Assembly (NCBI GenBank): GCA_038729485.1
Contig: JAVYRX010000002.1
Location: 124,739-188,738 of the forward strand
Source: Thermoplasmatales archaeon
Lineage (GTDB): Archaea; Thermoplasmatota; Thermoplasmata; Thermoplasmatales; GCA-001856825
DNA length: 64,000 nucleotides
Reading direction: 5' to 3'
Part shown: piece after piece, positions 1-64,000 of the stretch
Layout: every line of letters starts with the position of its first letter
How positions within the stretch are numbered: position 1 is the stretch's first letter
Notes under the pieces: generated by a model
Database searches by the model: none
What the model saw: the letters and a program-made list of their open reading frames with translations, nothing else
Told to the model about the DNA's origin: nothing
Translations under genes and position numbers: made by a program

Positions 1-651
1 TTGAACCACGTTCTGCTCCACCAGACAGTAATAGGGCAGGAGGTGGAGAAACAGCTGGAGATCGTTGAAGAAACACCTGATATCTTGGTCGGGAACATTG
101 GTGGAGGTTCAAATTTTGGAGGGTTCTCCCTTCCGTTCATGGGCAAGAAGCTCAGAGGAAAGCTTGATGCTAGATTCGTAGCGTGTGAATCTGCCGCCGT
201 TCCACACACAACAAAGGGGACATATGCCTACGACTACGCGGATACTGGACATCTTACTCCGTTGCTTAAAATGTTAACACTAGGGAGCGATTACAGGAAC
301 CCGCCTATACACGCCGGAGGGTTGAGATACCACGGGATGTCGCCGATAATATCGTACTTGATAAACAGCGGATACATGGAATCCTATGCCTACCCGCAAA
401 ATGCTGTTTTTGAAGCAGGAACTATATTTGCCAGAACCGAGGGAATTATACCTGCACCCGAATCTGCTCACGAAATAAGATTCGTAATTGATGAGGCACT
501 GAGGTGTAAAAGGGAGGGAAAAGAGGAGGTCATAGTTTTCAACAATTCTGGGCATGGACTGTTGGATCTGTCAGCATACGATCTCTACAACCATGGTGGA
601 CTTGAGGACTACGAACCTAAACAATTTCCCTATCCTCATCTGGTACAATGA
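1..651 (+). CDS. trpB: Tryptophan synthase beta-like PLP enzyme (TrpB2 type), C-terminal part; the 5' end lies outside the window
   Basis: ORF is open from base 1. It has the GGGSNFGG glycine loop and a C-terminal NNSGHGLLDL, both typical of TrpB-family PLP enzymes. Confidence 0.75.
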   Translation: MNHVLLHQTVIGQEVEKQLEIVEETPDILVGNIGGGSNFGGFSLPFMGKKLRGKLDARFVACESAAVPHTTKGTYAYDYADTGHLTPLLKMLTLGSDYRNPPIHAGGLRYHGMSPIISYLINSGYMESYAYPQNAVFEAGTIFARTEGIIPAPESAHEIRFVIDEALRCKREGKEEVIVFNNSGHGLLDLSAYDLYNHGGLEDYEPKQFPYPHLVQ

Positions 652-731
652 TCTGAGATGGCGGAGAGTAACTTTGGAGATTGTTGTCATAAACTAATAT
701 GTGATTCCTAACGATACGCGATGAGATATAG

Positions 732-1910
732 ATGAAAATAGATGGATTTACACCGTATATCTTTAGCGGCAACATCGCGGACTTCTTGACTCCCCCGGTA
801 GATATGCTATCCGAAGATGACATCAAGGGGATGGCGGGAAGAAATTATAATGCGGCGGCCCTGATATTTAACCAAGATCCGGCTTCTCATCTTTCAGGAC
901 TTGTATCATCTGGAAAATTACAGAGCCTCGGGAAGAAGAAATCTATGCTTGTGCTTAGCCAGGAATTCGCGCATAACGGCGCAAAGATGTCCAGGGTAGG
1001 CCTGATCTGTTCGCTGGATATGGGAACGAACGAAAGTGAACTAATACCCCACGAATCCACAATTCGGGAATATGTGGAGAAGAGGAAAGATTTCCTGAAG
1101 AAAACTGAGGCCCAGTTAGAGCCTGTTTTCATTGTAGCCCCTAAGCGCGACCTCGAAAACGAACTTTTTACCGCTCTCGACAGGGGGAAAATGCTGCTCT
1201 CATTCGATGATTCTGCAGGCGTCAAAAACTCCCTGTACACTATTGATGATGAGCAAAGTATGAGAGCTATTTCAAACAGTCTGAGTGGAACGAGGGGGAT
1301 TATAGCTGATGGGCACCACAGGGTTAGAGCGATAATTGAAGTTAACAGGGAGAGGGAGAGAAAGGGTCTTGGCACGATACCACTGCTCTCATATGTGACC
1401 AGCCTGTATAGCCCTTCTATGGTCATATCAGGGGTACACAGGATAGTTAAAAATGAAAAAGAGGACGTTATCGAGAGGTTAGCCTCAGGTTTCAGATCAA
1501 CAGAAAGGGGAGACAGACGGGTAAACGGAGGGATGACGTTATACGATGGCTCTTACAAGGAGATACGCCCTAGAAAAAAGACTCTAGAAACCCTTAGATC
1601 CAATGGCCTGAAACCTGTAACTTTTGCAGACTTCTCGCATTTCCTGTTATATGGCAACTCAGGGGCTAACTATGAAATTTACAGCAGCGAAGGTATTAGT
1701 TTCACACCTTATGAGAGAATAGCGACGAATCAGGTTGACATGGGAGTAGCCAGTGCCGCCCTTCTTATGCCCAACTGGGAAAAGAAAATGTTGATCAAGG
1801 TAGTTTCCTCAGGCAGACTTCTCCCTCCCAAGTCAACATTTTTCACCCCTAAGATATTCGCAGGCATTACAGTAGCCATTCACGGAGGAAATTCATCAAA
1901 AGTTGTGTGA
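732..1910 (+). CDS. DUF1015-family protein (function unknown)
   Basis: 392-aa ORF. The central IIADGHHRVRA matches the DGHHR signature I associate with DUF1015. This rests on motif memory only. Confidence 0.55.
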   Translation: MKIDGFTPYIFSGNIADFLTPPVDMLSEDDIKGMAGRNYNAAALIFNQDPASHLSGLVSSGKLQSLGKKKSMLVLSQEFAHNGAKMSRVGLICSLDMGTNESELIPHESTIREYVEKRKDFLKKTEAQLEPVFIVAPKRDLENELFTALDRGKMLLSFDDSAGVKNSLYTIDDEQSMRAISNSLSGTRGIIADGHHRVRAIIEVNRERERKGLGTIPLLSYVTSLYSPSMVISGVHRIVKNEKEDVIERLASGFRSTERGDRRVNGGMTLYDGSYKEIRPRKKTLETLRSNGLKPVTFADFSHFLLYGNSGANYEIYSSEGISFTPYERIATNQVDMGVASAALLMPNWEKKMLIKVVSSGRLLPPKSTFFTPKIFAGITVAIHGGNSSKVV

Positions 1911-2123
1911 AGACCAAGAAACTCTGAACTGAAAGTAACCGCAAAAGCTTAGAATTCCGTGTTCTACGTTAAACATTGAAAACTCTGAAGCTGGCAATTA
2001 ATTAGGTAAAATGTGCGGTTAAATTTTAAGGAATATGGCATATTAGGAGAGCAGTTATTCTCCAGCATTAAAACGGGGGATCAGCGGAAAGGGTAAAATA
2101 CAGCAATAATTTTTCCCATATCC

Positions 2124-2196
2124 GCCACCGTAGCTCAGTCGGAAGAGCAGCTGATTTGTAATCAGCAGGTCGGGGGCTCGATTCCCTCCGGTGGCT
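2124..2196 (+). tRNA. tRNA-Thr (anticodon UGU)
   Basis: Hand-folded cloverleaf: acceptor GCCACCG/CGGTGGC, D stem GCTC/GAGC, anticodon stem GCTGA/TCAGC with loop TTTGTAA, T stem GGGGG/CCCTC. No CCA is encoded. The T loop reads CTCGATT, which is atypical. Confidence 0.85.
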
Positions 2197-2590
2197 TCAT
2201 TCAAGTCAAAGCGGTAATTAGCACGTTCTATTACATTTATCAGAAAGGAGGGATACCCCAAAGAAATCGTTTCGCTCTTACAAATCGCTCATAGCACGTT
2301 GCCCAATCTGGAATAGACGTTCCAGAGGAAATACTCAACCAACACTCGCCAGAGAAATAGAAACCTGATATGAGGAAGAACCTAGTTCAAATAAAACTGT
2401 TAGCACCTCATATTATCTGAAACTTCGAGATAAACCTAACACCTTGAAAAGAACTTGGAAGAATTCATTATATTTAGCAGTGTAATCAAAACGGGGATTT
2501 GAAATGGAAGAAGGGCCACTGGGCCAAGCATCGCTACCGAGAGTTTTCGGTCATCAATAGAAATTTATATTGAATACACATAACGGATGA

Positions 2591-2740
2591 ATGCCATTCA
2601 AAGAAGCAATGGATAGAATATTCAACAAAAAGATCTGCATGCACTGCTATGCTTCAAATCCGATTAGGGCAACCACGTGCAGGAAGTGCGGAAGTCACGA
2701 GCTAAGGCTCAAGGCCAAGGAAAAAAGAGGGGGACAATAG
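2591..2740 (+). CDS. rpl40e: 50S ribosomal protein L40e
   Basis: 49-aa ORF below the ORF-track cutoff: [49 protein letters not shown]. It has the C-x2-C...C-x2-C zinc ribbon and a basic tail typical of L40e. A TTTATAT box lies about 25 nt upstream. Confidence 0.85.
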
Positions 2741-2741
2741 A

Positions 2742-3326
2742 CTAAAGGCATTTTTGGATTGTTATTTCAACGGCCTTTATCATGTGCTCCATTGCCATCG
2801 TGGGATATTTTCCATCTATTGAAGAATCCGGCGTCAGCGGAAAATGAATAAACCCTGCCGGGGCGCTAGTTCTTCGCAGCGTTGTAAAAAATATCTTGTT
2901 ACAAAGGAATGTCCCGGCAAAATACGAAATTTCTGAAGGAATGCCTGAAGATCTCAATGAATGAACCAGGCGTTCTACGTCAATTCTCGCGAAAATGGCA
3001 TCGGGTCCGGCTTCTTCGATCCGCCCTGTCGAGGGGGCTATTCCCTCCTCGTCCTTTATATCGGTCTGCCAATTTAGAGCCACCTTTTCAACGCTTATGG
3101 ATTTGCTGGCAGGCGCCAAGCCAGTGTTCACTATCAGAGAGTATTTCACCTCAAGCTCTTTCAAATACCTGCCTCTAATTTCAGAATTCTTGACCTCAAG
3201 CTTTATTCCCCTCACTTCTTCCCCTTTGAAATATGAACCATCCAGCAATTCTGCTATTTCTCCAGATGGATTCTTCTTGTAAACAGAGAATGGAGTGAAC
3301 CCTGTGATCAAGATAATCCGTACCAC
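2742..3326 (-). CDS. pcp: Pyrrolidone-carboxylate (pyroglutamyl) peptidase I
   Basis: 194 aa. It has the N-terminal ILITGFTPF, the catalytic Cys context AGTFLCN and a C-terminal GFIHFP (His). Confidence 0.85.
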   Translation of the reverse strand: MVRIILITGFTPFSVYKKNPSGEIAELLDGSYFKGEEVRGIKLEVKNSEIRGRYLKELEVKYSLIVNTGLAPASKSISVEKVALNWQTDIKDEEGIAPSTGRIEEAGPDAIFARIDVERLVHSLRSSGIPSEISYFAGTFLCNKIFFTTLRRTSAPAGFIHFPLTPDSSIDGKYPTMAMEHMIKAVEITIQKCL

Positions 3327-4471
3327 CCCAACTGTTTCATCACGTAATCTCTCGTTCCTTCTATATCCTCTTTATAGCGCACCTTTCCCTTATCCACTAC
3401 CTTAACCATTAGATTCTCCATCCTTGCGCCATCCCTTGGACAATATGCCTCGCCATCTGTGTTCACCAGAAAGGCGTGACATTCCGGACAGCGGAACACA
3501 TTCTTGTTTCCTGAGAATTTGCCCTTCTTTGTCTTGTCAACGCCCTCGATCTGCACAATATCCATTGCGAAATCTATTGCAGATGCACTGGATATTGCTG
3601 TTCCCACTCCGAAGCCCGTTGCGCCTGCCTCCTTCAATCTCTCAATGTCCTCCTCCTTAATGCCACCGGATACTATTATTCCGACGTGCTTGTATCCTCT
3701 CAGATCAAGCTCCCACCTTACTTCTCTGACTATGTCAGCGAAGTTTCCCCGCCTAGAGGAAGGAGTGTCAAGCCTCACTGCATCCAAACCCTCTATGGTC
3801 CTAGCGGCCCTCAGAGAAGCTTCTTTTTCGTCCCCGTAAGTGTCCACCAGCGCTACCTTCATTATTCCCTTCTCAACCACCTCGTCGTACATCTTCCAGC
3901 CTTTTTCTTCCCCGAGAAGCAGAAGTAGAGAGTGGGGCATGGTCCCTTCCGGCCTCTTTCCTATTCTTTCGGCCCCTATTATGCTGGAAACCTTGTCGCA
4001 TCCCCCAATGTATGCATTCCTATCCACCAGCGGAGCAAGGGCTGGATGCATCCTCCTGATGCCGAATGAAATAAGGGGAAGATCTCCGATTCTTTTCTTG
4101 AAATACGAAGCTTTCGTCGCTATTCCTGAAGCCTGCGATAGAGAGCCCAAAATGGGCGTCTCGTACATGCCAAAATCAAGGTACCTGCCAACTATCTTCA
4201 GTACGGGGACCGGGACGTCTCTCACGTCCTTTGGGGGTAGCACCGTTCCTTCCGGCAAGGCATATGCATCAACTCCCTTTCCTTCCAGAATAGAAACAAC
4301 GTCGTCAAGTCCAGTCAGCGTGATCCAGGGGATGTCCCTTGACGATGACGTTACCTCCATTATTACGGTCGGATTTGCGCCTACAGCCTCAAGCACCTTT
4401 CTCGCTCTGATGAAATAAATGTCGGTGGTTTTGAGGTTTGCAATATCCTCAAAGGATGCGATATTCTTCAT
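3308..4471 (-). CDS. pncB: Nicotinate phosphoribosyltransferase (archaeal type with C-terminal zinc ribbon)
   Basis: 387 aa. It has a type II PRTase-like barrel region and a C-terminal CPECH...CPRDG zinc ribbon, as I recall for the Thermoplasma NAPRTase. It shares a 4-nt overlap with the nicotinamidase gene upstream. Confidence 0.7.
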   Translation of the reverse strand: MKNIASFEDIANLKTTDIYFIRARKVLEAVGANPTVIMEVTSSSRDIPWITLTGLDDVVSILEGKGVDAYALPEGTVLPPKDVRDVPVPVLKIVGRYLDFGMYETPILGSLSQASGIATKASYFKKRIGDLPLISFGIRRMHPALAPLVDRNAYIGGCDKVSSIIGAERIGKRPEGTMPHSLLLLLGEEKGWKMYDEVVEKGIMKVALVDTYGDEKEASLRAARTIEGLDAVRLDTPSSRRGNFADIVREVRWELDLRGYKHVGIIVSGGIKEEDIERLKEAGATGFGVGTAISSASAIDFAMDIVQIEGVDKTKKGKFSGNKNVFRCPECHAFLVNTDGEAYCPRDGARMENLMVKVVDKGKVRYKEDIEGTRDYVMKQLGWYGLS

Positions 4472-4995
4472 TTAACAATGATGTCTGCTACAGATATTAT
4501 TTTTGCTCCGTAATTCTTTTCCATGTATCTAAGCGTTCTTTCCTTGGCGTCATCAGAAAATGTATCCGTGCATTCTCTCGGGACAATCGGATGGAACCCC
4601 CTGAAGAACGATGACGCAACGCTGTGCGCAACGCAAATATCCGTGACCACTCCGCAGAATGCGATTTCCTTGAAGCCCTTCCCTTTCAGTATCTCCTCGA
4701 GCCCTGTTTTGTAGAAAGCGTCATAGGTATTCTTATAAATTACTTCCCCCATTCCCCTCAGGGCTGGTACGGTTTGGGCCTCATCCGTTCCAGCCATGGC
4801 ATGCGGGCCCCATACTGAAATCTCGGTGTCATCTGGCCTGTGCGCATCCTGTACCAGGACAGTGAATTTCTTTGTATGCGCAATCAGGTCTCTTGTTGAT
4901 TCTACTGAGCTCTCGAATTTTGGTGAACCCATCCTGCCACTCACAAAGACGTTTATGAAGTCTATTGCAACGATTGCGTCTATGTTCACCACCAT
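4468..4995 (-). CDS. pncA: Nicotinamidase / isochorismatase-family cysteine hydrolase
   Basis: 175 aa. It has the Cys-hydrolase context FCGVVTDICV and is translationally coupled to the NAPRTase, forming an NAD salvage pair. Confidence 0.75.
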   Translation of the reverse strand: MVVNIDAIVAIDFINVFVSGRMGSPKFESSVESTRDLIAHTKKFTVLVQDAHRPDDTEISVWGPHAMAGTDEAQTVPALRGMGEVIYKNTYDAFYKTGLEEILKGKGFKEIAFCGVVTDICVAHSVASSFFRGFHPIVPRECTDTFSDDAKERTLRYMEKNYGAKIISVADIIVK

Positions 4996-6335
4996 GCGTA
5001 GCTTCCCTCCGACGTATCTTCAACCCTGATGCCGTAAGATCTCAAATTATCTCTTATTTCGTCAGCGCCTTTGAAATCGCCGCGTTTTCTAAGGTCATCC
5101 CTCATTTTCAATATGATGTCCATTGAGACGGATGGAAGGTGAGTAGATCTGACTATGCCTGTTATCTTTTCTATCTCAGACAGCACGTATTTTGCTTCCC
5201 CCCTTTCGCGGGCAGTCATCGTACCTCTGCCAAGGAATTCCTTCACGTACGAGATGATCTCTCTCATCATTTCAGGTGTATTCATATCATCTTCCAGCTT
5301 CGAGAATATCCCATTTAAAATGACATCTGCTTCGTCCGTCTTCTTTTCCTCTTCGTTGAGAAGGCGATGAGCCGCCATTGATATTCTTTCTGCATTTGCC
5401 TGTGCGTCCATGGCCGCCTTGACGTCGAAATTGACTGCTGCGCTGTAATGCATTGAAAGCATCATTATCCTTATGGCCTCCGGCCAGTAATTCTTGAGGG
5501 CCTCGTCCACGGATATGAAATTCTTTAGGCTCTTGCTCATCTTTATGTTCTCCACGTTAAGGTGGCCGGTATGAACCCAGAACCTCACCATCGGCTCCCT
5601 GCCAGAAATAGACTCCATCTGTGCTATCTCCGACTCATGGTGGGGAAATATCAGGTCCTTGGCGCCGCCATGTATATCGTAATTTTGCCCGAAGATCGAT
5701 TCCGTTATGGCCGTATCTTCTATGTGCCACCCCGGCCGCCCGTCACCCCACGGGCTTGCCCAATAAGGCTCGCCTTCCTTCCTCTTCTTCCAGAGGGCAA
5801 AATCAAGTGGATCGTCTTTGTGTTCGTTTATCTCAACCCTTGCCCCCGCTCGCAAGGCGCCGACGTTCTGATGTGAAAGTTTTCCGTAACCCTTGAACTT
5901 GCTAACCCTGAAATAGACGCCGTCTTCAGCTTCATACGCATACCCTCTTTCTATAAGCCTTGAAATCTGGGATATGATTTCGTCTATGAAATCTGTGGCG
6001 AATGCGTAATAGTTCACAGAGCTGTTCTTCAGTTCCCCCATAGTTCTGAAGAACTCTTGGGAGTAGGTGGCCGTTATTTCGCTCCAGGGGACGCCGGTTT
6101 CATTAGACTTATTGATTATATGATCCTCCATGTCCGTGATGTTCATAAGATAGAAAAGCCTGAAACCCTTGCGTCTAAGATATTTGGCCAGAACGTCATA
6201 AAATATGTACGTCCTGGCATGGCCCATGTGCGGTTTGTCGTAGACCGTTGGGCCGCAGACGAACATATTCAACCTTCTGCCCCTGACTGATTCTATTTCT
6301 TTGAGCGAGGAAGTAAGCGTATCGAAAATTTGCAT
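4986..6335 (-). CDS. cysS: Cysteine--tRNA ligase
   Basis: 449 aa with class I signatures HMGHARTY (HIGH) and KMSKSL (KMSKS). Confidence 0.95.
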   Translation of the reverse strand: MQIFDTLTSSLKEIESVRGRRLNMFVCGPTVYDKPHMGHARTYIFYDVLAKYLRRKGFRLFYLMNITDMEDHIINKSNETGVPWSEITATYSQEFFRTMGELKNSSVNYYAFATDFIDEIISQISRLIERGYAYEAEDGVYFRVSKFKGYGKLSHQNVGALRAGARVEINEHKDDPLDFALWKKRKEGEPYWASPWGDGRPGWHIEDTAITESIFGQNYDIHGGAKDLIFPHHESEIAQMESISGREPMVRFWVHTGHLNVENIKMSKSLKNFISVDEALKNYWPEAIRIMMLSMHYSAAVNFDVKAAMDAQANAERISMAAHRLLNEEEKKTDEADVILNGIFSKLEDDMNTPEMMREIISYVKEFLGRGTMTARERGEAKYVLSEIEKITGIVRSTHLPSVSMDIILKMRDDLRKRGDFKGADEIRDNLRSYGIRVEDTSEGSYAWW

Positions 6336-6386
6336 AATCTGAGAAAACGACCATGATTAAATTATTTATCGTAAATAATATGTAGA

Positions 6387-7559
6387 TTGATGCGAGAAAA
6401 ACTGGAAGACGTCCAGCAAAAAACGACGTTTCTCAAGGGCAAAAGAGTAATATTAGGCGTAACTGGCTCCATTTCAGCTGTGGAGACGGTGAAATTGATT
6501 CACGAATTGAGGAGGCATGGTGCTGAAGTTTCTCCTGTAATGACACCCTCCGCAAGGGAAATCATAGGTCCCTTTGCTCTCCAGTATGCATCAGGAAACG
6601 ACGTTGTAGATAAAATTACAGGAGCGATAGAGCACGTAAGTCTCGTGGAAGATTCGGATATCCTTCTTATTGCTCCTGCGACTGCCAACACGATATCAAA
6701 GATGGCGCATGGAATTGACGATACCCCTGTAACTTCTGTCTTTTCGAATGCACTAGGCTCCATTCCTGTGCTGGTGGCTCCGGCTATGCATCAAAATATG
6801 TACAGAAATCCCATAATTCTAAAAAATATTGAAACGCTCAAAGCCCATGGCGTTTCATTCGTTGATCCAGTAATTGAAGAGGGGAAGGCTAAGATTGCTG
6901 ATATGGAAAGCATAGTTGCGGAAGCCATCAGAAAGCTCAACACGACACTTTTAGGAAAGAAAGTGTGTGTAGTTGGCGGGTCCAGCTTTGAACAGATAGA
7001 CGATGTAAGGATTATAACCAATAATTCTTCAGGCGAAACATCCATAGCGCTTGCCGTTGTTTCCTATTATATGGGTGCCGATCTCTCCCTGTTTCTAGGG
7101 ACTGTGAGAACCAGGATCCCGGCATTCCTGAAGTACAGGAGATTTTCCAGCGTGGAATCCCTGATATCAATGGTAGAAGAGATCGCTGCAAATGACGTTG
7201 TATTTGTTCCCGCTGCCCTCTCTGATTTTACTGTCAGGAAGACAAAGGGGAAAATCACATCAGAATCCGGTCTTTCTTTGGACCTTGAATCTGCGCCAAA
7301 ATTCCTGAAGATTCTAAGGAAAAACTTCAAAGGAAAGATCATCGGTTTCAAGGCAGAGTACGGCATATCAAAGAAAGAACTTAAATCGCGCGCCAGAAAG
7401 AGGATGGAAGAGTATTCCCTAGACGGAATTGTCGCAAACGATCTTACGGACGTCAAGGAAGGAGTGACTAAGGTGGTAGTCATCAAGAAAGGAAATGAAA
7501 TTGAAATCGAAGGTGATAAGATTGGAGTCGCAAAAAGAATCATCGAATTCGTTTCGTAG
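6387..7559 (+). CDS. coaBC: Bifunctional phosphopantothenoylcysteine decarboxylase / phosphopantothenate-cysteine ligase
   Basis: 390 aa. It has an N-terminal flavoprotein domain (GVTGSISAVE, PATANT) and a C-terminal CoaB-like domain (ITNNSSGETS). Confidence 0.85.
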   Translation: MMREKLEDVQQKTTFLKGKRVILGVTGSISAVETVKLIHELRRHGAEVSPVMTPSAREIIGPFALQYASGNDVVDKITGAIEHVSLVEDSDILLIAPATANTISKMAHGIDDTPVTSVFSNALGSIPVLVAPAMHQNMYRNPIILKNIETLKAHGVSFVDPVIEEGKAKIADMESIVAEAIRKLNTTLLGKKVCVVGGSSFEQIDDVRIITNNSSGETSIALAVVSYYMGADLSLFLGTVRTRIPAFLKYRRFSSVESLISMVEEIAANDVVFVPAALSDFTVRKTKGKITSESGLSLDLESAPKFLKILRKNFKGKIIGFKAEYGISKKELKSRARKRMEEYSLDGIVANDLTDVKEGVTKVVVIKKGNEIEIEGDKIGVAKRIIEFVS

Positions 7560-8379
7560 TGCCTTTTCCCCCGGAAGCGCAACCCTATTCTTCGTACCGA
7601 ATCGTGAGAGGGACGTATTGAAGAAGGGATCCAAGGGAGTGGCAATTTGCGTGGAAGCTGGAATGACAACAAGAGCCCAGCCTGCCGACTCAATGGACAT
7701 TAGATTCAATGGTATACCCATAGATAACTCGATCCAGGAGGAGGTCGCCCGCAAACTAGGCTTCACCGGAAAGATACTGTCAACATCTCCCCTTCCACCT
7801 TCAAGCGGTTTTGGCCTGAGTGCCGGAGCTGCGCTGACTACGGCAGCAGTGATCCTCGGCGACAACACCAAACTTAGCGATGTTTACAGCATAGCTCACC
7901 AGATAGAACTTGAACGCGGCACGGGATTAGGAGACGTACAATCCCAAGCTTCTGGCGGGTTCCACGTCAGGATGAAAGGGGGAACTTTTCCTTATTCAGT
8001 CACGGAGAAGATACTGCATTCTCAGAGGGATCTTATTATTCTGCCTTTCAAGAAAAAGGTCCCGACGGGGGAAATAATAAGATCGCAGTCAAGCGTAGAG
8101 GAAATAATCAAGAATGGAAACAGGGCGATGACTGCCTTCCTCAAGAAGCCAACGATGGAAAACGCGTTCGTATTTGGAAGAAGGTTTTCAGAGGAATCGG
8201 GTCTTATATCTCAGAAAGCGGAGGTGATTCTGGACGACCTTGAGGGGAAATTTGCGTCTGTTTCTCTGATAGGGGATAGCATCATAGCCCTTTACGATGA
8301 GGATACAATGGATATCCTCAAGAAATACGGGGACCCCGTCAAGACCCGAATATCATTTACCGGCCTTAACCTAGGATAG
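7495..8379 (+). CDS. GHMP-family kinase resembling archaeal pantoate kinase (PoK)
   Basis: N-terminal AFSPGSATLFFVP, GHMP motif SGFGLSAGAALTTA, then AHQIELERGTGLGDVQSQASGG, which matches my memory of the PoK pattern. The start is uncertain (ATG 7495, TTG 7501/7522 or GTG 7513). The gene overlaps the coaBC 3' end. Confidence 0.6.
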   Translation: MKLKSKVIRLESQKESSNSFRSAFSPGSATLFFVPNRERDVLKKGSKGVAICVEAGMTTRAQPADSMDIRFNGIPIDNSIQEEVARKLGFTGKILSTSPLPPSSGFGLSAGAALTTAAVILGDNTKLSDVYSIAHQIELERGTGLGDVQSQASGGFHVRMKGGTFPYSVTEKILHSQRDLIILPFKKKVPTGEIIRSQSSVEEIIKNGNRAMTAFLKKPTMENAFVFGRRFSEESGLISQKAEVILDDLEGKFASVSLIGDSIIALYDEDTMDILKKYGDPVKTRISFTGLNLG

Positions 8380-9102
8380 CTGGAACAATAGTGTGTTGTT
8401 CACGTTTGCAACGGCTACCCCGAAGACCTCTTCCATCTTAACCGGCAAGTTGGGGTCATCCCTATTTCCTAGATACCTCAACCTACCATCCTTGATAAGC
8501 ACCAGAGTCCCGTCTATCTTATTGACGGCACTTATGTCGTGTGAAACGAGAATGACGCCTTTGTTCTCCATGCTTTCGACTATTTCAAGGACCTCCTTGG
8601 TGGATTTTACATCCAGGTGCGCTGTGGGTTCATCCATCAGCACGTATCTTGAATCCTGGACCAATGCCCTCGCTATGACTGCCTTCTGGAGCTCTCCTCC
8701 AGATAGGCCATTTATGCTCTTATCCCTGAGTTCCCATAACCCCACTTTCTCTATAGCCTCATTGACCCTCTCGTCTGTGGAGTTCCAATCTCTTGTGAGA
8801 CTGTACTGACCCATCGCAACAAATTCACATACTGAAAAGGTATAGAGGGTTGAAAATATCTGGGGCACGTATGCAGTTTTCCTGGCCAGTTCGCGTCTGT
8901 TCAATCTGGATATCTCTGTTCCGTCTATCTTAATTTGCCCATCATGGGGTACGAGACCCAGAATTGCCTTCAAGACTGTCGTTTTACCGGATCCGTTTGG
9001 TCCCATGAATATCACATGCTCTCCGTCTCCTACCCTTAAGTTGAATCCATCCACGGCAACCTTCTTTCCGTAGGTCACCGTAAGGTTCGATATCTCTATC
9101 AT
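8371..9102 (-). CDS. ABC transporter ATP-binding protein (FecE/BtuD-like iron-chelate/cobalamin type)
   Basis: Walker A GPNGSGKTT, signature LSGGELQK and Walker B VLMDEPTAHLD. It lies in an operon with a FecCD-type permease. Confidence 0.85.
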   Translation of the reverse strand: MIEISNLTVTYGKKVAVDGFNLRVGDGEHVIFMGPNGSGKTTVLKAILGLVPHDGQIKIDGTEISRLNRRELARKTAYVPQIFSTLYTFSVCEFVAMGQYSLTRDWNSTDERVNEAIEKVGLWELRDKSINGLSGGELQKAVIARALVQDSRYVLMDEPTAHLDVKSTKEVLEIVESMENKGVILVSHDISAVNKIDGTLVLIKDGRLRYLGNRDDPNLPVKMEEVFGVAVANVNNTLLFQLS

Positions 9103-10085
9103 AGCTTTCTCCTCCTAAATAGTAGATAAATGAGAACAGGGGAGCCTATGAAAGCCGTTATTATTCCTACTGGTATCTCCCCTTCCGGCGTGCTCCTCGC
9201 AATGGTATCGCTCACTAAGAGCAGATTTGCTCCTATGAGGGGAGCAACGATGATAAGTAGGCTATGCGATTCGCCCACTATCTTTCTTCCTATGTGCGGG
9301 GAAACCAAACCTATGAAACCGATGATGCCAACGATGGATACGGCAAGACTTGTTATAAGGCTGGAAAGTAGTATGGCTAGCGTTTTGATCTTCCCTGTAT
9401 CTACTCCAAGGGTTTTGGCCTGCTCATCCCCCATGAGCATTATGTCCATCTCCCTTGTTATGTATAGGAAAATTGGCATGGAAACAACGAGCACTATGAA
9501 TAAATAGTAATCGTCTTTCCAGGTTGCCCCATAAAGACCACCAAGGAGCCAGAACAGCACGCCTCTAAGATTGTAGATCTTCACGTATATTAGATACGAT
9601 GCTACGGCAGAAAACAGGAAGCTCACGGAAACGCCCGCAAGAATCAGAATCTCAGCCCTAATTTCACCGCCGGACCTTGATATCATGAAAGCGATGCCGA
9701 CTGCCAGCATCGCGAACAAAAAAGCCAGGAAGGGAACTAGGTACGGGGAAACTAAGAAACCTATGGCAGCCCCAACGGCCGCTCCGCTTGAAACCCCAGT
9801 AAGATAAGGGTCCCCCAGGGGATTTCTGAAAATCGTCTGGGTTACTAGTCCGGATATCCCTAAGATCATCCCTATTATGACGGCTAGAATTATTCTGGGG
9901 AGGCGGACGTAGAAAATTATTGTGGTCACTGTCAAATTTGGATCATGCCCTATGAAAAATTGAAGCATGTTCTCCATTATGGTTGGTATGGAAATATTCA
10001 CAGGACCTATGTAGAGCGATACTGTCACGTTTAATAGAGTTAAAAAAACGAGAAAAATTATGAACAGGTAATACCTAGATTTCAT
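9099..10085 (-). CDS. ABC transporter permease, FecCD/BtuC family
   Basis: 328 aa and polytopic, with a FecCD-like pattern (RNPLGDPYLTGVSSGAA...). It shares 4-nt overlaps with both neighbours. Confidence 0.8.
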   Translation of the reverse strand: MKSRYYLFIIFLVFLTLLNVTVSLYIGPVNISIPTIMENMLQFFIGHDPNLTVTTIIFYVRLPRIILAVIIGMILGISGLVTQTIFRNPLGDPYLTGVSSGAAVGAAIGFLVSPYLVPFLAFLFAMLAVGIAFMISRSGGEIRAEILILAGVSVSFLFSAVASYLIYVKIYNLRGVLFWLLGGLYGATWKDDYYLFIVLVVSMPIFLYITREMDIMLMGDEQAKTLGVDTGKIKTLAILLSSLITSLAVSIVGIIGFIGLVSPHIGRKIVGESHSLLIIVAPLIGANLLLVSDTIARSTPEGEIPVGIITAFIGSPVLIYLLFRRRKL

Positions 10086-11035
10086 TGGAATGCCTGGGGA
10101 TAAAGGAATTCGGCTACTGTTCTCACTGCATAAACGCTCAGCGGACCTGGCTCATCCATCCAGTTTGATTCTGTCACGTTAAAGAAAAGCACCTTCCCTG
10201 TTTTTATGGCAGTGACGTTTTTCCATAGTACAGCTTGCGACCCTGTTGTGAAATAAGACATGCTGGTAACTGGCGTATCGTTGTCCACTATTATAGCCTG
10301 AGGGTTATCGTATATGACCTGCTCGATGCTTATCGCAGGGTATGGTGAAGAGAGATTTCCTGCGATGTTTATGGCTCCGGCATCTTGAAGAATGTTATTT
10401 ATGAAACTTCCGGGCCCCGCTGTGTATATTGGCTCCGACCACATCATGTAGAGCAGTGAGACTCTGGGATATGCTGATATTTTTTCTTCTACGCTTTGAA
10501 TTCCTTGTTTCATTGAATTGACCTCCTTAATGGCTCCATTCTCATGGCCCGTAATGTTACCCAGGACGAGCATATCCTGGTAAATCTGCTGTATGTTCTC
10601 GGGTTGGAATACTATGACGGGTATGGAAAGGTTTTCCAGCTGATCGATTATCTGCGGTGGCTGAATTCCTCCATACGCAAGAACCAGATTTGGCTCCATG
10701 CTGACGACCTCTTCAACGGATGCCGTACCGTTGTCCATTTCTACCTTTGGAAGCTTTGTGGCATTGGAAGGCCACCAATCGTAGCTGGTGTCAGCTACTA
10801 CAAGATTCCCTGCACCAATTGCGAACATCATCTGCGTGTTTGAAGGATCCATTGAAACAACCCTCGTCACGGGCAAAGGAATCGTCTCCGTCACGTTGTT
10901 TCCATCGAGATTGTAAGTCACAACTATATCCTTGGCTTTTGGCGGGGATTCGTGGGCTGTAAGAATGTAGGCAGTTGTGGAAACGACGACTACAAGCACA
11001 ACCACAGCTATGGTTATGATGAGTTTTGCCTTCAT
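10082..11035 (-). CDS. ABC transporter substrate-binding protein (BtuF/FepB-like), membrane-anchored
   Basis: 317 aa with an N-terminal hydrophobic anchor (IITIAVVVLVVVV). It is the first gene of the three-gene importer operon. Confidence 0.7.
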   Translation of the reverse strand: MKAKLIITIAVVVLVVVVSTTAYILTAHESPPKAKDIVVTYNLDGNNVTETIPLPVTRVVSMDPSNTQMMFAIGAGNLVVADTSYDWWPSNATKLPKVEMDNGTASVEEVVSMEPNLVLAYGGIQPPQIIDQLENLSIPVIVFQPENIQQIYQDMLVLGNITGHENGAIKEVNSMKQGIQSVEEKISAYPRVSLLYMMWSEPIYTAGPGSFINNILQDAGAINIAGNLSSPYPAISIEQVIYDNPQAIIVDNDTPVTSMSYFTTGSQAVLWKNVTAIKTGKVLFFNVTESNWMDEPGPLSVYAVRTVAEFLYPQAFQ

Positions 11036-11118
11036 AATTTAAAATATAATTGAAATATTTAAAATTTATTTGACAGCAATACGCTAACTTTTTTTTATTT
11101 AAAACGAATAACTAAAAA

Positions 11119-11385
11119 ATGCAGTGCAACATCAAATTTTTTGGAATAGTTCAGGGAGTAGGCTTTAGAGAAAGGACTAGGAGAATGGCCAAGTCTCTAA
11201 ACGTCAGGGGCTGGGTTAGAAATTTAATGGACGGGTCAGTAGAGGCAATGATGCAAGGAAACCCAGAGGACGTAGAAGCCCTAATAAGCTACTGCACTTC
11301 ACAGATCCCAGATGCTCTGGTAACAGATGTAGCAAAAAAATATGTAGAAGAAGAAGACTTCTACGACTTTAAAATAATAAAATAA
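11119..11385 (+). CDS. acyP: Acylphosphatase
   Basis: 88 aa with VQGVGFR and GWVRNLMDGSVE signatures. Confidence 0.85.
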   Translation: MQCNIKFFGIVQGVGFRERTRRMAKSLNVRGWVRNLMDGSVEAMMQGNPEDVEALISYCTSQIPDALVTDVAKKYVEEEDFYDFKIIK

Positions 11386-11390
11386 GGGGA

Positions 11391-11909
11391 TTAAACTTTT
11401 AATGTGGCATCTCCAGGTTCCCAGTCCACGGGACAGAGGCCACCAGACTGCAACGCAGACAGCACCCTGAATGTCTCCTCAGTGCTTCTTCCCACGTTGT
11501 CGTCAGTTACGACCATGTATTTGATTATCCCATCCGGGTTTATTATGAAAAGACCTCTGAATGAGTTTCCTGAATCCTCGTTAAGAACTCCGTAATCCCT
11601 GGATATATCCCCCTTTCTGTCCTCTACCATAGGGTATCTGGCTTTTGAAACCCTCTTATCGTGCTCAACCCATGCCTGGTGGACGTAAACCGTATCTCTA
11701 CTGACGGATACTATTTCTGCTCCTGCCTTCTTGAATTCATCGTACTTCTCGGCAAATCCTTCTATTTCCGTGGGACAAACAAACGTAAAATCGGCTGGGT
11801 AGAAGAAAAGGATTACCCACTTCCCCCTCAATTTTGACAGTCTGAAATCCTCTATTTTTCCGTTTACGAATGCCCTCGCCTGAAAATCAGGTGCATGTTT
11901 TCCAATCAT
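11391..11909 (-). CDS. Peroxiredoxin (AhpC/TSA, 2-Cys type)
   Basis: It has the FTFVCPTE peroxidatic Cys motif and a C-terminal GGLCPVDW. The start was moved to the internal ATG (MIGKHAPDF) because a TTTATATT box lies about 40 nt upstream of it. Confidence 0.85.
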   Translation of the reverse strand: MIGKHAPDFQARAFVNGKIEDFRLSKLRGKWVILFFYPADFTFVCPTEIEGFAEKYDEFKKAGAEIVSVSRDTVYVHQAWVEHDKRVSKARYPMVEDRKGDISRDYGVLNEDSGNSFRGLFIINPDGIIKYMVVTDDNVGRSTEETFRVLSALQSGGLCPVDWEPGDATLKV

Positions 11910-12213
11910 TTCATCACCCTTTAACTCATTTAGAGGAGTGAATGCAACAATATAAACGTTGGCAAAAGCTTCAATTTGGGCTAAAATTTGCAGAGTCAAT
12001 AACAGTGAGTTTCCCTTCCCTTCATGTGGCAGTCTCGAATCAAAAAGGTCCCATTTACCCTGTTTAGAATATTTCCGGGAAATGGAATCTTTTCAGGAGA
12101 ACCCCCTTTATTTGGCAAGATTCATCTCTTTGCTTATTTTGGTTCAGGTAGATTATCAACAGTTAACGCTACCGTTTCACATTTACAGGCTTTGCCAGTT
12201 GAATCGCTTCGCC

Positions 12214-13218
12214 TTAATAGTATCCCTTGTACCTTAAACCAAGGTTGCTTATTTCTATGCCTTCCCCTTCTTTTACCTCTCCGACCACTTCTGGTCCAAC
12301 ATTTTCAAGCCGATCAAGAGCGTCCCTAACTTCCTTTTTAGGTAAAATTATGAACATTCCTATTCCCATATTGAACGTCTGAAATGCCTCCTTGGTTGAA
12401 ATATTACCGTCTTCCATTACCTTCCTGAATACGTATGGGATTTCTGGATAGACCAGCTGATATTTCACCTTCTTTAGACGGGAAAGATTCCTGACTCCGC
12501 CGCCCGTAACGTGCGATATGCCATGAATTTCCAGATCTTCTAATAGAGCAAGAATGGGCGATGAATATATTTTGGTCCCGGTTAGCAGCCTCTTCCAAAG
12601 CGGAACCCCCTTTATTCTTAAATTTAAGGCGTCATCTTTTCCCTCATATATTTTCCTCAAGAGCGAAAAACCGTTGGAATGAAAGCCGTTTGATGGGAGC
12701 CCTACAATTGTATCACCCGCCTTAATCCTGTTTCCGTTGATTACCCTTCTCTTTCCAACAAAACCGACAACTGTTCCTGATATGTCTATGCCACTAACAA
12801 GATCCGGTACTGATGCTGTTTCTCCTCCGACAACTGCAACGCCTGCCTCCCTGCTGGCTCTATCTATGCTCTTCCCTATTGCAGAACCCATTTTCCTGTC
12901 AAGCACTGAACCAGCGATGTAATCAACCATCGCAATTGGTTCTGCACCGATGCAGACTATATCATTCACATTCATCCCGACGAGGTCATATCCAATCTCT
13001 TCGAAATAATGGTATTTGAGGGCTAAAATAGTCTTCGTTCCCACGTTATCCGTATGAACGGCAATGTAGCCATCATTGAATGACACCAAACCGGAATAGT
13101 GCCCTATCTTAGCTGCTCTTCTGTATTTTTTCCCCTTATAAGTTAGACCCGCAATTATTGAATCTCTGAAGGCTCCGACAGTATCAAAGTCCACACCACT
13201 TTCCTTATACGTTGGCAT
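12214..13218 (-). CDS. purM: Phosphoribosylformylglycinamidine cyclo-ligase (AIR synthetase)
   Basis: 334 aa with PurM-type motifs (VHTDNVGTK, DYIA, GGETA, THVTGGG). Confidence 0.85.
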   Translation of the reverse strand: MPTYKESGVDFDTVGAFRDSIIAGLTYKGKKYRRAAKIGHYSGLVSFNDGYIAVHTDNVGTKTILALKYHYFEEIGYDLVGMNVNDIVCIGAEPIAMVDYIAGSVLDRKMGSAIGKSIDRASREAGVAVVGGETASVPDLVSGIDISGTVVGFVGKRRVINGNRIKAGDTIVGLPSNGFHSNGFSLLRKIYEGKDDALNLRIKGVPLWKRLLTGTKIYSSPILALLEDLEIHGISHVTGGGVRNLSRLKKVKYQLVYPEIPYVFRKVMEDGNISTKEAFQTFNMGIGMFIILPKKEVRDALDRLENVGPEVVGEVKEGEGIEISNLGLRYKGYY

Positions 13219-13291
13219 CTGTCAGGAATTACGTATGAAGTAAATAAAGGTGACCTGTTAAATAATAACTGTTGATTAGGTCAGGGGAGAA

Positions 13292-14203
13292 GTGAAGATA
13301 CTCTCAGAATTTCTCGGAACGATGAAGAGCTTCTCGTTGTACGAGATTCAGGGCCTTTTGAGGGCGTATGGAGGGAAATTGGAGGAGGTGAACGACAACT
13401 ACCTCATCTTTGAGACTGATTCAGCCGAGAGAATTGCCAAAAGGGTTACGTTCTCCAGGAGGCTTGGAATAGTTGTGGAGGACGGTTTGATAGACATAGG
13501 CAACAGATCGTTTGCCTTGAGGGAGGGTAAATGCCATGAAGCAGAATCAAAGATACCCAGTATCGCTGCTAAGATAAGGGGGAGAGTTGATCTTGAGCAT
13601 CCTGATGTCACTTTTGTCATTTACGACTGCGGCAAGCTGATTATGACTAGGAACATATTTGAGAGAAAGGAAAGTTCTCTATTGGATAGCGGTTATCGGG
13701 TCAGGCCTTTCAACCATCCTTCATCAATTTCTCCGGTCATTGCTAGGGCTATGATAAACGTTGCCTCTCTTCGTGATAACGACCTCTTTGTTGATCCCTT
13801 TGCCGGGACCGGTACGTTCCTTATAGAAGGTTACAGGATGAACGTAAGGGGAATTGGAATAGACAGGGACAGAAGAATGGTTGAAGGATGCAATAGGAAC
13901 CTCGCGTTTTTTGGATTTCCGGAGACTGCCGTCCTTGGGGACTTTTCACATTTGCTTGAGGCTGGGAACTTGTCTGCAATCGTAACCGATCCTCCGTACG
14001 GAAGGGGAGCAAGGATATTTTCAGATTCAAGGGAGTCCCTCTACGCCAGGCTGTTCTCCCTATTCGCGGATATCAATATGCCAAAAGTATTCGTCCTACC
14101 ATCGGTTGAACTTCTGGATTTGGCAAAACAATACATGAAAGTGGAAATTGTTGAGAACGTGAGGGTTCACTCTTCTCTCACGCGCTTGATAGTTAAGGCC
14201 TAA
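13292..14203 (+). CDS. THUMP-type tRNA (guanine-N2)-methyltransferase (Trm11/Trm-G10-like)
   Basis: SAM motif I DPFAGTGTFLIE is followed by motif IV VTDPPYG. The N-terminal ~130 aa is consistent with a THUMP-like domain. Confidence 0.65.
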   Translation: MKILSEFLGTMKSFSLYEIQGLLRAYGGKLEEVNDNYLIFETDSAERIAKRVTFSRRLGIVVEDGLIDIGNRSFALREGKCHEAESKIPSIAAKIRGRVDLEHPDVTFVIYDCGKLIMTRNIFERKESSLLDSGYRVRPFNHPSSISPVIARAMINVASLRDNDLFVDPFAGTGTFLIEGYRMNVRGIGIDRDRRMVEGCNRNLAFFGFPETAVLGDFSHLLEAGNLSAIVTDPPYGRGARIFSDSRESLYARLFSLFADINMPKVFVLPSVELLDLAKQYMKVEIVENVRVHSSLTRLIVKA

Positions 14204-14378
14204 CCGATGCCGCCTTGTCCAGTAATGCGAAAAGATTCTTTGAAATACGCTGACAGCATGAACTAATTTATCTCTCCGTTGGCAGATAGGAAAATCTTTT
14301 CATTCCTAAGCTTAACGGGGCACATTTTCCGTAATCTTGAGCGGGATAAAACTAAATAAGATATGGTGATTAACGGGC

Positions 14379-14615
14379 ATGGTCAAGAGAACTTACCTCT
14401 CTATAATCTTTAACACCGAAGGTGAGAGGCCATCTGAGATTATCGCAAGACTGCAGTCTCTTGGCTTCAGTCCAATAACCGGTACCAGGGATCTTGTGTA
14501 CGAGTGGGGAGATCATGCGACTGTAGCTGATGCGATATCTCTAATTGACAGGGTTCATGCTACCCTTGGCGGGTACAATGTCCTGTTTACGGCCGAGACC
14601 ATCGACGAGAGATAG
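14379..14615 (+). CDS. Small hypothetical protein (78 aa)
   Basis: ORF only, with no recognisable motif. Its 3' end is convergent with and overlaps rnp4. Confidence 0.35.
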   Translation: MVKRTYLSIIFNTEGERPSEIIARLQSLGFSPITGTRDLVYEWGDHATVADAISLIDRVHATLGGYNVLFTAETIDER

Positions 14616-14898
14616 GGAGGCGCCTTACATAACCGCAATGCTTGCAGCTAACAGTAAGATGGGATTTGTTTATTCGTATGTGTCCACCGTTCGCGTAAAT
14701 GCTTCTCTTGCATTTCCTGCAAATCCAGATCTTTGCCTCCGGGATCAGGGGCGCCTTGTACTTCAAAGAATATAGCGAAATCAATTGAAACTTTCTATTC
14801 GCGTAGTCATATTTCCCTGCTTTTTCGTCTTCTACAGCTAGTTCGAAGAGCTCTCTAATGCGCTCGCCTGCAATCCTTGTTTCATTTTGTCTTCCCAT
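14587..14898 (-). CDS. rnp4: Ribonuclease P protein component 4 (Rpp21/RNP4)
   Basis: 103 aa with a basic helical N-terminus and a zinc ribbon CRKC...CKHCGY. Confidence 0.7.
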   Translation of the reverse strand: MGRQNETRIAGERIRELFELAVEDEKAGKYDYANRKFQLISLYSLKYKAPLIPEAKIWICRKCKRSIYANGGHIRINKSHLTVSCKHCGYVRRLPISRRWSRP

Positions 14899-16102
14899 CT
14901 ATAAAGACACCCTTCCTTGAGCTGACGACGTCCCCCTCCTGTATAATAAGTTCTCCTCTCAGATAAACCTCATCTGGAAAAATTGCATCAAATCCATCAA
15001 AAGGGCTCCATCCGGCTTTAGAATGAAGCTCCTCTCCCTTCACTTTCTTCACGTTGTCGAAATTGACTGAAATAAAGTCTGCATCATATCCTGCCGCGAT
15101 GTAACCCTTGTTGACCCTGCATATACGCGAAGGAGCTTCCATCAATAAAGAAACCAAGAGTTTCAATGTGGGAATGACCCCCTTCCTGTAAAGACTCAAA
15201 ATCAGTGGGACTCTCGTTTCCACACCAGGAATTCCGGAAGGCGACGTGGAGAAATCGGATTTTTCCTCAGCCGTATGAGGTGCATGATCTGATGAAATCA
15301 CGTCCACATATCCAGAGCCAACATTTTCCATGAGCTCCTCCTGGACAGACCTTTTGCGAAGTGGAGGATTCACCTTGCCGAATGAACCTATGCTCATTTC
15401 GTTGTTAAGAAGCAGGTGATGGGGCGTAACCTCCGTAGTGAAACCCAGAGACTTTGAGAGATGAATAGCTCTGTTGGTGGTAATGTGAGCTATGTGAACG
15501 TTTTTTTCCAGGTATTCCGGAATTGACTCTATGGCTCTAATCTCGCATTCAATTGGTCTCGCTCTGTCGTGCTCGATCAGGTTTCTTGACTGGAGTTTGT
15601 TTTCATCAAGGCATTCCTGCAGCTCTGCATGAACGACTTTTACCTTTTCTGACCATACGCATCTATCCGGGTCGGTTATCAACCCGCCTGTTGATTTTCC
15701 AAGGAATATCTTTTCCCCGATTGCTGATTCAACTATGCAATCAGAAGCAAGCTGATAAAGGCCGAAATCGACGTAGCTTTTTCCTGATACAAGTCTTCTC
15801 TTGCTATCAAATGCCTCATCATTAGCTATTGGAATCTTATTATTGGGCATATCAAAAACTGTAGTGGTACCACCCATCGCAGCAGAGAGAGATCCCGTCG
15901 CAAAATCTTCTTTATACTCTTCCCCCGGGTCCCTGAAATGTACGTGCATATCCACCCCGCCTGGGAGAATGAAGCCAGGAATCGGTGTCACGTCATTTCC
16001 TTCTCTTTCCATTGAAACTTTCTTTATAACGCCGTTTTCGACGATAACGTATCGCTCCCTAAACTCGCCGTCAACGAAAAAATTACCGCGGAATGCTTCC
16101 AT
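14882..16102 (-). CDS. pyrC: Dihydroorotase
   Basis: 406 aa amidohydrolase with VDMHVHFRDPG and SDHAPH metal ligands. Confidence 0.8.
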   Translation of the reverse strand: MEAFRGNFFVDGEFRERYVIVENGVIKKVSMEREGNDVTPIPGFILPGGVDMHVHFRDPGEEYKEDFATGSLSAAMGGTTTVFDMPNNKIPIANDEAFDSKRRLVSGKSYVDFGLYQLASDCIVESAIGEKIFLGKSTGGLITDPDRCVWSEKVKVVHAELQECLDENKLQSRNLIEHDRARPIECEIRAIESIPEYLEKNVHIAHITTNRAIHLSKSLGFTTEVTPHHLLLNNEMSIGSFGKVNPPLRKRSVQEELMENVGSGYVDVISSDHAPHTAEEKSDFSTSPSGIPGVETRVPLILSLYRKGVIPTLKLLVSLLMEAPSRICRVNKGYIAAGYDADFISVNFDNVKKVKGEELHSKAGWSPFDGFDAIFPDEVYLRGELIIQEGDVVSSRKGVFIDGKTK

Positions 16103-16720
16103 TCATTTCTCCCGATTGAGAATCTTTCTGAAGACGGGTCCTCGCGGTTCCGCCTCGTAGAATATTTCAGCTCCGAAGGTGTATATTGACGTATCTGGAT
16201 CCTTCCAGCATTCAGGTTCCATCCCCGCTTTCCAGCAAACGGAGTTCAGAAAATCCGTTCCGTTCATTTTTTCCTCTACCGCAACCTGCGGAAGTAGAAG
16301 GCCCGAATATCCGTCTCTTTCAGCTATCAGCCCGTCCCTTCCTACTACTATTGCGCTTGGGGCCTCGCTCCTCTTGTTGACTTTCAAAGTGACGGGCTTC
16401 GTTAGCAGGGAGACTTCCACTATTATATTATCCATTTCCTCCTTTGTCACGGGTGGAAATCTCGGATCATTTACTGCCGCTGATATGGCACTCCTTATTA
16501 TGGCCTCTCCTAGCGGATATACTGGTTCAGGGAAGCCTATGCATCCCCTGAGTTCACCAGAAACAGTATTTAGAGTCGTGAAAACTCCTCTCTTTTCAAC
16601 GAACTTCCCTCCGTAGCTGTTCTTTATCACTAATTTGATATCGATGTATTCCTCGATTGCTCTCCTTGCCATTTTAGTTGCAATTTCTCCATCTTCATCA
16701 GTATACTCTTGTGAGATCAT
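16103..16720 (-). CDS. AMMECR1-domain protein
   Basis: 205 aa with the hallmark LRGCIG motif and PRFPPV. Confidence 0.85.
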   Translation of the reverse strand: MISQEYTDEDGEIATKMARRAIEEYIDIKLVIKNSYGGKFVEKRGVFTTLNTVSGELRGCIGFPEPVYPLGEAIIRSAISAAVNDPRFPPVTKEEMDNIIVEVSLLTKPVTLKVNKRSEAPSAIVVGRDGLIAERDGYSGLLLPQVAVEEKMNGTDFLNSVCWKAGMEPECWKDPDTSIYTFGAEIFYEAEPRGPVFRKILNREK

Positions 16721-17763
16721 ACTCCTCGCTTATCCCCCCAAATAAATTTGTGAAGCTGGGGCAATACTCTGATATTTAATCTTTCCTTTAATACTTTTTC
16801 TGCCAGTTCCTTGAGATTCTTACCCCCCTCCGGCTGGAAAATTATTTCACCGTCGAATGGATATTTTTCAATTATTGATTTTGAAAATTGGAAATCGTTA
16901 TCATCCTCTATCACGAACTTTAGATAATCCTTCTTACCCAATAATTCAATGTTCTCGTAAAGATTATGTTCGACCATGTTGGACGAAGGCGTCTTAATGT
17001 CCATAGAAATAATCATGTTATCTTCAGTTGGAACGTTTTCTATAGAAATAGAGCCGCTCGTCTCCAGTATGATTGTAAACTCATTGTCTAGTAGCCTATG
17101 CATTAGGGGGTAAACGTCCGGCTGGAGAAGCGGTTCCCCGCCAGTTATTGAAACTAGCTTAGTTCCGTATTGCTGAGCCTCTTGTATCAGATCGTCAACG
17201 CTTCTCTTATAACCGCCAGAGTATGAATACTTGGTATCGCAGTTGTGCGATGCAAACGGACCGGAAATGTAATTATGAGTTTCAGTCTCAAAATGATTTA
17301 TTGTCCTGACACCTGAGTATTCGATTTTAACAACGAGATCCTTTTCAACCTTGATCTTTTCCCCTATGGCCACATCTCCCTCGTTTATCACTCTAATCTC
17401 TTTCCCTATCGATCTATCAGCTCTAACTGTCTGGGTCCCAGATACGTAAAAGGGATGTTCAGGCGTCACCACTATGCTTTTTCCCGATTCGGTGGTTATC
17501 TTGACCGTTTCTGATCTGGTCTTGATTGTGTTAAGTACCTTGGCTCTTTTAAACGTGCCGTTTGAGAAGCCGATTAGACGATCCCCCTTTTTAACATTGC
17601 GAGCCTTCTTCCATTTCATTTCATCGGTAAGTATTGGCTCTTCTCCGGCAGGGGTCCAAGTACACCTGAGGTTGCATCCTGACAGCCGAATGAAGAAGGT
17701 GGGTTTACCTATATGAGGACCTTCGCCTTCCAATGAATAGAACGTCTCGATAATAGTGAGCAC
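16717..17763 (-). CDS. queE: 7-carboxy-7-deazaguanine synthase (radical SAM QueE), interrupted in frame by a mini-intein
   Basis: N-terminal SLEGEGPHIGKPTFFIRLSGCNLRCTW and, 138 aa later, CDTKYSY...SITGGEPLL. The exteins join to give the QueE CX3CX2C motif. Confidence 0.85.
   Translation of the reverse strand: MLTIIETFYSLEGEGPHIGKPTFFIRLSGCNLRCTWTPAGEEPILTDEMKWKKARNVKKGDRLIGFSNGTFKRAKVLNTIKTRSETVKITTESGKSIVVTPEHPFYVSGTQTVRADRSIGKEIRVINEGDVAIGEKIKVEKDLVVKIEYSGVRTINHFETETHNYISGPFASHNCDTKYSYSGGYKRSVDDLIQEAQQYGTKLVSITGGEPLLQPDVYPLMHRLLDNEFTIILETSGSISIENVPTEDNMIISMDIKTPSSNMVEHNLYENIELLGKKDYLKFVIEDDNDFQFSKSIIEKYPFDGEIIFQPEGGKNLKELAEKVLKERLNIRVLPQLHKFIWGDKRGV
17242..17655 (-). mobile_element. Mini-intein (138 aa, no endonuclease domain) within queE
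   Basis: Block A-like TPAGEEPILTDE...GDRLIG, block B IVVTPEHPF (TxxH), and block F/G VRTINHFETETHNYISGPFASHN followed by a +1 Cys. The boundaries were checked on the DNA: the acc Thr codon is at 17653-17655 and the aac Asn codon at 17242-17244. Confidence 0.8.
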
Positions 17764-17793
17764 TTTAACTATATTACGGATCGGAATAAATCT

Positions 17794-18414
17794 TTACTGT
17801 GACTTCGAAAGAACCATTTCGCAATCAAACTTCTCAGAGGAAACGGTGTCCTTCTTTATGAGTTTATACGATGGAAGCATAGATCTTATGAGAGCGTCTT
17901 CGAAAGAACTGCAGAGAAGCTTTTCCTTATCAAGTGCGAGAGAGTAATAAATGCAATTATTCCTTTTAATTACGAGAGCACCGTCTTTCTCGAACGCAGT
18001 TGCCATACAGCCCAAACTGTTGTAAAAATTTATGAGCGCGGAGACGCCGTCAGCACTTCCTGGATTTTGGCTTGCTATTCTTTGCCCCGCTCTCTTGAGG
18101 AACTCCCTGACCCACTCGATACCGTTCTCCCTCGAAAGTTCGTCAAGGACAATCTTCAGAAGGAAATCATACCTTTTTGGAAAGAGATTCATTCCGTCGG
18201 CTGAGATATAGTACGTCTTCTTCGGTCTCCCGACTCCCGTTCTTATGAAACGAGATTCAACATATCCCCTTCCTTCAAGAACGCTAAGATGTTCCCTTAC
18301 CGCATTATTTCTGATGTTAAGCTTTCTAGCCAATTCGTAAATGCCTTTTGGACTTTCCAATAATTCTTCCAAGATTCTTTGCTTGCTGTATCCAAGGGAG
18401 CTTATCTCTTCCAT
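17794..18414 (-). CDS. ArsR-type winged-helix regulator with a Cys-containing C-terminal domain (SufR-like, COG2345-like)
   Basis: N-terminal wHTH (RILEELL...IYELARKLNIRNNAVREHLSVLEGRGYV...GRPKKTYYISADG). The C-terminal domain has four Cys. The gene is divergent from the suf operon. Confidence 0.6.
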   Translation of the reverse strand: MEEISSLGYSKQRILEELLESPKGIYELARKLNIRNNAVREHLSVLEGRGYVESRFIRTGVGRPKKTYYISADGMNLFPKRYDFLLKIVLDELSRENGIEWVREFLKRAGQRIASQNPGSADGVSALINFYNSLGCMATAFEKDGALVIKRNNCIYYSLALDKEKLLCSSFEDALIRSMLPSYKLIKKDTVSSEKFDCEMVLSKSQ

Positions 18415-18473
18415 TTCATTAATAAGATTGATTGGTCATATATAATTTTTATCAATTTAGACAGTAAAAAATG

Positions 18474-18481
18474 TTTAAATA
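18474..18481 (+). promoter_or_regulatory. Putative TATA box for the suf operon (leaderless sufC transcript)
   Basis: TTTAAATA is centred about 26 nt upstream of the ATG at 18504. A second AT box (18437-18450) faces the divergent regulator. Confidence 0.4.
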
Positions 18482-18503
18482 TGATGGCATGATTAGTAAA
18501 ATA

Positions 18504-19271
18504 ATGCCGACAGATATCCTCGAAATAAAGAATCTCAACGTTTCAATAGGACAAAAGGAAATATTAAAGGACGTCAGTATTATCGTGAAGTCTGGCGAAA
18601 TACACGCTCTCATGGGTCCGAACGGAACTGGTAAGAGCACCCTCGCACAGACAGTCATTGGTAACCCAAAATATAAGGTGAACGGCGGCTCGATCCTCCT
18701 GAATGGGAAAAATCTAACAACACTTCAAATATATGAAAGAGCAAGGGAGGGCCTCTTCGTGGCCTTTCAGGAGCCGGTATCCGTACAGGGACTAAGGTTC
18801 ATAAATTATCTGAGGACCGCATATACGTCCCTTCATCCGAATGAGAAGCTTGAATACAAGAAATTTGTGGATGAGGTAAAGGAGCTTTTGGGTTATTTTG
18901 GGCTTGACAATAGTTTCATAGATAGGGGATTGAATGATGGCCTTTCCGGCGGGGAGAAGAAGAGGATGGAAGCATTGCAGATGCTCATGCTAAAACCAAA
19001 ATTCATAATTCTGGACGAAATAGACTCTGGTCTTGACGTTGATGCTTTGCGTGTTGTCTCCAAGGCAATAGGCAGGGCTAGAGACAGTGGTGCGGGCGTA
19101 ATAATCATAACTCATTACCAAAGAATTTTGGAGCATATCAAGCCAGATTTCGTCCATGTGCTGATAAATGGGAAGATCGCCGAGAGCGGTAAAGGTGAGC
19201 TTGCAAAGTTGATAGAAGAAAGGGGATATGACTACTATAGAGGTGGTGAAGTAGATGCAAAAATTGAATGA
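18504..19271 (+). CDS. sufC: Fe-S cluster assembly ATPase SufC
   Basis: Walker A GPNGTGKST, LSGGEKKR and Walker B ILDEIDSGLD. The start was chosen at the internal ATG (MPTDILEIKNL) because the TATA box falls inside the longer ORF (18471). Confidence 0.9.
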   Translation: MPTDILEIKNLNVSIGQKEILKDVSIIVKSGEIHALMGPNGTGKSTLAQTVIGNPKYKVNGGSILLNGKNLTTLQIYERAREGLFVAFQEPVSVQGLRFINYLRTAYTSLHPNEKLEYKKFVDEVKELLGYFGLDNSFIDRGLNDGLSGGEKKRMEALQMLMLKPKFIILDEIDSGLDVDALRVVSKAIGRARDSGAGVIIITHYQRILEHIKPDFVHVLINGKIAESGKGELAKLIEERGYDYYRGGEVDAKIE

Positions 19272-20679
19272 GAATAGTGTTGAGGAAGTAAAGAAAGTGA
19301 ACGAAATCAAGTATGATTTCGTAACGAATGTTAAGCCTGCTTTCCAGACGGATAGAGGTCTGAGTAGGAAGATCGTAGAGGATATATCGAAGGAAAAGAA
19401 GGAGCCAGAATGGATGCGGAATATCCGTTTGAGAGCTCTTGATATCTTCCTGTCAAAGCCTGTTCCTACCTGGGGACCAGATCTATCGGAACTTAATTTC
19501 GACGAGATCACTTACTACATTAAACCCGAAGACAGGAAAGCGAACAACTGGGATGAAGTGCCTGAGGAGATTAAAAACACGTTTGAAAAACTTGGTGTCC
19601 CGGAGATGGAGAGGAAATACCTCTCAGGAAGCGTTGCACAGCTTCAGTCACAGGGGGTGTACTCCAGACTAAAGAAACAGTGGGAAGAGAAGGGAGTTAT
19701 ATTCATGGATATGGACAGCGCCCTTCAAATGTATCCTGACATCGTTAAGGAACACTTCGGGAGGATTGTACCTCCTTCGGATAACAAATTTGCTGCCCTT
19801 AACACGGCTGTTTGGTCCGGAGGGTCTTTCTTGTACGTGCCTAGGGGAGTGCAACTTGACCTGCCCGTTCAGGCATACTTCAGGATGAATGGTGCGCTTG
19901 AAGGCCAATTTGAGAGGACTTTAATAATCGCAGAACCAGGTGCATCTGTTCATTATATAGAGGGATGCACGGCACCTACGTACAGTCAGTATTCCCTGCA
20001 CGCTGCCATCGTTGAGGTATACGTTAAGGCGAATTCAAAAGTTAGATATACGTCAGTGCAGAACTGGTCTGACAATATAATAAATGGCCCAACTAAGAGG
20101 GCGTGGGTAGAAGAAAATGCCAGGATGGAGTGGGTTCAGGGCTCCCTTGGATCAAAGATTACCATGACTTATCCTTCATCAATACTCAGAGGAGAATATG
20201 CAAGCACATCCAACCTGAATGTTGCCCTAGCAATTGGACCCGTATGGAAAGACAATGGAGCAAAGGTCATCCATGCGGCTCCAAATACGAGCTCGAAGGT
20301 CGTAGCAAAGAGCATCTCGGGCAAGGGTGGAATGGCTGTATACAGGGGACAACTGAGAATTAACAATGGAGCCTACAATTCAAAAGCGTCTGTGCAGTGC
20401 GATGCTCTTATACTTGATGATGTGTCGAAGAGCAATACCTATCCACACAATGAGGTTCTTGAACAAGGCGCGGCCTTCTCCCATGAAGCTTCGGTCGGAA
20501 AGATATCAGAGGAGCAGGTAGATTACCTGATGAGCAGGGGCATAAGGGAAGAGGACGCAAGATCTCTTATAGTTCTTGGTTTCCTCGACGACGTGCTCAA
20601 GGAAATACCGCTGGAATATTCTATAGAATTTAACAAGCTAGTAAAACTGGAAATGGGAAAGTACGGTGCTGTGGGTTGA
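19255..20679 (+). CDS. sufB: Fe-S cluster assembly protein SufB
   Basis: 474 aa. It lies between sufC and sufD with overlapping stops and starts, and has a SufB/D beta-helix region (IEGCTAP...). Confidence 0.9.
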   Translation: MQKLNENSVEEVKKVNEIKYDFVTNVKPAFQTDRGLSRKIVEDISKEKKEPEWMRNIRLRALDIFLSKPVPTWGPDLSELNFDEITYYIKPEDRKANNWDEVPEEIKNTFEKLGVPEMERKYLSGSVAQLQSQGVYSRLKKQWEEKGVIFMDMDSALQMYPDIVKEHFGRIVPPSDNKFAALNTAVWSGGSFLYVPRGVQLDLPVQAYFRMNGALEGQFERTLIIAEPGASVHYIEGCTAPTYSQYSLHAAIVEVYVKANSKVRYTSVQNWSDNIINGPTKRAWVEENARMEWVQGSLGSKITMTYPSSILRGEYASTSNLNVALAIGPVWKDNGAKVIHAAPNTSSKVVAKSISGKGGMAVYRGQLRINNGAYNSKASVQCDALILDDVSKSNTYPHNEVLEQGAAFSHEASVGKISEEQVDYLMSRGIREEDARSLIVLGFLDDVLKEIPLEYSIEFNKLVKLEMGKYGAVG

Positions 20680-21851
20680 GCTTCGAAGAGATTGTTCTGG
20701 AAAAGAAGAAAAAAGCTGAACAAATTCCGCTGCTAGCACAACACGACTCTCCGTCTGTCAAGAGCTACACCCCTATAAGAGACGAAGAAGTCGCGCCGCT
20801 CCTCAATACGAAGAAACTTGGGTGTGCAGGAATGCAAAGAAACGTGACAACGCATAACGGATCTCCTTGCAGGTTATTTGCCAGGGGATCTTTTACATTC
20901 CTTCCCATTGATGAGGCAATAAAGGGCAATCTAGTAAAGGGGGAGGAGCTTTTCAATGAAGAATACGATAAACTAAGCGCGATAAATCAAGGGTATTTTA
21001 ACGACGGGTTCTATATAGGTATCCCTGAAAAATTCAACGATGAAAAGATGATGAGCATTCTTCATACCGGCGATACTGATTTCAATGCACGGAATTTAAT
21101 AAAGATCGGAAAGAATTCATCCGTTAAAATCCTCGAAAATTTTGTAATGACTGGAAATGCAAGAGTATCGCACGGCACTGTGATAAGACTTGGGGAAAAT
21201 TCTACTCTTGACTTATATCTCCTTGAGGATAGTGCCAGTACTGATCTCAGCTACATTGAAAGAACCATTATAATGCAAAGGTATTCTACTGTTAAGATAC
21301 ATCACTTGGCCCTTCCGGGAAGGAGGAGCATAAGCAGAATCCGTGTTATCCAGGAAGGGGAGCATGCGGAATCCAGATATTACGGGGCCGCAATCGGCAA
21401 AGGGAGCGAACATCTTGATTTGGAGGTCTATTCTGACCACAAGATTCCTCATGGAAGGAACGACACTGTATTCAAGGCCATTCTTGGCGGTAAATCGTCA
21501 CTCATATTCCGAGGGTTTATCAAGATAGAAGAAAAAGCCGAAGACGTGGAATCGTTCCTATTAGCCAACTTGCTCATCCTATCTGAGGAAGCGGTTGGAA
21601 ATGCACTGCCGGTTCTAGAAATCTACAACGGGCAGGTAAAAGCGAAACATGGGGAGACTGTTTCCAACATTTCCGAAGACGAGATGTTTTATTTGATGAG
21701 CAGAGGGCTCGATACTATACAGGCGAAGAAGGCCATAATAGAAGGATTTATTAGTCCTGTGATCTATCCTCTTCCAGAAGACATTTCAAGGAAATACCTT
21801 GAAATTGTTGAAGAAGTGGTTAGTAGTGATCAGCGTAAGCAAAATACGTGA
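20676..21851 (+). CDS. sufD: Fe-S cluster assembly protein SufD
   Basis: 391 aa paralogue-like protein downstream of sufB, with a TTG start and a 4-nt overlap. Confidence 0.8.
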   Translation: MSFEEIVLEKKKKAEQIPLLAQHDSPSVKSYTPIRDEEVAPLLNTKKLGCAGMQRNVTTHNGSPCRLFARGSFTFLPIDEAIKGNLVKGEELFNEEYDKLSAINQGYFNDGFYIGIPEKFNDEKMMSILHTGDTDFNARNLIKIGKNSSVKILENFVMTGNARVSHGTVIRLGENSTLDLYLLEDSASTDLSYIERTIIMQRYSTVKIHHLALPGRRSISRIRVIQEGEHAESRYYGAAIGKGSEHLDLEVYSDHKIPHGRNDTVFKAILGGKSSLIFRGFIKIEEKAEDVESFLLANLLILSEEAVGNALPVLEIYNGQVKAKHGETVSNISEDEMFYLMSRGLDTIQAKKAIIEGFISPVIYPLPEDISRKYLEIVEEVVSSDQRKQNT

Positions 21852-23091
21852 TGATTTCCCGATTTTGAAGAAGGAGATAAACGGAAAAAGAATAGTTTAT
21901 TTGGATTCTACAGCAACCACGCAAAAACCCAGACAGGTAATCGATGCCATTGTGGATTATTACGAAAATCTAAATGCCAACGTGCATAGGTCAGTTTATT
22001 GGCTTGGAGATCAGGCAACGGAGGCCTATGAAGGCTCGAGGAGGAAGGTTGCTGACTTCATCGGAGCCAAGAGCGAGGAAATCGTTTTCACCAGAAACAC
22101 AACAGAGAGCATTAACCTGATATCCTTTTCTTTGGAGAACACGTTAAAAAAGGGAGACAGGATTTTGATAACGTCTATGGAACACCACAGCAACATACTG
22201 CCATGGATGAGACTGGAAGAGAGGGGTATAATTTTAGATTATGTTGACTTCACTGATGAAGGCCTCCTCGATCTTGAAGATTTCAAAAGGAAACTTAAGA
22301 AAGAAACAAAGATCGTTTCCATCACACATGAATCTAACGTTCTTGGAACAATAAATCCTGTTGAGGAACTCGGTAAAATGGCCAAGGAAAACAGCTCTAT
22401 TTTTATCGTAGATGCTGCTCAGTCTGTTCCGCACATGCCTTTCAAGATCAAGGAACAGTATGACTTCGTTGCTTTTTCAGGGCATAAGATGTTGGGCCCG
22501 ATGGGTATAGGAGTCTTATACGGGAAATACGAAAAGCTTGACAACATGCAACCCTTCAACAGGGGAGGGGAGATGATCAAGGACGTGGATTTTCATAGCG
22601 TTGTATTTGAGGATCCTCCGATAAAATTTGAGGCTGGAACGCCAAATGTCGAGGGGGCGGTCGGTCTTGCAGCTGCAGTAGATTACTTAAAGACCATTGG
22701 GATGGAAAATGTCAGAGAGCACGAGAAATATCTTACGTCCCTTACCCTTAGGGGCATCGAAGATTTGAAGAACGTCGTATATTATGGACCAAGAGACCCT
22801 GGGAAAAGGGGCGGAGTCATCGCTTTCAACGTGAAGGGGGCAAGAAGCAGGGTGAAATATGACCTTGAAAAAAGCAATCTAAGAGTTGAAGGCCTTTATC
22901 ATTCACATGACATTGCCACCTTTCTTGATGGATCGAATATCTACGTAAGATCAGGACATCACTGTGCAGAACCCCTTGCCCGTTCTCTAGGTTTGACTGG
23001 GACAGCCAGAGCTTCTTTTTACGTTTACAACGATGAGGACGACGCCATGGCGCTGTTGAAAGCCCTCGGTGAAATAGATGTACACAGATGA
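21799..23091 (+). CDS. sufS: Cysteine desulfurase SufS (class II aminotransferase V)
   Basis: It has the PLP Lys in FSGHKMLGP and the catalytic Cys in RSGHHCAEP. The true start may be GTG 21826 (VISVSKIRDDFPIL). Confidence 0.9.
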   Translation: MKLLKKWLVVISVSKIRDDFPILKKEINGKRIVYLDSTATTQKPRQVIDAIVDYYENLNANVHRSVYWLGDQATEAYEGSRRKVADFIGAKSEEIVFTRNTTESINLISFSLENTLKKGDRILITSMEHHSNILPWMRLEERGIILDYVDFTDEGLLDLEDFKRKLKKETKIVSITHESNVLGTINPVEELGKMAKENSSIFIVDAAQSVPHMPFKIKEQYDFVAFSGHKMLGPMGIGVLYGKYEKLDNMQPFNRGGEMIKDVDFHSVVFEDPPIKFEAGTPNVEGAVGLAAAVDYLKTIGMENVREHEKYLTSLTLRGIEDLKNVVYYGPRDPGKRGGVIAFNVKGARSRVKYDLEKSNLRVEGLYHSHDIATFLDGSNIYVRSGHHCAEPLARSLGLTGTARASFYVYNDEDDAMALLKALGEIDVHR

Positions 23092-23434
23092 AGTGATGGA
23101 CAGGTATGAAAATCCCGTTAAACGCGGGACACTGGAGAGCTTCAACGTGAAGATAGATGAGGCCTCTACAACTTGCGGAGATAGGATTATTCTGTACTTG
23201 AAACTGGAGAACGGCAAAATATCTGACATAAGCTGGGAAGGCGACGGCTGCATACTTTCCGTAGTTTCGACAGACTTGTTCTGCGAAAATTCCATTGGAA
23301 AGGAACTGAAAGACGTTGCAGGACAGGACGAGATGAAGTACGTGGATAATTTCCCAGTGAAGATAACCCCGGGCAGGCTGAATTGTGTCCTGCTGCCACT
23401 TCGTGCTCTAAAAAGAGGCATCAAAGAAAAATAA
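23078..23434 (+). CDS. sufU: SufU/IscU-like Fe-S scaffold or sulfur acceptor
   Basis: 118 aa with YENPVKRG, TCGD and GDGC motifs typical of the NifU-N/SufU family. Confidence 0.65.
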   Translation: MYTDEVMDRYENPVKRGTLESFNVKIDEASTTCGDRIILYLKLENGKISDISWEGDGCILSVVSTDLFCENSIGKELKDVAGQDEMKYVDNFPVKITPGRLNCVLLPLRALKRGIKEK

Positions 23435-23456
23435 ATTACTACCAAAGGATTGCACT

Positions 23457-24353
23457 TTGATGCAGAACATATCTGAGCTTATCTCATCGGCAAAGAGAGG
23501 CAGCAGAAGGGACGTAGGGCGTCTCCTGACGATTATTGAGAATAGGAGCAAAGGATACAGGGAAATTCTTGATGAAATCAGCGGGAAGAGAGATGCATTC
23601 GTAATAGGCGTTACGGGACCGCCAGGAGTTGGCAAAAGTTCTCTTATTTCACGCCTCGCAAAAAAAATTTCAACCGGGGGAAGGATTGCAATAATAATGA
23701 TCGATGCGTCTAGTCCTTTCACTGGAGGTTCCTTGTTGGGAAACAGGCTCAGACTCGAGGAAGAGGAGAACGTATACGTTAGAAGCATGGCTACAAGGGG
23801 ATCAACCGGAGGGCTAAGCCTTGCCATTGGTGATTCAATAGATCTCCTCTCCTTTCTTGGTTTCAAGACCATAATAATTGAATCTGTGGGAACAGGCCAG
23901 GATGAGACTGATATACTTTACTATTCAGATCTAATTGCAATGGTTCTCTCTCCCGGTCTTGGCGATGAGATTCAGGCAATAAAAGCTGGTCAGATGGAAA
24001 TTGGCGATTTCATCATTCTCAATAAGGCTGACAAACCTGAGGCATTCATAGCTGAGAAGGAACTTATGGAAATTCTCAGCATACCTGACAAGGCAAAGAA
24101 ACACAAACTCTTCAGGGTATCCTGCATTACCGGGGAAGGAATAGACGGTCTTGCAGATGCAATAAAGAATGCGATACAGAAAGGACGGAATAAGGATAAT
24201 TTAGTAGAGAAGGAAAAGGAGAGAATAAGAAGAGAGATAGACGCAATTCTGAAGTCTAATGAAAAGCTCATCGAACAGCTGGCCAAAAAGATCGTCATTG
24301 GAGAGATTTCCAGAGAGAGGGCCATCAAGGATCTTCTTGACTCATTCTCGTAA
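23457..24353 (+). CDS. meaB: MeaB/ArgK-type G3E GTPase (methylmalonyl-CoA mutase chaperone family)
   Basis: P-loop GVTGPPGVGKSS, ESVGTGQ and the NKAD specificity motif. Confidence 0.75.
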   Translation: MMQNISELISSAKRGSRRDVGRLLTIIENRSKGYREILDEISGKRDAFVIGVTGPPGVGKSSLISRLAKKISTGGRIAIIMIDASSPFTGGSLLGNRLRLEEEENVYVRSMATRGSTGGLSLAIGDSIDLLSFLGFKTIIIESVGTGQDETDILYYSDLIAMVLSPGLGDEIQAIKAGQMEIGDFIILNKADKPEAFIAEKELMEILSIPDKAKKHKLFRVSCITGEGIDGLADAIKNAIQKGRNKDNLVEKEKERIRREIDAILKSNEKLIEQLAKKIVIGEISRERAIKDLLDSFS

Positions 24354-24470
24354 ATCCTGCGAAAGAAATTATAATTCTGAATCTTGCATTCGCAAGGGGT
24401 ATTTAATTCAATGATTTCAGAAACTATTTGTAAGTGTACAACGATATACTTCCGCTAAGGTGATCGTTTA

Positions 24471-25568
24471 ATGAAGGTTACTATAAGCTTGATTAAAGCG
24501 GATGTTGGCGGACTTGCGGGACATTCACGTGTTCATCCTCAGCTTAAGGACGAGGCTAAGTTAGTCCTTGAGCAGGCAAAAAATGAAGGAGTTTTAATTG
24601 ATTATCACGTTACTTCTGTGGGGGACGACCTGCAGCTTATAATGACGCACAAACAAGGAATCGATAACGAACGCGTCCATAAACTCGCCTGGGATGCTTT
24701 TCTTAAGGCAACTGAGGTTGCAAAAAAATTGAAGCTCTATGGGGCGGGCCAGGATCTGCTGAAGGATTCATTTTCGGGGAATCTCAAGGGAATGGGCCCT
24801 GGCATTGCGGAGATGGAATTTGAAGAAAGGAAGAGCGAGCCTGTTGTTGCATTCATGATGGATAAGACTGAGCCTGGAGCTTTCAATTTGCCGATATTTA
24901 AGATGTTCGCAGACCCGTTTAACACGCCTGGCCTCATAATAGATCCGGCCATGCACGATGGATTTATTTTTGAAATATGGGATGTAGTGGCTCATAAAAA
25001 AATGATGCTTAGGGCCCCTGCTGAAACATATGACCTTCTCGCCCTAATAGGCTCGAAAAGCAGGTACATAATTAAGAGGGTATTTCCCTCTAAAAACGAC
25101 AAGGAACCGGTGGCTGTAGTAAGCACGGACATTCTTCACGAGATTGCCGGGAAGTACGTCGGAAAGGACGATCCAGTTGCTTTGGTTAGAGCGCAGGCAG
25201 GGCTTCCGGCCATGGGGGAAATACTGGAGGCATTTTCATTCCCGCATCTTGTTTCTGGATGGATGAGGGGAAGTCACAATGGGCCGCTTATGCCTGTTTC
25301 CATTCAGGATGCTACTCCTTCTAGATTCGACGGCCCTCCCAGAGTCATCGGCCTAGGGTTTCAACTAGCCGAGGGAAGGCTCATAGGCCCTGCAGACCTT
25401 CTCGGTGATAAAGCATTCGACGGAGCTAGGCAGCTTGCGGGACAAATTGCAGATTATCTGAGAAGAAATGGACCGTTTGAACCTCACAGGCTACCAGAAG
25501 CTGAGATGGAGTACACCTCACTGCCGGAGATACAGAAGAAACTTCAATCAAGAATGGTCGACCTTTGA
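24471..25568 (+). CDS. fbp: Fructose-1,6-bisphosphate aldolase/phosphatase (type V FBPase)
   Basis: 365 aa with the characteristic N-terminus MKVTISLIKADVGGLAGH. Confidence 0.9.
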   Translation: MKVTISLIKADVGGLAGHSRVHPQLKDEAKLVLEQAKNEGVLIDYHVTSVGDDLQLIMTHKQGIDNERVHKLAWDAFLKATEVAKKLKLYGAGQDLLKDSFSGNLKGMGPGIAEMEFEERKSEPVVAFMMDKTEPGAFNLPIFKMFADPFNTPGLIIDPAMHDGFIFEIWDVVAHKKMMLRAPAETYDLLALIGSKSRYIIKRVFPSKNDKEPVAVVSTDILHEIAGKYVGKDDPVALVRAQAGLPAMGEILEAFSFPHLVSGWMRGSHNGPLMPVSIQDATPSRFDGPPRVIGLGFQLAEGRLIGPADLLGDKAFDGARQLAGQIADYLRRNGPFEPHRLPEAEMEYTSLPEIQKKLQSRMVDL

Positions 25569-26158
25569 TGCCTCCTAATAACTTCAAGGGAATGATATTG
25601 AAAGACAGAATATTAGACATTCTCGGCGGAGACGGCAAGTCCATATCAGAAATATACAAAGAAATAAACATGGACGAAGAGACTAAAATACACAGACTTG
25701 CCCTGACTGGGTATCTCTGGGCTATGGCCGACCTGAACATACTTAGGGAAAAATACGTTAAGCCATCTAAAATATACTACCCAATAAAGAGAGACGAAAG
25801 ATCGATATACCAGATTGTGGCGGAACAAGTTTCAAATGACCCAATCGACAAAAGAGGGGAAGAGGTTCTCTATGTCCTCTATACGCTGTTCGAACGACCA
25901 ATTTTCGAGAATGAGCTAGAAAAGGCTGGAATAACGGGAAATGTTAAGGCAAAAAGACTTGACAAGAAGGAGAGGAAAAAACTACTAAGCAGGGCGGACA
26001 TAAAAATAAAGAAGATACCTCCCGACGACGACGCATATATACCTATAACTAGCTATCCAGCATTAACCCTGAGAATCCTGAGCAAGATCATCTCGCAGGC
26101 CTATGACATAAAGAGGGAAAACAACGGCATTCAGAAAGAGCTTGACAGCCTCGTTTAG
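25568..26158 (+). CDS. Hypothetical protein with a possible winged-helix N-terminus
   Basis: 196 aa. Its ATG overlaps the fbp stop (TGATG). The N-terminal pattern RILDIL...SISEIYKEI...KYVKPSKIYYP is wHTH-like. Confidence 0.45.
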   Translation: MPPNNFKGMILKDRILDILGGDGKSISEIYKEINMDEETKIHRLALTGYLWAMADLNILREKYVKPSKIYYPIKRDERSIYQIVAEQVSNDPIDKRGEEVLYVLYTLFERPIFENELEKAGITGNVKAKRLDKKERKKLLSRADIKIKKIPPDDDAYIPITSYPALTLRILSKIISQAYDIKRENNGIQKELDSLV

Positions 26159-27600
26159 CTAAAACCGAGGATTCTCCGTTCTTTGAGGAATGACAGATCG
26201 TTCCTGTATATTTCCCTGATGTCGTCCAGGCCTAATACCACCATAAGAAGGCGTTCAAGACCTAGTCCCCACGCTGCAACATTGTATTTTACACCCCAAG
26301 GCTTAATGACTTCCGGCCTGAACATGCCTGCTCCCCCTAGCTCCATCTCCTTACCCTTGAACCTGCCGTAAACTTCCAGAGATGGCTCCGTATACGGGAA
26401 ATAGCTGGGTTTTACTCTTATTTCTTTAACTCCGATCCTCCCATAAAAGTCCTTAAGGGTATCTATGAGAACTCCAAACGTAACTCCCTTGCCGGAGATC
26501 ACTCCTTCAACCTGAGAGAACTCAGAAAGGTGCTTAGAATCAGTTGCCTCCCTCCTGAATATTTTTTCAACTGAGAAGATCCTGCATTCCTCATTCGGAT
26601 GCTCAACTATATACCTTATGGTATTTACAGTTGTATGAGTCCTCAGTAAAAGCTTCGACGCCTCTTCCTTTGACCAGGGATATTGCCACCCCCTTGAACC
26701 TCGTATCCCCCTCTCATGCACCTTCTTTACTCTCCTTGAAAGCGCGGGGTCCACTTCACCGATACCATCCAGATAAAACGTGTCCTGCATATCTCTAGCT
26801 GGATGATCCTGGGGAATAAAGAGAATGTCCATGTTCCAGAATGCGGTTTCAACAATGTGGCCTCTTAGCTCCTTGAAACCCATGTCGAGCATCACCCTCC
26901 TAACCTCGGCGATGAATTCGGAAAGTGGATGAACTTTTGATGGAAGGTAACGCGGCGCATAGAGGGTCGGATCGTAAGGCCTGAATTGAATTCCAGAACT
27001 ATATCTCCCTATTATTTCGGGCGTTATTTGAGAAACTTCCTCAGTTTCCATTAAATCTTCAGGAGAAAGCTGTTCAGCCAGTGCAGTCAGCTTAATTGTC
27101 CGCTCCATTTTTATTTTTTCACCAACAAATCCTTTCCTCTGTTTTAACAATAGTATATCATCTTCAGTGTAATTGCCTGAGGAAACATGTTGCAGGGCGT
27201 CTTTAACTTTTTTGATCCTGTCTTCTAATTCGTCCAGCTTAACAGAAACGATGAACCCGTCCTTTACCTTGGCCCCGCTTTTTAGAAACTCTGCAATTGC
27301 GTACCTAAGATCTCCCCCCATTTTTCCTTCCAGTTCCCTTAAGCCAGTAATGCCGGATTTGTAGAGAGACAGAAGCTTTTCCTCTGGAAGGCCCTGATCA
27401 ATAAGGCTTCTCCCTTCCTGTCCAAGAAAATAATATGATTTTGGCTTTTCTACTACAGTCACAAGTTTCTTCTCCTTGAGCCAGGAAATCGAACTTGCCA
27501 ATTCGTTTCTGCTGAACTCTGGAAAGAGCGAGTCTACTTCAACATACCCCTTTCCTTTCAAAAATTTTATCAATTTCTTTTCAGAGTTCGTAAGCTCCAT
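26155..27600 (-). CDS. pheS: Phenylalanine--tRNA ligase alpha subunit
   Basis: 481 aa with class II motifs FRREATDSKHLSEF and GAGMFRPEV...GLGLERL. Confidence 0.9.
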   Translation of the reverse strand: MELTNSEKKLIKFLKGKGYVEVDSLFPEFSRNELASSISWLKEKKLVTVVEKPKSYYFLGQEGRSLIDQGLPEEKLLSLYKSGITGLRELEGKMGGDLRYAIAEFLKSGAKVKDGFIVSVKLDELEDRIKKVKDALQHVSSGNYTEDDILLLKQRKGFVGEKIKMERTIKLTALAEQLSPEDLMETEEVSQITPEIIGRYSSGIQFRPYDPTLYAPRYLPSKVHPLSEFIAEVRRVMLDMGFKELRGHIVETAFWNMDILFIPQDHPARDMQDTFYLDGIGEVDPALSRRVKKVHERGIRGSRGWQYPWSKEEASKLLLRTHTTVNTIRYIVEHPNEECRIFSVEKIFRREATDSKHLSEFSQVEGVISGKGVTFGVLIDTLKDFYGRIGVKEIRVKPSYFPYTEPSLEVYGRFKGKEMELGGAGMFRPEVIKPWGVKYNVAAWGLGLERLLMVVLGLDDIREIYRNDLSFLKERRILGFS

Positions 27601-27712
27601 AGACTGTTATTTAAGATACGATAAAATGTTTATTCTTTTTCTTATATGAAAGATTGCGACGCAAGTTTAATTCTCAGGACAGAATTTAATAATACGGAGC
27701 AATGACCGGCAG

Positions 27713-29089
27713 ATGGAAGAAGAATTAGAAGATGATTTCTCAGTCTGGTACAACAACATAATAGAGAAGACAGGACTAACAGACAAACGTTATCCCGTCA
27801 AGGGGCTTAATGTCTGGCCGCCATACGGTTGGGCGCTGATGAGAAACGTGGATTCCATCATAAGGGAAAAATTTCAAGAGAAAGGCTACAAAGAGGTGAA
27901 CTTTCCAACTCTTATACCCAAAAGCCAATTCGACAAAGAAGCTGAACATATCAAAGGGTTTTCAAATGAGGTTTATTGGGTGACTAGGGGAGGCTCTTCC
28001 GAACTTGAAGAGAAGCTAGCTCTGAGACCAACAAGTGAAACAGCGATGTACCCAGTGTTCTCGCTTTGGGTCAGAAGCCATTCAGATCTGCCACTTAAGA
28101 TATTCCAGATCGTTAATACGTTCCGTTATGAAACAAAACAAACGAGAACATTCATCAGGGTAAGGGAGATACATTTCATAGAAGGACATACATGCCATGA
28201 AGATTTCGAAGATTCTGAGAGGCAAATAGAGGACGATGTACAAATTTGGAAGGGAATTGCAGACAGCATATCCATACCTTACACAATGCTGAGAAGACCT
28301 GATTGGGACAAATTCCCAGGCGCGTTTTACACCATTGGCGTGGATACAATACTTCCTTCAGGGAGAAGCCTTCAGATTGCAACAATACACCAATATAAAG
28401 AGAATTTCTCAAGAGCTTACGATATAATGTATACGGATCAAGATGGACAGAGAAAATACGTTCACCAGACCACGTTCGGAATTTCCGAGAGATTAATTGC
28501 TGCCATAGTAGGGATACATGGTGACAAGAAAGGCCTTATATTGCCGCCGTCAGTTGCACCTATACAGGCAGTAATAGTTCCAATCCCGGGCGAAGGGGTA
28601 ATAGAATATGCAAGGGATATATTAAACATCCTGAGATCAAAAGGGATAAGAGCTGAACTTGATGAAAGAGAACAATATACCCCAGGATGGAAATTCAACG
28701 ACTGGGAAGAGAAGGGTGTTCCGGTGAGACTAGACATTGGCAGGGAGGAGGCAGGTTCGAATTCTGTTACAATCAGCCTTAGAACGGGAGGTAAAAGGAA
28801 AGTAAAGCTGTCATCCCTCGTAAGATCTGTTAAAAACTCGTTTGAAGAGATAAAAGATACCCTCTATAAAAGAGCGGAAGAGAAGCTGCAGAACTTTCTG
28901 ATAGAAATAGACGATCTTGGTAAGGCTACTGGCACCGGACCAAACGTGATTTGCTGGTGTGGCAGAAAAGAGTGTGCTGACAAGATAGAAACCACGGGAA
29001 AATCTATACTTGGCTCCCTTGGTGGAGAGGGTAGCTGCATCGTTTGCGGCTCAAATGGGAAGAAGACCATAATTTCAAGAAAATACTGA
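27713..29089 (+). CDS. proS: Proline--tRNA ligase (archaeal/eukaryotic type)
   Basis: 458 aa with class II motif 2 TFRYETKQTRTFIRVREIHFIEGH and a C-terminal Zn-binding Cys cluster. Confidence 0.9.
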   Translation: MEEELEDDFSVWYNNIIEKTGLTDKRYPVKGLNVWPPYGWALMRNVDSIIREKFQEKGYKEVNFPTLIPKSQFDKEAEHIKGFSNEVYWVTRGGSSELEEKLALRPTSETAMYPVFSLWVRSHSDLPLKIFQIVNTFRYETKQTRTFIRVREIHFIEGHTCHEDFEDSERQIEDDVQIWKGIADSISIPYTMLRRPDWDKFPGAFYTIGVDTILPSGRSLQIATIHQYKENFSRAYDIMYTDQDGQRKYVHQTTFGISERLIAAIVGIHGDKKGLILPPSVAPIQAVIVPIPGEGVIEYARDILNILRSKGIRAELDEREQYTPGWKFNDWEEKGVPVRLDIGREEAGSNSVTISLRTGGKRKVKLSSLVRSVKNSFEEIKDTLYKRAEEKLQNFLIEIDDLGKATGTGPNVICWCGRKECADKIETTGKSILGSLGGEGSCIVCGSNGKKTIISRKY

Positions 29090-29095
29090 CCTGTT

Positions 29096-29302
29096 TTAAC
29101 TCACGCCAACTTCTTCCCTCATTTTGAGCCTTGAGACTACTACTCCCAATATACCAAAGAGAATGAGTATCACGGATATGGAGTATAGGCCTATATCATT
29201 CCAGTCACCGTAAGTTATAGACCAGCCTAAGTAGAACACTACAGCGCCTACGACCAATATCAGGGACAAGTATTCAAGTACCCTGTTGCCTGTCACTTTC
29301 AT
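29096..29302 (-). CDS. Small membrane protein (two predicted TM helices)
   Basis: 68-aa ORF with two hydrophobic stretches and no recognisable family. Confidence 0.4.
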   Translation of the reverse strand: MKVTGNRVLEYLSLILVVGAVVFYLGWSITYGDWNDIGLYSISVILILFGILGVVVSRLKMREEVGVS

Positions 29303-29320
29303 TTAATCTACATTGTGACC

Positions 29321-29335
29321 TACCATAAATTAATT
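29321..29335. repeat. Left copy of the direct repeat bounding the tRNA-Val-proximal island (TACCATAAATTAATT)
   Basis: It matches 32802-32815 (TACCATAAATAATT) in the same orientation with one 1-nt indel. Confidence 0.4.
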
Positions 29336-29876
29336 TTCGCTTTGGAATATAGATTGCTCCAGAAAAGTTAATTTATATCAACTAAAATGATCTTACAGGC
29401 AAGAAGAGATCATTGTTTTTAAGTTTCATTGGAGGAGAAAAAGATTGATGCCCCTTGAAAGCCATAATGGATTAGCATTAGGTGGGCACTTATCTCCGCA
29501 CATGCCAAAAATGAGGGTTGCCTAAATCCGGAAAAAGAAATTATCAGATGCTTTTGAAGATGTTGCCAGAGACTTTAGTGACTAAAGATGTTTACATAAA
29601 AAAGGCCGACTAACCCTGTGAAGAGACTTTTAAAGATACAGGAAGATTTTCATGATCGTGGACAAAATTTCAGTAAGTTTGACATCATATATCTTTCGAA
29701 GAGGAAGATAAAGACGGAAAAAATAAATTTCCGATTATTACTAAATATTGTTTATTCATATAATCGCCACATATGAATTATATAATATCAATGAACATCA
29801 CTATTCTCAGCCACTGGAATCTTTAGAGAGAGCCATTTATTCCTATACTTCATTTGCCACAATTTTAAGTTAAAAT

Positions 29877-30505
29877 TTAGTGTCCTTTTGATCTACCTGT
29901 AGGTGAATATTTTGAACATTTATGATAGCCTTCTTGCGTGGCCTTTTCCATCAATTTCCCATATTTCAGCTTCGTAGGAAATATTGCTGAGCCCGCATTT
30001 CTTCTTTCCTAATCCCTGCAATGCTTCCCTTTATAATGGATCCATCATTTTTTGTCCTGTGTTTTATTTCATATTTCTCAGAGTCGAATGTGAAAATTTT
30101 ACCTTTAGTTTCCAGTTATTAATTGCGTATTTCATCAAATTTAATAACCGGTGGGTTTCCCATGGAAAAAGTATCGTGATTCTGTGTTTTGCCTTCATCT
30201 TCCTATAGATATATGCCTAGAATAGTTCATAAGCATATGGGTAGTTTGTCCAAAGCACACATTCCAGGATTCCTTCTGAGAAAACTTCAAAAGGCTTTAT
30301 TCTTCTAAAGATAAGCTCAACAGGGAGACCGGGCTTCAAAGCATCATAACCAGTTCTATGTACTACAATATCGTCTTGAAGTTTATATGTACGGAAAAAT
30401 CAACTCTTTTTGCTTCTCATACCCTCTATATAAAGGAATCCCGAACCGCTTGCCTTTACTTGTTTCATATCTGCTGGGAGAGAAACGTTTTCTTTTTTGT
30501 CGCAT
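29877..30505 (-). pseudogene. Frameshifted or stop-interrupted gene debris immediately downstream of the methyltransferase (possible dead partner gene)
   Basis: My hand translation gives consecutive minus-strand pieces in different frames: MRQKRKRFSPSRYETSKGKRFGIPLYRGYEKQKELIFPYI*, then LQDDIVVHRTGYDALKPGLPVELIFRRIKPFEVFSEGILECVLWTNYPYAYELF*, and further pieces. No intact ORF of 60 aa or more is present. Confidence 0.3.
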
Positions 30506-30585
30506 GAACTAGTTCCAAAAAAATTATATTGAGAGTGTACGGGCAATGTTTGTTTATTAACGATAAAAGATTCGCACTCATTTAA

Positions 30586-31716
30586 TTAACCTTTCTTAAA
30601 TATAAAAATATATTCGTGTTTAAAAACATAATACTCACCGAGCAAAGCTCTGTATCTCCACAACTCTTTTTGATTCATTTTTCCACGTGTTTCATCAAAG
30701 TTCTTAACCACTATACTTTTGAGGGTAAATCCTGATTTCATTATCACCTGCATAGAATAAAATCCTAGGGGAATCCACTGACCAGATTCATATTTATCAC
30801 CAATAACAATAGCCAGATATCTATCGTTGTCGAGTATATCCCGGCATTTTTTGACAGAATTTCCTAGCCTTAGGAGAAAATCGTTTAATGACAGTGCATT
30901 TGATAAGTCCTTCTTATTATCACTAAACCTAATAATATCATAATAAGGAGGGTGCATAATCACCAGTTGCACAGACTCAATTCCTATCTCAGAAAGTAGT
31001 GATCTATAGTCTAGTTCGACACTATCACCGACTATGATTTTAGTTTCAACGTTTCCTTGGATTTTCTCCCTATCTACACGTTCCTCAGCTCTTTTGGCTA
31101 CTTCTTCATTCAATTCTATTCCGATACCATTCCTGCCGAGCCTTCTGCATTCTATTAACGTTGTCCCGCTACCCACAAAGGGGTCAAATACCCACTCACC
31201 CCTCTTAGAATACCTCTGGATAAGCTGATTAGGAATCTGTGGAATGAAATTTCCCCAATACCAACCGAGGTGTTCTCCTGACGTATCTCGCTTATCGAAT
31301 AACCAGAGGCTATCTGTTATGATATTTTCGTATTCTCTCCAGCGGTTAAGGTTGATGTCATTAATCCTTCCATACTTGATATCATTGAGGGAATTCACAA
31401 GCCTATTGATATAATGTTTCATTCTTTCAGATGTGTAGGAACTTATAATTTGATCTAGATCTCTTACTAGGCTTCCTGTCTCTATTTTGCTTTCCTCTCC
31501 TGTTCCCAGATCTTTTTCCCAAGAATCTTCTGATGAACTTAGAAGTTCTAACTTTAGAGATAATATACGTTCTCTAATGACCTTTGCATCGTCTAATTGC
31601 ATGACTGAATTTAAAAATGATATCATCTTATTCTTATTGAGTCTTGGCCTTTCTTTATCCAAGGTTACCCTTTTCGAGTTGAATACCTTTTTTTGATTAT
31701 TTGCCTCGTTCTCCAT
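30586..31716 (-). CDS. SAM-dependent amino-methyltransferase (N6-A/N4-C DNA methylase-like), orphan
   Basis: 376 aa. Motif I block FDPFVGSGTTLIECRRLGRNGIGIELN is followed about 75 aa later by a motif IV-like IMHPPYYDIIRFSD. Confidence 0.75.
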   Translation of the reverse strand: MENEANNQKKVFNSKRVTLDKERPRLNKNKMISFLNSVMQLDDAKVIRERILSLKLELLSSSEDSWEKDLGTGEESKIETGSLVRDLDQIISSYTSERMKHYINRLVNSLNDIKYGRINDINLNRWREYENIITDSLWLFDKRDTSGEHLGWYWGNFIPQIPNQLIQRYSKRGEWVFDPFVGSGTTLIECRRLGRNGIGIELNEEVAKRAEERVDREKIQGNVETKIIVGDSVELDYRSLLSEIGIESVQLVIMHPPYYDIIRFSDNKKDLSNALSLNDFLLRLGNSVKKCRDILDNDRYLAIVIGDKYESGQWIPLGFYSMQVIMKSGFTLKSIVVKNFDETRGKMNQKELWRYRALLGEYYVFKHEYIFIFKKG

Positions 31717-32801
31717 AATAGCAGCAATATATTACCAGTAGGAGCTTAAATATTTTCTAGTTTTATTAAAATTTTTATCAATCCACTCAGTATTTACATA
31801 AAAGTCCCTAAGGTTTTCGTACACTTACAATACTTCAGGCTGAACATTTCTTCAGCTCATCAAGGCATGCAGAGTATTCATTAATAATTTTATTTAACTC
31901 CTCTTCGCTTAATTCTGTTTTGCTTGGGTACATTATTTGAGAACTGAACTCTTTCCTACGTTACAATCATTTATTTTCATCACTTCACGCATGAAGGCCT
32001 CACATAATGGCACTATTGCTGGAATGGAAAAAGTTGTCGACTAATTTAGTCTTGTTGGAACCTTGGCGCCACTTGCAGAGAAGATTCTGGTGAAGCTAAG
32101 TACCGTTTAAATTTACCTCCTTGCTAGCTATTATCGGGTTTTATGAACAAACATTATTACAACTGAGAAAACCCCTAGTAATGTTTCTCTTAGAGAGGAA
32201 TCCTTTCCAGACTGTTTAGCACTAAAGAGAGAAATAGGCGTTGACCCTTATTACAATACAACTACTGAAACAGTTTATAAGAGTGGCATGTTAAAACGTA
32301 AAGCAAATTGACCACAGATTAAAACTTTTGAGAATGACGCAAACTAACGTCGGGGATCAGTTTAGAGTTAAAATGCAAAATACGCTGAATTACTAGATTT
32401 TCATCATATAAAAATTGCTGTCGACAAAATAATATGAGAATAATTAAAGAATCAGGATCTAAGTTCAGTGAAGCGGAAATGGACAAATAGCTTCTTCTAA
32501 ATTTTCTTTGGTTGGAATAGATCGGTAGCAAGTACGTAAGCATGAATGCTAGGTTCCCGATCCCTTCTTAAGCAATCTATCCTTCAAGCCACTATAAATA
32601 GCGGATAATCCGCCGGCACCAGAGAATCATAATACGGAAGACGAATGTATACCGTAGTCCGTGAACTTCATAGCTATACTGCCATAAAATGAAACTTCCC
32701 ATTTGCTGCTTGGAAATATACGCATCATTATTTCTTTCCATTTGATATCTAAACAAAATGCAAGATTAATCTTAAACGCAAATGGTATAATTACAGGACA
32801 A

Positions 32802-32815
32802 TACCATAAATAATT
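32802..32815. repeat. Right copy of the direct repeat, 5 nt from the 3' end of tRNA-Val
   Basis: TACCATAAATAATT; see 29321-29335. Confidence 0.4.
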
Positions 32816-32820
32816 GATAG

Positions 32821-32893
32821 TGGGCCCGGCCGGATTCGAACCGGCGGTCTCCGCCTTGTAAGGGCGACGTCATAGCCGCTAGACCACGAGCCC
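32821..32893 (-). tRNA. tRNA-Val (anticodon UAC)
   Basis: The reverse complement folds as a cloverleaf: acceptor GGGCTCG/CGGGCCC, anticodon stem TCGCC/GGCGG with loop CTTACAA, and T arm GCCGG-TTCGAAT-CCGGC. Confidence 0.9.
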
Positions 32894-32937
32894 TGGTACC
32901 TAATGTTGCTTTTCTAAATAACACTTATCAATATGGA

Positions 32938-34263
32938 TCAGAGAATTGGAAGAAGGTTGTTTATCTCCCAGTCTGTAACGAAAGACCTGAAATCGTCCCA
33001 TTCTTTTTGTTTTATATAGAGGAAGTTCTTGTAAATGTGCTCTCCAAGTACGCTCTTCATCAGTTCGCTATTTCTGAGATGATGAAGGGCCTCACCGAGG
33101 GATTCTGGAAGCTGATCGATCTGCATTTCCTCTCTCTGTCTTGGGGCTAGATGGAATATATCCTGCTCAACCGGGTCAGGGCATTTCAGTTTTTTCTCCA
33201 CGCCATCAAGACCGGCTCCAAGTATTACTGCAAATTGAAGATATGGATTCCCGGCAGAATCTGGTGCTCTAAACTCCAGCCTTTTCTTGATGCCATCGCC
33301 TGCCGGCAGCCGTATCATAGCTGACCTGTTCCTTCTCCCCCAAGCTATGTACACGGGGGCTTCATAACCAGGTACAAGCCTCTTGTATGAATTTACCCAG
33401 GAAGCAATTATGGAAGATATTTCCACGCTATGTTTCAGGACTCCAGCGAGATACTGATAAGCGAAATCAGACAATCCATTTTTATCCTTCTGATCCCAGA
33501 AGAAATTCTTGTCCTCGGACGGTGACATTATGCTTTGATGTATATGCATCCCTGTACCATTAATTCCATAGAATGGCTTGGGCATAAAAGTCGCGTATAA
33601 ACCGAATCTCGATGCAACTGTCTTAATTGCGGTCCTCATCGTAATGATCCTGTCCGCCATCGCAAGGGCTGGCGCATATCGAAGATCAATTTCATGCTGT
33701 CCTGGTGAAACCTCGTGATGAGCCGCCTCCGGCATGTAGCCTAATAACTCAAGATAATTCAGTATCTCCTTTTTAACCAATTCTCCCTTATCCAGAGGAC
33801 CGAAGGTGAAATATCCGCCTGAATCGTGCGGCAGATATTTCCCGTCTTTCTGCTCTAATAGGAAGAATTCAAATTCTGGACCTACAAAAAATTCCATACT
33901 CTTCTTGCGTAACCTTTCTAGCTGTTTCTGAAGTATGTACCTCGGATCTCCCATGAACGGCTTGCCTTCGGGCGTCATAATGGAACAGACGAACCTAGCG
34001 GCTTTCCCTCCATCTATCGCCCAAGGAAGTATCTCGAATGACGCATAATCTGGAAATGCCCTCATATCACTCTCTTCTATTGTCGCATATCCCAAAACAG
34101 AAGAGCCGTCAAACAGTACCCCCTCCTCCAGTACTCTCTGAAGCCTATTTCTCGGAATCATCACAGACTTCGGGGTCCCCCGAATATCTGTGAACTGAAA
34201 GTAGAAGTATCTCAAATCCTTCTGGTCCGCTACTTTTACAATCTCCGTAGGGTCATAATCCAT
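32938..34263 (-). CDS. glnA: Glutamine synthetase type I
   Basis: 441 aa with FDGSS, NGTGMHIHQS and RLPA...RLEFRAPD motifs. Confidence 0.9.
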   Translation of the reverse strand: MDYDPTEIVKVADQKDLRYFYFQFTDIRGTPKSVMIPRNRLQRVLEEGVLFDGSSVLGYATIEESDMRAFPDYASFEILPWAIDGGKAARFVCSIMTPEGKPFMGDPRYILQKQLERLRKKSMEFFVGPEFEFFLLEQKDGKYLPHDSGGYFTFGPLDKGELVKKEILNYLELLGYMPEAAHHEVSPGQHEIDLRYAPALAMADRIITMRTAIKTVASRFGLYATFMPKPFYGINGTGMHIHQSIMSPSEDKNFFWDQKDKNGLSDFAYQYLAGVLKHSVEISSIIASWVNSYKRLVPGYEAPVYIAWGRRNRSAMIRLPAGDGIKKRLEFRAPDSAGNPYLQFAVILGAGLDGVEKKLKCPDPVEQDIFHLAPRQREEMQIDQLPESLGEALHHLRNSELMKSVLGEHIYKNFLYIKQKEWDDFRSFVTDWEINNLLPIL

Positions 34264-34285
34264 AATAAGCTAATTACACAACGGT

Positions 34286-34906
34286 TTAAGCTTTTCTCTC
34301 TTTGGTCAAAGGGATAATCTTTGCGTCTACGATCATATATGAATTTTTGTAAAGAAATACAGGATTGAAATCCACCTGATTGTATCGGAGTCTCCCAGCA
34401 AAGTCTGATATCTTCAGGAGAAGATTTACGATCATCTCCCTTTCTGCGGAAAGTCTTCTGTATCCTTTGAAAATGCTTGAAAACTTGAGTTCGTCAATCA
34501 TATCTTCAGCATCGAAATTCGTTAGGGGCAACTTCTTAAACGATACGTCCTTGAAAAGTTCGGCATAGAATCCGCCTAATCCAAAAAGGATTAAATCGCC
34601 GAATGAGGGATCCTTTATGAGCCCAACCATTACCTCTATGCCTTTTGGTGCCATCTCTTCCGCGTACAGTTTCTCTCCCGGAAATTTGGAAGTAAGTTTA
34701 GAAAACGCCGATTTCAATTCTTCCATATTTCTTAGATCTGAGAGAACTGCACCAGCTTCCGTTTTGTGCGTTATGGTCTCAGAACTAACTTTTAGTACTG
34801 CTGGAAAATTTCCTGTGAAATCTTCTGGGGAATTCATTATGAACCTTCTTGGAAGCATGAACCCCTCCCTCTCAAGTCTAGACTTAAACTCAAATTCAGT
34901 CGTCAT
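34286..34906 (-). CDS. acdB: Acetyl-CoA synthetase (ADP-forming) beta subunit (ATP-grasp)
   Basis: 206 aa ATP-grasp-like protein (AVLKVSSETITHKTEAGAV). It overlaps the alpha subunit gene by 11 nt. Confidence 0.75.
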   Translation of the reverse strand: MTTEFEFKSRLEREGFMLPRRFIMNSPEDFTGNFPAVLKVSSETITHKTEAGAVLSDLRNMEELKSAFSKLTSKFPGEKLYAEEMAPKGIEVMVGLIKDPSFGDLILFGLGGFYAELFKDVSFKKLPLTNFDAEDMIDELKFSSIFKGYRRLSAEREMIVNLLLKISDFAGRLRYNQVDFNPVFLYKNSYMIVDAKIIPLTKERKA

Positions 34907-36281
34907 CCTTGAACCTCCGAAGATAGTGCCCTCTCTCTGCCAACGCCATTAAAGAAGAAACGCTTCTCTTGATCGAAGGGTATGTGGGAACTCCGGAAGC
35001 GAGGAGCTTTCTTGTCATCTCCCTTGAATATTTACCCCCAATGGTGCCGACTATCATCGGTATTTCCCCCTCCTTCACGAACCTGGATAGAAAATCCACT
35101 ATCCTCTCCGTTACTCCAAATGTTTGGAATAGAACAAATGCAATTATCCCATCATATTCATTTGACTTTGCGACTTCTGAAATTACAGCTTCGTATTCAT
35201 CATCCGTTGCTTCCGCAGTCATATCTATAGGATTGAAGGGGGAGCCTATTGGCGAGATGTTCTTCCTTATAACACTCACTAATGCATCCGTAGGCTTGTT
35301 AACTGTGAAGCCGCTCCTTTCAAGAAGATCAGTCGCTATCACGCCAACTCCTCCTGCAGACGTGACTACCGCTACTCTTCTTCCCTTCATAGGTCTTGAA
35401 AAAGCAAATGCTGATGCAAAATCTATGAGCTCCACCTCATTATTTGCCTCAACTATGCCGTACTGTCTGAATACCCCTGTCAGAGAAAAGCTCGTTTTCA
35501 TTATCGAACCTGTGTGTAAAGAGGTTGCCCTATTCCCAGCCTCCGTCCTTCCGCCTTTTATCGCAACTATACCCTTGTTTTTTGCTACATCTTTGCACTT
35601 GTTGAGAAAAGAGCCTGCATTTGTTATATTTTCAAGGTAAACTGCGATCGATTTGGTTTTCTCGTCAGCCCCTAGGGCCTCTATTACCTCTGTCTCGTTC
35701 ACGTCAGCTTCATTGCCAATGGAAAAGAATGCAGAAAATCCAATTCCAAGATCTGTGAATTCGTCCATAGTCAGCAAACCAAGGGCCCCGCTTTGTGACA
35801 CGAATCCTATTTTTCCATCGAGGGGAAACTCGCTTTTCTCTTCTGATGTTAATGCTGTATTTAGTCCATTCCTTGGAATTATAATGCCCACAGTATTTGG
35901 TCCTATAATTCGCATTCCAGATTTTGAAGCTATGTCTCTCATTTCTTCTTCTGTCTTCTTCCCCGACACACCCTGTTCTCTAAAGCCGCCCGCCACCGGT
36001 ATAGAAAATTTGCATCCTTTTATGGAGAGCGCTTTTATTATATCTAAAGTCTTACTTGCAGGAAGCGCTATAACGGCTACATCAACGCTTCCGGGGAGGG
36101 ATTCTACACTTTTGTAGCATTTAACCCCTTCAATTTCCTCTGCGTTAGGGTGGACTGCAAGCAACTCCCCTTTGAAATCCTTCTTTAAATTTCTAAGTAT
36201 GACGTTCCCGACTTTATCGCGCTCCCTTGAGGCCCCAACAACGCAAACGCTCTTTGCATCAAATATTTCTGAGATTTTCAT
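34896..36281 (-). CDS. acdA: Acetyl-CoA synthetase (ADP-forming) alpha subunit (CoA-binding/ligase-CoA domains)
   Basis: 461 aa with N-terminal FDAKSVCVVGASRERDKVGN (CoA-binding) and GPNTVGI and SQSGALG motifs. Confidence 0.8.
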   Translation of the reverse strand: MKISEIFDAKSVCVVGASRERDKVGNVILRNLKKDFKGELLAVHPNAEEIEGVKCYKSVESLPGSVDVAVIALPASKTLDIIKALSIKGCKFSIPVAGGFREQGVSGKKTEEEMRDIASKSGMRIIGPNTVGIIIPRNGLNTALTSEEKSEFPLDGKIGFVSQSGALGLLTMDEFTDLGIGFSAFFSIGNEADVNETEVIEALGADEKTKSIAVYLENITNAGSFLNKCKDVAKNKGIVAIKGGRTEAGNRATSLHTGSIMKTSFSLTGVFRQYGIVEANNEVELIDFASAFAFSRPMKGRRVAVVTSAGGVGVIATDLLERSGFTVNKPTDALVSVIRKNISPIGSPFNPIDMTAEATDDEYEAVISEVAKSNEYDGIIAFVLFQTFGVTERIVDFLSRFVKEGEIPMIVGTIGGKYSREMTRKLLASGVPTYPSIKRSVSSLMALAERGHYLRRFKDDD

Positions 36282-36559
36282 ATCTTTGACACCATTTTTT
36301 TCCTCTCCTTCGCTGAATAGCCAGTTACGTCCTCTATGAATTTATTGTAAAGCTTGATCAACATTTCCTGATCGCTGGATGGAGAAGTTTCCGTTTCTAC
36401 CGAGAGTTCTTTCTTGCCAGAAACGTAGGCTCTAACGGTCAATGCTGAAATCGAAGAAACAAAAGCACCATCCTCCTTTTTCACGTTCCGGAAGACATCT
36501 CTCATTTTGTTCTCCACAAATGCATCGCTTATCTCCTTTTTGCACGGATATTTTCTCAT
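36278..36559 (-). CDS. Small hypothetical protein (93 aa) translationally coupled to acdA
   Basis: Its stop overlaps the acdA start (ATGA at 36278-36281). I recognise no family. Confidence 0.5.
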   Translation of the reverse strand: MRKYPCKKEISDAFVENKMRDVFRNVKKEDGAFVSSISALTVRAYVSGKKELSVETETSPSSDQEMLIKLYNKFIEDVTGYSAKERKKMVSKI

Positions 36560-36636
36560 TTTGGCGTTAGTCCTTTAGGATATTAAATACTAATGGAATT
36601 AACATAGCAGATGCGGAACTTGAAATTCTACAATGT

Positions 36637-36650
36637 TTAATATTTATATA
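36637..36650 (+). promoter_or_regulatory. Putative TATA box of the thermosome gene
   Basis: TTTAATATTTATATA-like box about 35 nt upstream of the ATG at 36684. GGGTGA (36672-36677) is a possible SD. Confidence 0.4.
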
Positions 36651-36683
36651 GAAGAACGAATTACCGTTTTAGGGTGAATTCAA

Positions 36684-38345
36684 ATGCTTTCAGGACAGAT
36701 CCCTATCCTAGTTTTGAAGGAAGGTTCGACAAGAGAATCTGGAAAGGATGCACAAAGAAATAATATTGAAGCCGCTAAGGCCATTGCAGATACAGTTAAA
36801 TCGGCACTCGGACCCAAAGGGATGGACAAGATGCTTGTCGATTCCCTCGGCGACATAACGATTTCTAATGATGGAGCGACAATAATGAAGCAGATGGATG
36901 TTGACCATCCAACTGCGAAAATGATTGTGGAAATTGCAAAGGGCCAGGACCAAGAGGTCGGAGATGGGACAACCACAGCTGTAGTTCTTGCGGGTGAATT
37001 ACTAAAGCAGGCAGAAACGCTCCTTGATCAAAACGTCCATCCGACTGTCATAGCAAATGGTTATAAAATGGCATCAACCAAGAGTCTCGAAATACTTTCC
37101 AGCATTTCCGAGAAGAAGATTGATGATGACATGCTCAAGAACATTGCGAAGACCGCAATGACGGGAAAAAACGTTGGGGGTGTTACGGATTTCCTGGCCG
37201 AAATTGCCGTTAAGGGTGTTAAAAGTATAGTGGAAGAAAGGGACGGAAAGAAAGTAGTTGACGTAGACAACATCTTGGTTCAGAAGAAAATCGGAGGGGG
37301 GATAACTGATACCGAATTGATAGACGGTGTAGTTATAGATAAGGAAAAGGTTCATCCCAGGATGCCAACTGAAATTAAGGGATGCAAGATAGCACTTATG
37401 GACTCAGGCCTTGAAATTAAGAAAACCGAGATAGACGCGAAGGTACAAATAACAGATCCCAGTAAGATACAGGCCTTCTTGGATCAAGAGGAGGATACAC
37501 TGAGATCAATGGTTGAGAGGGTTAAAAAGACAGGAGCCAACGTTTTGATTAGCCAGAAAGGAATAGATGATCTCGCCCAGCATTTCCTAGCAAAGGAAGG
37601 AATATACGCAGTTAGGAGAGTAAAGAAAAGCGACATGGAAAAGCTGGCTAGGGCCACGGGGGCCAGGATCGTAACAAGTCTGGACGACCTCTCATCTAAA
37701 GACCTGGGGTCAGCTGAAAAGACAGAAGAGAGGAAGATAGGGGACGACAGATTGACATTCATAACTGGTTGCAAGTATCCAAAGTCCGTTTCGATCCTTA
37801 TTAGGGGCGGGACACAGCACACAGTTGACGAGGTCGAGAGGGCGCTTCATGATGCACTTAAGGTAGTGGGCGTAGCTATAGAAGACCAGTCATTCGTCAT
37901 TGGAGGTGGCGCTGTCGAAGCCGAGCTGGCATATCAGCTTAGGAAATACGCACCCAGCGTCGGCGGAAGGGAGCAACTGGCAATAGAGATGTTTTCGAAC
38001 GCACTCGAAGTTGTTCCACGGACTCTTGCGGAAAACGCCGGTATGGATCCGATTGATTCCCTTCTCAAGCTTCGGTCAGAGCATCAGAAAGGAAACAGGG
38101 CGATCGGAGTAGATGCTCTGTCTGGTACTGTTGCAGATCTCCTCAAGAAGAACGTGATAGAACCTACAAGGGTAAAGTCCCACGCTATTGAAAGCGCAAC
38201 AGAAGTGGCAACCATGATACTAAGGATAGACGACGTGATTTCATCTAAGAAGTCCAAGGGAGAAGCCCCGTCAGGGGGAATGGGCGGTGGAGCCCCAGGA
38301 ATGGGCGGCGGTCCCGAGGGTATGGGCGGAATGCCGCCGATGTAA
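36684..38345 (+). CDS. ths: Thermosome subunit (group II chaperonin)
   Basis: 553 aa with [19 protein letters not shown] and a C-terminal [13 protein letters not shown]...GGMPPM tail. Confidence 0.95.
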
Positions 38346-38357
38346 CGGGGCGATCCA

Positions 38358-39308
38358 GTGCAGCTCTTGATGGGGGAGGAGAAGCAAGAGATAGAGAAAC
38401 GCGACTTTGATCTCATAATAATAGGCGCTGGTGCCGCAGGGCTCTCAGCCGCCGTATATGCCTCTAGGTCTGGCGTTTCCAATATCGTCTTTGACGGCTC
38501 TGTTGCAGGGGGGCTTACGTTAGAGGCCCCTCTTGTTGAAAATTATCTTGGCTTTAGTGCCATACAAGGGACGGATCTTGCAAAGTCATTCGTCGATCAT
38601 GCGAGAAATTATACGAAGATACTTGACAATACGAAAGTGAATTCCATAAAGAAAGGGGAAAAATTTTACGTGGATACGGAAAAAGGACAATTCACCTCAA
38701 AAGCCGTCCTTTTTGCCACCGGAACTAAACACAAGCACCTTGGAATCCCCGGCGAAGAGAAATATTTCGGCAAGGGCGTCTCATACTGTAGTACGTGCGA
38801 TGGATGGCTTTACAAAAACAGGAAAGTTCTTGTGATCGGGGGAGGCAATTCTGGTGCCATTGCAGCTATTTCTTTGAAAAACATTGTATCAGAGGTAAAA
38901 ATATTCGAATTTATGCCCAGATACATGTGTGAAGATGCGTACGTGAAGCAGATAGAATCAATGGGTATAGAATACAAGAAGAACGTGCAGGTGACGGAAA
39001 TCTCTGGGGATGAAAAATCTTCCAAAACAGTAAAATTCAAGGACAGAAGCACGGGCAGGGAATATCAGGAAGAGTTCGATGGGATATTCATATACGTTGG
39101 CTTATCTCCACAGTCAGAACTCGCAAAATCGATAGGCGTTGAACTAAACGAGCGCGGATTCATAAAGGTAGACAGGAACATGAGAACGAACGTAGAAAGA
39201 GTGTACGCTGCTGGAGACGTTGCAGGTTCATTTGCACAGATAATCGTAGCTGCATCAGATGGCGCCATAGCTGCAGACTCCTGCTACAAGGATCTTTACA
39301 TGAAATAA
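38358..39308 (+). CDS. trxB: Thioredoxin-disulfide reductase
   Basis: It has IIIGAGAAG, redox-active CSTCDG and GGGNSG. The start is GTG 38358 or ATG 38370. Confidence 0.85.
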   Translation: MQLLMGEEKQEIEKRDFDLIIIGAGAAGLSAAVYASRSGVSNIVFDGSVAGGLTLEAPLVENYLGFSAIQGTDLAKSFVDHARNYTKILDNTKVNSIKKGEKFYVDTEKGQFTSKAVLFATGTKHKHLGIPGEEKYFGKGVSYCSTCDGWLYKNRKVLVIGGGNSGAIAAISLKNIVSEVKIFEFMPRYMCEDAYVKQIESMGIEYKKNVQVTEISGDEKSSKTVKFKDRSTGREYQEEFDGIFIYVGLSPQSELAKSIGVELNERGFIKVDRNMRTNVERVYAAGDVAGSFAQIIVAASDGAIAADSCYKDLYMK

Positions 39309-40489
39309 TGCTAATAAGAAATGTAAACGTAGCAACTCCACCAAACAGAGAGTACGTTGCAGGCAAAGCTTTAGACACCTTGGAAATACTTAAGAATCAA
39401 GACATAGAAATTGAGAATGGAAAGATAAAAAGCATAGAGGAAAGCTCGGAGAGTTCGGAACCCGACAACTGGGCCATACCTGCTTTTACAGACCCACACA
39501 CTCACCTTGTCTTTTGTGGCCTGAGAGAAAACGAAGTTGACCTGAGAAAAAGGTTGGGCTACGATGGGGTTTTGAAAGCAGGAGGTGGGATATACAGCAC
39601 AATTTCCGCAACAAGGGAATGCGATTTTGACGATCTTTACCTCGCTACGAGAAAAAGATTTACTGGCATGATGATGAACGGCACCTCGACCTTTGAATGC
39701 AAAACGGGGTATGGCCTTGATCTCGAATCTGAAGAGAAAAGCCTTCGCGTTATGGAAAAACTTGAACGTGAGCTTAACGTGACTATTAAGAAGACTCTTC
39801 TCGCCCATGTTCCCCCTCTCGGAGTTAGCGAAAATTCCTTCCTAAGAGATTTCACTAACATGATAGAAGAATTCAGCAAGAGGATAAACTACGTTGACGT
39901 CTTTGTAGATGATGGCGCATTCACCCCTGATTTTGCGTCTAAAGCCATAAGCTTTGCAAATTCCTTGGGGGTATCGGGGCGCGTACACCTTAACGAGATG
40001 AAGAACGTCGGTGGCATTTCAAGATTGCGGGGTCTTAATATTTCGTCAATGGATCACATGGTGGAAACCAAAGAAAGAGAAATAAACGATATAGAAGTTC
40101 CCGTAATACTGCTTCCCTATACTGCGTTAACGCTCGGGAAAAACGTCGGCATATTCAATGCGCTGAAGGACAGGGGGGTTATAACTTCCATCGGCTCTGA
40201 CTCTTCTCCCAACACGTATTTGACTTCTTTTCTGTTCGTGATATCTGTCGCAAGGCAATTAACACCTATGACGCTTGAAAACCTAATAAACATGGCAACG
40301 ATAAACTCAAGCTATACGCTCTCCCTTTCTAGAAGCACCGGCGGCATTCATGTAGGCAAGGAAGCAAACATAGTTTTGACAAAGGGAAGCTTCAGGAATA
40401 TTGGCTACAAGTTTGGGGAAGATCTCATAAAAGCTGTTTTTATCAAAGGTAAGAAATACCGAGGCTTAGAAACTGATTTAAGCAACTAG
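39308..40489 (+). CDS. hutI: Imidazolonepropionase-like amidohydrolase
   Basis: 393 aa with PAFTDPHTHLVF metal-binding start and a SIGSDSSPN C-terminal Asp region. No other hut genes are present in the window. Confidence 0.55.
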   Translation: MLIRNVNVATPPNREYVAGKALDTLEILKNQDIEIENGKIKSIEESSESSEPDNWAIPAFTDPHTHLVFCGLRENEVDLRKRLGYDGVLKAGGGIYSTISATRECDFDDLYLATRKRFTGMMMNGTSTFECKTGYGLDLESEEKSLRVMEKLERELNVTIKKTLLAHVPPLGVSENSFLRDFTNMIEEFSKRINYVDVFVDDGAFTPDFASKAISFANSLGVSGRVHLNEMKNVGGISRLRGLNISSMDHMVETKEREINDIEVPVILLPYTALTLGKNVGIFNALKDRGVITSIGSDSSPNTYLTSFLFVISVARQLTPMTLENLINMATINSSYTLSLSRSTGGIHVGKEANIVLTKGSFRNIGYKFGEDLIKAVFIKGKKYRGLETDLSN

Positions 40490-40502
40490 AAAATCAGGTA
40501 CT

Positions 40503-41750
40503 ATGAGTCTTCTCCCATTCTTCACTCTTAACGATTTTGACACAAACGGCAAGACCGTTCTACTCAGACTCGACATCAATTCTCCTATAGACCCCAGAAC
40601 AGGTAGTATACTTGACGATACAAGATTCAGGGCACATTTATCTACTATTGATTCCCTTTCAAGGTCAAAGGTCGTAATTCTGGCACACCAGAGCAGACCA
40701 GGGAAGGATGACTTCATTGGTCTCAAGACTCATGCCTCCCATCTTTCTAACATGATTGGGAGGAAAGTCAAATTTGTTCCCGGTCTTTTTGAGGAAAACG
40801 TTCTTGACGAGATAGACTCGGCTAGGATAGGGGACATACTTATGCTTGAGAATACTAGATTCTATTCTGAAGAAATCGTACTCGCAGATGAAAGCATTGA
40901 CGTCATAGAAAAAACACATATAGTTAGAAACCTGGTATCTCATGCTGATTATTTTGTAAATGACGCATTCGCTGCCGCACATAGAAGTAATGTAACTCTT
41001 GTTGGCTTTAGCAGACTGATGCCTAACATTGCAGGGAAATTAATGGAGGCGGAGGTTTCTGGAATTGAACGATTTTACTCCGTAAAAGAGGGAGCCAGGA
41101 TCGGAATATTTGGCGGATCTAAAGCAGACGATTCCATTAAAATAATAGAAAGAATGTTGAACGAGGGAAAGGTAGACAGAGTTGCTACTGGAGGATTGGT
41201 GGGCCACATATTCCTCATTGCTAGCGGCGTCGACATGGGAAGAAAAAACGAGGAGATTCTTTCTAAAGAAGTCGGTGACTATGGGCCATCCGTAGAGAAG
41301 GCACAGAAGATACTTGAGAAACATGGAGACAAGATAATGATGCCAGTAGACTTTGTTGGTAACGATAACGGAAAACCGAAACATTATACAATTGCCAACT
41401 TCAGGAAGGATATACCGGCAATGGATATCGGAGTTAATACAATTGCCAATTATGTTACTGCCATAAAAGACTCTAGTGCAATAATGCTCAACGGTCCAAT
41501 GGGCGTTTTCGAACTGGAAGATTTTGCATCAGGGACAGAAGAAGTTTTTGTTGCTGTTGCAAGATCCAGAGGTTACAAAGTTGCCGGTGGTGGACATACC
41601 CTTGCAGCCCTTGAGCGTTTGGGAATAACGGAGAAGAACGTTCAGCATATATCCACTGGTGGGGGGGCGTTAATAAGCTTTCTCGCGGGTGAAAAAATGC
41701 CTGGAATAGAGTCTTTGACCTTATCTAAGAAAAAGTTTGGAGGTAATTGA
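40503..41750 (+). CDS. pgk: Phosphoglycerate kinase
   Basis: 415 aa with the N-terminal GKTVLLRLDINSP, AHRSN and a C-terminal STGGGA. Confidence 0.9.
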   Translation: MSLLPFFTLNDFDTNGKTVLLRLDINSPIDPRTGSILDDTRFRAHLSTIDSLSRSKVVILAHQSRPGKDDFIGLKTHASHLSNMIGRKVKFVPGLFEENVLDEIDSARIGDILMLENTRFYSEEIVLADESIDVIEKTHIVRNLVSHADYFVNDAFAAAHRSNVTLVGFSRLMPNIAGKLMEAEVSGIERFYSVKEGARIGIFGGSKADDSIKIIERMLNEGKVDRVATGGLVGHIFLIASGVDMGRKNEEILSKEVGDYGPSVEKAQKILEKHGDKIMMPVDFVGNDNGKPKHYTIANFRKDIPAMDIGVNTIANYVTAIKDSSAIMLNGPMGVFELEDFASGTEEVFVAVARSRGYKVAGGGHTLAALERLGITEKNVQHISTGGGALISFLAGEKMPGIESLTLSKKKFGGN

Positions 41751-42156
41751 ATTGTCACAAGATTCAAGAATTAACGAGATAGCGTATGGAATGGAAGTAA
41801 TAAGAGAACAGATGGAAGAGATCGAGGAGCGGAATAAATCTCTAACTCAGTTGCTTCAAGATCTACTTGTCACGTCTGAGTTCCTTAAGAACATACAGAT
41901 GGTAGAGGGCAATTCCATGATACCTATAGGAAGAGGCCTTTATGTTGAAGCGGAAATCAAGGACAAAGAAAGGGTGCTTGTAAGCCTCGGGTCAAACGCT
42001 TACAAAAAGGCAAAGATAGATGACGCCCTAAAAATAATAGAGGAGAGGAGGAAAGACGTCACAAACGCAATAGAGAAGAACAACAACCTTCAGGATGACC
42101 TGCAGACGAGGTACGCACAGTTAGAGCAATACCTGAACAATTTATACAAGAAGTGA
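41737..42156 (+). CDS. pfdA: Prefoldin alpha subunit
   Basis: 139 aa with coiled coils flanking the beta-hairpin region IPIGRGLYVEAEI. Confidence 0.7.
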   Translation: MEVIELSQDSRINEIAYGMEVIREQMEEIEERNKSLTQLLQDLLVTSEFLKNIQMVEGNSMIPIGRGLYVEAEIKDKERVLVSLGSNAYKKAKIDDALKIIEERRKDVTNAIEKNNNLQDDLQTRYAQLEQYLNNLYKK

Positions 42157-42160
42157 GGAA

Positions 42161-43075
42161 ATGTTTGAGAAACTTAAAGAGCTCTTCGGCATAAGACAAA
42201 AGAGTGAGGAGCATAGTGATTCTGGGGATATCGTTTCCAGTGCAGCCGCCCTGAAGGACCCAGACGACATTTCATCCAATCTGAAAATCTCCCTCATACA
42301 GGCAGACGTCGTATTACCGGTAGCAGACGAGATTTCCGATACTCTCTACAAAAAGATTAAGGAGGGGAGAATAAAACTTCGCGGAAACAGGGATGCAGTG
42401 CTTAGGGAAGCCATTCGGGACACGATAACGGAAGTGGCGAGCGTTCCTTCCGTGAATCTCATTGATCTCTCAGAAAAGAAATCTCCATTCGTGATACTTT
42501 TCGTAGGAATGAACGGCACAGGAAAGACGACTACAATAGCAAAGCTGGGAGACATGTTCAAGTCAATGGGGAAATACGTTGTGATTGCAGCGTCTGATAC
42601 TTTCAGGGCAGGTGCGATAGAACAAATAGCAATACATGGAGATAAGATTGGGGTCAAGGTAATAAAGCATCAAGCCAAGGGAGATCCTGCAGCTGTCGCA
42701 TTCGATGCCGTAAAACACGCCTCTAAATTCCAGAATTCGGTAGTTTTGATAGATACTGCCGGAAGAATGCAGACAAACAAAAATCTTCTCGAGGAAATGA
42801 AAAAAATAAAGAGGACGTCCTTGCCAGACTTTACAATTCTGACTATAGATGCCCTCGCTGGCGCCGACGTACTCAACCAGGCCAGACTTTTTGACGAGGC
42901 AGTAGGGATTGATGGTTACATAGTTACAAAAATAGATTCCGATGCAAAAGGGGGGAGCATCATATCTCTCCTTGCAGAAACAAAGAAACCCATACTGTTC
43001 ATAGGTACTGGTCAGGCATACACAGATCTGGTTCCTTTTACAATAGACTGGTATTTGAACAAGTTACTTACCTAA
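42161..43075 (+). CDS. ftsY: Signal recognition particle receptor FtsY
   Basis: GMNGTGKTTTIAKL, DTAGR and TKIDSDAKGG (SRP GTPase motifs). Confidence 0.9.
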   Translation: MFEKLKELFGIRQKSEEHSDSGDIVSSAAALKDPDDISSNLKISLIQADVVLPVADEISDTLYKKIKEGRIKLRGNRDAVLREAIRDTITEVASVPSVNLIDLSEKKSPFVILFVGMNGTGKTTTIAKLGDMFKSMGKYVVIAASDTFRAGAIEQIAIHGDKIGVKVIKHQAKGDPAAVAFDAVKHASKFQNSVVLIDTAGRMQTNKNLLEEMKKIKRTSLPDFTILTIDALAGADVLNQARLFDEAVGIDGYIVTKIDSDAKGGSIISLLAETKKPILFIGTGQAYTDLVPFTIDWYLNKLLT

Positions 43076-43791
43076 ACTTCCTTGAGCTTCTCCTTTATTT
43101 CTGAAGGAGACAAATCGGTGGTTATGAGTGGTATTTTTTCGACCTCTGCAAGCTTCACCGCCAGCGGATCTACCCTTTTTGGCTGTATATAAACAACAAC
43201 TGCAGGCTTAATGGGGTGAACTCTCACTGCAATCATCGGAGATCTTCCAAACTCAACGTTGGTAAAGAAAAGCGCGCGCTCAGTGGTCCACCCATAAACC
43301 TTGAAATAGTCAAAGGATGTCAGTTTTAAAATAGCGTTGAGAGAATCTAAGATTGTGTATCCTCTAATGCTCCTCCTCTTTACATCAATTTTACTGACAA
43401 GAGTTCCGTGAATCAATCGTATGAACTTTTCAATTTCAACGTCGTAGAAGAATTCTTTAATATCTATTATAACGTCTTTGTCTGTGCCAAGGGAATACTT
43501 TAGCCTAATGGGGCTCCCCCTTTCTTCATCTATTTCAAGCATTGCATGTACTAAACTTTTTAAGAATTGAGATCCTGGGGATTTCCTCCTGCCCGTTTCA
43601 TAATCGCTAATTACAGAAGTATTAACGTGCATCTTGTTGGAAAGCTCCTTCTGCGTTACGTTGAACTCCTCTCTCCATTTCCTAATGGTCTTACCTGGAT
43701 CGTTGGACATTACAATTTCTCCGGAAATGTTAAACATGATCGTTTCTGAAACATCCTCTATCTCTTCGTTCACGCTAAAGTAATTAAGCAA
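43072..43791 (-). CDS. XRE-type HTH transcriptional regulator with an archaeal C-terminal domain (COG1395-like)
   Basis: IRKWREEFNVTQKELSNKMHVNTSVISDYETGRR is a classic HTH_3. The start may be an internal Met. Confidence 0.6.
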   Translation of the reverse strand: MLNYFSVNEEIEDVSETIMFNISGEIVMSNDPGKTIRKWREEFNVTQKELSNKMHVNTSVISDYETGRRKSPGSQFLKSLVHAMLEIDEERGSPIRLKYSLGTDKDVIIDIKEFFYDVEIEKFIRLIHGTLVSKIDVKRRSIRGYTILDSLNAILKLTSFDYFKVYGWTTERALFFTNVEFGRSPMIAVRVHPIKPAVVVYIQPKRVDPLAVKLAEVEKIPLITTDLSPSEIKEKLKEV

Positions 43792-43824
43792 ATGTTTTTA
43801 AATCCTTTGAAATAGAGAGTCCTT

Positions 43825-43899
43825 GGGCTTGTGGGGTAGACTGGTCCATCCTTTCGGCTTCGGGAGTCGAAGACTCCGGTTCAAATCCGGACAAGCCCA
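43825..43899 (+). tRNA. tRNA-Pro (anticodon CGG)
   Basis: Acceptor GGGCTTG/CAAGCCC, anticodon stem TCGGC/GTCGA with loop TTCGGGA (G37), and T arm TCCGG-TTCAAAT-CCGGA. Confidence 0.85.
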
Positions 43900-44026
43900 T
43901 CTAAAAATACAGGCAAATCTTATCAGTAAAGTGTCAAGAGCCAATTTCCAGCTGATGCAGATATTTACAGGGGATAATTAAACGGTATTATATTTTCAGC
44001 CAAGTAGGAAAAGGTCATTTTCTCCT

Positions 44027-44432
44027 TATCCTCCTTCTTTAGCATTTGCAATAATATTTACTCTCCCTTCAATTTCTGTCTTAAATTCTTGTAGAGAATA
44101 AATAGGTATATTATTCATTTGAATACCTAACTCCCCATAAGCATCCGAAACAACTGCAAGGACAACACGTCTGTAATGAATTTTCCCAGATTTACGGTTT
44201 CTTTCTTTAGGCTGAACTTGGCATCACTTCTACGGCAATAATTGGATAACAGAATTCCTTAGCGTAATCAAATCTTTCGATAGAACGACCAACCCAACCT
44301 GCAACATCAACTTTAGTTTGTCTTCCATATTCCTCTTTTTAATATCCATAACCACTGCTTGCGTAGGGATTTTTTCTCTTTTCCTCCTTTCCGGCTGTAA
44401 TAATCGCATTTAGCATTTTCAAAAAACATCCG
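44027..44432 (-). pseudogene. Decayed PD-(D/E)XK nuclease-like gene fragment
   Basis: Minus-strand hand translation: ...GYGY*KEEYGRQTKVDVAGWVGRSIERFDYAKEFCYPIIAVEVMPSSA*. A frameshift follows into ERNRKSGKIHYRRVVLAVVSDAYGELGIQMNNIPIYSLQEF... The pattern D...(I)AVEV(K->M) resembles a resolvase or restriction-nuclease core. Confidence 0.25.
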
Positions 44433-45299
44433 CATAAGCCTCTAACCCAATAGAATTTAGGTACTACACTATCCTACTCTTGACATAGATGTGCCCTTTA
44501 GATTGTGCCAATTTTATTTGTTTCCCTTTATTCGATTTAATTCCACAGTTTATCGATCTGCCCACACTTTTTTCTGGTAACGCGTGAATCGTTTCTCTCC
44601 ATAATAATTTTTATCGTTTATTTTTACGTCAAGAGGCCATCCAGATTCTGATTACCAAGATAATTTTCTAAAACTTGTGATCTACTCCATATATAATCTT
44701 TTAATGTTATTTTTCTGCGTTCAGTCCCCGCATAAAGTTTCTTTAACATATTTAGGGAGAGAATATTCTAATCAATTAGTGGGGGAAGAAACACGATAGA
44801 AAATTATGAGCTATTACACTACCAGTAAGGTTTTGAAACTATATTGGCCTCATTAATGATTCACTTCTTCAAATAAAAGATGTATTAAGGATCGTTTGGC
44901 GCGGACGAAAAAGAGTAAAAAAAATTCAATCACGTGGTATACAAAGCGACAAATTTAAGTATAGAATAAATAGTATTATTTAAGTAACAATCTAAGGAAA
45001 TTATTGCCATCAGACAACAAGACGATCCAGAAAATACTAGAATTTATGATTTAGAAAGCCTAAATGATGCGGCGATGATCATGATAATATTGGATGGATT
45101 AAGTCCTGTATATATAAATGTCACATTAAAGAAGACTAATTAGATCGCAATATCATTCTTCCGCATACTTGGTCGAGAATCCCGAGAAGTTGCTGAAAAT
45201 GCAATCTCTTTTCGCAGACTAAAGGTTAAGAAAAGAAACGCAGCTTGTGAAATCAGGTCAAGGGTGACTTCTGATTGATATAGTTGCTATAATCCAGGG

Positions 45300-46583
45300 C
45301 TAATGCATCGTAGTTACAATTTCAGCTTCCTTTTCTTCAGGAAGTCTGATATTTCTAAACCAATAGTAGAACAGAGCAATTGAAATTATGTATAAAATCG
45401 ATGCCATATAGAATGGAAGGTCATATTCCTTCTGTTTAAGCATTATGGACCCTAGATAGGACGAAAACGAATTTGGCATCCTGAAAAATATACTTGTTAT
45501 TCCTGACGCCATCCCCCTTTGATTACTCGTAATGATTCCCATTATAAGAGAGGTGGACAGAGGACCAGAAACATTCATAAGAAGGGAACGAACAATGAAA
45601 AAGGTCGCGGATAGTGCAAAATTTTTGGCTAAAGGTATTAGAACCATAAATACGGTAGAAGAAAGCATAGTCACGACCATCGCATTTATCAATCCCATCC
45701 TTCTCCCTAGCGCTGGTGCAATCAACGCGGAAAGCGCAATGACCGCTCCGGAGATGCCCAATATCGGTCCGCTAATTGTATCAGGAACGAGGAATTTGTA
45801 ATTGAACCACTGACTCATCAATGGGATAAATAGCCCTGCACCTACTGCTATGCCAAGATTTGATACTACGTACTTTGACAAGATTTCCTTTGATTCTGAG
45901 GTCATATTTTCTTTCTCTTTACGAGCTATTTTTATTCTATTCTCTGAAATACCCACGAAAAACGCCGTGGACGCTACCGTAGCTATCCCTAGTGAGATGT
46001 ATAGCAATAGATGCGCATTCAATGTGCTTACCCCTAGCATGGAAAGGGGAGATATCAGGTATAGCATGAATCCTCCACATGCCCAAGCTCCGTTCAGGAC
46101 AAGGGAATTAAAAGAAAATGCAGCCGTCCTTTTCTCTGATGAAGATAACTCAGACAACATGGCCCCCTGTGAGCTGGTAAATGCAGCATCGCCAACCCCT
46201 ATTATTAAGGCCGCAAGAATAAGCAGGGAAAGAGAGATAGAAAAAGAAAGTACCAGTACTCCTAAACCCAGTGCAACATTTCCGTATACGATAATGGCCT
46301 TCCGCCCCCTTTTGTCTGAAACTATTCCAAGAGGAATTGAAAGGGCCGAAGCACTTATACCTTCGATTGTAAAGAGAAGACCCGCGTATACTATCGAAAT
46401 TCCTCTAACAGTATGAAGAAAATACGAAAGATCCGTAAATACAAGACCAAGGGCAAGGTTTCCAAACAAACTGCCAACTATGAGGCGCTTCGCGTTTCTA
46501 GAAAGACCGGAAAAATCGGAAAGGAATCTCTTATTATTTTGCAAAGTTAAACACCGCTGATTGATGATTCGATAATACGCCAC
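45300..46583 (-). CDS. MFS transporter
   Basis: 427 aa with about 12 hydrophobic segments and an MFS loop motif GIVSDKRGRK between TM2 and TM3. Confidence 0.75.
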   Translation of the reverse strand: MAYYRIINQRCLTLQNNKRFLSDFSGLSRNAKRLIVGSLFGNLALGLVFTDLSYFLHTVRGISIVYAGLLFTIEGISASALSIPLGIVSDKRGRKAIIVYGNVALGLGVLVLSFSISLSLLILAALIIGVGDAAFTSSQGAMLSELSSSEKRTAAFSFNSLVLNGAWACGGFMLYLISPLSMLGVSTLNAHLLLYISLGIATVASTAFFVGISENRIKIARKEKENMTSESKEILSKYVVSNLGIAVGAGLFIPLMSQWFNYKFLVPDTISGPILGISGAVIALSALIAPALGRRMGLINAMVVTMLSSTVFMVLIPLAKNFALSATFFIVRSLLMNVSGPLSTSLIMGIITSNQRGMASGITSIFFRMPNSFSSYLGSIMLKQKEYDLPFYMASILYIISIALFYYWFRNIRLPEEKEAEIVTTMH

Positions 46584-46785
46584 GGTATGAATACCCCGGA
46601 CAATGACAGGATAATATCGGATTGAGCCTCATAAACCTCTATCCAATCGAAAATTTAAGTTTTCCATGTTCACTTGTAATATTTATCAAAGGGTCTTGTT
46701 ACAGAGAAGTTTTGAAACTTATTTTTCCCAGATTTCATTAGGGATAAGTTTTTTGTGATACTCTTACCTATTTTAAATCGATGGG

Positions 46786-47142
46786 GTGACGGCAATGAAG
46801 ATAGACGACGTTTATAAAATGAAAGGTGTTCTGGCGGTGGGAGAATTTGACCAAAATGGGAGACTCATTATGTTCAAAAGCGATCAATTGAATCCAGTTC
46901 AGGCTGATTCAACGGCGAGACTCAGTGGTTCTCTCTTTTCGTTGCTTTCAAGCATATTTTCAATATATTCAATGTATTGCGGCATTCCTATTGAACAAGT
47001 AAACGAAATGATTTTCAGAGGCCGGGAAGTTTCACTAGTCTTGGTTTCAGGAAGCCATCGGGACGCAGGTGCATTTTTTAGGTCTGACACCATTGATTCT
47101 GAGGTACTCATTCAAACTCTTAAGGAATACTGCTCTGAGTAA
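46786..47142 (+). CDS. Small protein, possibly Roadblock/LC7-like (DUF2173-like)
   Basis: 118 aa with a GTG start. The N-terminal GVLAVGEFDQNGRLI resembles the Roadblock/MglB-like pattern. The recognition is weak. Confidence 0.35.
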   Translation: MTAMKIDDVYKMKGVLAVGEFDQNGRLIMFKSDQLNPVQADSTARLSGSLFSLLSSIFSIYSMYCGIPIEQVNEMIFRGREVSLVLVSGSHRDAGAFFRSDTIDSEVLIQTLKEYCSE

Positions 47143-47493
47143 TTACGACAAAATGCTGAGACAATAGATACAACGCATTTCGTAACCTTATTTTTCAGAT
47201 ATTATATTACGAGAAGAAATGCTCCGTATTTCAATTCGTTAGCACTATCCTTCAACATAGGCTATGCACTGACGACTTTGAAAATATTCAAATTACGGTC
47301 ACTGGAGTCTAACACGACGAATGAACCCTAATGTTGGAAATCATGTCATATGACTGCTCTCTGAATTGTTAACTTTATAGAACAATAACGTGGAAGACCT
47401 TAGCTCGTGAAGTTCATAGATGCGGCACAATTTCTTTTATGCTCTTACACGGTGCGATCTCCTACAGATCCTACATACACATATTTCTCGAAT

Positions 47494-48831
47494 TCAACAA
47501 ATTTTGCTGCCTGTCCTTCCGGTTACGACGAGCTTCAGACCTTTCCACATAACGATGAATCCAGCCTTCTTAAGCGATTCTTCAGGCGGCATTCCCATGA
47601 ATTCAAGATACTCAATCATTGCCTGCCCGTCTGGATATAGAGCGTTCAGATGAGATACAATCTTTTCGCTTAATCCAACGTTGGCCTGATTGGATTTTGT
47701 CTCTTCAATATTAACGCGTTTCTCGTAAGCTCTGTATTTCTGGTCAAGATATTCCTTTACCCGCCACCAGTCAATCTCTTCCTTGAAGCATATGGCACCT
47801 TTGGGACATTTCTCTCCATTCTCCAAAACACAAAAAGTTTCTGCCTTTAGGCCTGAATCGCGAATCATCCGTTCTTTGGAAATATCATTGGCATATTGTC
47901 TCGTGGTAGTAATGAATATGAACACATCACCTCCGAGATTGATTGAGTAGTCGGGCGTTATAGATGTTGAGTTAATTTTAACTGTGTTCGGGTTTGTGTT
48001 GACGAAATCCGGGATCTTCTTCTGCTGTTCAACTCCCAGGTCAATTATACCGGATATTGAATCGTCGAGATGATAATTAAACTCCTTTTTTGTTCTCCTT
48101 TCCTTTAGCGATACCTTCGCGTTTATTTCCCAATCATCATGGGTGAGAACATCTCTTATGAATAGGGAAAGCTTGACTCCGTACCTTTCACTCTTTTCGA
48201 ATATTGATACAGGGCCATCTACTCTTATTTTGTGCCTATTGCCGTCCATGCTTTCGCTGTATAGCAAACCTTTAGACCTAACGCTTCTTATAAATTCGTT
48301 AAAATGCTTCTCCGTCAATACCTCAACCCATAGAGATTTCATCATGACTGTTTCTATCTGTTCCCTGTTAAAGATTTTGGCAAGTATTTCCGGAGACGTG
48401 TTTTTAGGAGAGACTAAGATCTGGTTACTTTCCATATCCCCATAAAGGGCGCTTTCAACCTCTGCAACGTCAGTAACGAGAATGCTGGCAGCCTTTTCTA
48501 GTATTCGCTTCCTCTCGGATGGACTTATCGACGGGTTTAGTGCTAATGAAAAAACTATTTTCCTGACCCTTTCTGCATCCAGGGATGAAGGTTTTCTGAA
48601 TTCGGAATATCTAAACATTATAAGTGCTATTCCTCTCAATATTTTAGGATTCTGAACTTTCAGCTCCATAGTCTTTAGACTTTCTTCTATCTCCCCTCTT
48701 GTTTTCCCTACGTTCCTGTTGAAGAGATCCAAGACAGCTGAACAGTAGTCGCTGTTATCTTCTGTAAGGAATATTGATCTGAGCACTCCTTTATTGCTCT
48801 TCCTAACTGACATCAGCTGAACTGGGAACAC
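47494..48831 (-). CDS. bax1: Bax1-like nuclease (DUF790), XPB partner
   Basis: 445 aa, directly downstream of xpb and overlapping it by 29 nt. The call rests mainly on the conserved archaeal XPB-Bax1 gene pairing and on size. Confidence 0.55.
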   Translation of the reverse strand: MFPVQLMSVRKSNKGVLRSIFLTEDNSDYCSAVLDLFNRNVGKTRGEIEESLKTMELKVQNPKILRGIALIMFRYSEFRKPSSLDAERVRKIVFSLALNPSISPSERKRILEKAASILVTDVAEVESALYGDMESNQILVSPKNTSPEILAKIFNREQIETVMMKSLWVEVLTEKHFNEFIRSVRSKGLLYSESMDGNRHKIRVDGPVSIFEKSERYGVKLSLFIRDVLTHDDWEINAKVSLKERRTKKEFNYHLDDSISGIIDLGVEQQKKIPDFVNTNPNTVKINSTSITPDYSINLGGDVFIFITTTRQYANDISKERMIRDSGLKAETFCVLENGEKCPKGAICFKEEIDWWRVKEYLDQKYRAYEKRVNIEETKSNQANVGLSEKIVSHLNALYPDGQAMIEYLEFMGMPPEESLKKAGFIVMWKGLKLVVTGRTGSKIC

Positions 48832-50140
48832 CCTTTCTCCTCCTCTTGGACGTCATAAACTCGCTTGTCCCGCTCGCTACTATCTCGTATAGAGTTGCCT
48901 TTTTTCCCTCCGATGGCCGAAGAATCCTTCCAAGGCGTTGCCTGAACTGCCTTGTGGATCCAGATCCGCTAAGTATTATGCCAACGGAGGCATCTGGTAC
49001 GTCCACCCCCTCATCTAGAACCCTCGACGTTGCAAGAGCAGTGACATGGCCATCCTTGAACATCCTGAAGTACTCCTTCCTCTCCGGCCCTGGAGTGAGA
49101 TATGTTATGCACGGGATAAGGAATTCTCTTGAAATAAGATACGCTGAATCTGTGTCTTCAGAGAATATTATAGCCTTTTCACCTTTATGTTTTGAGAGAA
49201 CGTATCTGACTGTATCAATCTTTACTCTAGAATTGAATGCTATCAACCTTGCCTTTCTCCATGCTATAAGCGCTTCCCTTCCCTCCGGATTCCACGATGA
49301 TAATATGAAGCGTTCGAAATCCCATGGCCCTCTCATTCTCATCCTATGCTTTCTAAGATACGAGAGGAATATTTTCCTATTTTTCTGGTACTCTTCCTCC
49401 TCGTCTTGTTCAAGCTCAACCGGTATTCTTATTATCTCATAATCTGCAAGGAATTCCGTAAGTTCCTCATAACCCAGTTCGAATACTTTTCCTCCCATGA
49501 ATCTTTCTAGATGTTCGTGCAGCATGTCTGTTCTTTCGTAGGTGGCGGTAAGGCCCAACCTATACGGTGATGCAAACATTCTCGCTATATCCAAGAATCT
49601 CTCTGCTGCCAAATGGTGAACTTCATCGACCAACAGGAATTTAAATCTGTTGCCGAGTTTTTCCGCCATAAGATATGCTGAATCGTAAGTGCTTACCGAT
49701 ATGTCTCTAATATCCTTCTCTCCGCCGCCTATCTGGCCTACTTCTTTGCCGAATGTCTTCTCTAATCGTTCCCTCCACTGCTGTACCAATTCTATGGTAG
49801 GTGCTATGACGAGAGTGGTTGTAGATAGCCTCGACATAGCCTCTATGCCTATGTGCGTCTTTCCAGCTGCAGTTGGGAGAACTACAACTCCGGAGTAATA
49901 GTTAGAAGCCCAGACATCGACAGCTTTTTTCTGGTAAGATCTCAGGGTCTCCTTGTGATTAAGTTCTATATTACCTGTAGAAAACACATAATCTACTGCA
50001 TCCGGGAAATCCGACTTAAGTCTTGCATACTGATAACCTTCCGCTCTGTAGCAGTTTGTTCTGCTGTCATATGTAAGGTAACTAGGGACCTTCTCAGGGT
50101 CTTGGATAATAATCGTTCCCCTACTGTAACTGAGTTTCAT
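48803..50140 (-). CDS. xpb: XPB/Rad25-type SF2 DNA helicase
   Basis: Motif I LPTAAGKT, motif II LLVDEVHH, TATYERTD (RED-like) and motif VI QRLGRILR. Confidence 0.85.
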   Translation of the reverse strand: MKLSYSRGTIIIQDPEKVPSYLTYDSRTNCYRAEGYQYARLKSDFPDAVDYVFSTGNIELNHKETLRSYQKKAVDVWASNYYSGVVVLPTAAGKTHIGIEAMSRLSTTTLVIAPTIELVQQWRERLEKTFGKEVGQIGGGEKDIRDISVSTYDSAYLMAEKLGNRFKFLLVDEVHHLAAERFLDIARMFASPYRLGLTATYERTDMLHEHLERFMGGKVFELGYEELTEFLADYEIIRIPVELEQDEEEEYQKNRKIFLSYLRKHRMRMRGPWDFERFILSSWNPEGREALIAWRKARLIAFNSRVKIDTVRYVLSKHKGEKAIIFSEDTDSAYLISREFLIPCITYLTPGPERKEYFRMFKDGHVTALATSRVLDEGVDVPDASVGIILSGSGSTRQFRQRLGRILRPSEGKKATLYEIVASGTSEFMTSKRRRKGVPSSADVS

Positions 50141-50214
50141 TTGCTCTTAATATCAAGCAACTGTTATTTAACTGTTGTTCTGCAACATAATTCTTCTAGC
50201 CTATACGTTCCCTA

Positions 50215-51360
50215 TTACGACCAGCTCTTAGCTTTTATTAGATAGAAGGTGTGATAGCCTGTAATGGCCTTGTAATAGCCTTCAAGTTTCTTGTCTGTTT
50301 CGGGTGAGCCTGTATCTACGAGGAGGTACTTTGTCGAGAGGGTCATAATTTTATGGTAGGTAGCAACTACTATTATCCCTTCTTTTCCAATTTTCTCTAT
50401 GATTCTAGGACTTATTTGCTGATTTCCCCTGCCCAGAAGAAATCCCTGGCCGCCGAGAGGAGTGATTATAAGGTGAAGCTTTCCGCTTCCTACCCCTGAT
50501 ATGCTATTCTTTATTAATTCCTCGTTCATGTCAGTCCCTACGAGCTCTATTCCACCATCCTCTTTAACGAATATGATATCGACTCCAAGAAGATTGCTTT
50601 CTATCGCAAGCTGCTTCAATACTTCTTTTGCTGTCGTTCCTGGACCCACTATGTAATAGTGACCCTTTTGAAGGTCCTCTATAACCTGATTCGCTATGGC
50701 CTCCTGCTGAACTTTTTCGCTATCCCCTTCCGTTGGCGTCTTAGAACCTTGGATATGCGAACTTTCGTAGGGTATCTTCAGGTAACAGTAAAGTTTTGCA
50801 GATAGAGAACCTTTCCTGAATAGTTCTTCATCCACGTCTAGAACCTCTGCCCGGATTGTCTCTAACTTCTCATTCGAAAGGTACATAAGAGCTAGATCGC
50901 CCGCCGCTTCGGGCGTCACGGCAAAACATGAAGAATACATCTTTACGCCAGCAGGAACGCCAAGAGCGACAATTTTGTCCCCGACCGATTCGCAGATGTT
51001 CCTCGCAGTACCGTCGCCACCGACAAAGATTAGAAGGTCAGCCCCCTTTCTCAAAATCTCCCTAGAACAATAAATACTATCAGAACCTGTTGTAATTTCT
51101 GAAACTTTGCATACAATTTCATAATTAAACCCGGCATTCCTAACCGTCTCTTCACCCATTTTCCCGGGGCAGGTCAATACCTCCAGCGGTTCGTTTACCT
51201 TTTTCAATCTAGTTAATGCTCTATACCCTTTTTCTGGTGCAGTCATAATGGCACCCATTTTCATTGCTTCTACGACCATCTGTGGACTGTCTGTTCCCTT
51301 TAAACCAACCCTTCCCCCCATACCTGCAATTGGGTTCACTATAAAACCAACCCTCTTCAT
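50215..51360 (-). CDS. ATP-NAD kinase-like protein (COG3199 family)
   Basis: 381 aa with N-terminal VGFIVNPIAGMGG and the GGDGT motif (FVGGDGTARN). Confidence 0.6.
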   Translation of the reverse strand: MKRVGFIVNPIAGMGGRVGLKGTDSPQMVVEAMKMGAIMTAPEKGYRALTRLKKVNEPLEVLTCPGKMGEETVRNAGFNYEIVCKVSEITTGSDSIYCSREILRKGADLLIFVGGDGTARNICESVGDKIVALGVPAGVKMYSSCFAVTPEAAGDLALMYLSNEKLETIRAEVLDVDEELFRKGSLSAKLYCYLKIPYESSHIQGSKTPTEGDSEKVQQEAIANQVIEDLQKGHYYIVGPGTTAKEVLKQLAIESNLLGVDIIFVKEDGGIELVGTDMNEELIKNSISGVGSGKLHLIITPLGGQGFLLGRGNQQISPRIIEKIGKEGIIVVATYHKIMTLSTKYLLVDTGSPETDKKLEGYYKAITGYHTFYLIKAKSWS

Positions 51361-51491
51361 CCAAATTCCTTCTTTTCATCGATTATCACGATATGATATT
51401 ATAGATTCCGATCTCTATCTCAAGAAATATCGATGAAACACTAGAAATACTTCAATAGAAAATGATTAATAACAATTGTAAATACTGTAGA

Positions 51492-51614
51492 GGTAGACGG
51501 CCATAGCGACGGGGAAACACCCGGTCTCATTCCGAACCCGAAGGTTAAGCCCGTCCGCGTTCCGCACGCGTACTGTGTTCCGCGAGGGCACGGGAAATGC
51601 GGTTCGCTGTCTCC
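51492..51614 (+). rRNA. rrn5: 5S ribosomal RNA (stand-alone gene)
   Basis: GGTAGACGGCCATAGCGACGGGGAAACACCCGGTCTCATTCCGAACCCGAAGGTTAAGCC...GCGAGGGCACGGGAAATGCGGTTCGCTGTCTCC. Helix I closes between the two ends, and the loop A/C/E sequences match archaeal 5S. Confidence 0.85.
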
Positions 51615-51652
51615 ACTTATGTTCTTATATACAGAAAGCGCATCTTGATAAG

Positions 51653-52270
51653 ATGCGAGCCTCCGTTATAGCATTTGACGTTGACGGTGTTCTTCTCAAA
51701 CAGAGGAGCAGCTGGAGCACAATTCACGATTACTTTGGGGTAAACAATGAAGAGTCCCTCAGTGCTTTTCTTCAGGGTAAAATAAGCTATCAAGAATTTG
51801 TTGACAGGGACGTAAACCTATGGCTAAAGAAAAGGGGAATCATAAAGAAAGATGAGATAGAAAATATAGCGAATCGGGTAGAACCGAATCCAAATTACCA
51901 AGAACTTTCAGCATTGCTAGCTGAATTCAAGGGGAAGAAAATCGCAGTTTCTGGTGGCGTAGATGCCATAGTATCGAGGGTTAACTCCTTTTTTCCGTTA
52001 GACAAGATCTACTCCAATGAGCTGGTATTCGAAAATGGTGAGCTCGTTGGCGGAAGAGCAGTCGTAAACCCTCAGGATAAGGGAAGAATACTTGAACGCT
52101 TCGACGGATTCAAGGTTTCTGTTGGGGATTCCGAATGGGATGTAAACATGTTCAAAAGATCAAATTATTCGATTCTCTTCAATTCTGAGCGCGAGGTTGC
52201 CAGTGCCGATCTTGTCATAAAGAGTAACGATTTGGGTCAGCTTGCAAGAGTTCTAAGAGAGATTATATGA
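51653..52270 (+). CDS. HAD-superfamily hydrolase (phosphoserine phosphatase-like)
   Basis: Motif I FDVDGVLL and a C-terminal VGDSEWD. The start was moved to ATG 51653 because the longer ORF overlaps the 5S rRNA. Confidence 0.65.
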   Translation: MRASVIAFDVDGVLLKQRSSWSTIHDYFGVNNEESLSAFLQGKISYQEFVDRDVNLWLKKRGIIKKDEIENIANRVEPNPNYQELSALLAEFKGKKIAVSGGVDAIVSRVNSFFPLDKIYSNELVFENGELVGGRAVVNPQDKGRILERFDGFKVSVGDSEWDVNMFKRSNYSILFNSEREVASADLVIKSNDLGQLARVLREII

Positions 52271-52935
52271 GCGGCAAGCTCTCCACTGGCTCTAGATCGC
52301 TGGATAGCTTTTTGCAGGGTGGATTTGAGAGCGGAATAATTTCCGAAATATTCGGTGAACCCGGAAGCGGAAAGACAAACCTAGTTCTTAGTTCCTCCTT
52401 AACCAACTCGGCCAAGGGGAAGATCATATATCTTGATACGGAAGGTGTTTCTGCAGAAAGATTGGCTCAAATGGCAAGGCATGGTTCAGTTCCGTCTAAC
52501 GTTAAATTTTTCAGAATAAGGAATTATGAAGAACAGCTTGAGTCTGTTCCTGCAATATTAAATCTTGTCCTTTCCATGAGCGACGTTGTAATGGTCGTGG
52601 TAGATACTATAACAGCACATTACAGGGTGGAACGCGACATTAGGAGCGAGTTACGCAGGAGAACTTCCAATACATTGCTTACACAGGTGGAGATGCTTTC
52701 CAACGTAGCTTCCACGCTTGAAATACCCGTCCTCATGGTAAATCAAGTGTATTCCGAAAAGGATACGAGTGAGGTTAAACCGGTTGGGGGAAGCGCTCTG
52801 ACTCACATGGCAAAGGCAATTTTCAAGGTGGAGAAGGTAGGAGGGGGGTTCAGAGAGCTAGTAGTGGTGAAGCACAGAAGCCTCCCTGAGGGAATCAGGT
52901 GCAGGTTCAGGATCACAGAATATGGAATTGAATAG
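52267..52935 (+). CDS. radB: DNA repair and recombination protein RadB
   Basis: 222 aa RecA-fold protein without an N-terminal HhH domain. Walker A is GEPGSGKTN and Walker B is MVVVDT. Confidence 0.8.
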   Translation: MSGKLSTGSRSLDSFLQGGFESGIISEIFGEPGSGKTNLVLSSSLTNSAKGKIIYLDTEGVSAERLAQMARHGSVPSNVKFFRIRNYEEQLESVPAILNLVLSMSDVVMVVVDTITAHYRVERDIRSELRRRTSNTLLTQVEMLSNVASTLEIPVLMVNQVYSEKDTSEVKPVGGSALTHMAKAIFKVEKVGGGFRELVVVKHRSLPEGIRCRFRITEYGIE

Positions 52936-52966
52936 ATTATATACTTAATAAACCTAATTGCATTGA

Positions 52967-53977
52967 ATGGGCGTAGACATTTCCTCTTTGGTCGAAAGCA
53001 AGGAAATAGATTTAAAAAGCCTCAAAGGGAGGGTTGTCGCTGTAGATGCCTTCAATGTCATATATCAGTTCCTAAGCAACATTAGGGAATATGATGGCTC
53101 CCCACTTAGGGATAGGAAGGGGAATATTACCTCACACCTTTCGGGCATCTTTTACAGAAACATAAACCTCCTGGAAAGCGGCATCATCCCCGCCTATGTT
53201 TTCGACGGGAAACCTCCTCCTCTTAAGGACAAGACTATAAAGGAAAGAATCGCACTGAGAGAAAAAGCGGAAGAGGAATATAAACTCTCCATGGCAATGG
53301 GGGATTACGAAAAGGCGAGAAGTTACGCGTCGAGAACTTCTAGGTTGACCCAGGAAATGATTACGGAATCGAAAAAACTGCTAACGGCTATGGGCATAAC
53401 CGTAATAGATGCACCGTCAGAGGGCGAGGCGGAAGCATCCTATCTGTGCAGGATTGGAATAGCATACTCTGCAGTCTCCCAGGATTACGATTCCCTCCTT
53501 TTCGGTTCCCCGAGGCTCATCAGGAACCTTACAATAACAGGAAAGAGAAGATACGGCAAAACCGGGCGAGTTGTAGACATCAAACCTGGGATTATAGAAA
53601 CGGACGAAGTTTTGAGAAAACTTGGGATTACCAGGGAGCAGCTAATCGACATAGGCATATTAGTTGGTACGGACTTCAATGACGGGATCAAGGGGATAGG
53701 CCCAAAAAAAGCGTATCAGCTGGTCAAGAAATACGGTTCGATTGAAAAAATACCTTCGATAAGTATTGAAAACTATGAAGAGATAAAAGAAATATTCCTT
53801 AATCCTGAGGTTCGGGATACTGAGCAGATTAGCAGCCTTGAATTGAACGAGCAGAACATTGTGGACATTCTGGTGAATACCCATGATTTTTCGAGGGAAA
53901 GGGTTGAATCAGCCCTCGCTAGGATTAAGGAGGCGAGAAAACAGGGGGTGCAGAGGAGCATTGACTCCTTTTTCTAG
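52967..53977 (+). CDS. fen: Flap endonuclease 1
   Basis: 336 aa with the N domain (VAVDAFNVIYQF), the I domain (APSEGEAEASYL, SQDYDSLLFG) and H3TH GTDFN..GIKGIGPKKA. Confidence 0.9.
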   Translation: MGVDISSLVESKEIDLKSLKGRVVAVDAFNVIYQFLSNIREYDGSPLRDRKGNITSHLSGIFYRNINLLESGIIPAYVFDGKPPPLKDKTIKERIALREKAEEEYKLSMAMGDYEKARSYASRTSRLTQEMITESKKLLTAMGITVIDAPSEGEAEASYLCRIGIAYSAVSQDYDSLLFGSPRLIRNLTITGKRRYGKTGRVVDIKPGIIETDEVLRKLGITREQLIDIGILVGTDFNDGIKGIGPKKAYQLVKKYGSIEKIPSISIENYEEIKEIFLNPEVRDTEQISSLELNEQNIVDILVNTHDFSRERVESALARIKEARKQGVQRSIDSFF

Positions 53978-54545
53978 GATATACCTTGCCGTTGAAGGAA
54001 TTGACGGAACTGGAAAGACATACGTTGCAAAGCACATTTCGGAGAAATTTAACTTCATCATGGCTAGGGAGCCTTCAAATACAGAGATAGGGGCAGTTAT
54101 AAATTCCGGACAATGGGATCCTATTACTGACTTCTTCCTCTTCATGGCAGACAGAAGCAACACGCTGAGGGGGCTTCCCAAGGATGGAAACATTGTTTCT
54201 GACAGGTCACTATATTCCAGTTTCGCATATCAGGGTTACGATCTTTGGAAGAAATTTGGAACCTTTGAACGCTATTTTTCCTTCTTCAACGATGTTTCGA
54301 AACTGCTTCCGGCCCTTCCAACGCATGTCTTTGTTCTTTTCTGCAACGTAAATACCGCCTTAGAGAGAATAAAGGGGAGAGGGAAGTTGTCAAGGTTCGA
54401 AAGATTGGAATATTTGGAAGGTGTCCAGAAACTTTATCTTGAACTGGGAAACGTAGCTGAAAACGTAACTTACGTCGATTCCAACGTCACTCTCGAGAAG
54501 CTTTACGAATCCGTCGATAAAGAAGTTATAAAGTTGTTACGATAG
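53961..54545 (+). CDS. tmk: Thymidylate kinase
   Basis: P-loop VEGIDGTGKT. I propose a TTG start at 53961, because the longer ORF from 53883 would overlap fen by about 95 nt. Confidence 0.75.
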   Translation: MTPFSRIYLAVEGIDGTGKTYVAKHISEKFNFIMAREPSNTEIGAVINSGQWDPITDFFLFMADRSNTLRGLPKDGNIVSDRSLYSSFAYQGYDLWKKFGTFERYFSFFNDVSKLLPALPTHVFVLFCNVNTALERIKGRGKLSRFERLEYLEGVQKLYLELGNVAENVTYVDSNVTLEKLYESVDKEVIKLLR

Positions 54546-55389
54546 GCCCGTCTTCTCTCAGATAAATCGTGTGCTCAGTCTGGGAGACCATATCACCTCT
54601 GTCTTCCTTGAGTACAGGGTAAAAATAGAAGTATTTCTTTCTTTGAGCCTCCTTGATTATGTTATCGTAATCGCTGTACAGTCTGGCCACATCGCGCACG
54701 GAAAATGGAAGCCCTCTAGATTCCTTCTTTATAGCCTTAGACCACTCCTCCGTTTCATCTTTTATACAGAGCATTATGTTACCAAACTCCAACCCTTTTA
54801 CCCTGCCGCGCCCAGTGGTTGCAAATGGTTCAATTGCAAATGCCATACCGGGATAGAGACGCACCCTCGAACCATCATCATAATTTGGAAAGGAAGTTCC
54901 TGCATGCAAAACATATTTTTCCAAGGTATGGCCAGTCAGGTTATAAACTGGATTGAAACCATATCTTTTGATCGTTGTCTCTATTTCCCTTCCTATCTCG
55001 GACGTAAAGGAGCCCACTCTTACTTTTTTTATCGCATTCTGCAAAGCCTCTTCTGACGCCCTTATAAGTTGGGACCATTTGCTCGTGGACACTTCCTTCG
55101 TCACTGCAGTATCTGCAAGGCACCCATTCACCTCTGCCCCTAAGTCCAGTTTCACGAGATCGCCTGCATTGAATCTCGTTTCTGTTTCTGGGGATGGAGT
55201 GAAATGGGCGGCCTCGTTATTCACCGACAAGTTGACGGGGAATCCGATGTTTGCACCGTTGCTTCTTATGTAATCTTCTAAATAATTGGCTACCCCTTTT
55301 AGCTCGACTCCCTCCTCTATCATTTTGTATCCTTCGTTTCTTGCCATCGACGCTATCTTTCCCGCCTGAATATAATCGTCAATTTCCAT
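54526..55389 (-). CDS. map: Methionine aminopeptidase, type 2 (archaeal)
   Basis: 287 aa with a pita-bread fold pattern (DLVKLDLGAEVNG, NLTGHTL, FAIEPF). Confidence 0.85.
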   Translation of the reverse strand: MEIDDYIQAGKIASMARNEGYKMIEEGVELKGVANYLEDYIRSNGANIGFPVNLSVNNEAAHFTPSPETETRFNAGDLVKLDLGAEVNGCLADTAVTKEVSTSKWSQLIRASEEALQNAIKKVRVGSFTSEIGREIETTIKRYGFNPVYNLTGHTLEKYVLHAGTSFPNYDDGSRVRLYPGMAFAIEPFATTGRGRVKGLEFGNIMLCIKDETEEWSKAIKKESRGLPFSVRDVARLYSDYDNIIKEAQRKKYFYFYPVLKEDRGDMVSQTEHTIYLREDGPIVTTL

Positions 55390-55972
55390 ACTCCAGCTCC
55401 CTTATCTGCTTCAGCGTTATCTGCCCTTCCCTCAGTAATTTCTTGGAAGTGTAATCGTATATTGTCGAAGGAATACCGCCGATGTTCTCTGCCTTCACAT
55501 ACAGTCCCACGCTATCTCTGAATTGCTTCAGTATCTCCTCCATATCGGATGATGCTTTGTATCCTCTTATGTTCGCCCCAACAAGCGTTATGGGGCCTGC
55601 TCTCCTTATGACCTCTCTTACAAAGGGTCTGTCGGGGATCCTGGCGGCAATTTTACCGTTTACAACCCAATGCCCCTTTATTTTGGCCTCAAGCACAAGA
55701 GTAAGTGGACCGGGCATGAGGTTCCTGACTATGTTCTTTGCACCTTCGTCCATATTGCAGTACTTCTCCATCTCTCTAAGTCCATAAAAACCGATAGGAC
55801 TTGCACTTTCCATTGGCTTGTTCTTCAGCTTGTATACCTTATCAAATTGCTCTTTGCTTCTTATTGGAGCGGATAGGGCATAAAGGGTGTCCGTTGGCAA
55901 AACTACGGGCCCTTCGTTCATTGCATCCAGTACTTCCTGTACATTCTTGAGGTTTTCAATTATCACCTTCAT
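55379..55972 (-). CDS. tsaC: L-threonylcarbamoyladenylate synthase (YrdC/TsaC-type, single domain)
   Basis: 197 aa with VVLPTDTLYALSA and PGPLTLVL motifs. Confidence 0.8.
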   Translation of the reverse strand: MKVIIENLKNVQEVLDAMNEGPVVLPTDTLYALSAPIRSKEQFDKVYKLKNKPMESASPIGFYGLREMEKYCNMDEGAKNIVRNLMPGPLTLVLEAKIKGHWVVNGKIAARIPDRPFVREVIRRAGPITLVGANIRGYKASSDMEEILKQFRDSVGLYVKAENIGGIPSTIYDYTSKKLLREGQITLKQIRELEYGN

Positions 55973-56107
55973 AGGCTCCGCAGCTCCGGAAAAAGAGTGC
56001 CAATAGTAGGATAATGAGCAACCCCTGCACAGAGACGCTCACGAATATTGGGAAAGGAAACATTCATTGTGGTGTCAATTGGATGCGACTATATATGCAT
56101 TATTCCC

Positions 56108-56722
56108 TCATCTGATGTTGAAGAACAGCAAGGCTCCGGTCAATATGTACTGTATAGCGAAACCTGCTACTAATATACCGAACACTCTTGTAAGGGCACG
56201 AGCACCTTTCTCTTTTATTACGTCGTAAATGAAGAAACTGGACAAAAAGAGGAAGAATGTCACCAGAGACACTATAACAATTCCAGATACGACAAGCACC
56301 GGGTTGTAATCATGCATGAGTATTATGACCAGGGATATTGCACCGGGCCCGGCCAGAAGGGGCGTTCCCAGTGGTACAATCCCAAGGTCTCTTGGGCCTA
56401 TACCATCGTTGTTCCCTCTGCTTCTCCCTGCAGGCTTATCTCCTTCAGTAACCATTTCAACGCTAGTTAGCAGAATTAATATGCCACCTGCTATCTCAAG
56501 GGCAGCTATTGAGATGCCAAAATAGAGGAGTATGTAATAACCTGCGAAAGCGAAGAACAGGAGTATCAGGAAGCTAGACAAAGTGGCGTCGTTTATGAGC
56601 GTTTTGCGTGCTCTCTCATTCTCATCCTTCGCAAACGAAATGAACATTATCATTGCTGCAAAGGGATCTACGACGACAAATAGCTCGATGGTTATGTGAA
56701 GCAGTTGGTCCAGGTAGTTCAT
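56108..56722 (-). CDS. marC: MarC-family (UPF0056) integral membrane protein
   Basis: 204 aa with six hydrophobic segments and the N-terminal FVVVDPF pattern. Confidence 0.7.
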   Translation of the reverse strand: MNYLDQLLHITIELFVVVDPFAAMIMFISFAKDENERARKTLINDATLSSFLILLFFAFAGYYILLYFGISIAALEIAGGILILLTSVEMVTEGDKPAGRSRGNNDGIGPRDLGIVPLGTPLLAGPGAISLVIILMHDYNPVLVVSGIVIVSLVTFFLFLSSFFIYDVIKEKGARALTRVFGILVAGFAIQYILTGALLFFNIR

Positions 56723-56826
56723 TAGGAAGGTATATTAATCATTATTATAAATAATTCTGTTAAAATTATATCCTGTTTTCCTTTTCTAAAAACAAAGCTA
56801 AGAAAAGTAGATAAAAGAGATCAAGC

Positions 56827-57930
56827 TTGAGCAATGTGTTTACGCTGGTTAGATACTCGGAAATAGGTACTAAGGGCGACAATAGAGGATATTTTGAGGA
56901 ATTACTGAGAAGAAACATAATGGCCAAATTAAATGAAAATTCCATCTGGGGCGAAGTCGGCATCGAAGAATCAAGGCTTGTGATCGAATCTCATGAGCCT
57001 CTTGAAGGCATCCTTTCCAAGATTTTCGGCATCTCTTCATTTTCTGTGGCAACTAGGGTGAATTCCACTCCTGACGAAATTGAAGACGCTCTTTCCGGGA
57101 TTTCTGTAAAGGGCAGTTTCAGGGTTACAGTGAATAGGAGAGACAAAAGCTTTCCCTTTACCTCGCAGGAGTATTCAGCTCGTCTAGGAGAGTTGATCCT
57201 GAGCAGGAATCCGGGGGCCAAGGTTAGCCTTAGGGATTACGATGTAAACGTTGGGGTGGACATAGGATCCAGGTTCACATACATATATGACAATTCCCTC
57301 AGCGGGCCAGGGGGTATGCCTGTTAGATCTCAGGGGAAAGGTGTTGCGTTGATTTCAGGAGGAATAGATTCCCCGGTGGCAGCGTACATGATGATGAAGA
57401 GGGGAATGGAGCTGAGCTTGATTCACTACTTTCAAAGCTCTCGTCTTCTTGAAAAGGTTATTAGGAACAAAGAATTCCTCGAACAGTTCTCGCCTTACCC
57501 CATTGAGATCAAAATCGTTGATCACAGAAAGATGATAGGAAAGACCGTCATGGAGCTAAGAAAGAGGGGCGAGGAGCGGTGGACGTGCATATTCTGCAAG
57601 AGAGAGATGTACCGCGAGGGGGAAAAGTATGCCGTGGAAATTGGAGCAAAGGGCATAATAACAGGGGAAGACCTGGGACAGGTCGCAAGCCAGACGCTGG
57701 AAAATCTAAATACGATAGAAGAGAAAACGACTATCCCAGTTTTCAGACCCCTGATAGGGTTTGACAAGCTGGAGATAGAACAACTATCAGAGAAGATAGG
57801 ACTTTTCGATATATTCCTCTCGGACACGACATCGTGCGACTGCTACTTCCTCCCACCTAGACCAAGGACGAGGAGTTCCATAGAGGAATTCAAATTGATC
57901 GAAGAAAAGATTTCAGAAAGATCCTCATGA
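56827..57930 (+). CDS. thiI: tRNA 4-thiouridine synthase ThiI (THUMP + PP-loop, no rhodanese domain)
   Basis: N-terminal RYSEIGTKGDNR and PP-loop LISGGIDSPVA. It has a TTG start. Confidence 0.85.
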   Translation: MSNVFTLVRYSEIGTKGDNRGYFEELLRRNIMAKLNENSIWGEVGIEESRLVIESHEPLEGILSKIFGISSFSVATRVNSTPDEIEDALSGISVKGSFRVTVNRRDKSFPFTSQEYSARLGELILSRNPGAKVSLRDYDVNVGVDIGSRFTYIYDNSLSGPGGMPVRSQGKGVALISGGIDSPVAAYMMMKRGMELSLIHYFQSSRLLEKVIRNKEFLEQFSPYPIEIKIVDHRKMIGKTVMELRKRGEERWTCIFCKREMYREGEKYAVEIGAKGIITGEDLGQVASQTLENLNTIEEKTTIPVFRPLIGFDKLEIEQLSEKIGLFDIFLSDTTSCDCYFLPPRPRTRSSIEEFKLIEEKISERSS

Positions 57931-58844
57931 TATCGACTATAAGGCTATATTTGTTAGGGACAGGAGGGTCCTGGCCTACCCCTCAGAGGAACACTCTCAG
58001 CATAGCACTCCGAGTTGACGATGAGGCAATACTCTTCGACTGTGGGGAGAGTACCCAGACATCATTGATGAAAAGCTCCCTTTCCATGATGAAAATAAAC
58101 AGAATTTTCATAACCCACTACCACGGAGATCATTTCCTTGGCCTGCCTGGCCTAATACAAACCATGAGCTTTTACGGGCGGACGGAGCCATTGGAAATTT
58201 ACGGTCCCGTTGGGTCATCCACCATATTGGGAAACCTGCTCTCCATCGGATATTACTCCCTTAATTTTGACATCAAAATAAATGATCTTGAAGGCGGAAA
58301 TACCCTGGATTTTGGTGATTATTCCATACATACGGCTAAGGCGAACCACACTATTCCTGCTCTCTCCTATGCATTCTTGGAAAAGGACGTTCCAAAATTC
58401 GACGAGAGAAAAATACAGGATGCCGGAATTCCAAGAACACTGCTGGAAAAGATAAGGCGGCAGGGGCGTGCTGACTTTAAGGGAAGAACAATAGAAATGA
58501 AGGAGATCTCGGCAGGAATAAGGAAGGGGAGGAAAATATCATATTCAGGGGATACCAGAAGGGATCCCGGTTTGATTAATCTCTTCAGGGATTCTACAAT
58601 TCTCATTCATGAAGCCACGGGAGATTCGTCTAACAAGGAGAAGGTTGTCGCATATGGTCATTCTACTGGGGCAGATGCCGCAATTCAAGCGAGAGAATCT
58701 GGCTCCAAGAAACTAATTCTACTACATTTTAGCCCAAGGTACAATGATATCAGACCCATTGTCGATGAGGCAAGAGCTATTTTCTCCAACGTTTTGGCAG
58801 GTGAAGAACTTGCTGAAATAGAAGTTGGTATCAATGATAGATAA
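57927..58844 (+). CDS. rnz: Ribonuclease Z
   Basis: 305 aa metallo-beta-lactamase with THYHGDH, and GTGGSWPT at the N-terminus. Confidence 0.85.
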   Translation: MISTIRLYLLGTGGSWPTPQRNTLSIALRVDDEAILFDCGESTQTSLMKSSLSMMKINRIFITHYHGDHFLGLPGLIQTMSFYGRTEPLEIYGPVGSSTILGNLLSIGYYSLNFDIKINDLEGGNTLDFGDYSIHTAKANHTIPALSYAFLEKDVPKFDERKIQDAGIPRTLLEKIRRQGRADFKGRTIEMKEISAGIRKGRKISYSGDTRRDPGLINLFRDSTILIHEATGDSSNKEKVVAYGHSTGADAAIQARESGSKKLILLHFSPRYNDIRPIVDEARAIFSNVLAGEELAEIEVGINDR

Positions 58845-59730
58845 GCCTGACATTTATGAGGAGTTTTACAGGCTTCTTGCGCAGATCCCTGAGGGGTATG
58901 TTTCCACTTATGGCGACCTTGCACTCCAATTAGGTGACATAGTTGCTTCCAGGGCCGTAGGGCAAATGCTTTCTGAAAACGAAGAACCAGATGTTCTGCC
59001 CTGTTACAGAGTGGTTATGTCCGATGGAGGAGTCGGGGGATATACGCATCCAGACGGAGTCAACGAAAAGATAAGGAGATTAAGAAAGGACGGAATCCAA
59101 ATAGTTAACGGAAAGGTGGAGAATATGGACAAATTTAGATTCACAGAGTTTAAATCTACCTTCCCACTGAAAAGATACACCGACCAGATCATGAAGCTGA
59201 ACATCTACAAGGATGATGGGAAAGCTGAGCCTTTGAGAGCCATAGACGTGTCGTATGCAGGAAGAATTGGCGTGGGCGTAGCGGTCGACATAGGAAAAGA
59301 AAATACGTTTCAAGTCTTAGTTAAGAAGGTTAGGGCCCCTTACATCCCCAACTACCTTTATCTGCGAGAGGGGGAAATTCTGGAAGGTCTCCTGTCAAAA
59401 GAAAGATTCAACGTAGTAGATGGAAATGGGAGTCTCCATCCTCTGGAGAGAGGAATTGCAACCGTTGCGGGGGCCAATACTGGAAACTCTACGGTGGGGA
59501 TAGCTAAAAAACTGCTGATGGGAAACGTGATAGGAAATGATGTCTTTCTAGGAAAGAAACTGGTTGCCAAAAAATTGGGAAAGTACTTTGTTTCATATGG
59601 CTACGGAGTTCCTCTTGAGAGGGCACTTTCAGTGCTTCGGAGGGTTGACGAGTTCCCTCCGACAAAGCTTCCGGACAGGCTCTCTAGGAGGTATAGGGAT
59701 AATGTTCTGCTTGCTGAAAATAGCTTATGA
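58825..59730 (+). CDS. nfi: Fusion protein: alkyltransferase-like (MGMT C-terminal domain) + endonuclease V
   Basis: The N-terminal ~100 aa (VSTYGDLA...RAVGQMLS...LPCYRVVMSDGGVGGY) matches the MGMT DNA-binding/active-site domain. The C-terminal part (AIDVSYAG, YIPNYLYLREG, VDGNGSLHP...GIA) matches EndoV. Confidence 0.75.
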   Translation: MVSMIDKPDIYEEFYRLLAQIPEGYVSTYGDLALQLGDIVASRAVGQMLSENEEPDVLPCYRVVMSDGGVGGYTHPDGVNEKIRRLRKDGIQIVNGKVENMDKFRFTEFKSTFPLKRYTDQIMKLNIYKDDGKAEPLRAIDVSYAGRIGVGVAVDIGKENTFQVLVKKVRAPYIPNYLYLREGEILEGLLSKERFNVVDGNGSLHPLERGIATVAGANTGNSTVGIAKKLLMGNVIGNDVFLGKKLVAKKLGKYFVSYGYGVPLERALSVLRRVDEFPPTKLPDRLSRRYRDNVLLAENSL

Positions 59731-60463
59731 CGATACTTTCCATGGCTTTCAGATTCAGCCAGACGTCAGAACAGTCCAGGGTGAAATACTCAAAGCCATC
59801 ACCCCTTTGGGCATCACAAGAGTTCTATCGTCTTCAAGGACAGATTCACATGTGAGATCGGCGGCAACAATCATTGAGGTGGAGTTTGACGATGCATTAA
59901 AGTTGTGCAGGATCATAGATTCAATCGATGGGATTGCCGTTACCTCATATTCTACCAGCGAGTCCTTTCTGAATCTAAGATCTCGAATAAAGAAGGAGTA
60001 CTGGTACATCTCCCCCCTTCACACAGATGAGGCCAAATTATCCAAGGCGATTGGGGAATTCCTAGAAGGAAACATAAGCAATTTTTCCAGGGACAGAACG
60101 AAAAAGGTAATGCTTGAGACCATTTCAGATGTCAGCGGCGAAACGTTCACTCTTCTAAAATTTTTAGGTAAATCCTTTTCCTGGAACTTTGTGCGTATAG
60201 CGGCTGAAAGCATTTTGAGAAGAAGCCTGGGGCAGGTAACAGACGAGGACTGGGATGATATGCTCCATGGGAAAAAATATTCAAGGTTCAAGGGTAGCCC
60301 GGAAAACCTTATACTCGTTGACGTAAAAACCGATCTTGCCTTTACCTCGTATGAATCTAAAAAAATACAAAAGATAAGGGCATCGACTCTAGCCCAGGTT
60401 GCCTGGTCCCATTTCGTAGATAGTTCAACACTCGAATTTGTGAGAAAGGTTTTTCCGCCATAA
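59702..60463 (+). CDS. truA: tRNA pseudouridine synthase A (TruA/Pus3-like)
   Basis: N-terminal KIAYDDTFHGFQIQP and a catalytic Asp motif SSRTDSHVRSA. The start was moved to ATG 59702. Confidence 0.75.
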   Translation: MFCLLKIAYDDTFHGFQIQPDVRTVQGEILKAITPLGITRVLSSSRTDSHVRSAATIIEVEFDDALKLCRIIDSIDGIAVTSYSTSESFLNLRSRIKKEYWYISPLHTDEAKLSKAIGEFLEGNISNFSRDRTKKVMLETISDVSGETFTLLKFLGKSFSWNFVRIAAESILRRSLGQVTDEDWDDMLHGKKYSRFKGSPENLILVDVKTDLAFTSYESKKIQKIRASTLAQVAWSHFVDSSTLEFVRKVFPP

Positions 60464-60471
60464 TCCAGAGT

Positions 60472-61086
60472 TTATTGAGTAATCAATGCCATGTCGTCCG
60501 CAATGTGTTGCAATCGCAAACCTCTAGTCCTGGCAAAATCAGCCGGTGCATCTGACCAATCGTAATTATCCACTATTATTAGGAATTGAGAGTTCAGGTA
60601 TTGAAGAACCGTTTCAAGTTCAAACATTACGTTGCCGTAAGAATGGTCCGAATCATGAAAGAAAACATCCACCTTCCCTACCTGCATGAGTACACCGGCA
60701 AGCATCTCTGATGTTCTCCCCTTCACGTACTTTAGATTCTTTTTTAAATCCTCAGGAATGACAAATCCAACCTCTTTGTCCCCTTTGCCATACGGCTCAC
60801 CAGGATCAATGCTGATAACCTTTGCATCGCGACCGATTGCATAAAGAATCGCCGTAGTAGAGACTCCAGGACCCATCCCTGTTTCTATGACAACGTTTGG
60901 TCTCTTTGCGGCTATCAATGAATAGAGCGCCTTAACTTCATCCTTTGTAATCTGCCAGTAGCGACCGCTGCCGATTACGCTTCTTACATGTTTCCACACC
61001 TCCAAACTACCTTCCACAATTCTCTTAGTTGCCACAGGATCGTCAGTAAGTTTATTCATATTGATCCAGAATTCCCTACTCAGCAT
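60472..61086 (-). CDS. Class I SAM-dependent methyltransferase (O-MT/Methyltransf_24-like)
   Basis: Motif I VIETGMGPGVST and an acidic loop ISIDP. The substrate is unknown. Confidence 0.6.
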   Translation of the reverse strand: MLSREFWINMNKLTDDPVATKRIVEGSLEVWKHVRSVIGSGRYWQITKDEVKALYSLIAAKRPNVVIETGMGPGVSTTAILYAIGRDAKVISIDPGEPYGKGDKEVGFVIPEDLKKNLKYVKGRTSEMLAGVLMQVGKVDVFFHDSDHSYGNVMFELETVLQYLNSQFLIIVDNYDWSDAPADFARTRGLRLQHIADDMALITQ

Positions 61087-61201
61087 TGTGTCTTCTTTTA
61101 ATTAATTTATAAATGCATTTCGTCACTATCTTGGTAAATCTAAAAAATACAAAAATGGGATGATACAATACAGTTTTATTGTATATTGAGATCATAGCAG
61201 A

Positions 61202-62563
61202 ATGAAAATTTGCGTAAATAGCCAAACGCCAGTAGTCAGGTTTAAACTAAGTTATGAAAACCTACTTGAAAAATATGGCACTCTCTCCGACCCTTTGAAT
61301 GTAAAGGAACTAGAAGAGGGTGTTGATTACGAGTTTACCCCTGGCGGAGTTACAAACATGATATTTCCCTCCGTCAAGAAAATGATTCAAAACGGGTCTA
61401 TAAGTAATGCAGTCTGGGTAGCCCTTGGAGTGAACTCTCCTCCGAACGTTATTGTCGACGATATCCTGATTTCTCATGTTGAGATAGAGGAGAATGTCCT
61501 TAGAGAGTATACCTGGTTTAAGGAAAACCTCTGGAATGAAATCCACGGGATCAGTAACGGAAAGTTTACAACAGATGGTTTCAGGGCTTACGCTCACTAC
61601 AACTGGATCAACGCCAGGAAAATGTTCGATTACATAAAGGATGCTGACATCTTTTACATTCAGGACTTCCAGCTACTTCTCACTGGAACATTCATAGGGC
61701 CACCTGCCCCAGCATTGCTGAGATGGCATGTCCCGTTGGTACCTAGTGTCCTCAGCGATCTCTCTAAGAGAATAATTATAAAAGGGATGGAGAGCTTTGA
61801 CGCAGTAATCGTAAGTACGAGGCGGGATCTAGAAGGCCTAGTCAATTCTGATTTCAGAGGAAAAGCATTCCAGCTTTATCCATACATTGATCCCGGAGAA
61901 TGGTACCCTCCCGCAGGAAACGATGAGATAGACAAACTAAAGGAGAAGATCAAACTGAAGGATGATGAAAAACTCATTGTTTTGGTTGCTCGGATGGATA
62001 GGATAAAGTCCCAGGATGTCGGCATAAAGGCTCTTGCTATTTTATCAAAGAAGATAAAGTGCAAGCTTCTTCTGATAGGTAATGGAAGCTTCTCTTCTTC
62101 ACAGAAAGGTGGCCTTGGCTATGGAAAAGGTGCATCCTGGAGAAGAGAGCTAGAAAACATATCAAGAGAACTTGGGGTTTCGGACAGAGTTTTTTTCATG
62201 GGGCATTCTACGCAAGAGGAGCTAAAAGCAGCATATTCTCTATCTTCAGTTGTTCTCCTTACATCAAACATCGAGGGTTTCGGCATAACGGTTCTTGAAG
62301 GATGGATACATAAGAAACCAGTGGTGGTAAGTAGTGGTGCTGGCGCGAGCGAGCTTGTAATAAATGGATCTAATGGTTACGTTTTCCCCGCGGGAGATTA
62401 CGAGAAGGCAGCAGAGATGATCTTAAAAGCGATTACAGGCGATCCGGATAAACTGGGCGAATATGGATACGAGAGCGCGAGACAGTGCCTGATTGATGTC
62501 TCCGTCGAGCGGGAAAAAGCCATACTGGACGAAACCAGCAAGCAATTCAGACTTGAACAGTAA
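61202..62563 (+). CDS. GT-B glycosyltransferase (GT4-type C-terminal domain)
   Basis: The C-terminal half carries the GT1/GT4 pattern (LLLIGNG...LTSNIEGFGITVLEGW). The N-terminal half is atypical. Confidence 0.7.
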   Translation: MKICVNSQTPVVRFKLSYENLLEKYGTLSDPLNVKELEEGVDYEFTPGGVTNMIFPSVKKMIQNGSISNAVWVALGVNSPPNVIVDDILISHVEIEENVLREYTWFKENLWNEIHGISNGKFTTDGFRAYAHYNWINARKMFDYIKDADIFYIQDFQLLLTGTFIGPPAPALLRWHVPLVPSVLSDLSKRIIIKGMESFDAVIVSTRRDLEGLVNSDFRGKAFQLYPYIDPGEWYPPAGNDEIDKLKEKIKLKDDEKLIVLVARMDRIKSQDVGIKALAILSKKIKCKLLLIGNGSFSSSQKGGLGYGKGASWRRELENISRELGVSDRVFFMGHSTQEELKAAYSLSSVVLLTSNIEGFGITVLEGWIHKKPVVVSSGAGASELVINGSNGYVFPAGDYEKAAEMILKAITGDPDKLGEYGYESARQCLIDVSVEREKAILDETSKQFRLEQ

Positions 62564-62914
62564 GCTCATATTTTAGCACGTGGCTGATTATTCCAAACCT
62601 GGCAATCTTGTTTTGCCTTACATAAATTGACCGCAACTTCTCACTTAGATTTAAATCAAATTTCTATACTTTCAAACGTAAGAAATGCTCTCATTCTTGA
62701 CGACATTAAAGAACTCTTGTTTTCTTGATGAAATCTATGGAATCTGATGCTAATTTGCGTGGTGCTAGCACCTGGAATGTGATGCTCCAGGATCTATTAT
62801 AAAACGACCTGTAACTGTGTCACGTTTTATTCTATTGAATTTAAAATTTTAGGCATTTTTAGATAAGCGTTCATCTCTCAGTTTAACCTCAGGTTGAGAA
62901 GCGCAATTTAAATG

Positions 62915-63718
62915 CTAATAAGGCGCTGGCGTTCTCGAAGCGACGCTGTCTCTGAATGAATATACAACTATGTAAATTAGCGATATGAACAGGAAGCTGG
63001 TGAAAACATATCTGTACTTATAATCATATTGCGATGTAAATAGGTAGAGACCATAATAGCCTATCAATTCCAGCCCCACATATCTTAAAAGAAAGCCCAG
63101 GGTGCTGACAGTCATGAATGAAGGAAATCTCATCTTGAGCGTCCCGGCCGAAAAAGACGCGGCGCTGTAGAAGAACGGGACAAATGTGGCAAGAAATATC
63201 GAAAAGTTACCGTGTTGCTTTACCCAGTTTGTTGCAACTGACAGTTTGACTTCTGAGATTTCCATGTGCGAGAGTATTTTCTTAAGTACCTTGGAACCCG
63301 CATAGATACCCAGCAAAAATTCAATTGGTACCACAGCACCGCCAACACTTGCAAGAAGGGTAAGATACGGGTTGAAGATGCCAATGGAGCAAAGGTAGCC
63401 GTAGAATGGAATGAGAACGTAGTCCGGAATTGGAAGAAGGAGAATGCTTACGAATATCCCGATGTAACCCGCAAGGAAATCTGCAAACGGAATGGAAATG
63501 TCCGTCAATTTATAAGATTGAACAGAATAGAAATGATAGAATCCATTGAGTAATGCTGCCAAAGCAAGTAAGGCAACGAGAATCGATATTGTGAAGCCGT
63601 AATGCCAATATTTGTGAGTCCTCCTAGCGTTATTCTTCATTTCAATTTCCATGCAACTGATTAGCGTAAGTGATTCCCGATATAGATTAAAAGTTTCCTT
63701 AGTGCGCTTATAGAGCAT
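62915..63718 (-). CDS. Integral membrane protein (possibly DedA/VTT family)
   Basis: Polytopic. LLPIPDYVLIPFYGYL resembles the DedA re-entrant motif. The start is probably an internal Met. Confidence 0.4.
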   Translation of the reverse strand: MLYKRTKETFNLYRESLTLISCMEIEMKNNARRTHKYWHYGFTISILVALLALAALLNGFYHFYSVQSYKLTDISIPFADFLAGYIGIFVSILLLPIPDYVLIPFYGYLCSIGIFNPYLTLLASVGGAVVPIEFLLGIYAGSKVLKKILSHMEISEVKLSVATNWVKQHGNFSIFLATFVPFFYSAASFSAGTLKMRFPSFMTVSTLGFLLRYVGLELIGYYGLYLFTSQYDYKYRYVFTSFLFISLIYIVVYSFRDSVASRTPAPY

Positions 63719-63927
63719 TTGAACCTAGTGAGCCTATCCCCTCTAATTTGGTAAAAGGAGAGACGCAATTTCAAATTCGACAATTTTGGTCTAAAATTTC
63801 AAGTATGTCGGAGCCCAATCAATGTAACCGGGCGCACAGCTTCCTATCGTTAAATTCATTAAGCATACTGAATTTTAGCCACTAGAACTTGAGATAAAAT
63901 AGCATTAAATAATCGTAACGTCTCTAT

Positions 63928-64000
63928 ATGATGATCAGCATGGCGGAGAAACCTACGATTAATTTTGGATTGGAGGGGGTATATGTTGATGAGAGCTCCA
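63928..64000 (+). CDS. 5' end of a CDS, possibly citrate synthase (runs off the window)
   Basis: MMISMAEKPTINFGLEGVYVDESS; the GLEGV...S start resembles citrate synthase N-termini. Only 24 codons are visible. Confidence 0.35.
   Translation, partial: MMISMAEKPTINFGLEGVYVDESS

What the first reader, a model, noticed from the sequence alone, without database searches (positions are those of the whole stretch)
17242..17655. Cysteine-free mini-intein beginning with Thr splits the CX3CX2C radical-SAM motif of QueE
The queE ORF is 348 aa, about 140 aa longer than the QueE core.

The N-extein ends ...FIRLSGCNLRCTW and the C-extein starts CDTKYSYSGG. Joining them restores GCNLRCTWCDTKY, the uninterrupted 4Fe-4S/SAM motif.

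The 138 aa in between carry three intein signatures:
- block A: TPAGEEPILTDEMKWKKARNVKKGDRLIGF
- block B: IVVTPEHPFYV (TxxH)
- blocks F/G: VRTINHFETETHNYISGPFASHN followed by a +1 Cys

There is no room for a homing endonuclease.

Several details are unusual:
- Residue 1 is Thr (codon acc, verified on the DNA), not the usual Cys/Ser/Ala.
- The intein has no Cys at all.
- It sits between the 2nd and 3rd cluster-ligating cysteines, so the precursor cannot assemble its cluster.
- The Cys(-3)/Cys(+1) arrangement is the kind that gives redox-gated splicing. From memory, the Pyrococcus abyssi MoaA radical-SAM intein behaves this way.

QueE is not among the classical intein hosts that I know of.
Basis: partly seen in the sequence, partly recalled or inferred. 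Interest (0 to 1): 0.8.

Follow-up and report, generated by a model that had tools for sequence, protein, structure and literature searches.

The report
Thr-initiated mini-intein inside QueE
A 138-residue self-splicing protein element (intein) interrupts the iron-sulfur-binding motif of the tRNA-modification enzyme QueE in a group of Thermoplasmatales archaea, and it starts with a conserved threonine, which reviews of natural inteins do not list at that position.

Summary
ORF 16717-17763 (-) is QueE carrying an in-frame 138-aa insert (17242-17655) between Trp36 and the third cluster cysteine. Intein-less orthologues (about 80% extein identity) at the same syntenic locus read RCTW|CDTKY without interruption.

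The insert is a HINT/intein domain. It matches intein profiles, and its AF2 model (pLDDT 94) matches mini-intein structures at TM 0.83. It keeps block B TxxH, the terminal His-Asn and Cys+1.

Residue 1 is Thr in all 10 protein clusters and 9 independent contigs, encoded by ACC, ACT or ACA. Among about 320 related intein N-termini only this clade has Thr; nearly all the rest have Cys.

Synonymous sites are saturated while extein dN is 0.03-0.13. QueE therefore remains under selection, so the element must splice (inference).

Thr1 co-occurs with invariant, clade-specific Pro2, Asn120-His121 (His at block F:4, normally Asp/Asn) and Ser136.

Best reading: a functional class-1-type intein using a Thr1 oxyester, with a remodelled active site. 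A KlbA-like direct attack by Cys+1 cannot be excluded.

Verdict: new variant of a known kind; interest about 0.6.

The parts
16717..17763 (-). queE precursor ORF (348 aa, GTG start): 7-carboxy-7-deazaguanine synthase interrupted by an intein
   Evidence: ORF list. TIGR04349 rSAM_QueE_gams scores 2.8e-59 in two stretches. The protein is 100% identical to P0001, named 'radical SAM protein [Thermoplasmatales archaeon]'.
17656..17763 (-). N-extein, aa 1-36, ending GCNLRCTW. It carries cluster Cys30 (17674-17676, position -7) and Cys34 (17662-17664, position -3); Trp36 is residue -1
   Evidence: Alignment with intein-less orthologues; junction codons.
17242..17655 (-). 138-aa mini-intein (HINT splicing domain) with no Cys and no endonuclease domain
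   Evidence: TIGR01445 scores 27.4 bits, above its 24.5 cutoff; PF14890, PF07591 and PF01079 also hit. AF2 model pLDDT 94.2. Foldseek TM 0.83 to the NpuDnaB and SspDnaB mini-inteins.
17650..17655 (-). Block A start: Thr1 (ACC, 17653-17655) and Pro2 (CCT). Both are invariant in the clade and absent at these positions in relatives
   Evidence: Thr codons ACC/ACT/ACA and Pro codons CCG/CCA/CCT in 6 genomes. Residue-1 tallies are C217/S1/T10 and C85/S2/T8. Column comparison.
17455..17466 (-). Block B T64-P-E-H67 (TxxH)
   Evidence: Invariant in the clade; T is 94% and H 98% in relatives.
17293..17298 (-). Block F Asn120-His121. His121 aligns with position F:4 (usually Asp or Asn) of the nearest relatives
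   Evidence: H121 is invariant in 10/10 clade members and occurs in 0.4% of relatives. HMMER alignments to P0243, P0141, P0237, P0244 and P0144 put H121 opposite N or D of the VYN/VFD motif. The alternative register, with N120 at F:4, comes from MAFFT and the mixed profile.
17242..17250 (-). Block G end: Ser136-His137-Asn138 (penultimate His and terminal Asn)
   Evidence: H137 and N138 are invariant and shared with relatives. S136 is clade-specific; relatives have V 71%.
16717..17241 (-). C-extein, aa 175-348 plus stop. It begins with Cys175 (17239-17241), which is both the +1 nucleophile and the third [4Fe-4S] ligand
   Evidence: Alignment A1 shows CDTKY invariant. PF04055 Radical_SAM covers aa 175-240.

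Best explanation
This is a genuine, still-functional mini-intein sitting between the aromatic residue and the third cysteine of the CX3CX2C radical-SAM motif of QueE.

After translation the 348-aa precursor cannot ligate its [4Fe-4S] cluster. The HINT domain excises itself and joins ...RCTW to CDTKY..., giving the 210-aa enzyme. That enzyme makes 7-carboxy-7-deazaguanine for archaeosine.

The most likely chemistry is the class 1 pathway, in four steps:
1. The Thr1 side-chain hydroxyl performs the N-to-O acyl shift, giving a linear oxyester.
2. Cys+1 takes over the N-extein, forming a branched thioester.
3. Asn138 cyclises.
4. An S-to-N shift closes the peptide bond.

The poorer Thr nucleophile is proposed to be supported by a remodelled pocket. 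Its elements are Pro2, His121 at block F:4 in place of the usual Asp/Asn (a possible general base), Asn120 and Ser136.

Shown here:
- domain identity, boundaries and fold;
- conservation of Thr1 and of the catalytic residues;
- purifying selection;
- presence/absence polymorphism of the intein.

Inferred, not shown:
- that splicing occurs;
- that Thr1 is the nucleophile;
- that His121 assists it.
For: Boundaries: intein-less orthologues at an identical syntenic locus (sufDBC | HTH-queE-AMMECR1-amidohydrolase-Rpr2) read RCTWCDTKY.

HINT identity: profile hits; PDB sequence hits to a BIL domain, the KlbA intein and the gp41-1 intein; AF2 pLDDT 94.2; Foldseek TM 0.81-0.83 to DnaB mini-inteins.

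Catalytic set: T64, H67, H137, N138 and C+1 are invariant.

Thr1: present in 10 clusters and 9 contigs, with the synonymous codons ACC, ACT and ACA.

Selection: dS is saturated for most pairs. Extein dN is 0.03-0.13 and intein dN 0.05-0.49. For the closest pair omega is 0.06 (extein) and 0.11 (intein). Both parts are therefore maintained.

Mobility: intein-less alleles interleave with intein-containing ones in the extein tree.

Active-site changes: a constellation of clade-specific invariant residues lies at otherwise conserved active-site-proximal positions (T1, P2, N120/H121, S136).

Chemistry precedent: Thr can replace Ser1, since the S1T mutant of the Tli pol-2 intein splices (cited in PMC2807308). 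Class 1 is defined there and in PMC5222942 as Ser1, Thr1 or Cys1.

Role of F:4: the block F Asp normally stabilises the deprotonated residue-1 side chain and helps the +1 attack (PMC10663303). A His at that position is therefore mechanistically meaningful.
Against: No biochemical evidence exists; splicing is inferred only from selection on the exteins.

Conservation of Thr1 could reflect a structural role rather than a nucleophilic one.

The step from oxyester to thioester (Thr1 ester to Cys+1 thioester) is energetically uphill (own knowledge). That fits a direct Cys+1 attack at least as well.

The register placing His121 at F:4 depends on the alignment. MAFFT and the mixed profile put Asn120 there and His121 at F:5. 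I could not read coordinates of the model to measure distances.

The clade is small (about 10 clusters at 90% identity, one host lineage), so covariation is confounded with common descent.
Confidence: 0.6

Rival explanations
1. Class-2-like (KlbA-type) splicing. Thr1 is not the nucleophile. Cys+1 attacks the Trp(-1)-Thr1 peptide bond directly to form the branched thioester. Asn138 cyclisation and an S-to-N shift follow.
For: Cys+1 is invariant and is the only thiol near the active site. The KlbA intein (2jmz) is the second-best PDB sequence hit, at E 0.004. This route avoids an uphill ester-to-thioester exchange (own knowledge). The usual F:4 Asp that stabilises the residue-1 nucleophile is missing (PMC10663303).
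Against: Known class 2 inteins have Ala1, and only KlbA orthologues are described (PMC2807308). Here a hydroxyl residue is strictly kept through three synonymous codons. Foldseek ranks KlbA only 50th, at TMq 0.76. The nearest relatives are all Cys1 class 1-type inteins.
Confidence: 0.22
2. Conditional splicing. The element is a functional intein whose excision is gated. The gate could be redox state (a Cys-3/Cys+1 or Cys-7/Cys+1 disulfide), Fe-S or metal binding by the three extein cysteines, or temperature, so that QueE maturation is regulated. This is compatible with either chemistry above.
For: Cys-7, Cys-3 and Cys+1 surround both splice junctions. Disulfide control is documented for the Pab MoaA intein (Cys-3/Cys1) and the Pab PolII intein (Cys1/Cys+1) (PMC3922620). 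The gene lies next to the suf Fe-S assembly operon. The hosts are MAGs labelled Thermoplasmatales or Thermoplasmata.
Against: Nothing in the sequence tests this. The documented MoaA trap needs Cys1, which is absent here. The suf synteny is the same for the intein-less allele, so it says nothing about the intein.
Confidence: 0.15
3. A non-splicing, domesticated or decaying HINT insert. Either QueE is inactive in these genomes, or it works with the domain left in place because the HINT termini lie close together.
For: The canonical residue 1 (Cys/Ser) and the F:4 Asp are both replaced. There is no endonuclease. The Pfam Intein_splicing score (24.9) is below its gathering cutoff (35.8).
Against: T64, H67, H137, N138 and C+1 are all invariant although dS is saturated, and intein omega is about 0.06-0.19. 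The exteins are under strong purifying selection. An insertion between the Phi residue and the third Cys of CX3CxPhiC would split the cluster/SAM-binding loop (established radical-SAM knowledge). A decaying element would not keep exactly 138 aa in 9 of 10 clusters.
Confidence: 0.06
4. Artefact: a sequencing or assembly error or mis-called boundary, with the true intein starting with Cys/Ser.
For: None found.
Against: The same junction W|TP...SHN|C occurs in 9 independent contigs from different assemblies, with differing codons. Shifting the boundary is impossible because W differs from N and T differs from C at the two ends, and orthologues fix the ligated sequence.
Confidence: 0.01

Closest known systems
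Class 1 mini-inteins (e.g. Ssp/Npu DnaB mini-inteins, PDB 1mi8 and 4o1r)
   Same: HINT fold with TM 0.81-0.83. Block B TxxH, terminal His-Asn and a Cys at +1. About 140 aa with no endonuclease. In-frame insertion at a catalytic site of a conserved protein.
   Different: Residue 1 is Thr rather than Cys or Ser. Pro is at position 2. Block F:4 is His (or Asn) rather than Asp. There are no cysteines in the intein.
Pyrococcus abyssi MoaA intein and other Cys1 inteins in radical-SAM CX3CX2C motifs (here P0211, P0237 and P0262; NCBIfam NF038136 and NF045703 model intein-containing rSAM families)
   Same: The host superfamily is the same. For P0211, P0237 and P0262 the insertion point is also the same, immediately before the third cluster Cys, with Cys at -3. 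These are among the nearest sequence relatives of the Thr1 clade.
   Different: All of them begin with Cys1. That allows the Cys-3/Cys1 disulfide trap described for MoaA and recreates a CX3CX2C in the precursor. The QueE clade has Thr1, so neither is possible.
Cys1 mini-intein in QueE of a distant lineage (P0025, P0026, P0038)
   Same: Same host enzyme, identical insertion site and similar size (136 aa). That gene lies next to queC.
   Different: Only 19-24% identical to the Thr1 intein. It starts CLPGD and ends THN. It is not the nearest relative under a Thr1-only profile, so it is probably an independent invasion or a very old split.
Ser1 'oxyester' inteins with the NX-motif histidine (PolB16 OarG, Psp Pol-1; Pasch et al. 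2023, PMC10189870)
   Same: A hydroxyl nucleophile at position 1. An extra, subgroup-specific histidine is proposed to help it.
   Different: The Thr1 clade has no conserved His N-terminal of block B, so the NX motif is absent. Its extra His is in block F. Its +1 residue is Cys, not Ser or Thr.
Class 2 KlbA inteins (M. jannaschii KlbA, PDB 2jmz)
   Same: Archaeal mini-intein with Cys+1 and a non-Cys/Ser residue 1. PDB sequence hit at E 0.004.
   Different: KlbA has Ala1 (no side-chain nucleophile) and a block F Asp (IYDLTV). Here residue 1 carries a hydroxyl.
[quoted passage not shown]
   Same: It shows that Thr at position 1 can support splicing in a thermophile intein (cited in PMC2807308).
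   Different: It is an engineered substitution. The present case is a natural lineage in which Thr1 is fixed.

Membership tests
Intein (HINT protein-splicing domain) | In-frame insertion in a conserved host protein, absent from orthologues, with exact boundaries that restore the host sequence | tested here: met
   The 210-aa orthologues read RCTW|CDTKY. They lie at the same syntenic locus.
Intein (HINT protein-splicing domain) | HINT fold | tested here: met
   AF2 pLDDT 94.2. 67 PDB matches at E<=1e-3; the listed matches are inteins, bacterial intein-like (BIL) domains and Hedgehog autoprocessing domains; top TM 0.83.
Intein (HINT protein-splicing domain) | Block B Thr-x-x-His | tested here: met
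   T64-P-E-H67 is invariant.
Intein (HINT protein-splicing domain) | Block G penultimate His, terminal Asn, and Cys/Ser/Thr at +1 | tested here: met
   S-H137-N138|C175 is invariant in all members.
Intein (HINT protein-splicing domain) | Curated profile scores | tested here: inconclusive
   TIGR01445 scores 27.4, above its 24.5 cutoff. Pfam PF14890, PF07591 and PF01079 are significant but below their gathering scores.
Intein (HINT protein-splicing domain) | Autocatalytic excision and extein ligation | not testable with these tools
   Inferred only from purifying selection on the exteins and on the catalytic residues.
Class 1 inteins | [quoted passage not shown] | tested here: met
   Thr1 is present and conserved. 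Natural examples described so far are Cys or Ser only (PMC2807308; PMC10663303; PMC11842431). Ester formation itself is not testable here.
Class 1 inteins | Block F position 4 Asp | tested here: not met
   F:4 is His121 in the register of the nearest relatives, or Asn120 in the alternative register. Asn is common at this position in this sub-family (72%).
Class 2 (KlbA) inteins | No side-chain nucleophile at position 1 (Ala1), with direct attack by the +1 residue | tested here: not met
   Residue 1 is Thr. Whether direct attack occurs is not testable.
Class 3 inteins | WCT triplet (block B Trp, block F:4 Cys, block G:5 Thr) | tested here: not met
   The intein has no Cys. G:5 is Ser136. The residues after block B His are P-F-Y.
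Bacterial intein-like (BIL) / non-splicing HINT domains | Located in variable, non-conserved proteins, often without a +1 nucleophile | tested here: not met
   It is inserted in the catalytic motif of a conserved enzyme, with Cys+1. 2lwy (a BIL domain) is the best PDB sequence hit, but only at E 6.7e-5.
Redox-trap inteins of the Pab MoaA type | Cys at -3 and Cys1 able to form a CxxC disulfide | tested here: not met
   Cys-3 is present (C34) but residue 1 is Thr.
Ser1 oxyester inteins with the NX motif | Conserved [KR]-His about 38 residues before the block B Thr | tested here: not met
   The clade has no conserved His before H67.
Homing (mobile) intein | Nested homing endonuclease, or presence/absence polymorphism among close alleles | tested here: inconclusive
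   Polymorphism is met: intein-less alleles interleave in the extein tree. The window intein has no endonuclease. Relative P0009 has a 178-aa insert with two LAGLIDADG-like motifs, but support is weak: I-MsoI E 0.025, no Pfam hit, AF2 pLDDT 41.
QueE (7-carboxy-7-deazaguanine synthase, radical SAM) | QueE family profile and a CX3CX2C cluster motif | tested here: met
   TIGR04349 scores 2.8e-59 in two stretches. Its 200 bits fall below the 300-bit cutoff because the hit is split. The motif is restored only after excision. The Cys1-intein homologue lies beside queC.

The most novel reading that the evidence does not exclude
This would be the first natural lineage of inteins that uses threonine as the N-terminal nucleophile.

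It would do so with a distinct active-site solution: Thr1-Pro2, plus His at block F:4 acting as general base in place of Asp.

The change would have been selected because a Cys1 placed after Cys-x-x in the radical-SAM motif recreates CX3CX2C in the precursor. Such a Cys1 is prone to capture by Fe-S or metal binding, or by a Cys-3/Cys1 disulfide. Replacing it by Thr would make QueE maturation independent of redox state and iron.

It would also provide a compact, thermostable intein scaffold with no internal cysteine.
Probability: 0.3. Interest if true: 0.75.

Novelty: new variant of a known kind. Interest (0 to 1): 0.62.

Why it matters
Intein literature has noted since at least 2010 that Thr is used at +1 but 'has not been observed' at position 1. 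This is despite Thr being chemically competent there (PMC2807308). Reviews from 2023 and 2025 still list only Cys or Ser at position 1.

A natural clade that keeps Thr1 under selection, together with a co-varying His at the block F catalytic position, gives two things:
- a direct experimental handle on why Thr1 is so rare;
- a view of what an active site needs in order to use a secondary alcohol.

There is also practical interest. Cysteine-less inteins are sought for protein ligation under oxidising conditions (PMC10189870). This one is 138 aa, has no internal Cys and comes from Thermoplasmatales hosts.

Biologically, it adds QueE and the archaeosine pathway to the list of intein hosts. It also shows that the radical-SAM cluster motif is a recurrent intein target.

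Tried and rejected
(1) The search for homologous proteins with the intein alone returned only a fragment. With the P0009 insert it returned nothing. The word index seems not to retrieve sub-sequences. The profile search of representatives replaced it.

(2) Single-sequence AF2 of the P0009 insert gave pLDDT 41, so no fold search was attempted. Pfam found no LAGLIDADG family. The endonuclease assignment therefore stays weak.

(3) I could not obtain model coordinates. The Thr1-His121 and Thr1-His67 distances could not be measured. An attempt to deduce side-chain facing from the DSSP string was abandoned as unreliable.

(4) I first assumed the Cys1 QueE inteins were the direct ancestors of the Thr1 clade. 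A Thr1-only profile does not rank them among the nearest 40 domains, so that claim was dropped.

(5) Literature searches for QueE inteins found nothing relevant; 'QueE' mostly matched 'Queensland'. Searches for natural Thr1 inteins also found no report. The Novikova 2016 survey text does not mention radical SAM or MoaA, and its supplements are not held. Callahan 2011 is not held.

(6) A regex scan of the window found no second intein, no queC or queD, and no uninterrupted CX3CX2C motif.

(7) dN/dS could be computed properly only for the closest pairs, because dS is saturated for the others.
Full report
OBSERVATION

The - strand ORF 16717..17763 encodes 348 aa from a GTG start; homologues begin MLT(V/I)(I/N)ETF. 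It reads ...FIRLSGCNLRCTW | TPAGEEPIL...GPFASHN | CDTKYSYSGG.... Residues 37-174 correspond exactly to 17655..17242. The Thr1 codon is ACC (ggt on the + strand at 17653-17655), preceded by TGG for Trp. The coordinates, the quoted motifs and the absence of cysteine in the 138 residues are all correct.

WHAT THE HOST IS

NCBIfam's QueE models hit the protein in two stretches. TIGR04349 gives 2.8e-59, with the best stretch at aa 169-347. Pfam Radical_SAM starts at residue 175.

A search of 5.8 billion proteins found an identical entry, named only 'radical SAM protein [Thermoplasmatales archaeon]', with no intein annotation. It also found many 209-210-aa QueE proteins. The closest of these have 77-80% extein identity and read GCNLRC(T/E)WCD(T/S)KY without interruption.

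One intein-less allele (P0013) lies in exactly the same gene order as the window. That order is sufD-sufB-sufC, divergent from ArsR-type HTH, queE, AMMECR1, amidohydrolase and Rpr2. The insert is therefore a presence/absence polymorphism at an orthologous locus. The two ends differ (W versus N, T versus C), which leaves only one possible pair of boundaries.

WHAT THE INSERT IS

- Profiles. On its own the insert passes the curated cutoff of TIGR01445 'intein N-terminal splicing region' (27.4 against 24.5 bits). It also hits Pfam Intein_splicing, PT-HINT, Hint and Vint at E 2e-5 to 9e-3.
- PDB sequences. The best matches are a bacterial intein-like domain (2lwy, 6.7e-5), the KlbA intein (2jmz, 0.004) and the gp41-1 intein.
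- Wider family. A profile of the insert with 11 relatives finds 15,224 proteins at E<=1e-3 among 1.84 billion representatives.
- Fold. An AF2 model from only 12 sequences has mean pLDDT 94.2. Its best Foldseek PDB matches are the NpuDnaB and SspDnaB mini-inteins (TM 0.81-0.83), followed by other inteins, BIL and Hedgehog HINT domains.
- Catalytic residues. Block B T64-x-x-H67, the penultimate His137, the terminal Asn138 and Cys+1 are invariant.
- Other classes. There is no WCT triplet, so it is not class 3. It is not in a variable protein and has a +1 nucleophile, so it is not a BIL domain.

THE THR1 CLADE

Ten protein clusters at 90% identity (64-100% identical overall) carry the same element, always W|TP...SHN|CDT. 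Nine independent contigs carry it too. Five are GTDB species representatives labelled Thermoplasmatales, Thermoplasmata or Thermoplasmatota. Four are JGI metagenome contigs.

Thr1 is encoded by ACC in the window, L001 and L002, by ACT in L003, and by ACA in L004 and L005. Pro2 is encoded by CCT, CCG or CCA. This excludes a sequencing artefact and shows selection at the amino-acid level.

Synonymous sites are saturated between most pairs, whereas extein dN is 0.03-0.13 and intein dN 0.05-0.49. For the closest pair, omega is 0.06 for the exteins and 0.11 for the intein.

The insert separates the aromatic residue and the third Cys of the cluster motif. Continued strong selection on QueE therefore implies that the element is removed. 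This is the main inference of the report; no tool here can show splicing.

In an extein-only NJ tree, intein-less alleles (P0013, P0015, P0019, P0020) interleave with intein-containing ones. This is expected for a mobile element that is gained by homing or lost precisely.

One cluster (P0009, 526 aa, six members) has the same Thr1 intein plus a 178-aa insert at the canonical endonuclease position. The insert has two LAGLIDADG-like motifs (LAGVIDGTMD and VAGMIDSSGS) 93 residues apart, in which the usual acidic residues are replaced. Support is weak: I-MsoI at E 0.025, no Pfam hit, AF2 pLDDT 41 and no homologues retrieved. I treat it as a probable degenerate homing endonuclease.

HOW UNUSUAL IS THR1?

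- Among 228 intein N-termini in the 107 nearest representative proteins plus the QueE set, residue 1 is Cys 217, Ser 1 and Thr 10. All ten Thr belong to this clade.
- Among 95 distinct N-termini in 129 fetched loci, it is Cys 85, Ser 2 and Thr 8. Again all Thr are QueE.
- Tori et al. [quoted passage not shown] They add that Thr can perform the same rearrangement and that the S1T mutant of the Tli pol-2 intein splices.
- Reviews from 2023 and 2025 still describe residue 1 of class 1 inteins as cysteine or serine.
- I found no report of a natural Thr1 intein or of a QueE intein in the held library. That library does not cover subscription journals.

ACTIVE-SITE REMODELLING

Comparing each profile column between the clade and 292 related HINT domains gives two sets.

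Shared, conserved positions: G24, D25, V40, G58, T64, H67, P68, G84, H137 and N138.

Invariant residues that are nearly absent in relatives:

| Clade residue | In relatives |
|---|---|
| T1 | C 100% |
| P2 | F/L/V/I |
| A18 | I 90% |
| R78, R81 | mostly A and L |
| I119, H121, F122 | block F; Y 80% at 119, L 69% at 121, mixed at 122 |
| S136 | V 71% |

A Thr1-only profile ranks P0243, P0144, P0141, P0176, P0237 and P0244 as the nearest domains. Their block F reads VYN(L/F/I)(E/S)T..HT(Y/F) or VVDLQT.... HMMER aligns the clade's I-N-H-F-E-T-E-T-H-N-Y to it so that His121 lies opposite the F:4 Asn/Asp and Asn120 opposite the F:3 Tyr. MAFFT and the mixed profile give the other register, with Asn120 at F:4 and His121 at F:5. 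I favour the first register, because it comes from the nearest relatives and preserves the hydrophobic alternation.

The block F Asp normally stabilises the deprotonated residue-1 side chain and assists the +1 attack (PMC10663303). A histidine there could serve as general base for a secondary alcohol.

The clade lacks the NX-motif His that Pasch et al. found specific to Ser1/Ser(Thr)+1 inteins (PMC10189870). It has no conserved His before H67. This would therefore be a different solution for oxyester chemistry.

THE INSERTION SITE

Other radical-SAM proteins among the nearest relatives carry Cys1 inteins at the same place. P0211 reads CSLRCSY|C...HN|CYQ, and P0237 and P0262 are similar. P0141 has one a step earlier, at CNLA|C...HN|CTYC. 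A distant QueE lineage (P0025, P0026, P0038; 50-52% extein identity; next to queC) also has a Cys1 mini-intein at the identical site. That intein is only 19-24% identical and is not the closest relative of the Thr1 clade. NCBIfam already models intein-containing rSAM families. The host site is thus a recurrent target; Thr1 is the novelty.

In Cys1 versions the precursor reads C-x3-C-x2-C(intein). That is a false complete motif and the CxxC arrangement which forms the Cys-3/Cys1 disulfide trap in the P. abyssi MoaA intein (PMC3922620). Thr1 removes both possibilities. This suggests, but does not show, why Thr might have been selected here.

MECHANISM AND RIVALS

I commit to a functional intein (about 0.9 overall).

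- Class 1 chemistry through a Thr1 oxyester, assisted by His121, is the most likely route (about 0.6).
- The main rival is a KlbA-like direct attack of Cys+1 on the Trp-Thr peptide bond (about 0.2). It avoids an uphill ester-to-thioester exchange and fits the loss of the F:4 Asp. However, all known class 2 inteins have Ala1, and here a hydroxyl residue is strictly kept.
- A non-splicing domesticated HINT domain is unlikely (about 0.06), given the invariant catalytic residues and the selection on the exteins.
- Redox-, iron- or temperature-gated splicing is possible but untested.

VERDICT

This is a real feature, correctly read by the first stage. It is a new variant of a known kind: a naturally Thr1, cysteine-free mini-intein with a remodelled block F, in a new host enzyme. 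It is of clear interest to intein mechanism and engineering. It is directly testable with a simple expression and mutagenesis series.

Noticed in passing
window 14587-21851: Gene order is Rpr2 / amidohydrolase / AMMECR1 / queE / ArsR-type HTH on the - strand, divergent from sufC-sufB-sufD on the + strand. The same order surrounds the intein-less queE allele in L130 and L131. A radical-SAM gene thus sits next to the Fe-S assembly operon irrespective of the intein.
   Followed up: partly
window 16717-16720: The queE stop codon overlaps the ATG of the downstream AMMECR1 gene by 4 nt (ATGA). This suggests translational coupling or an operon.
   Followed up: no
P0009 (also L053, contig Ga0078972_1000743): A 526-aa QueE carries the same Thr1 intein plus a 178-aa insert between blocks B and F. 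The insert has two LAGLIDADG-like motifs whose acidic residues are replaced (IDGTMD, IDSSGS). It is probably a degenerate homing endonuclease. P0010 keeps a 6-aa remnant at the same point.
   Followed up: partly
P0025, P0026, P0038; L132 3001-4041: A distant QueE lineage has a Cys1 mini-intein at the identical site. Its precursor reads CNLRCSW|C, so the intein's Cys1 recreates a complete CX3CX2C motif before splicing. The gene lies beside queC.
   Followed up: partly
P0211, P0237, P0262, P0141 (representative proteins): Other radical-SAM/SPASM-type proteins carry Cys1 inteins inside the CX3CX2C motif: before the third Cys in three cases, before the second Cys in P0141. The cluster motif is a recurrent intein insertion hot spot.
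   Followed up: partly
P0121 (1285 aa) and other top hits: Many best-scoring proteins contain 3-10 tandem HINT domains. 129 of 238 aligned C-termini are HN|K, that is, without a +1 nucleophile. These look like BIL-type or tandem HINT arrays rather than true inteins.
   Followed up: no
window 17242-17655 versus the rest of queE: The intein is slightly more G+C-rich than the exteins in all six genomes (for example 0.437 against 0.411 in the window, and 0.517 against 0.450 in L003).
   Followed up: no
window 56815-57927: An ORF has an SGGIDS PP-loop motif (ThiI/QueC-like ATP pyrophosphatase signature). It was not identified further. No queC or queD was recognised in the window by motif scan.
   Followed up: no
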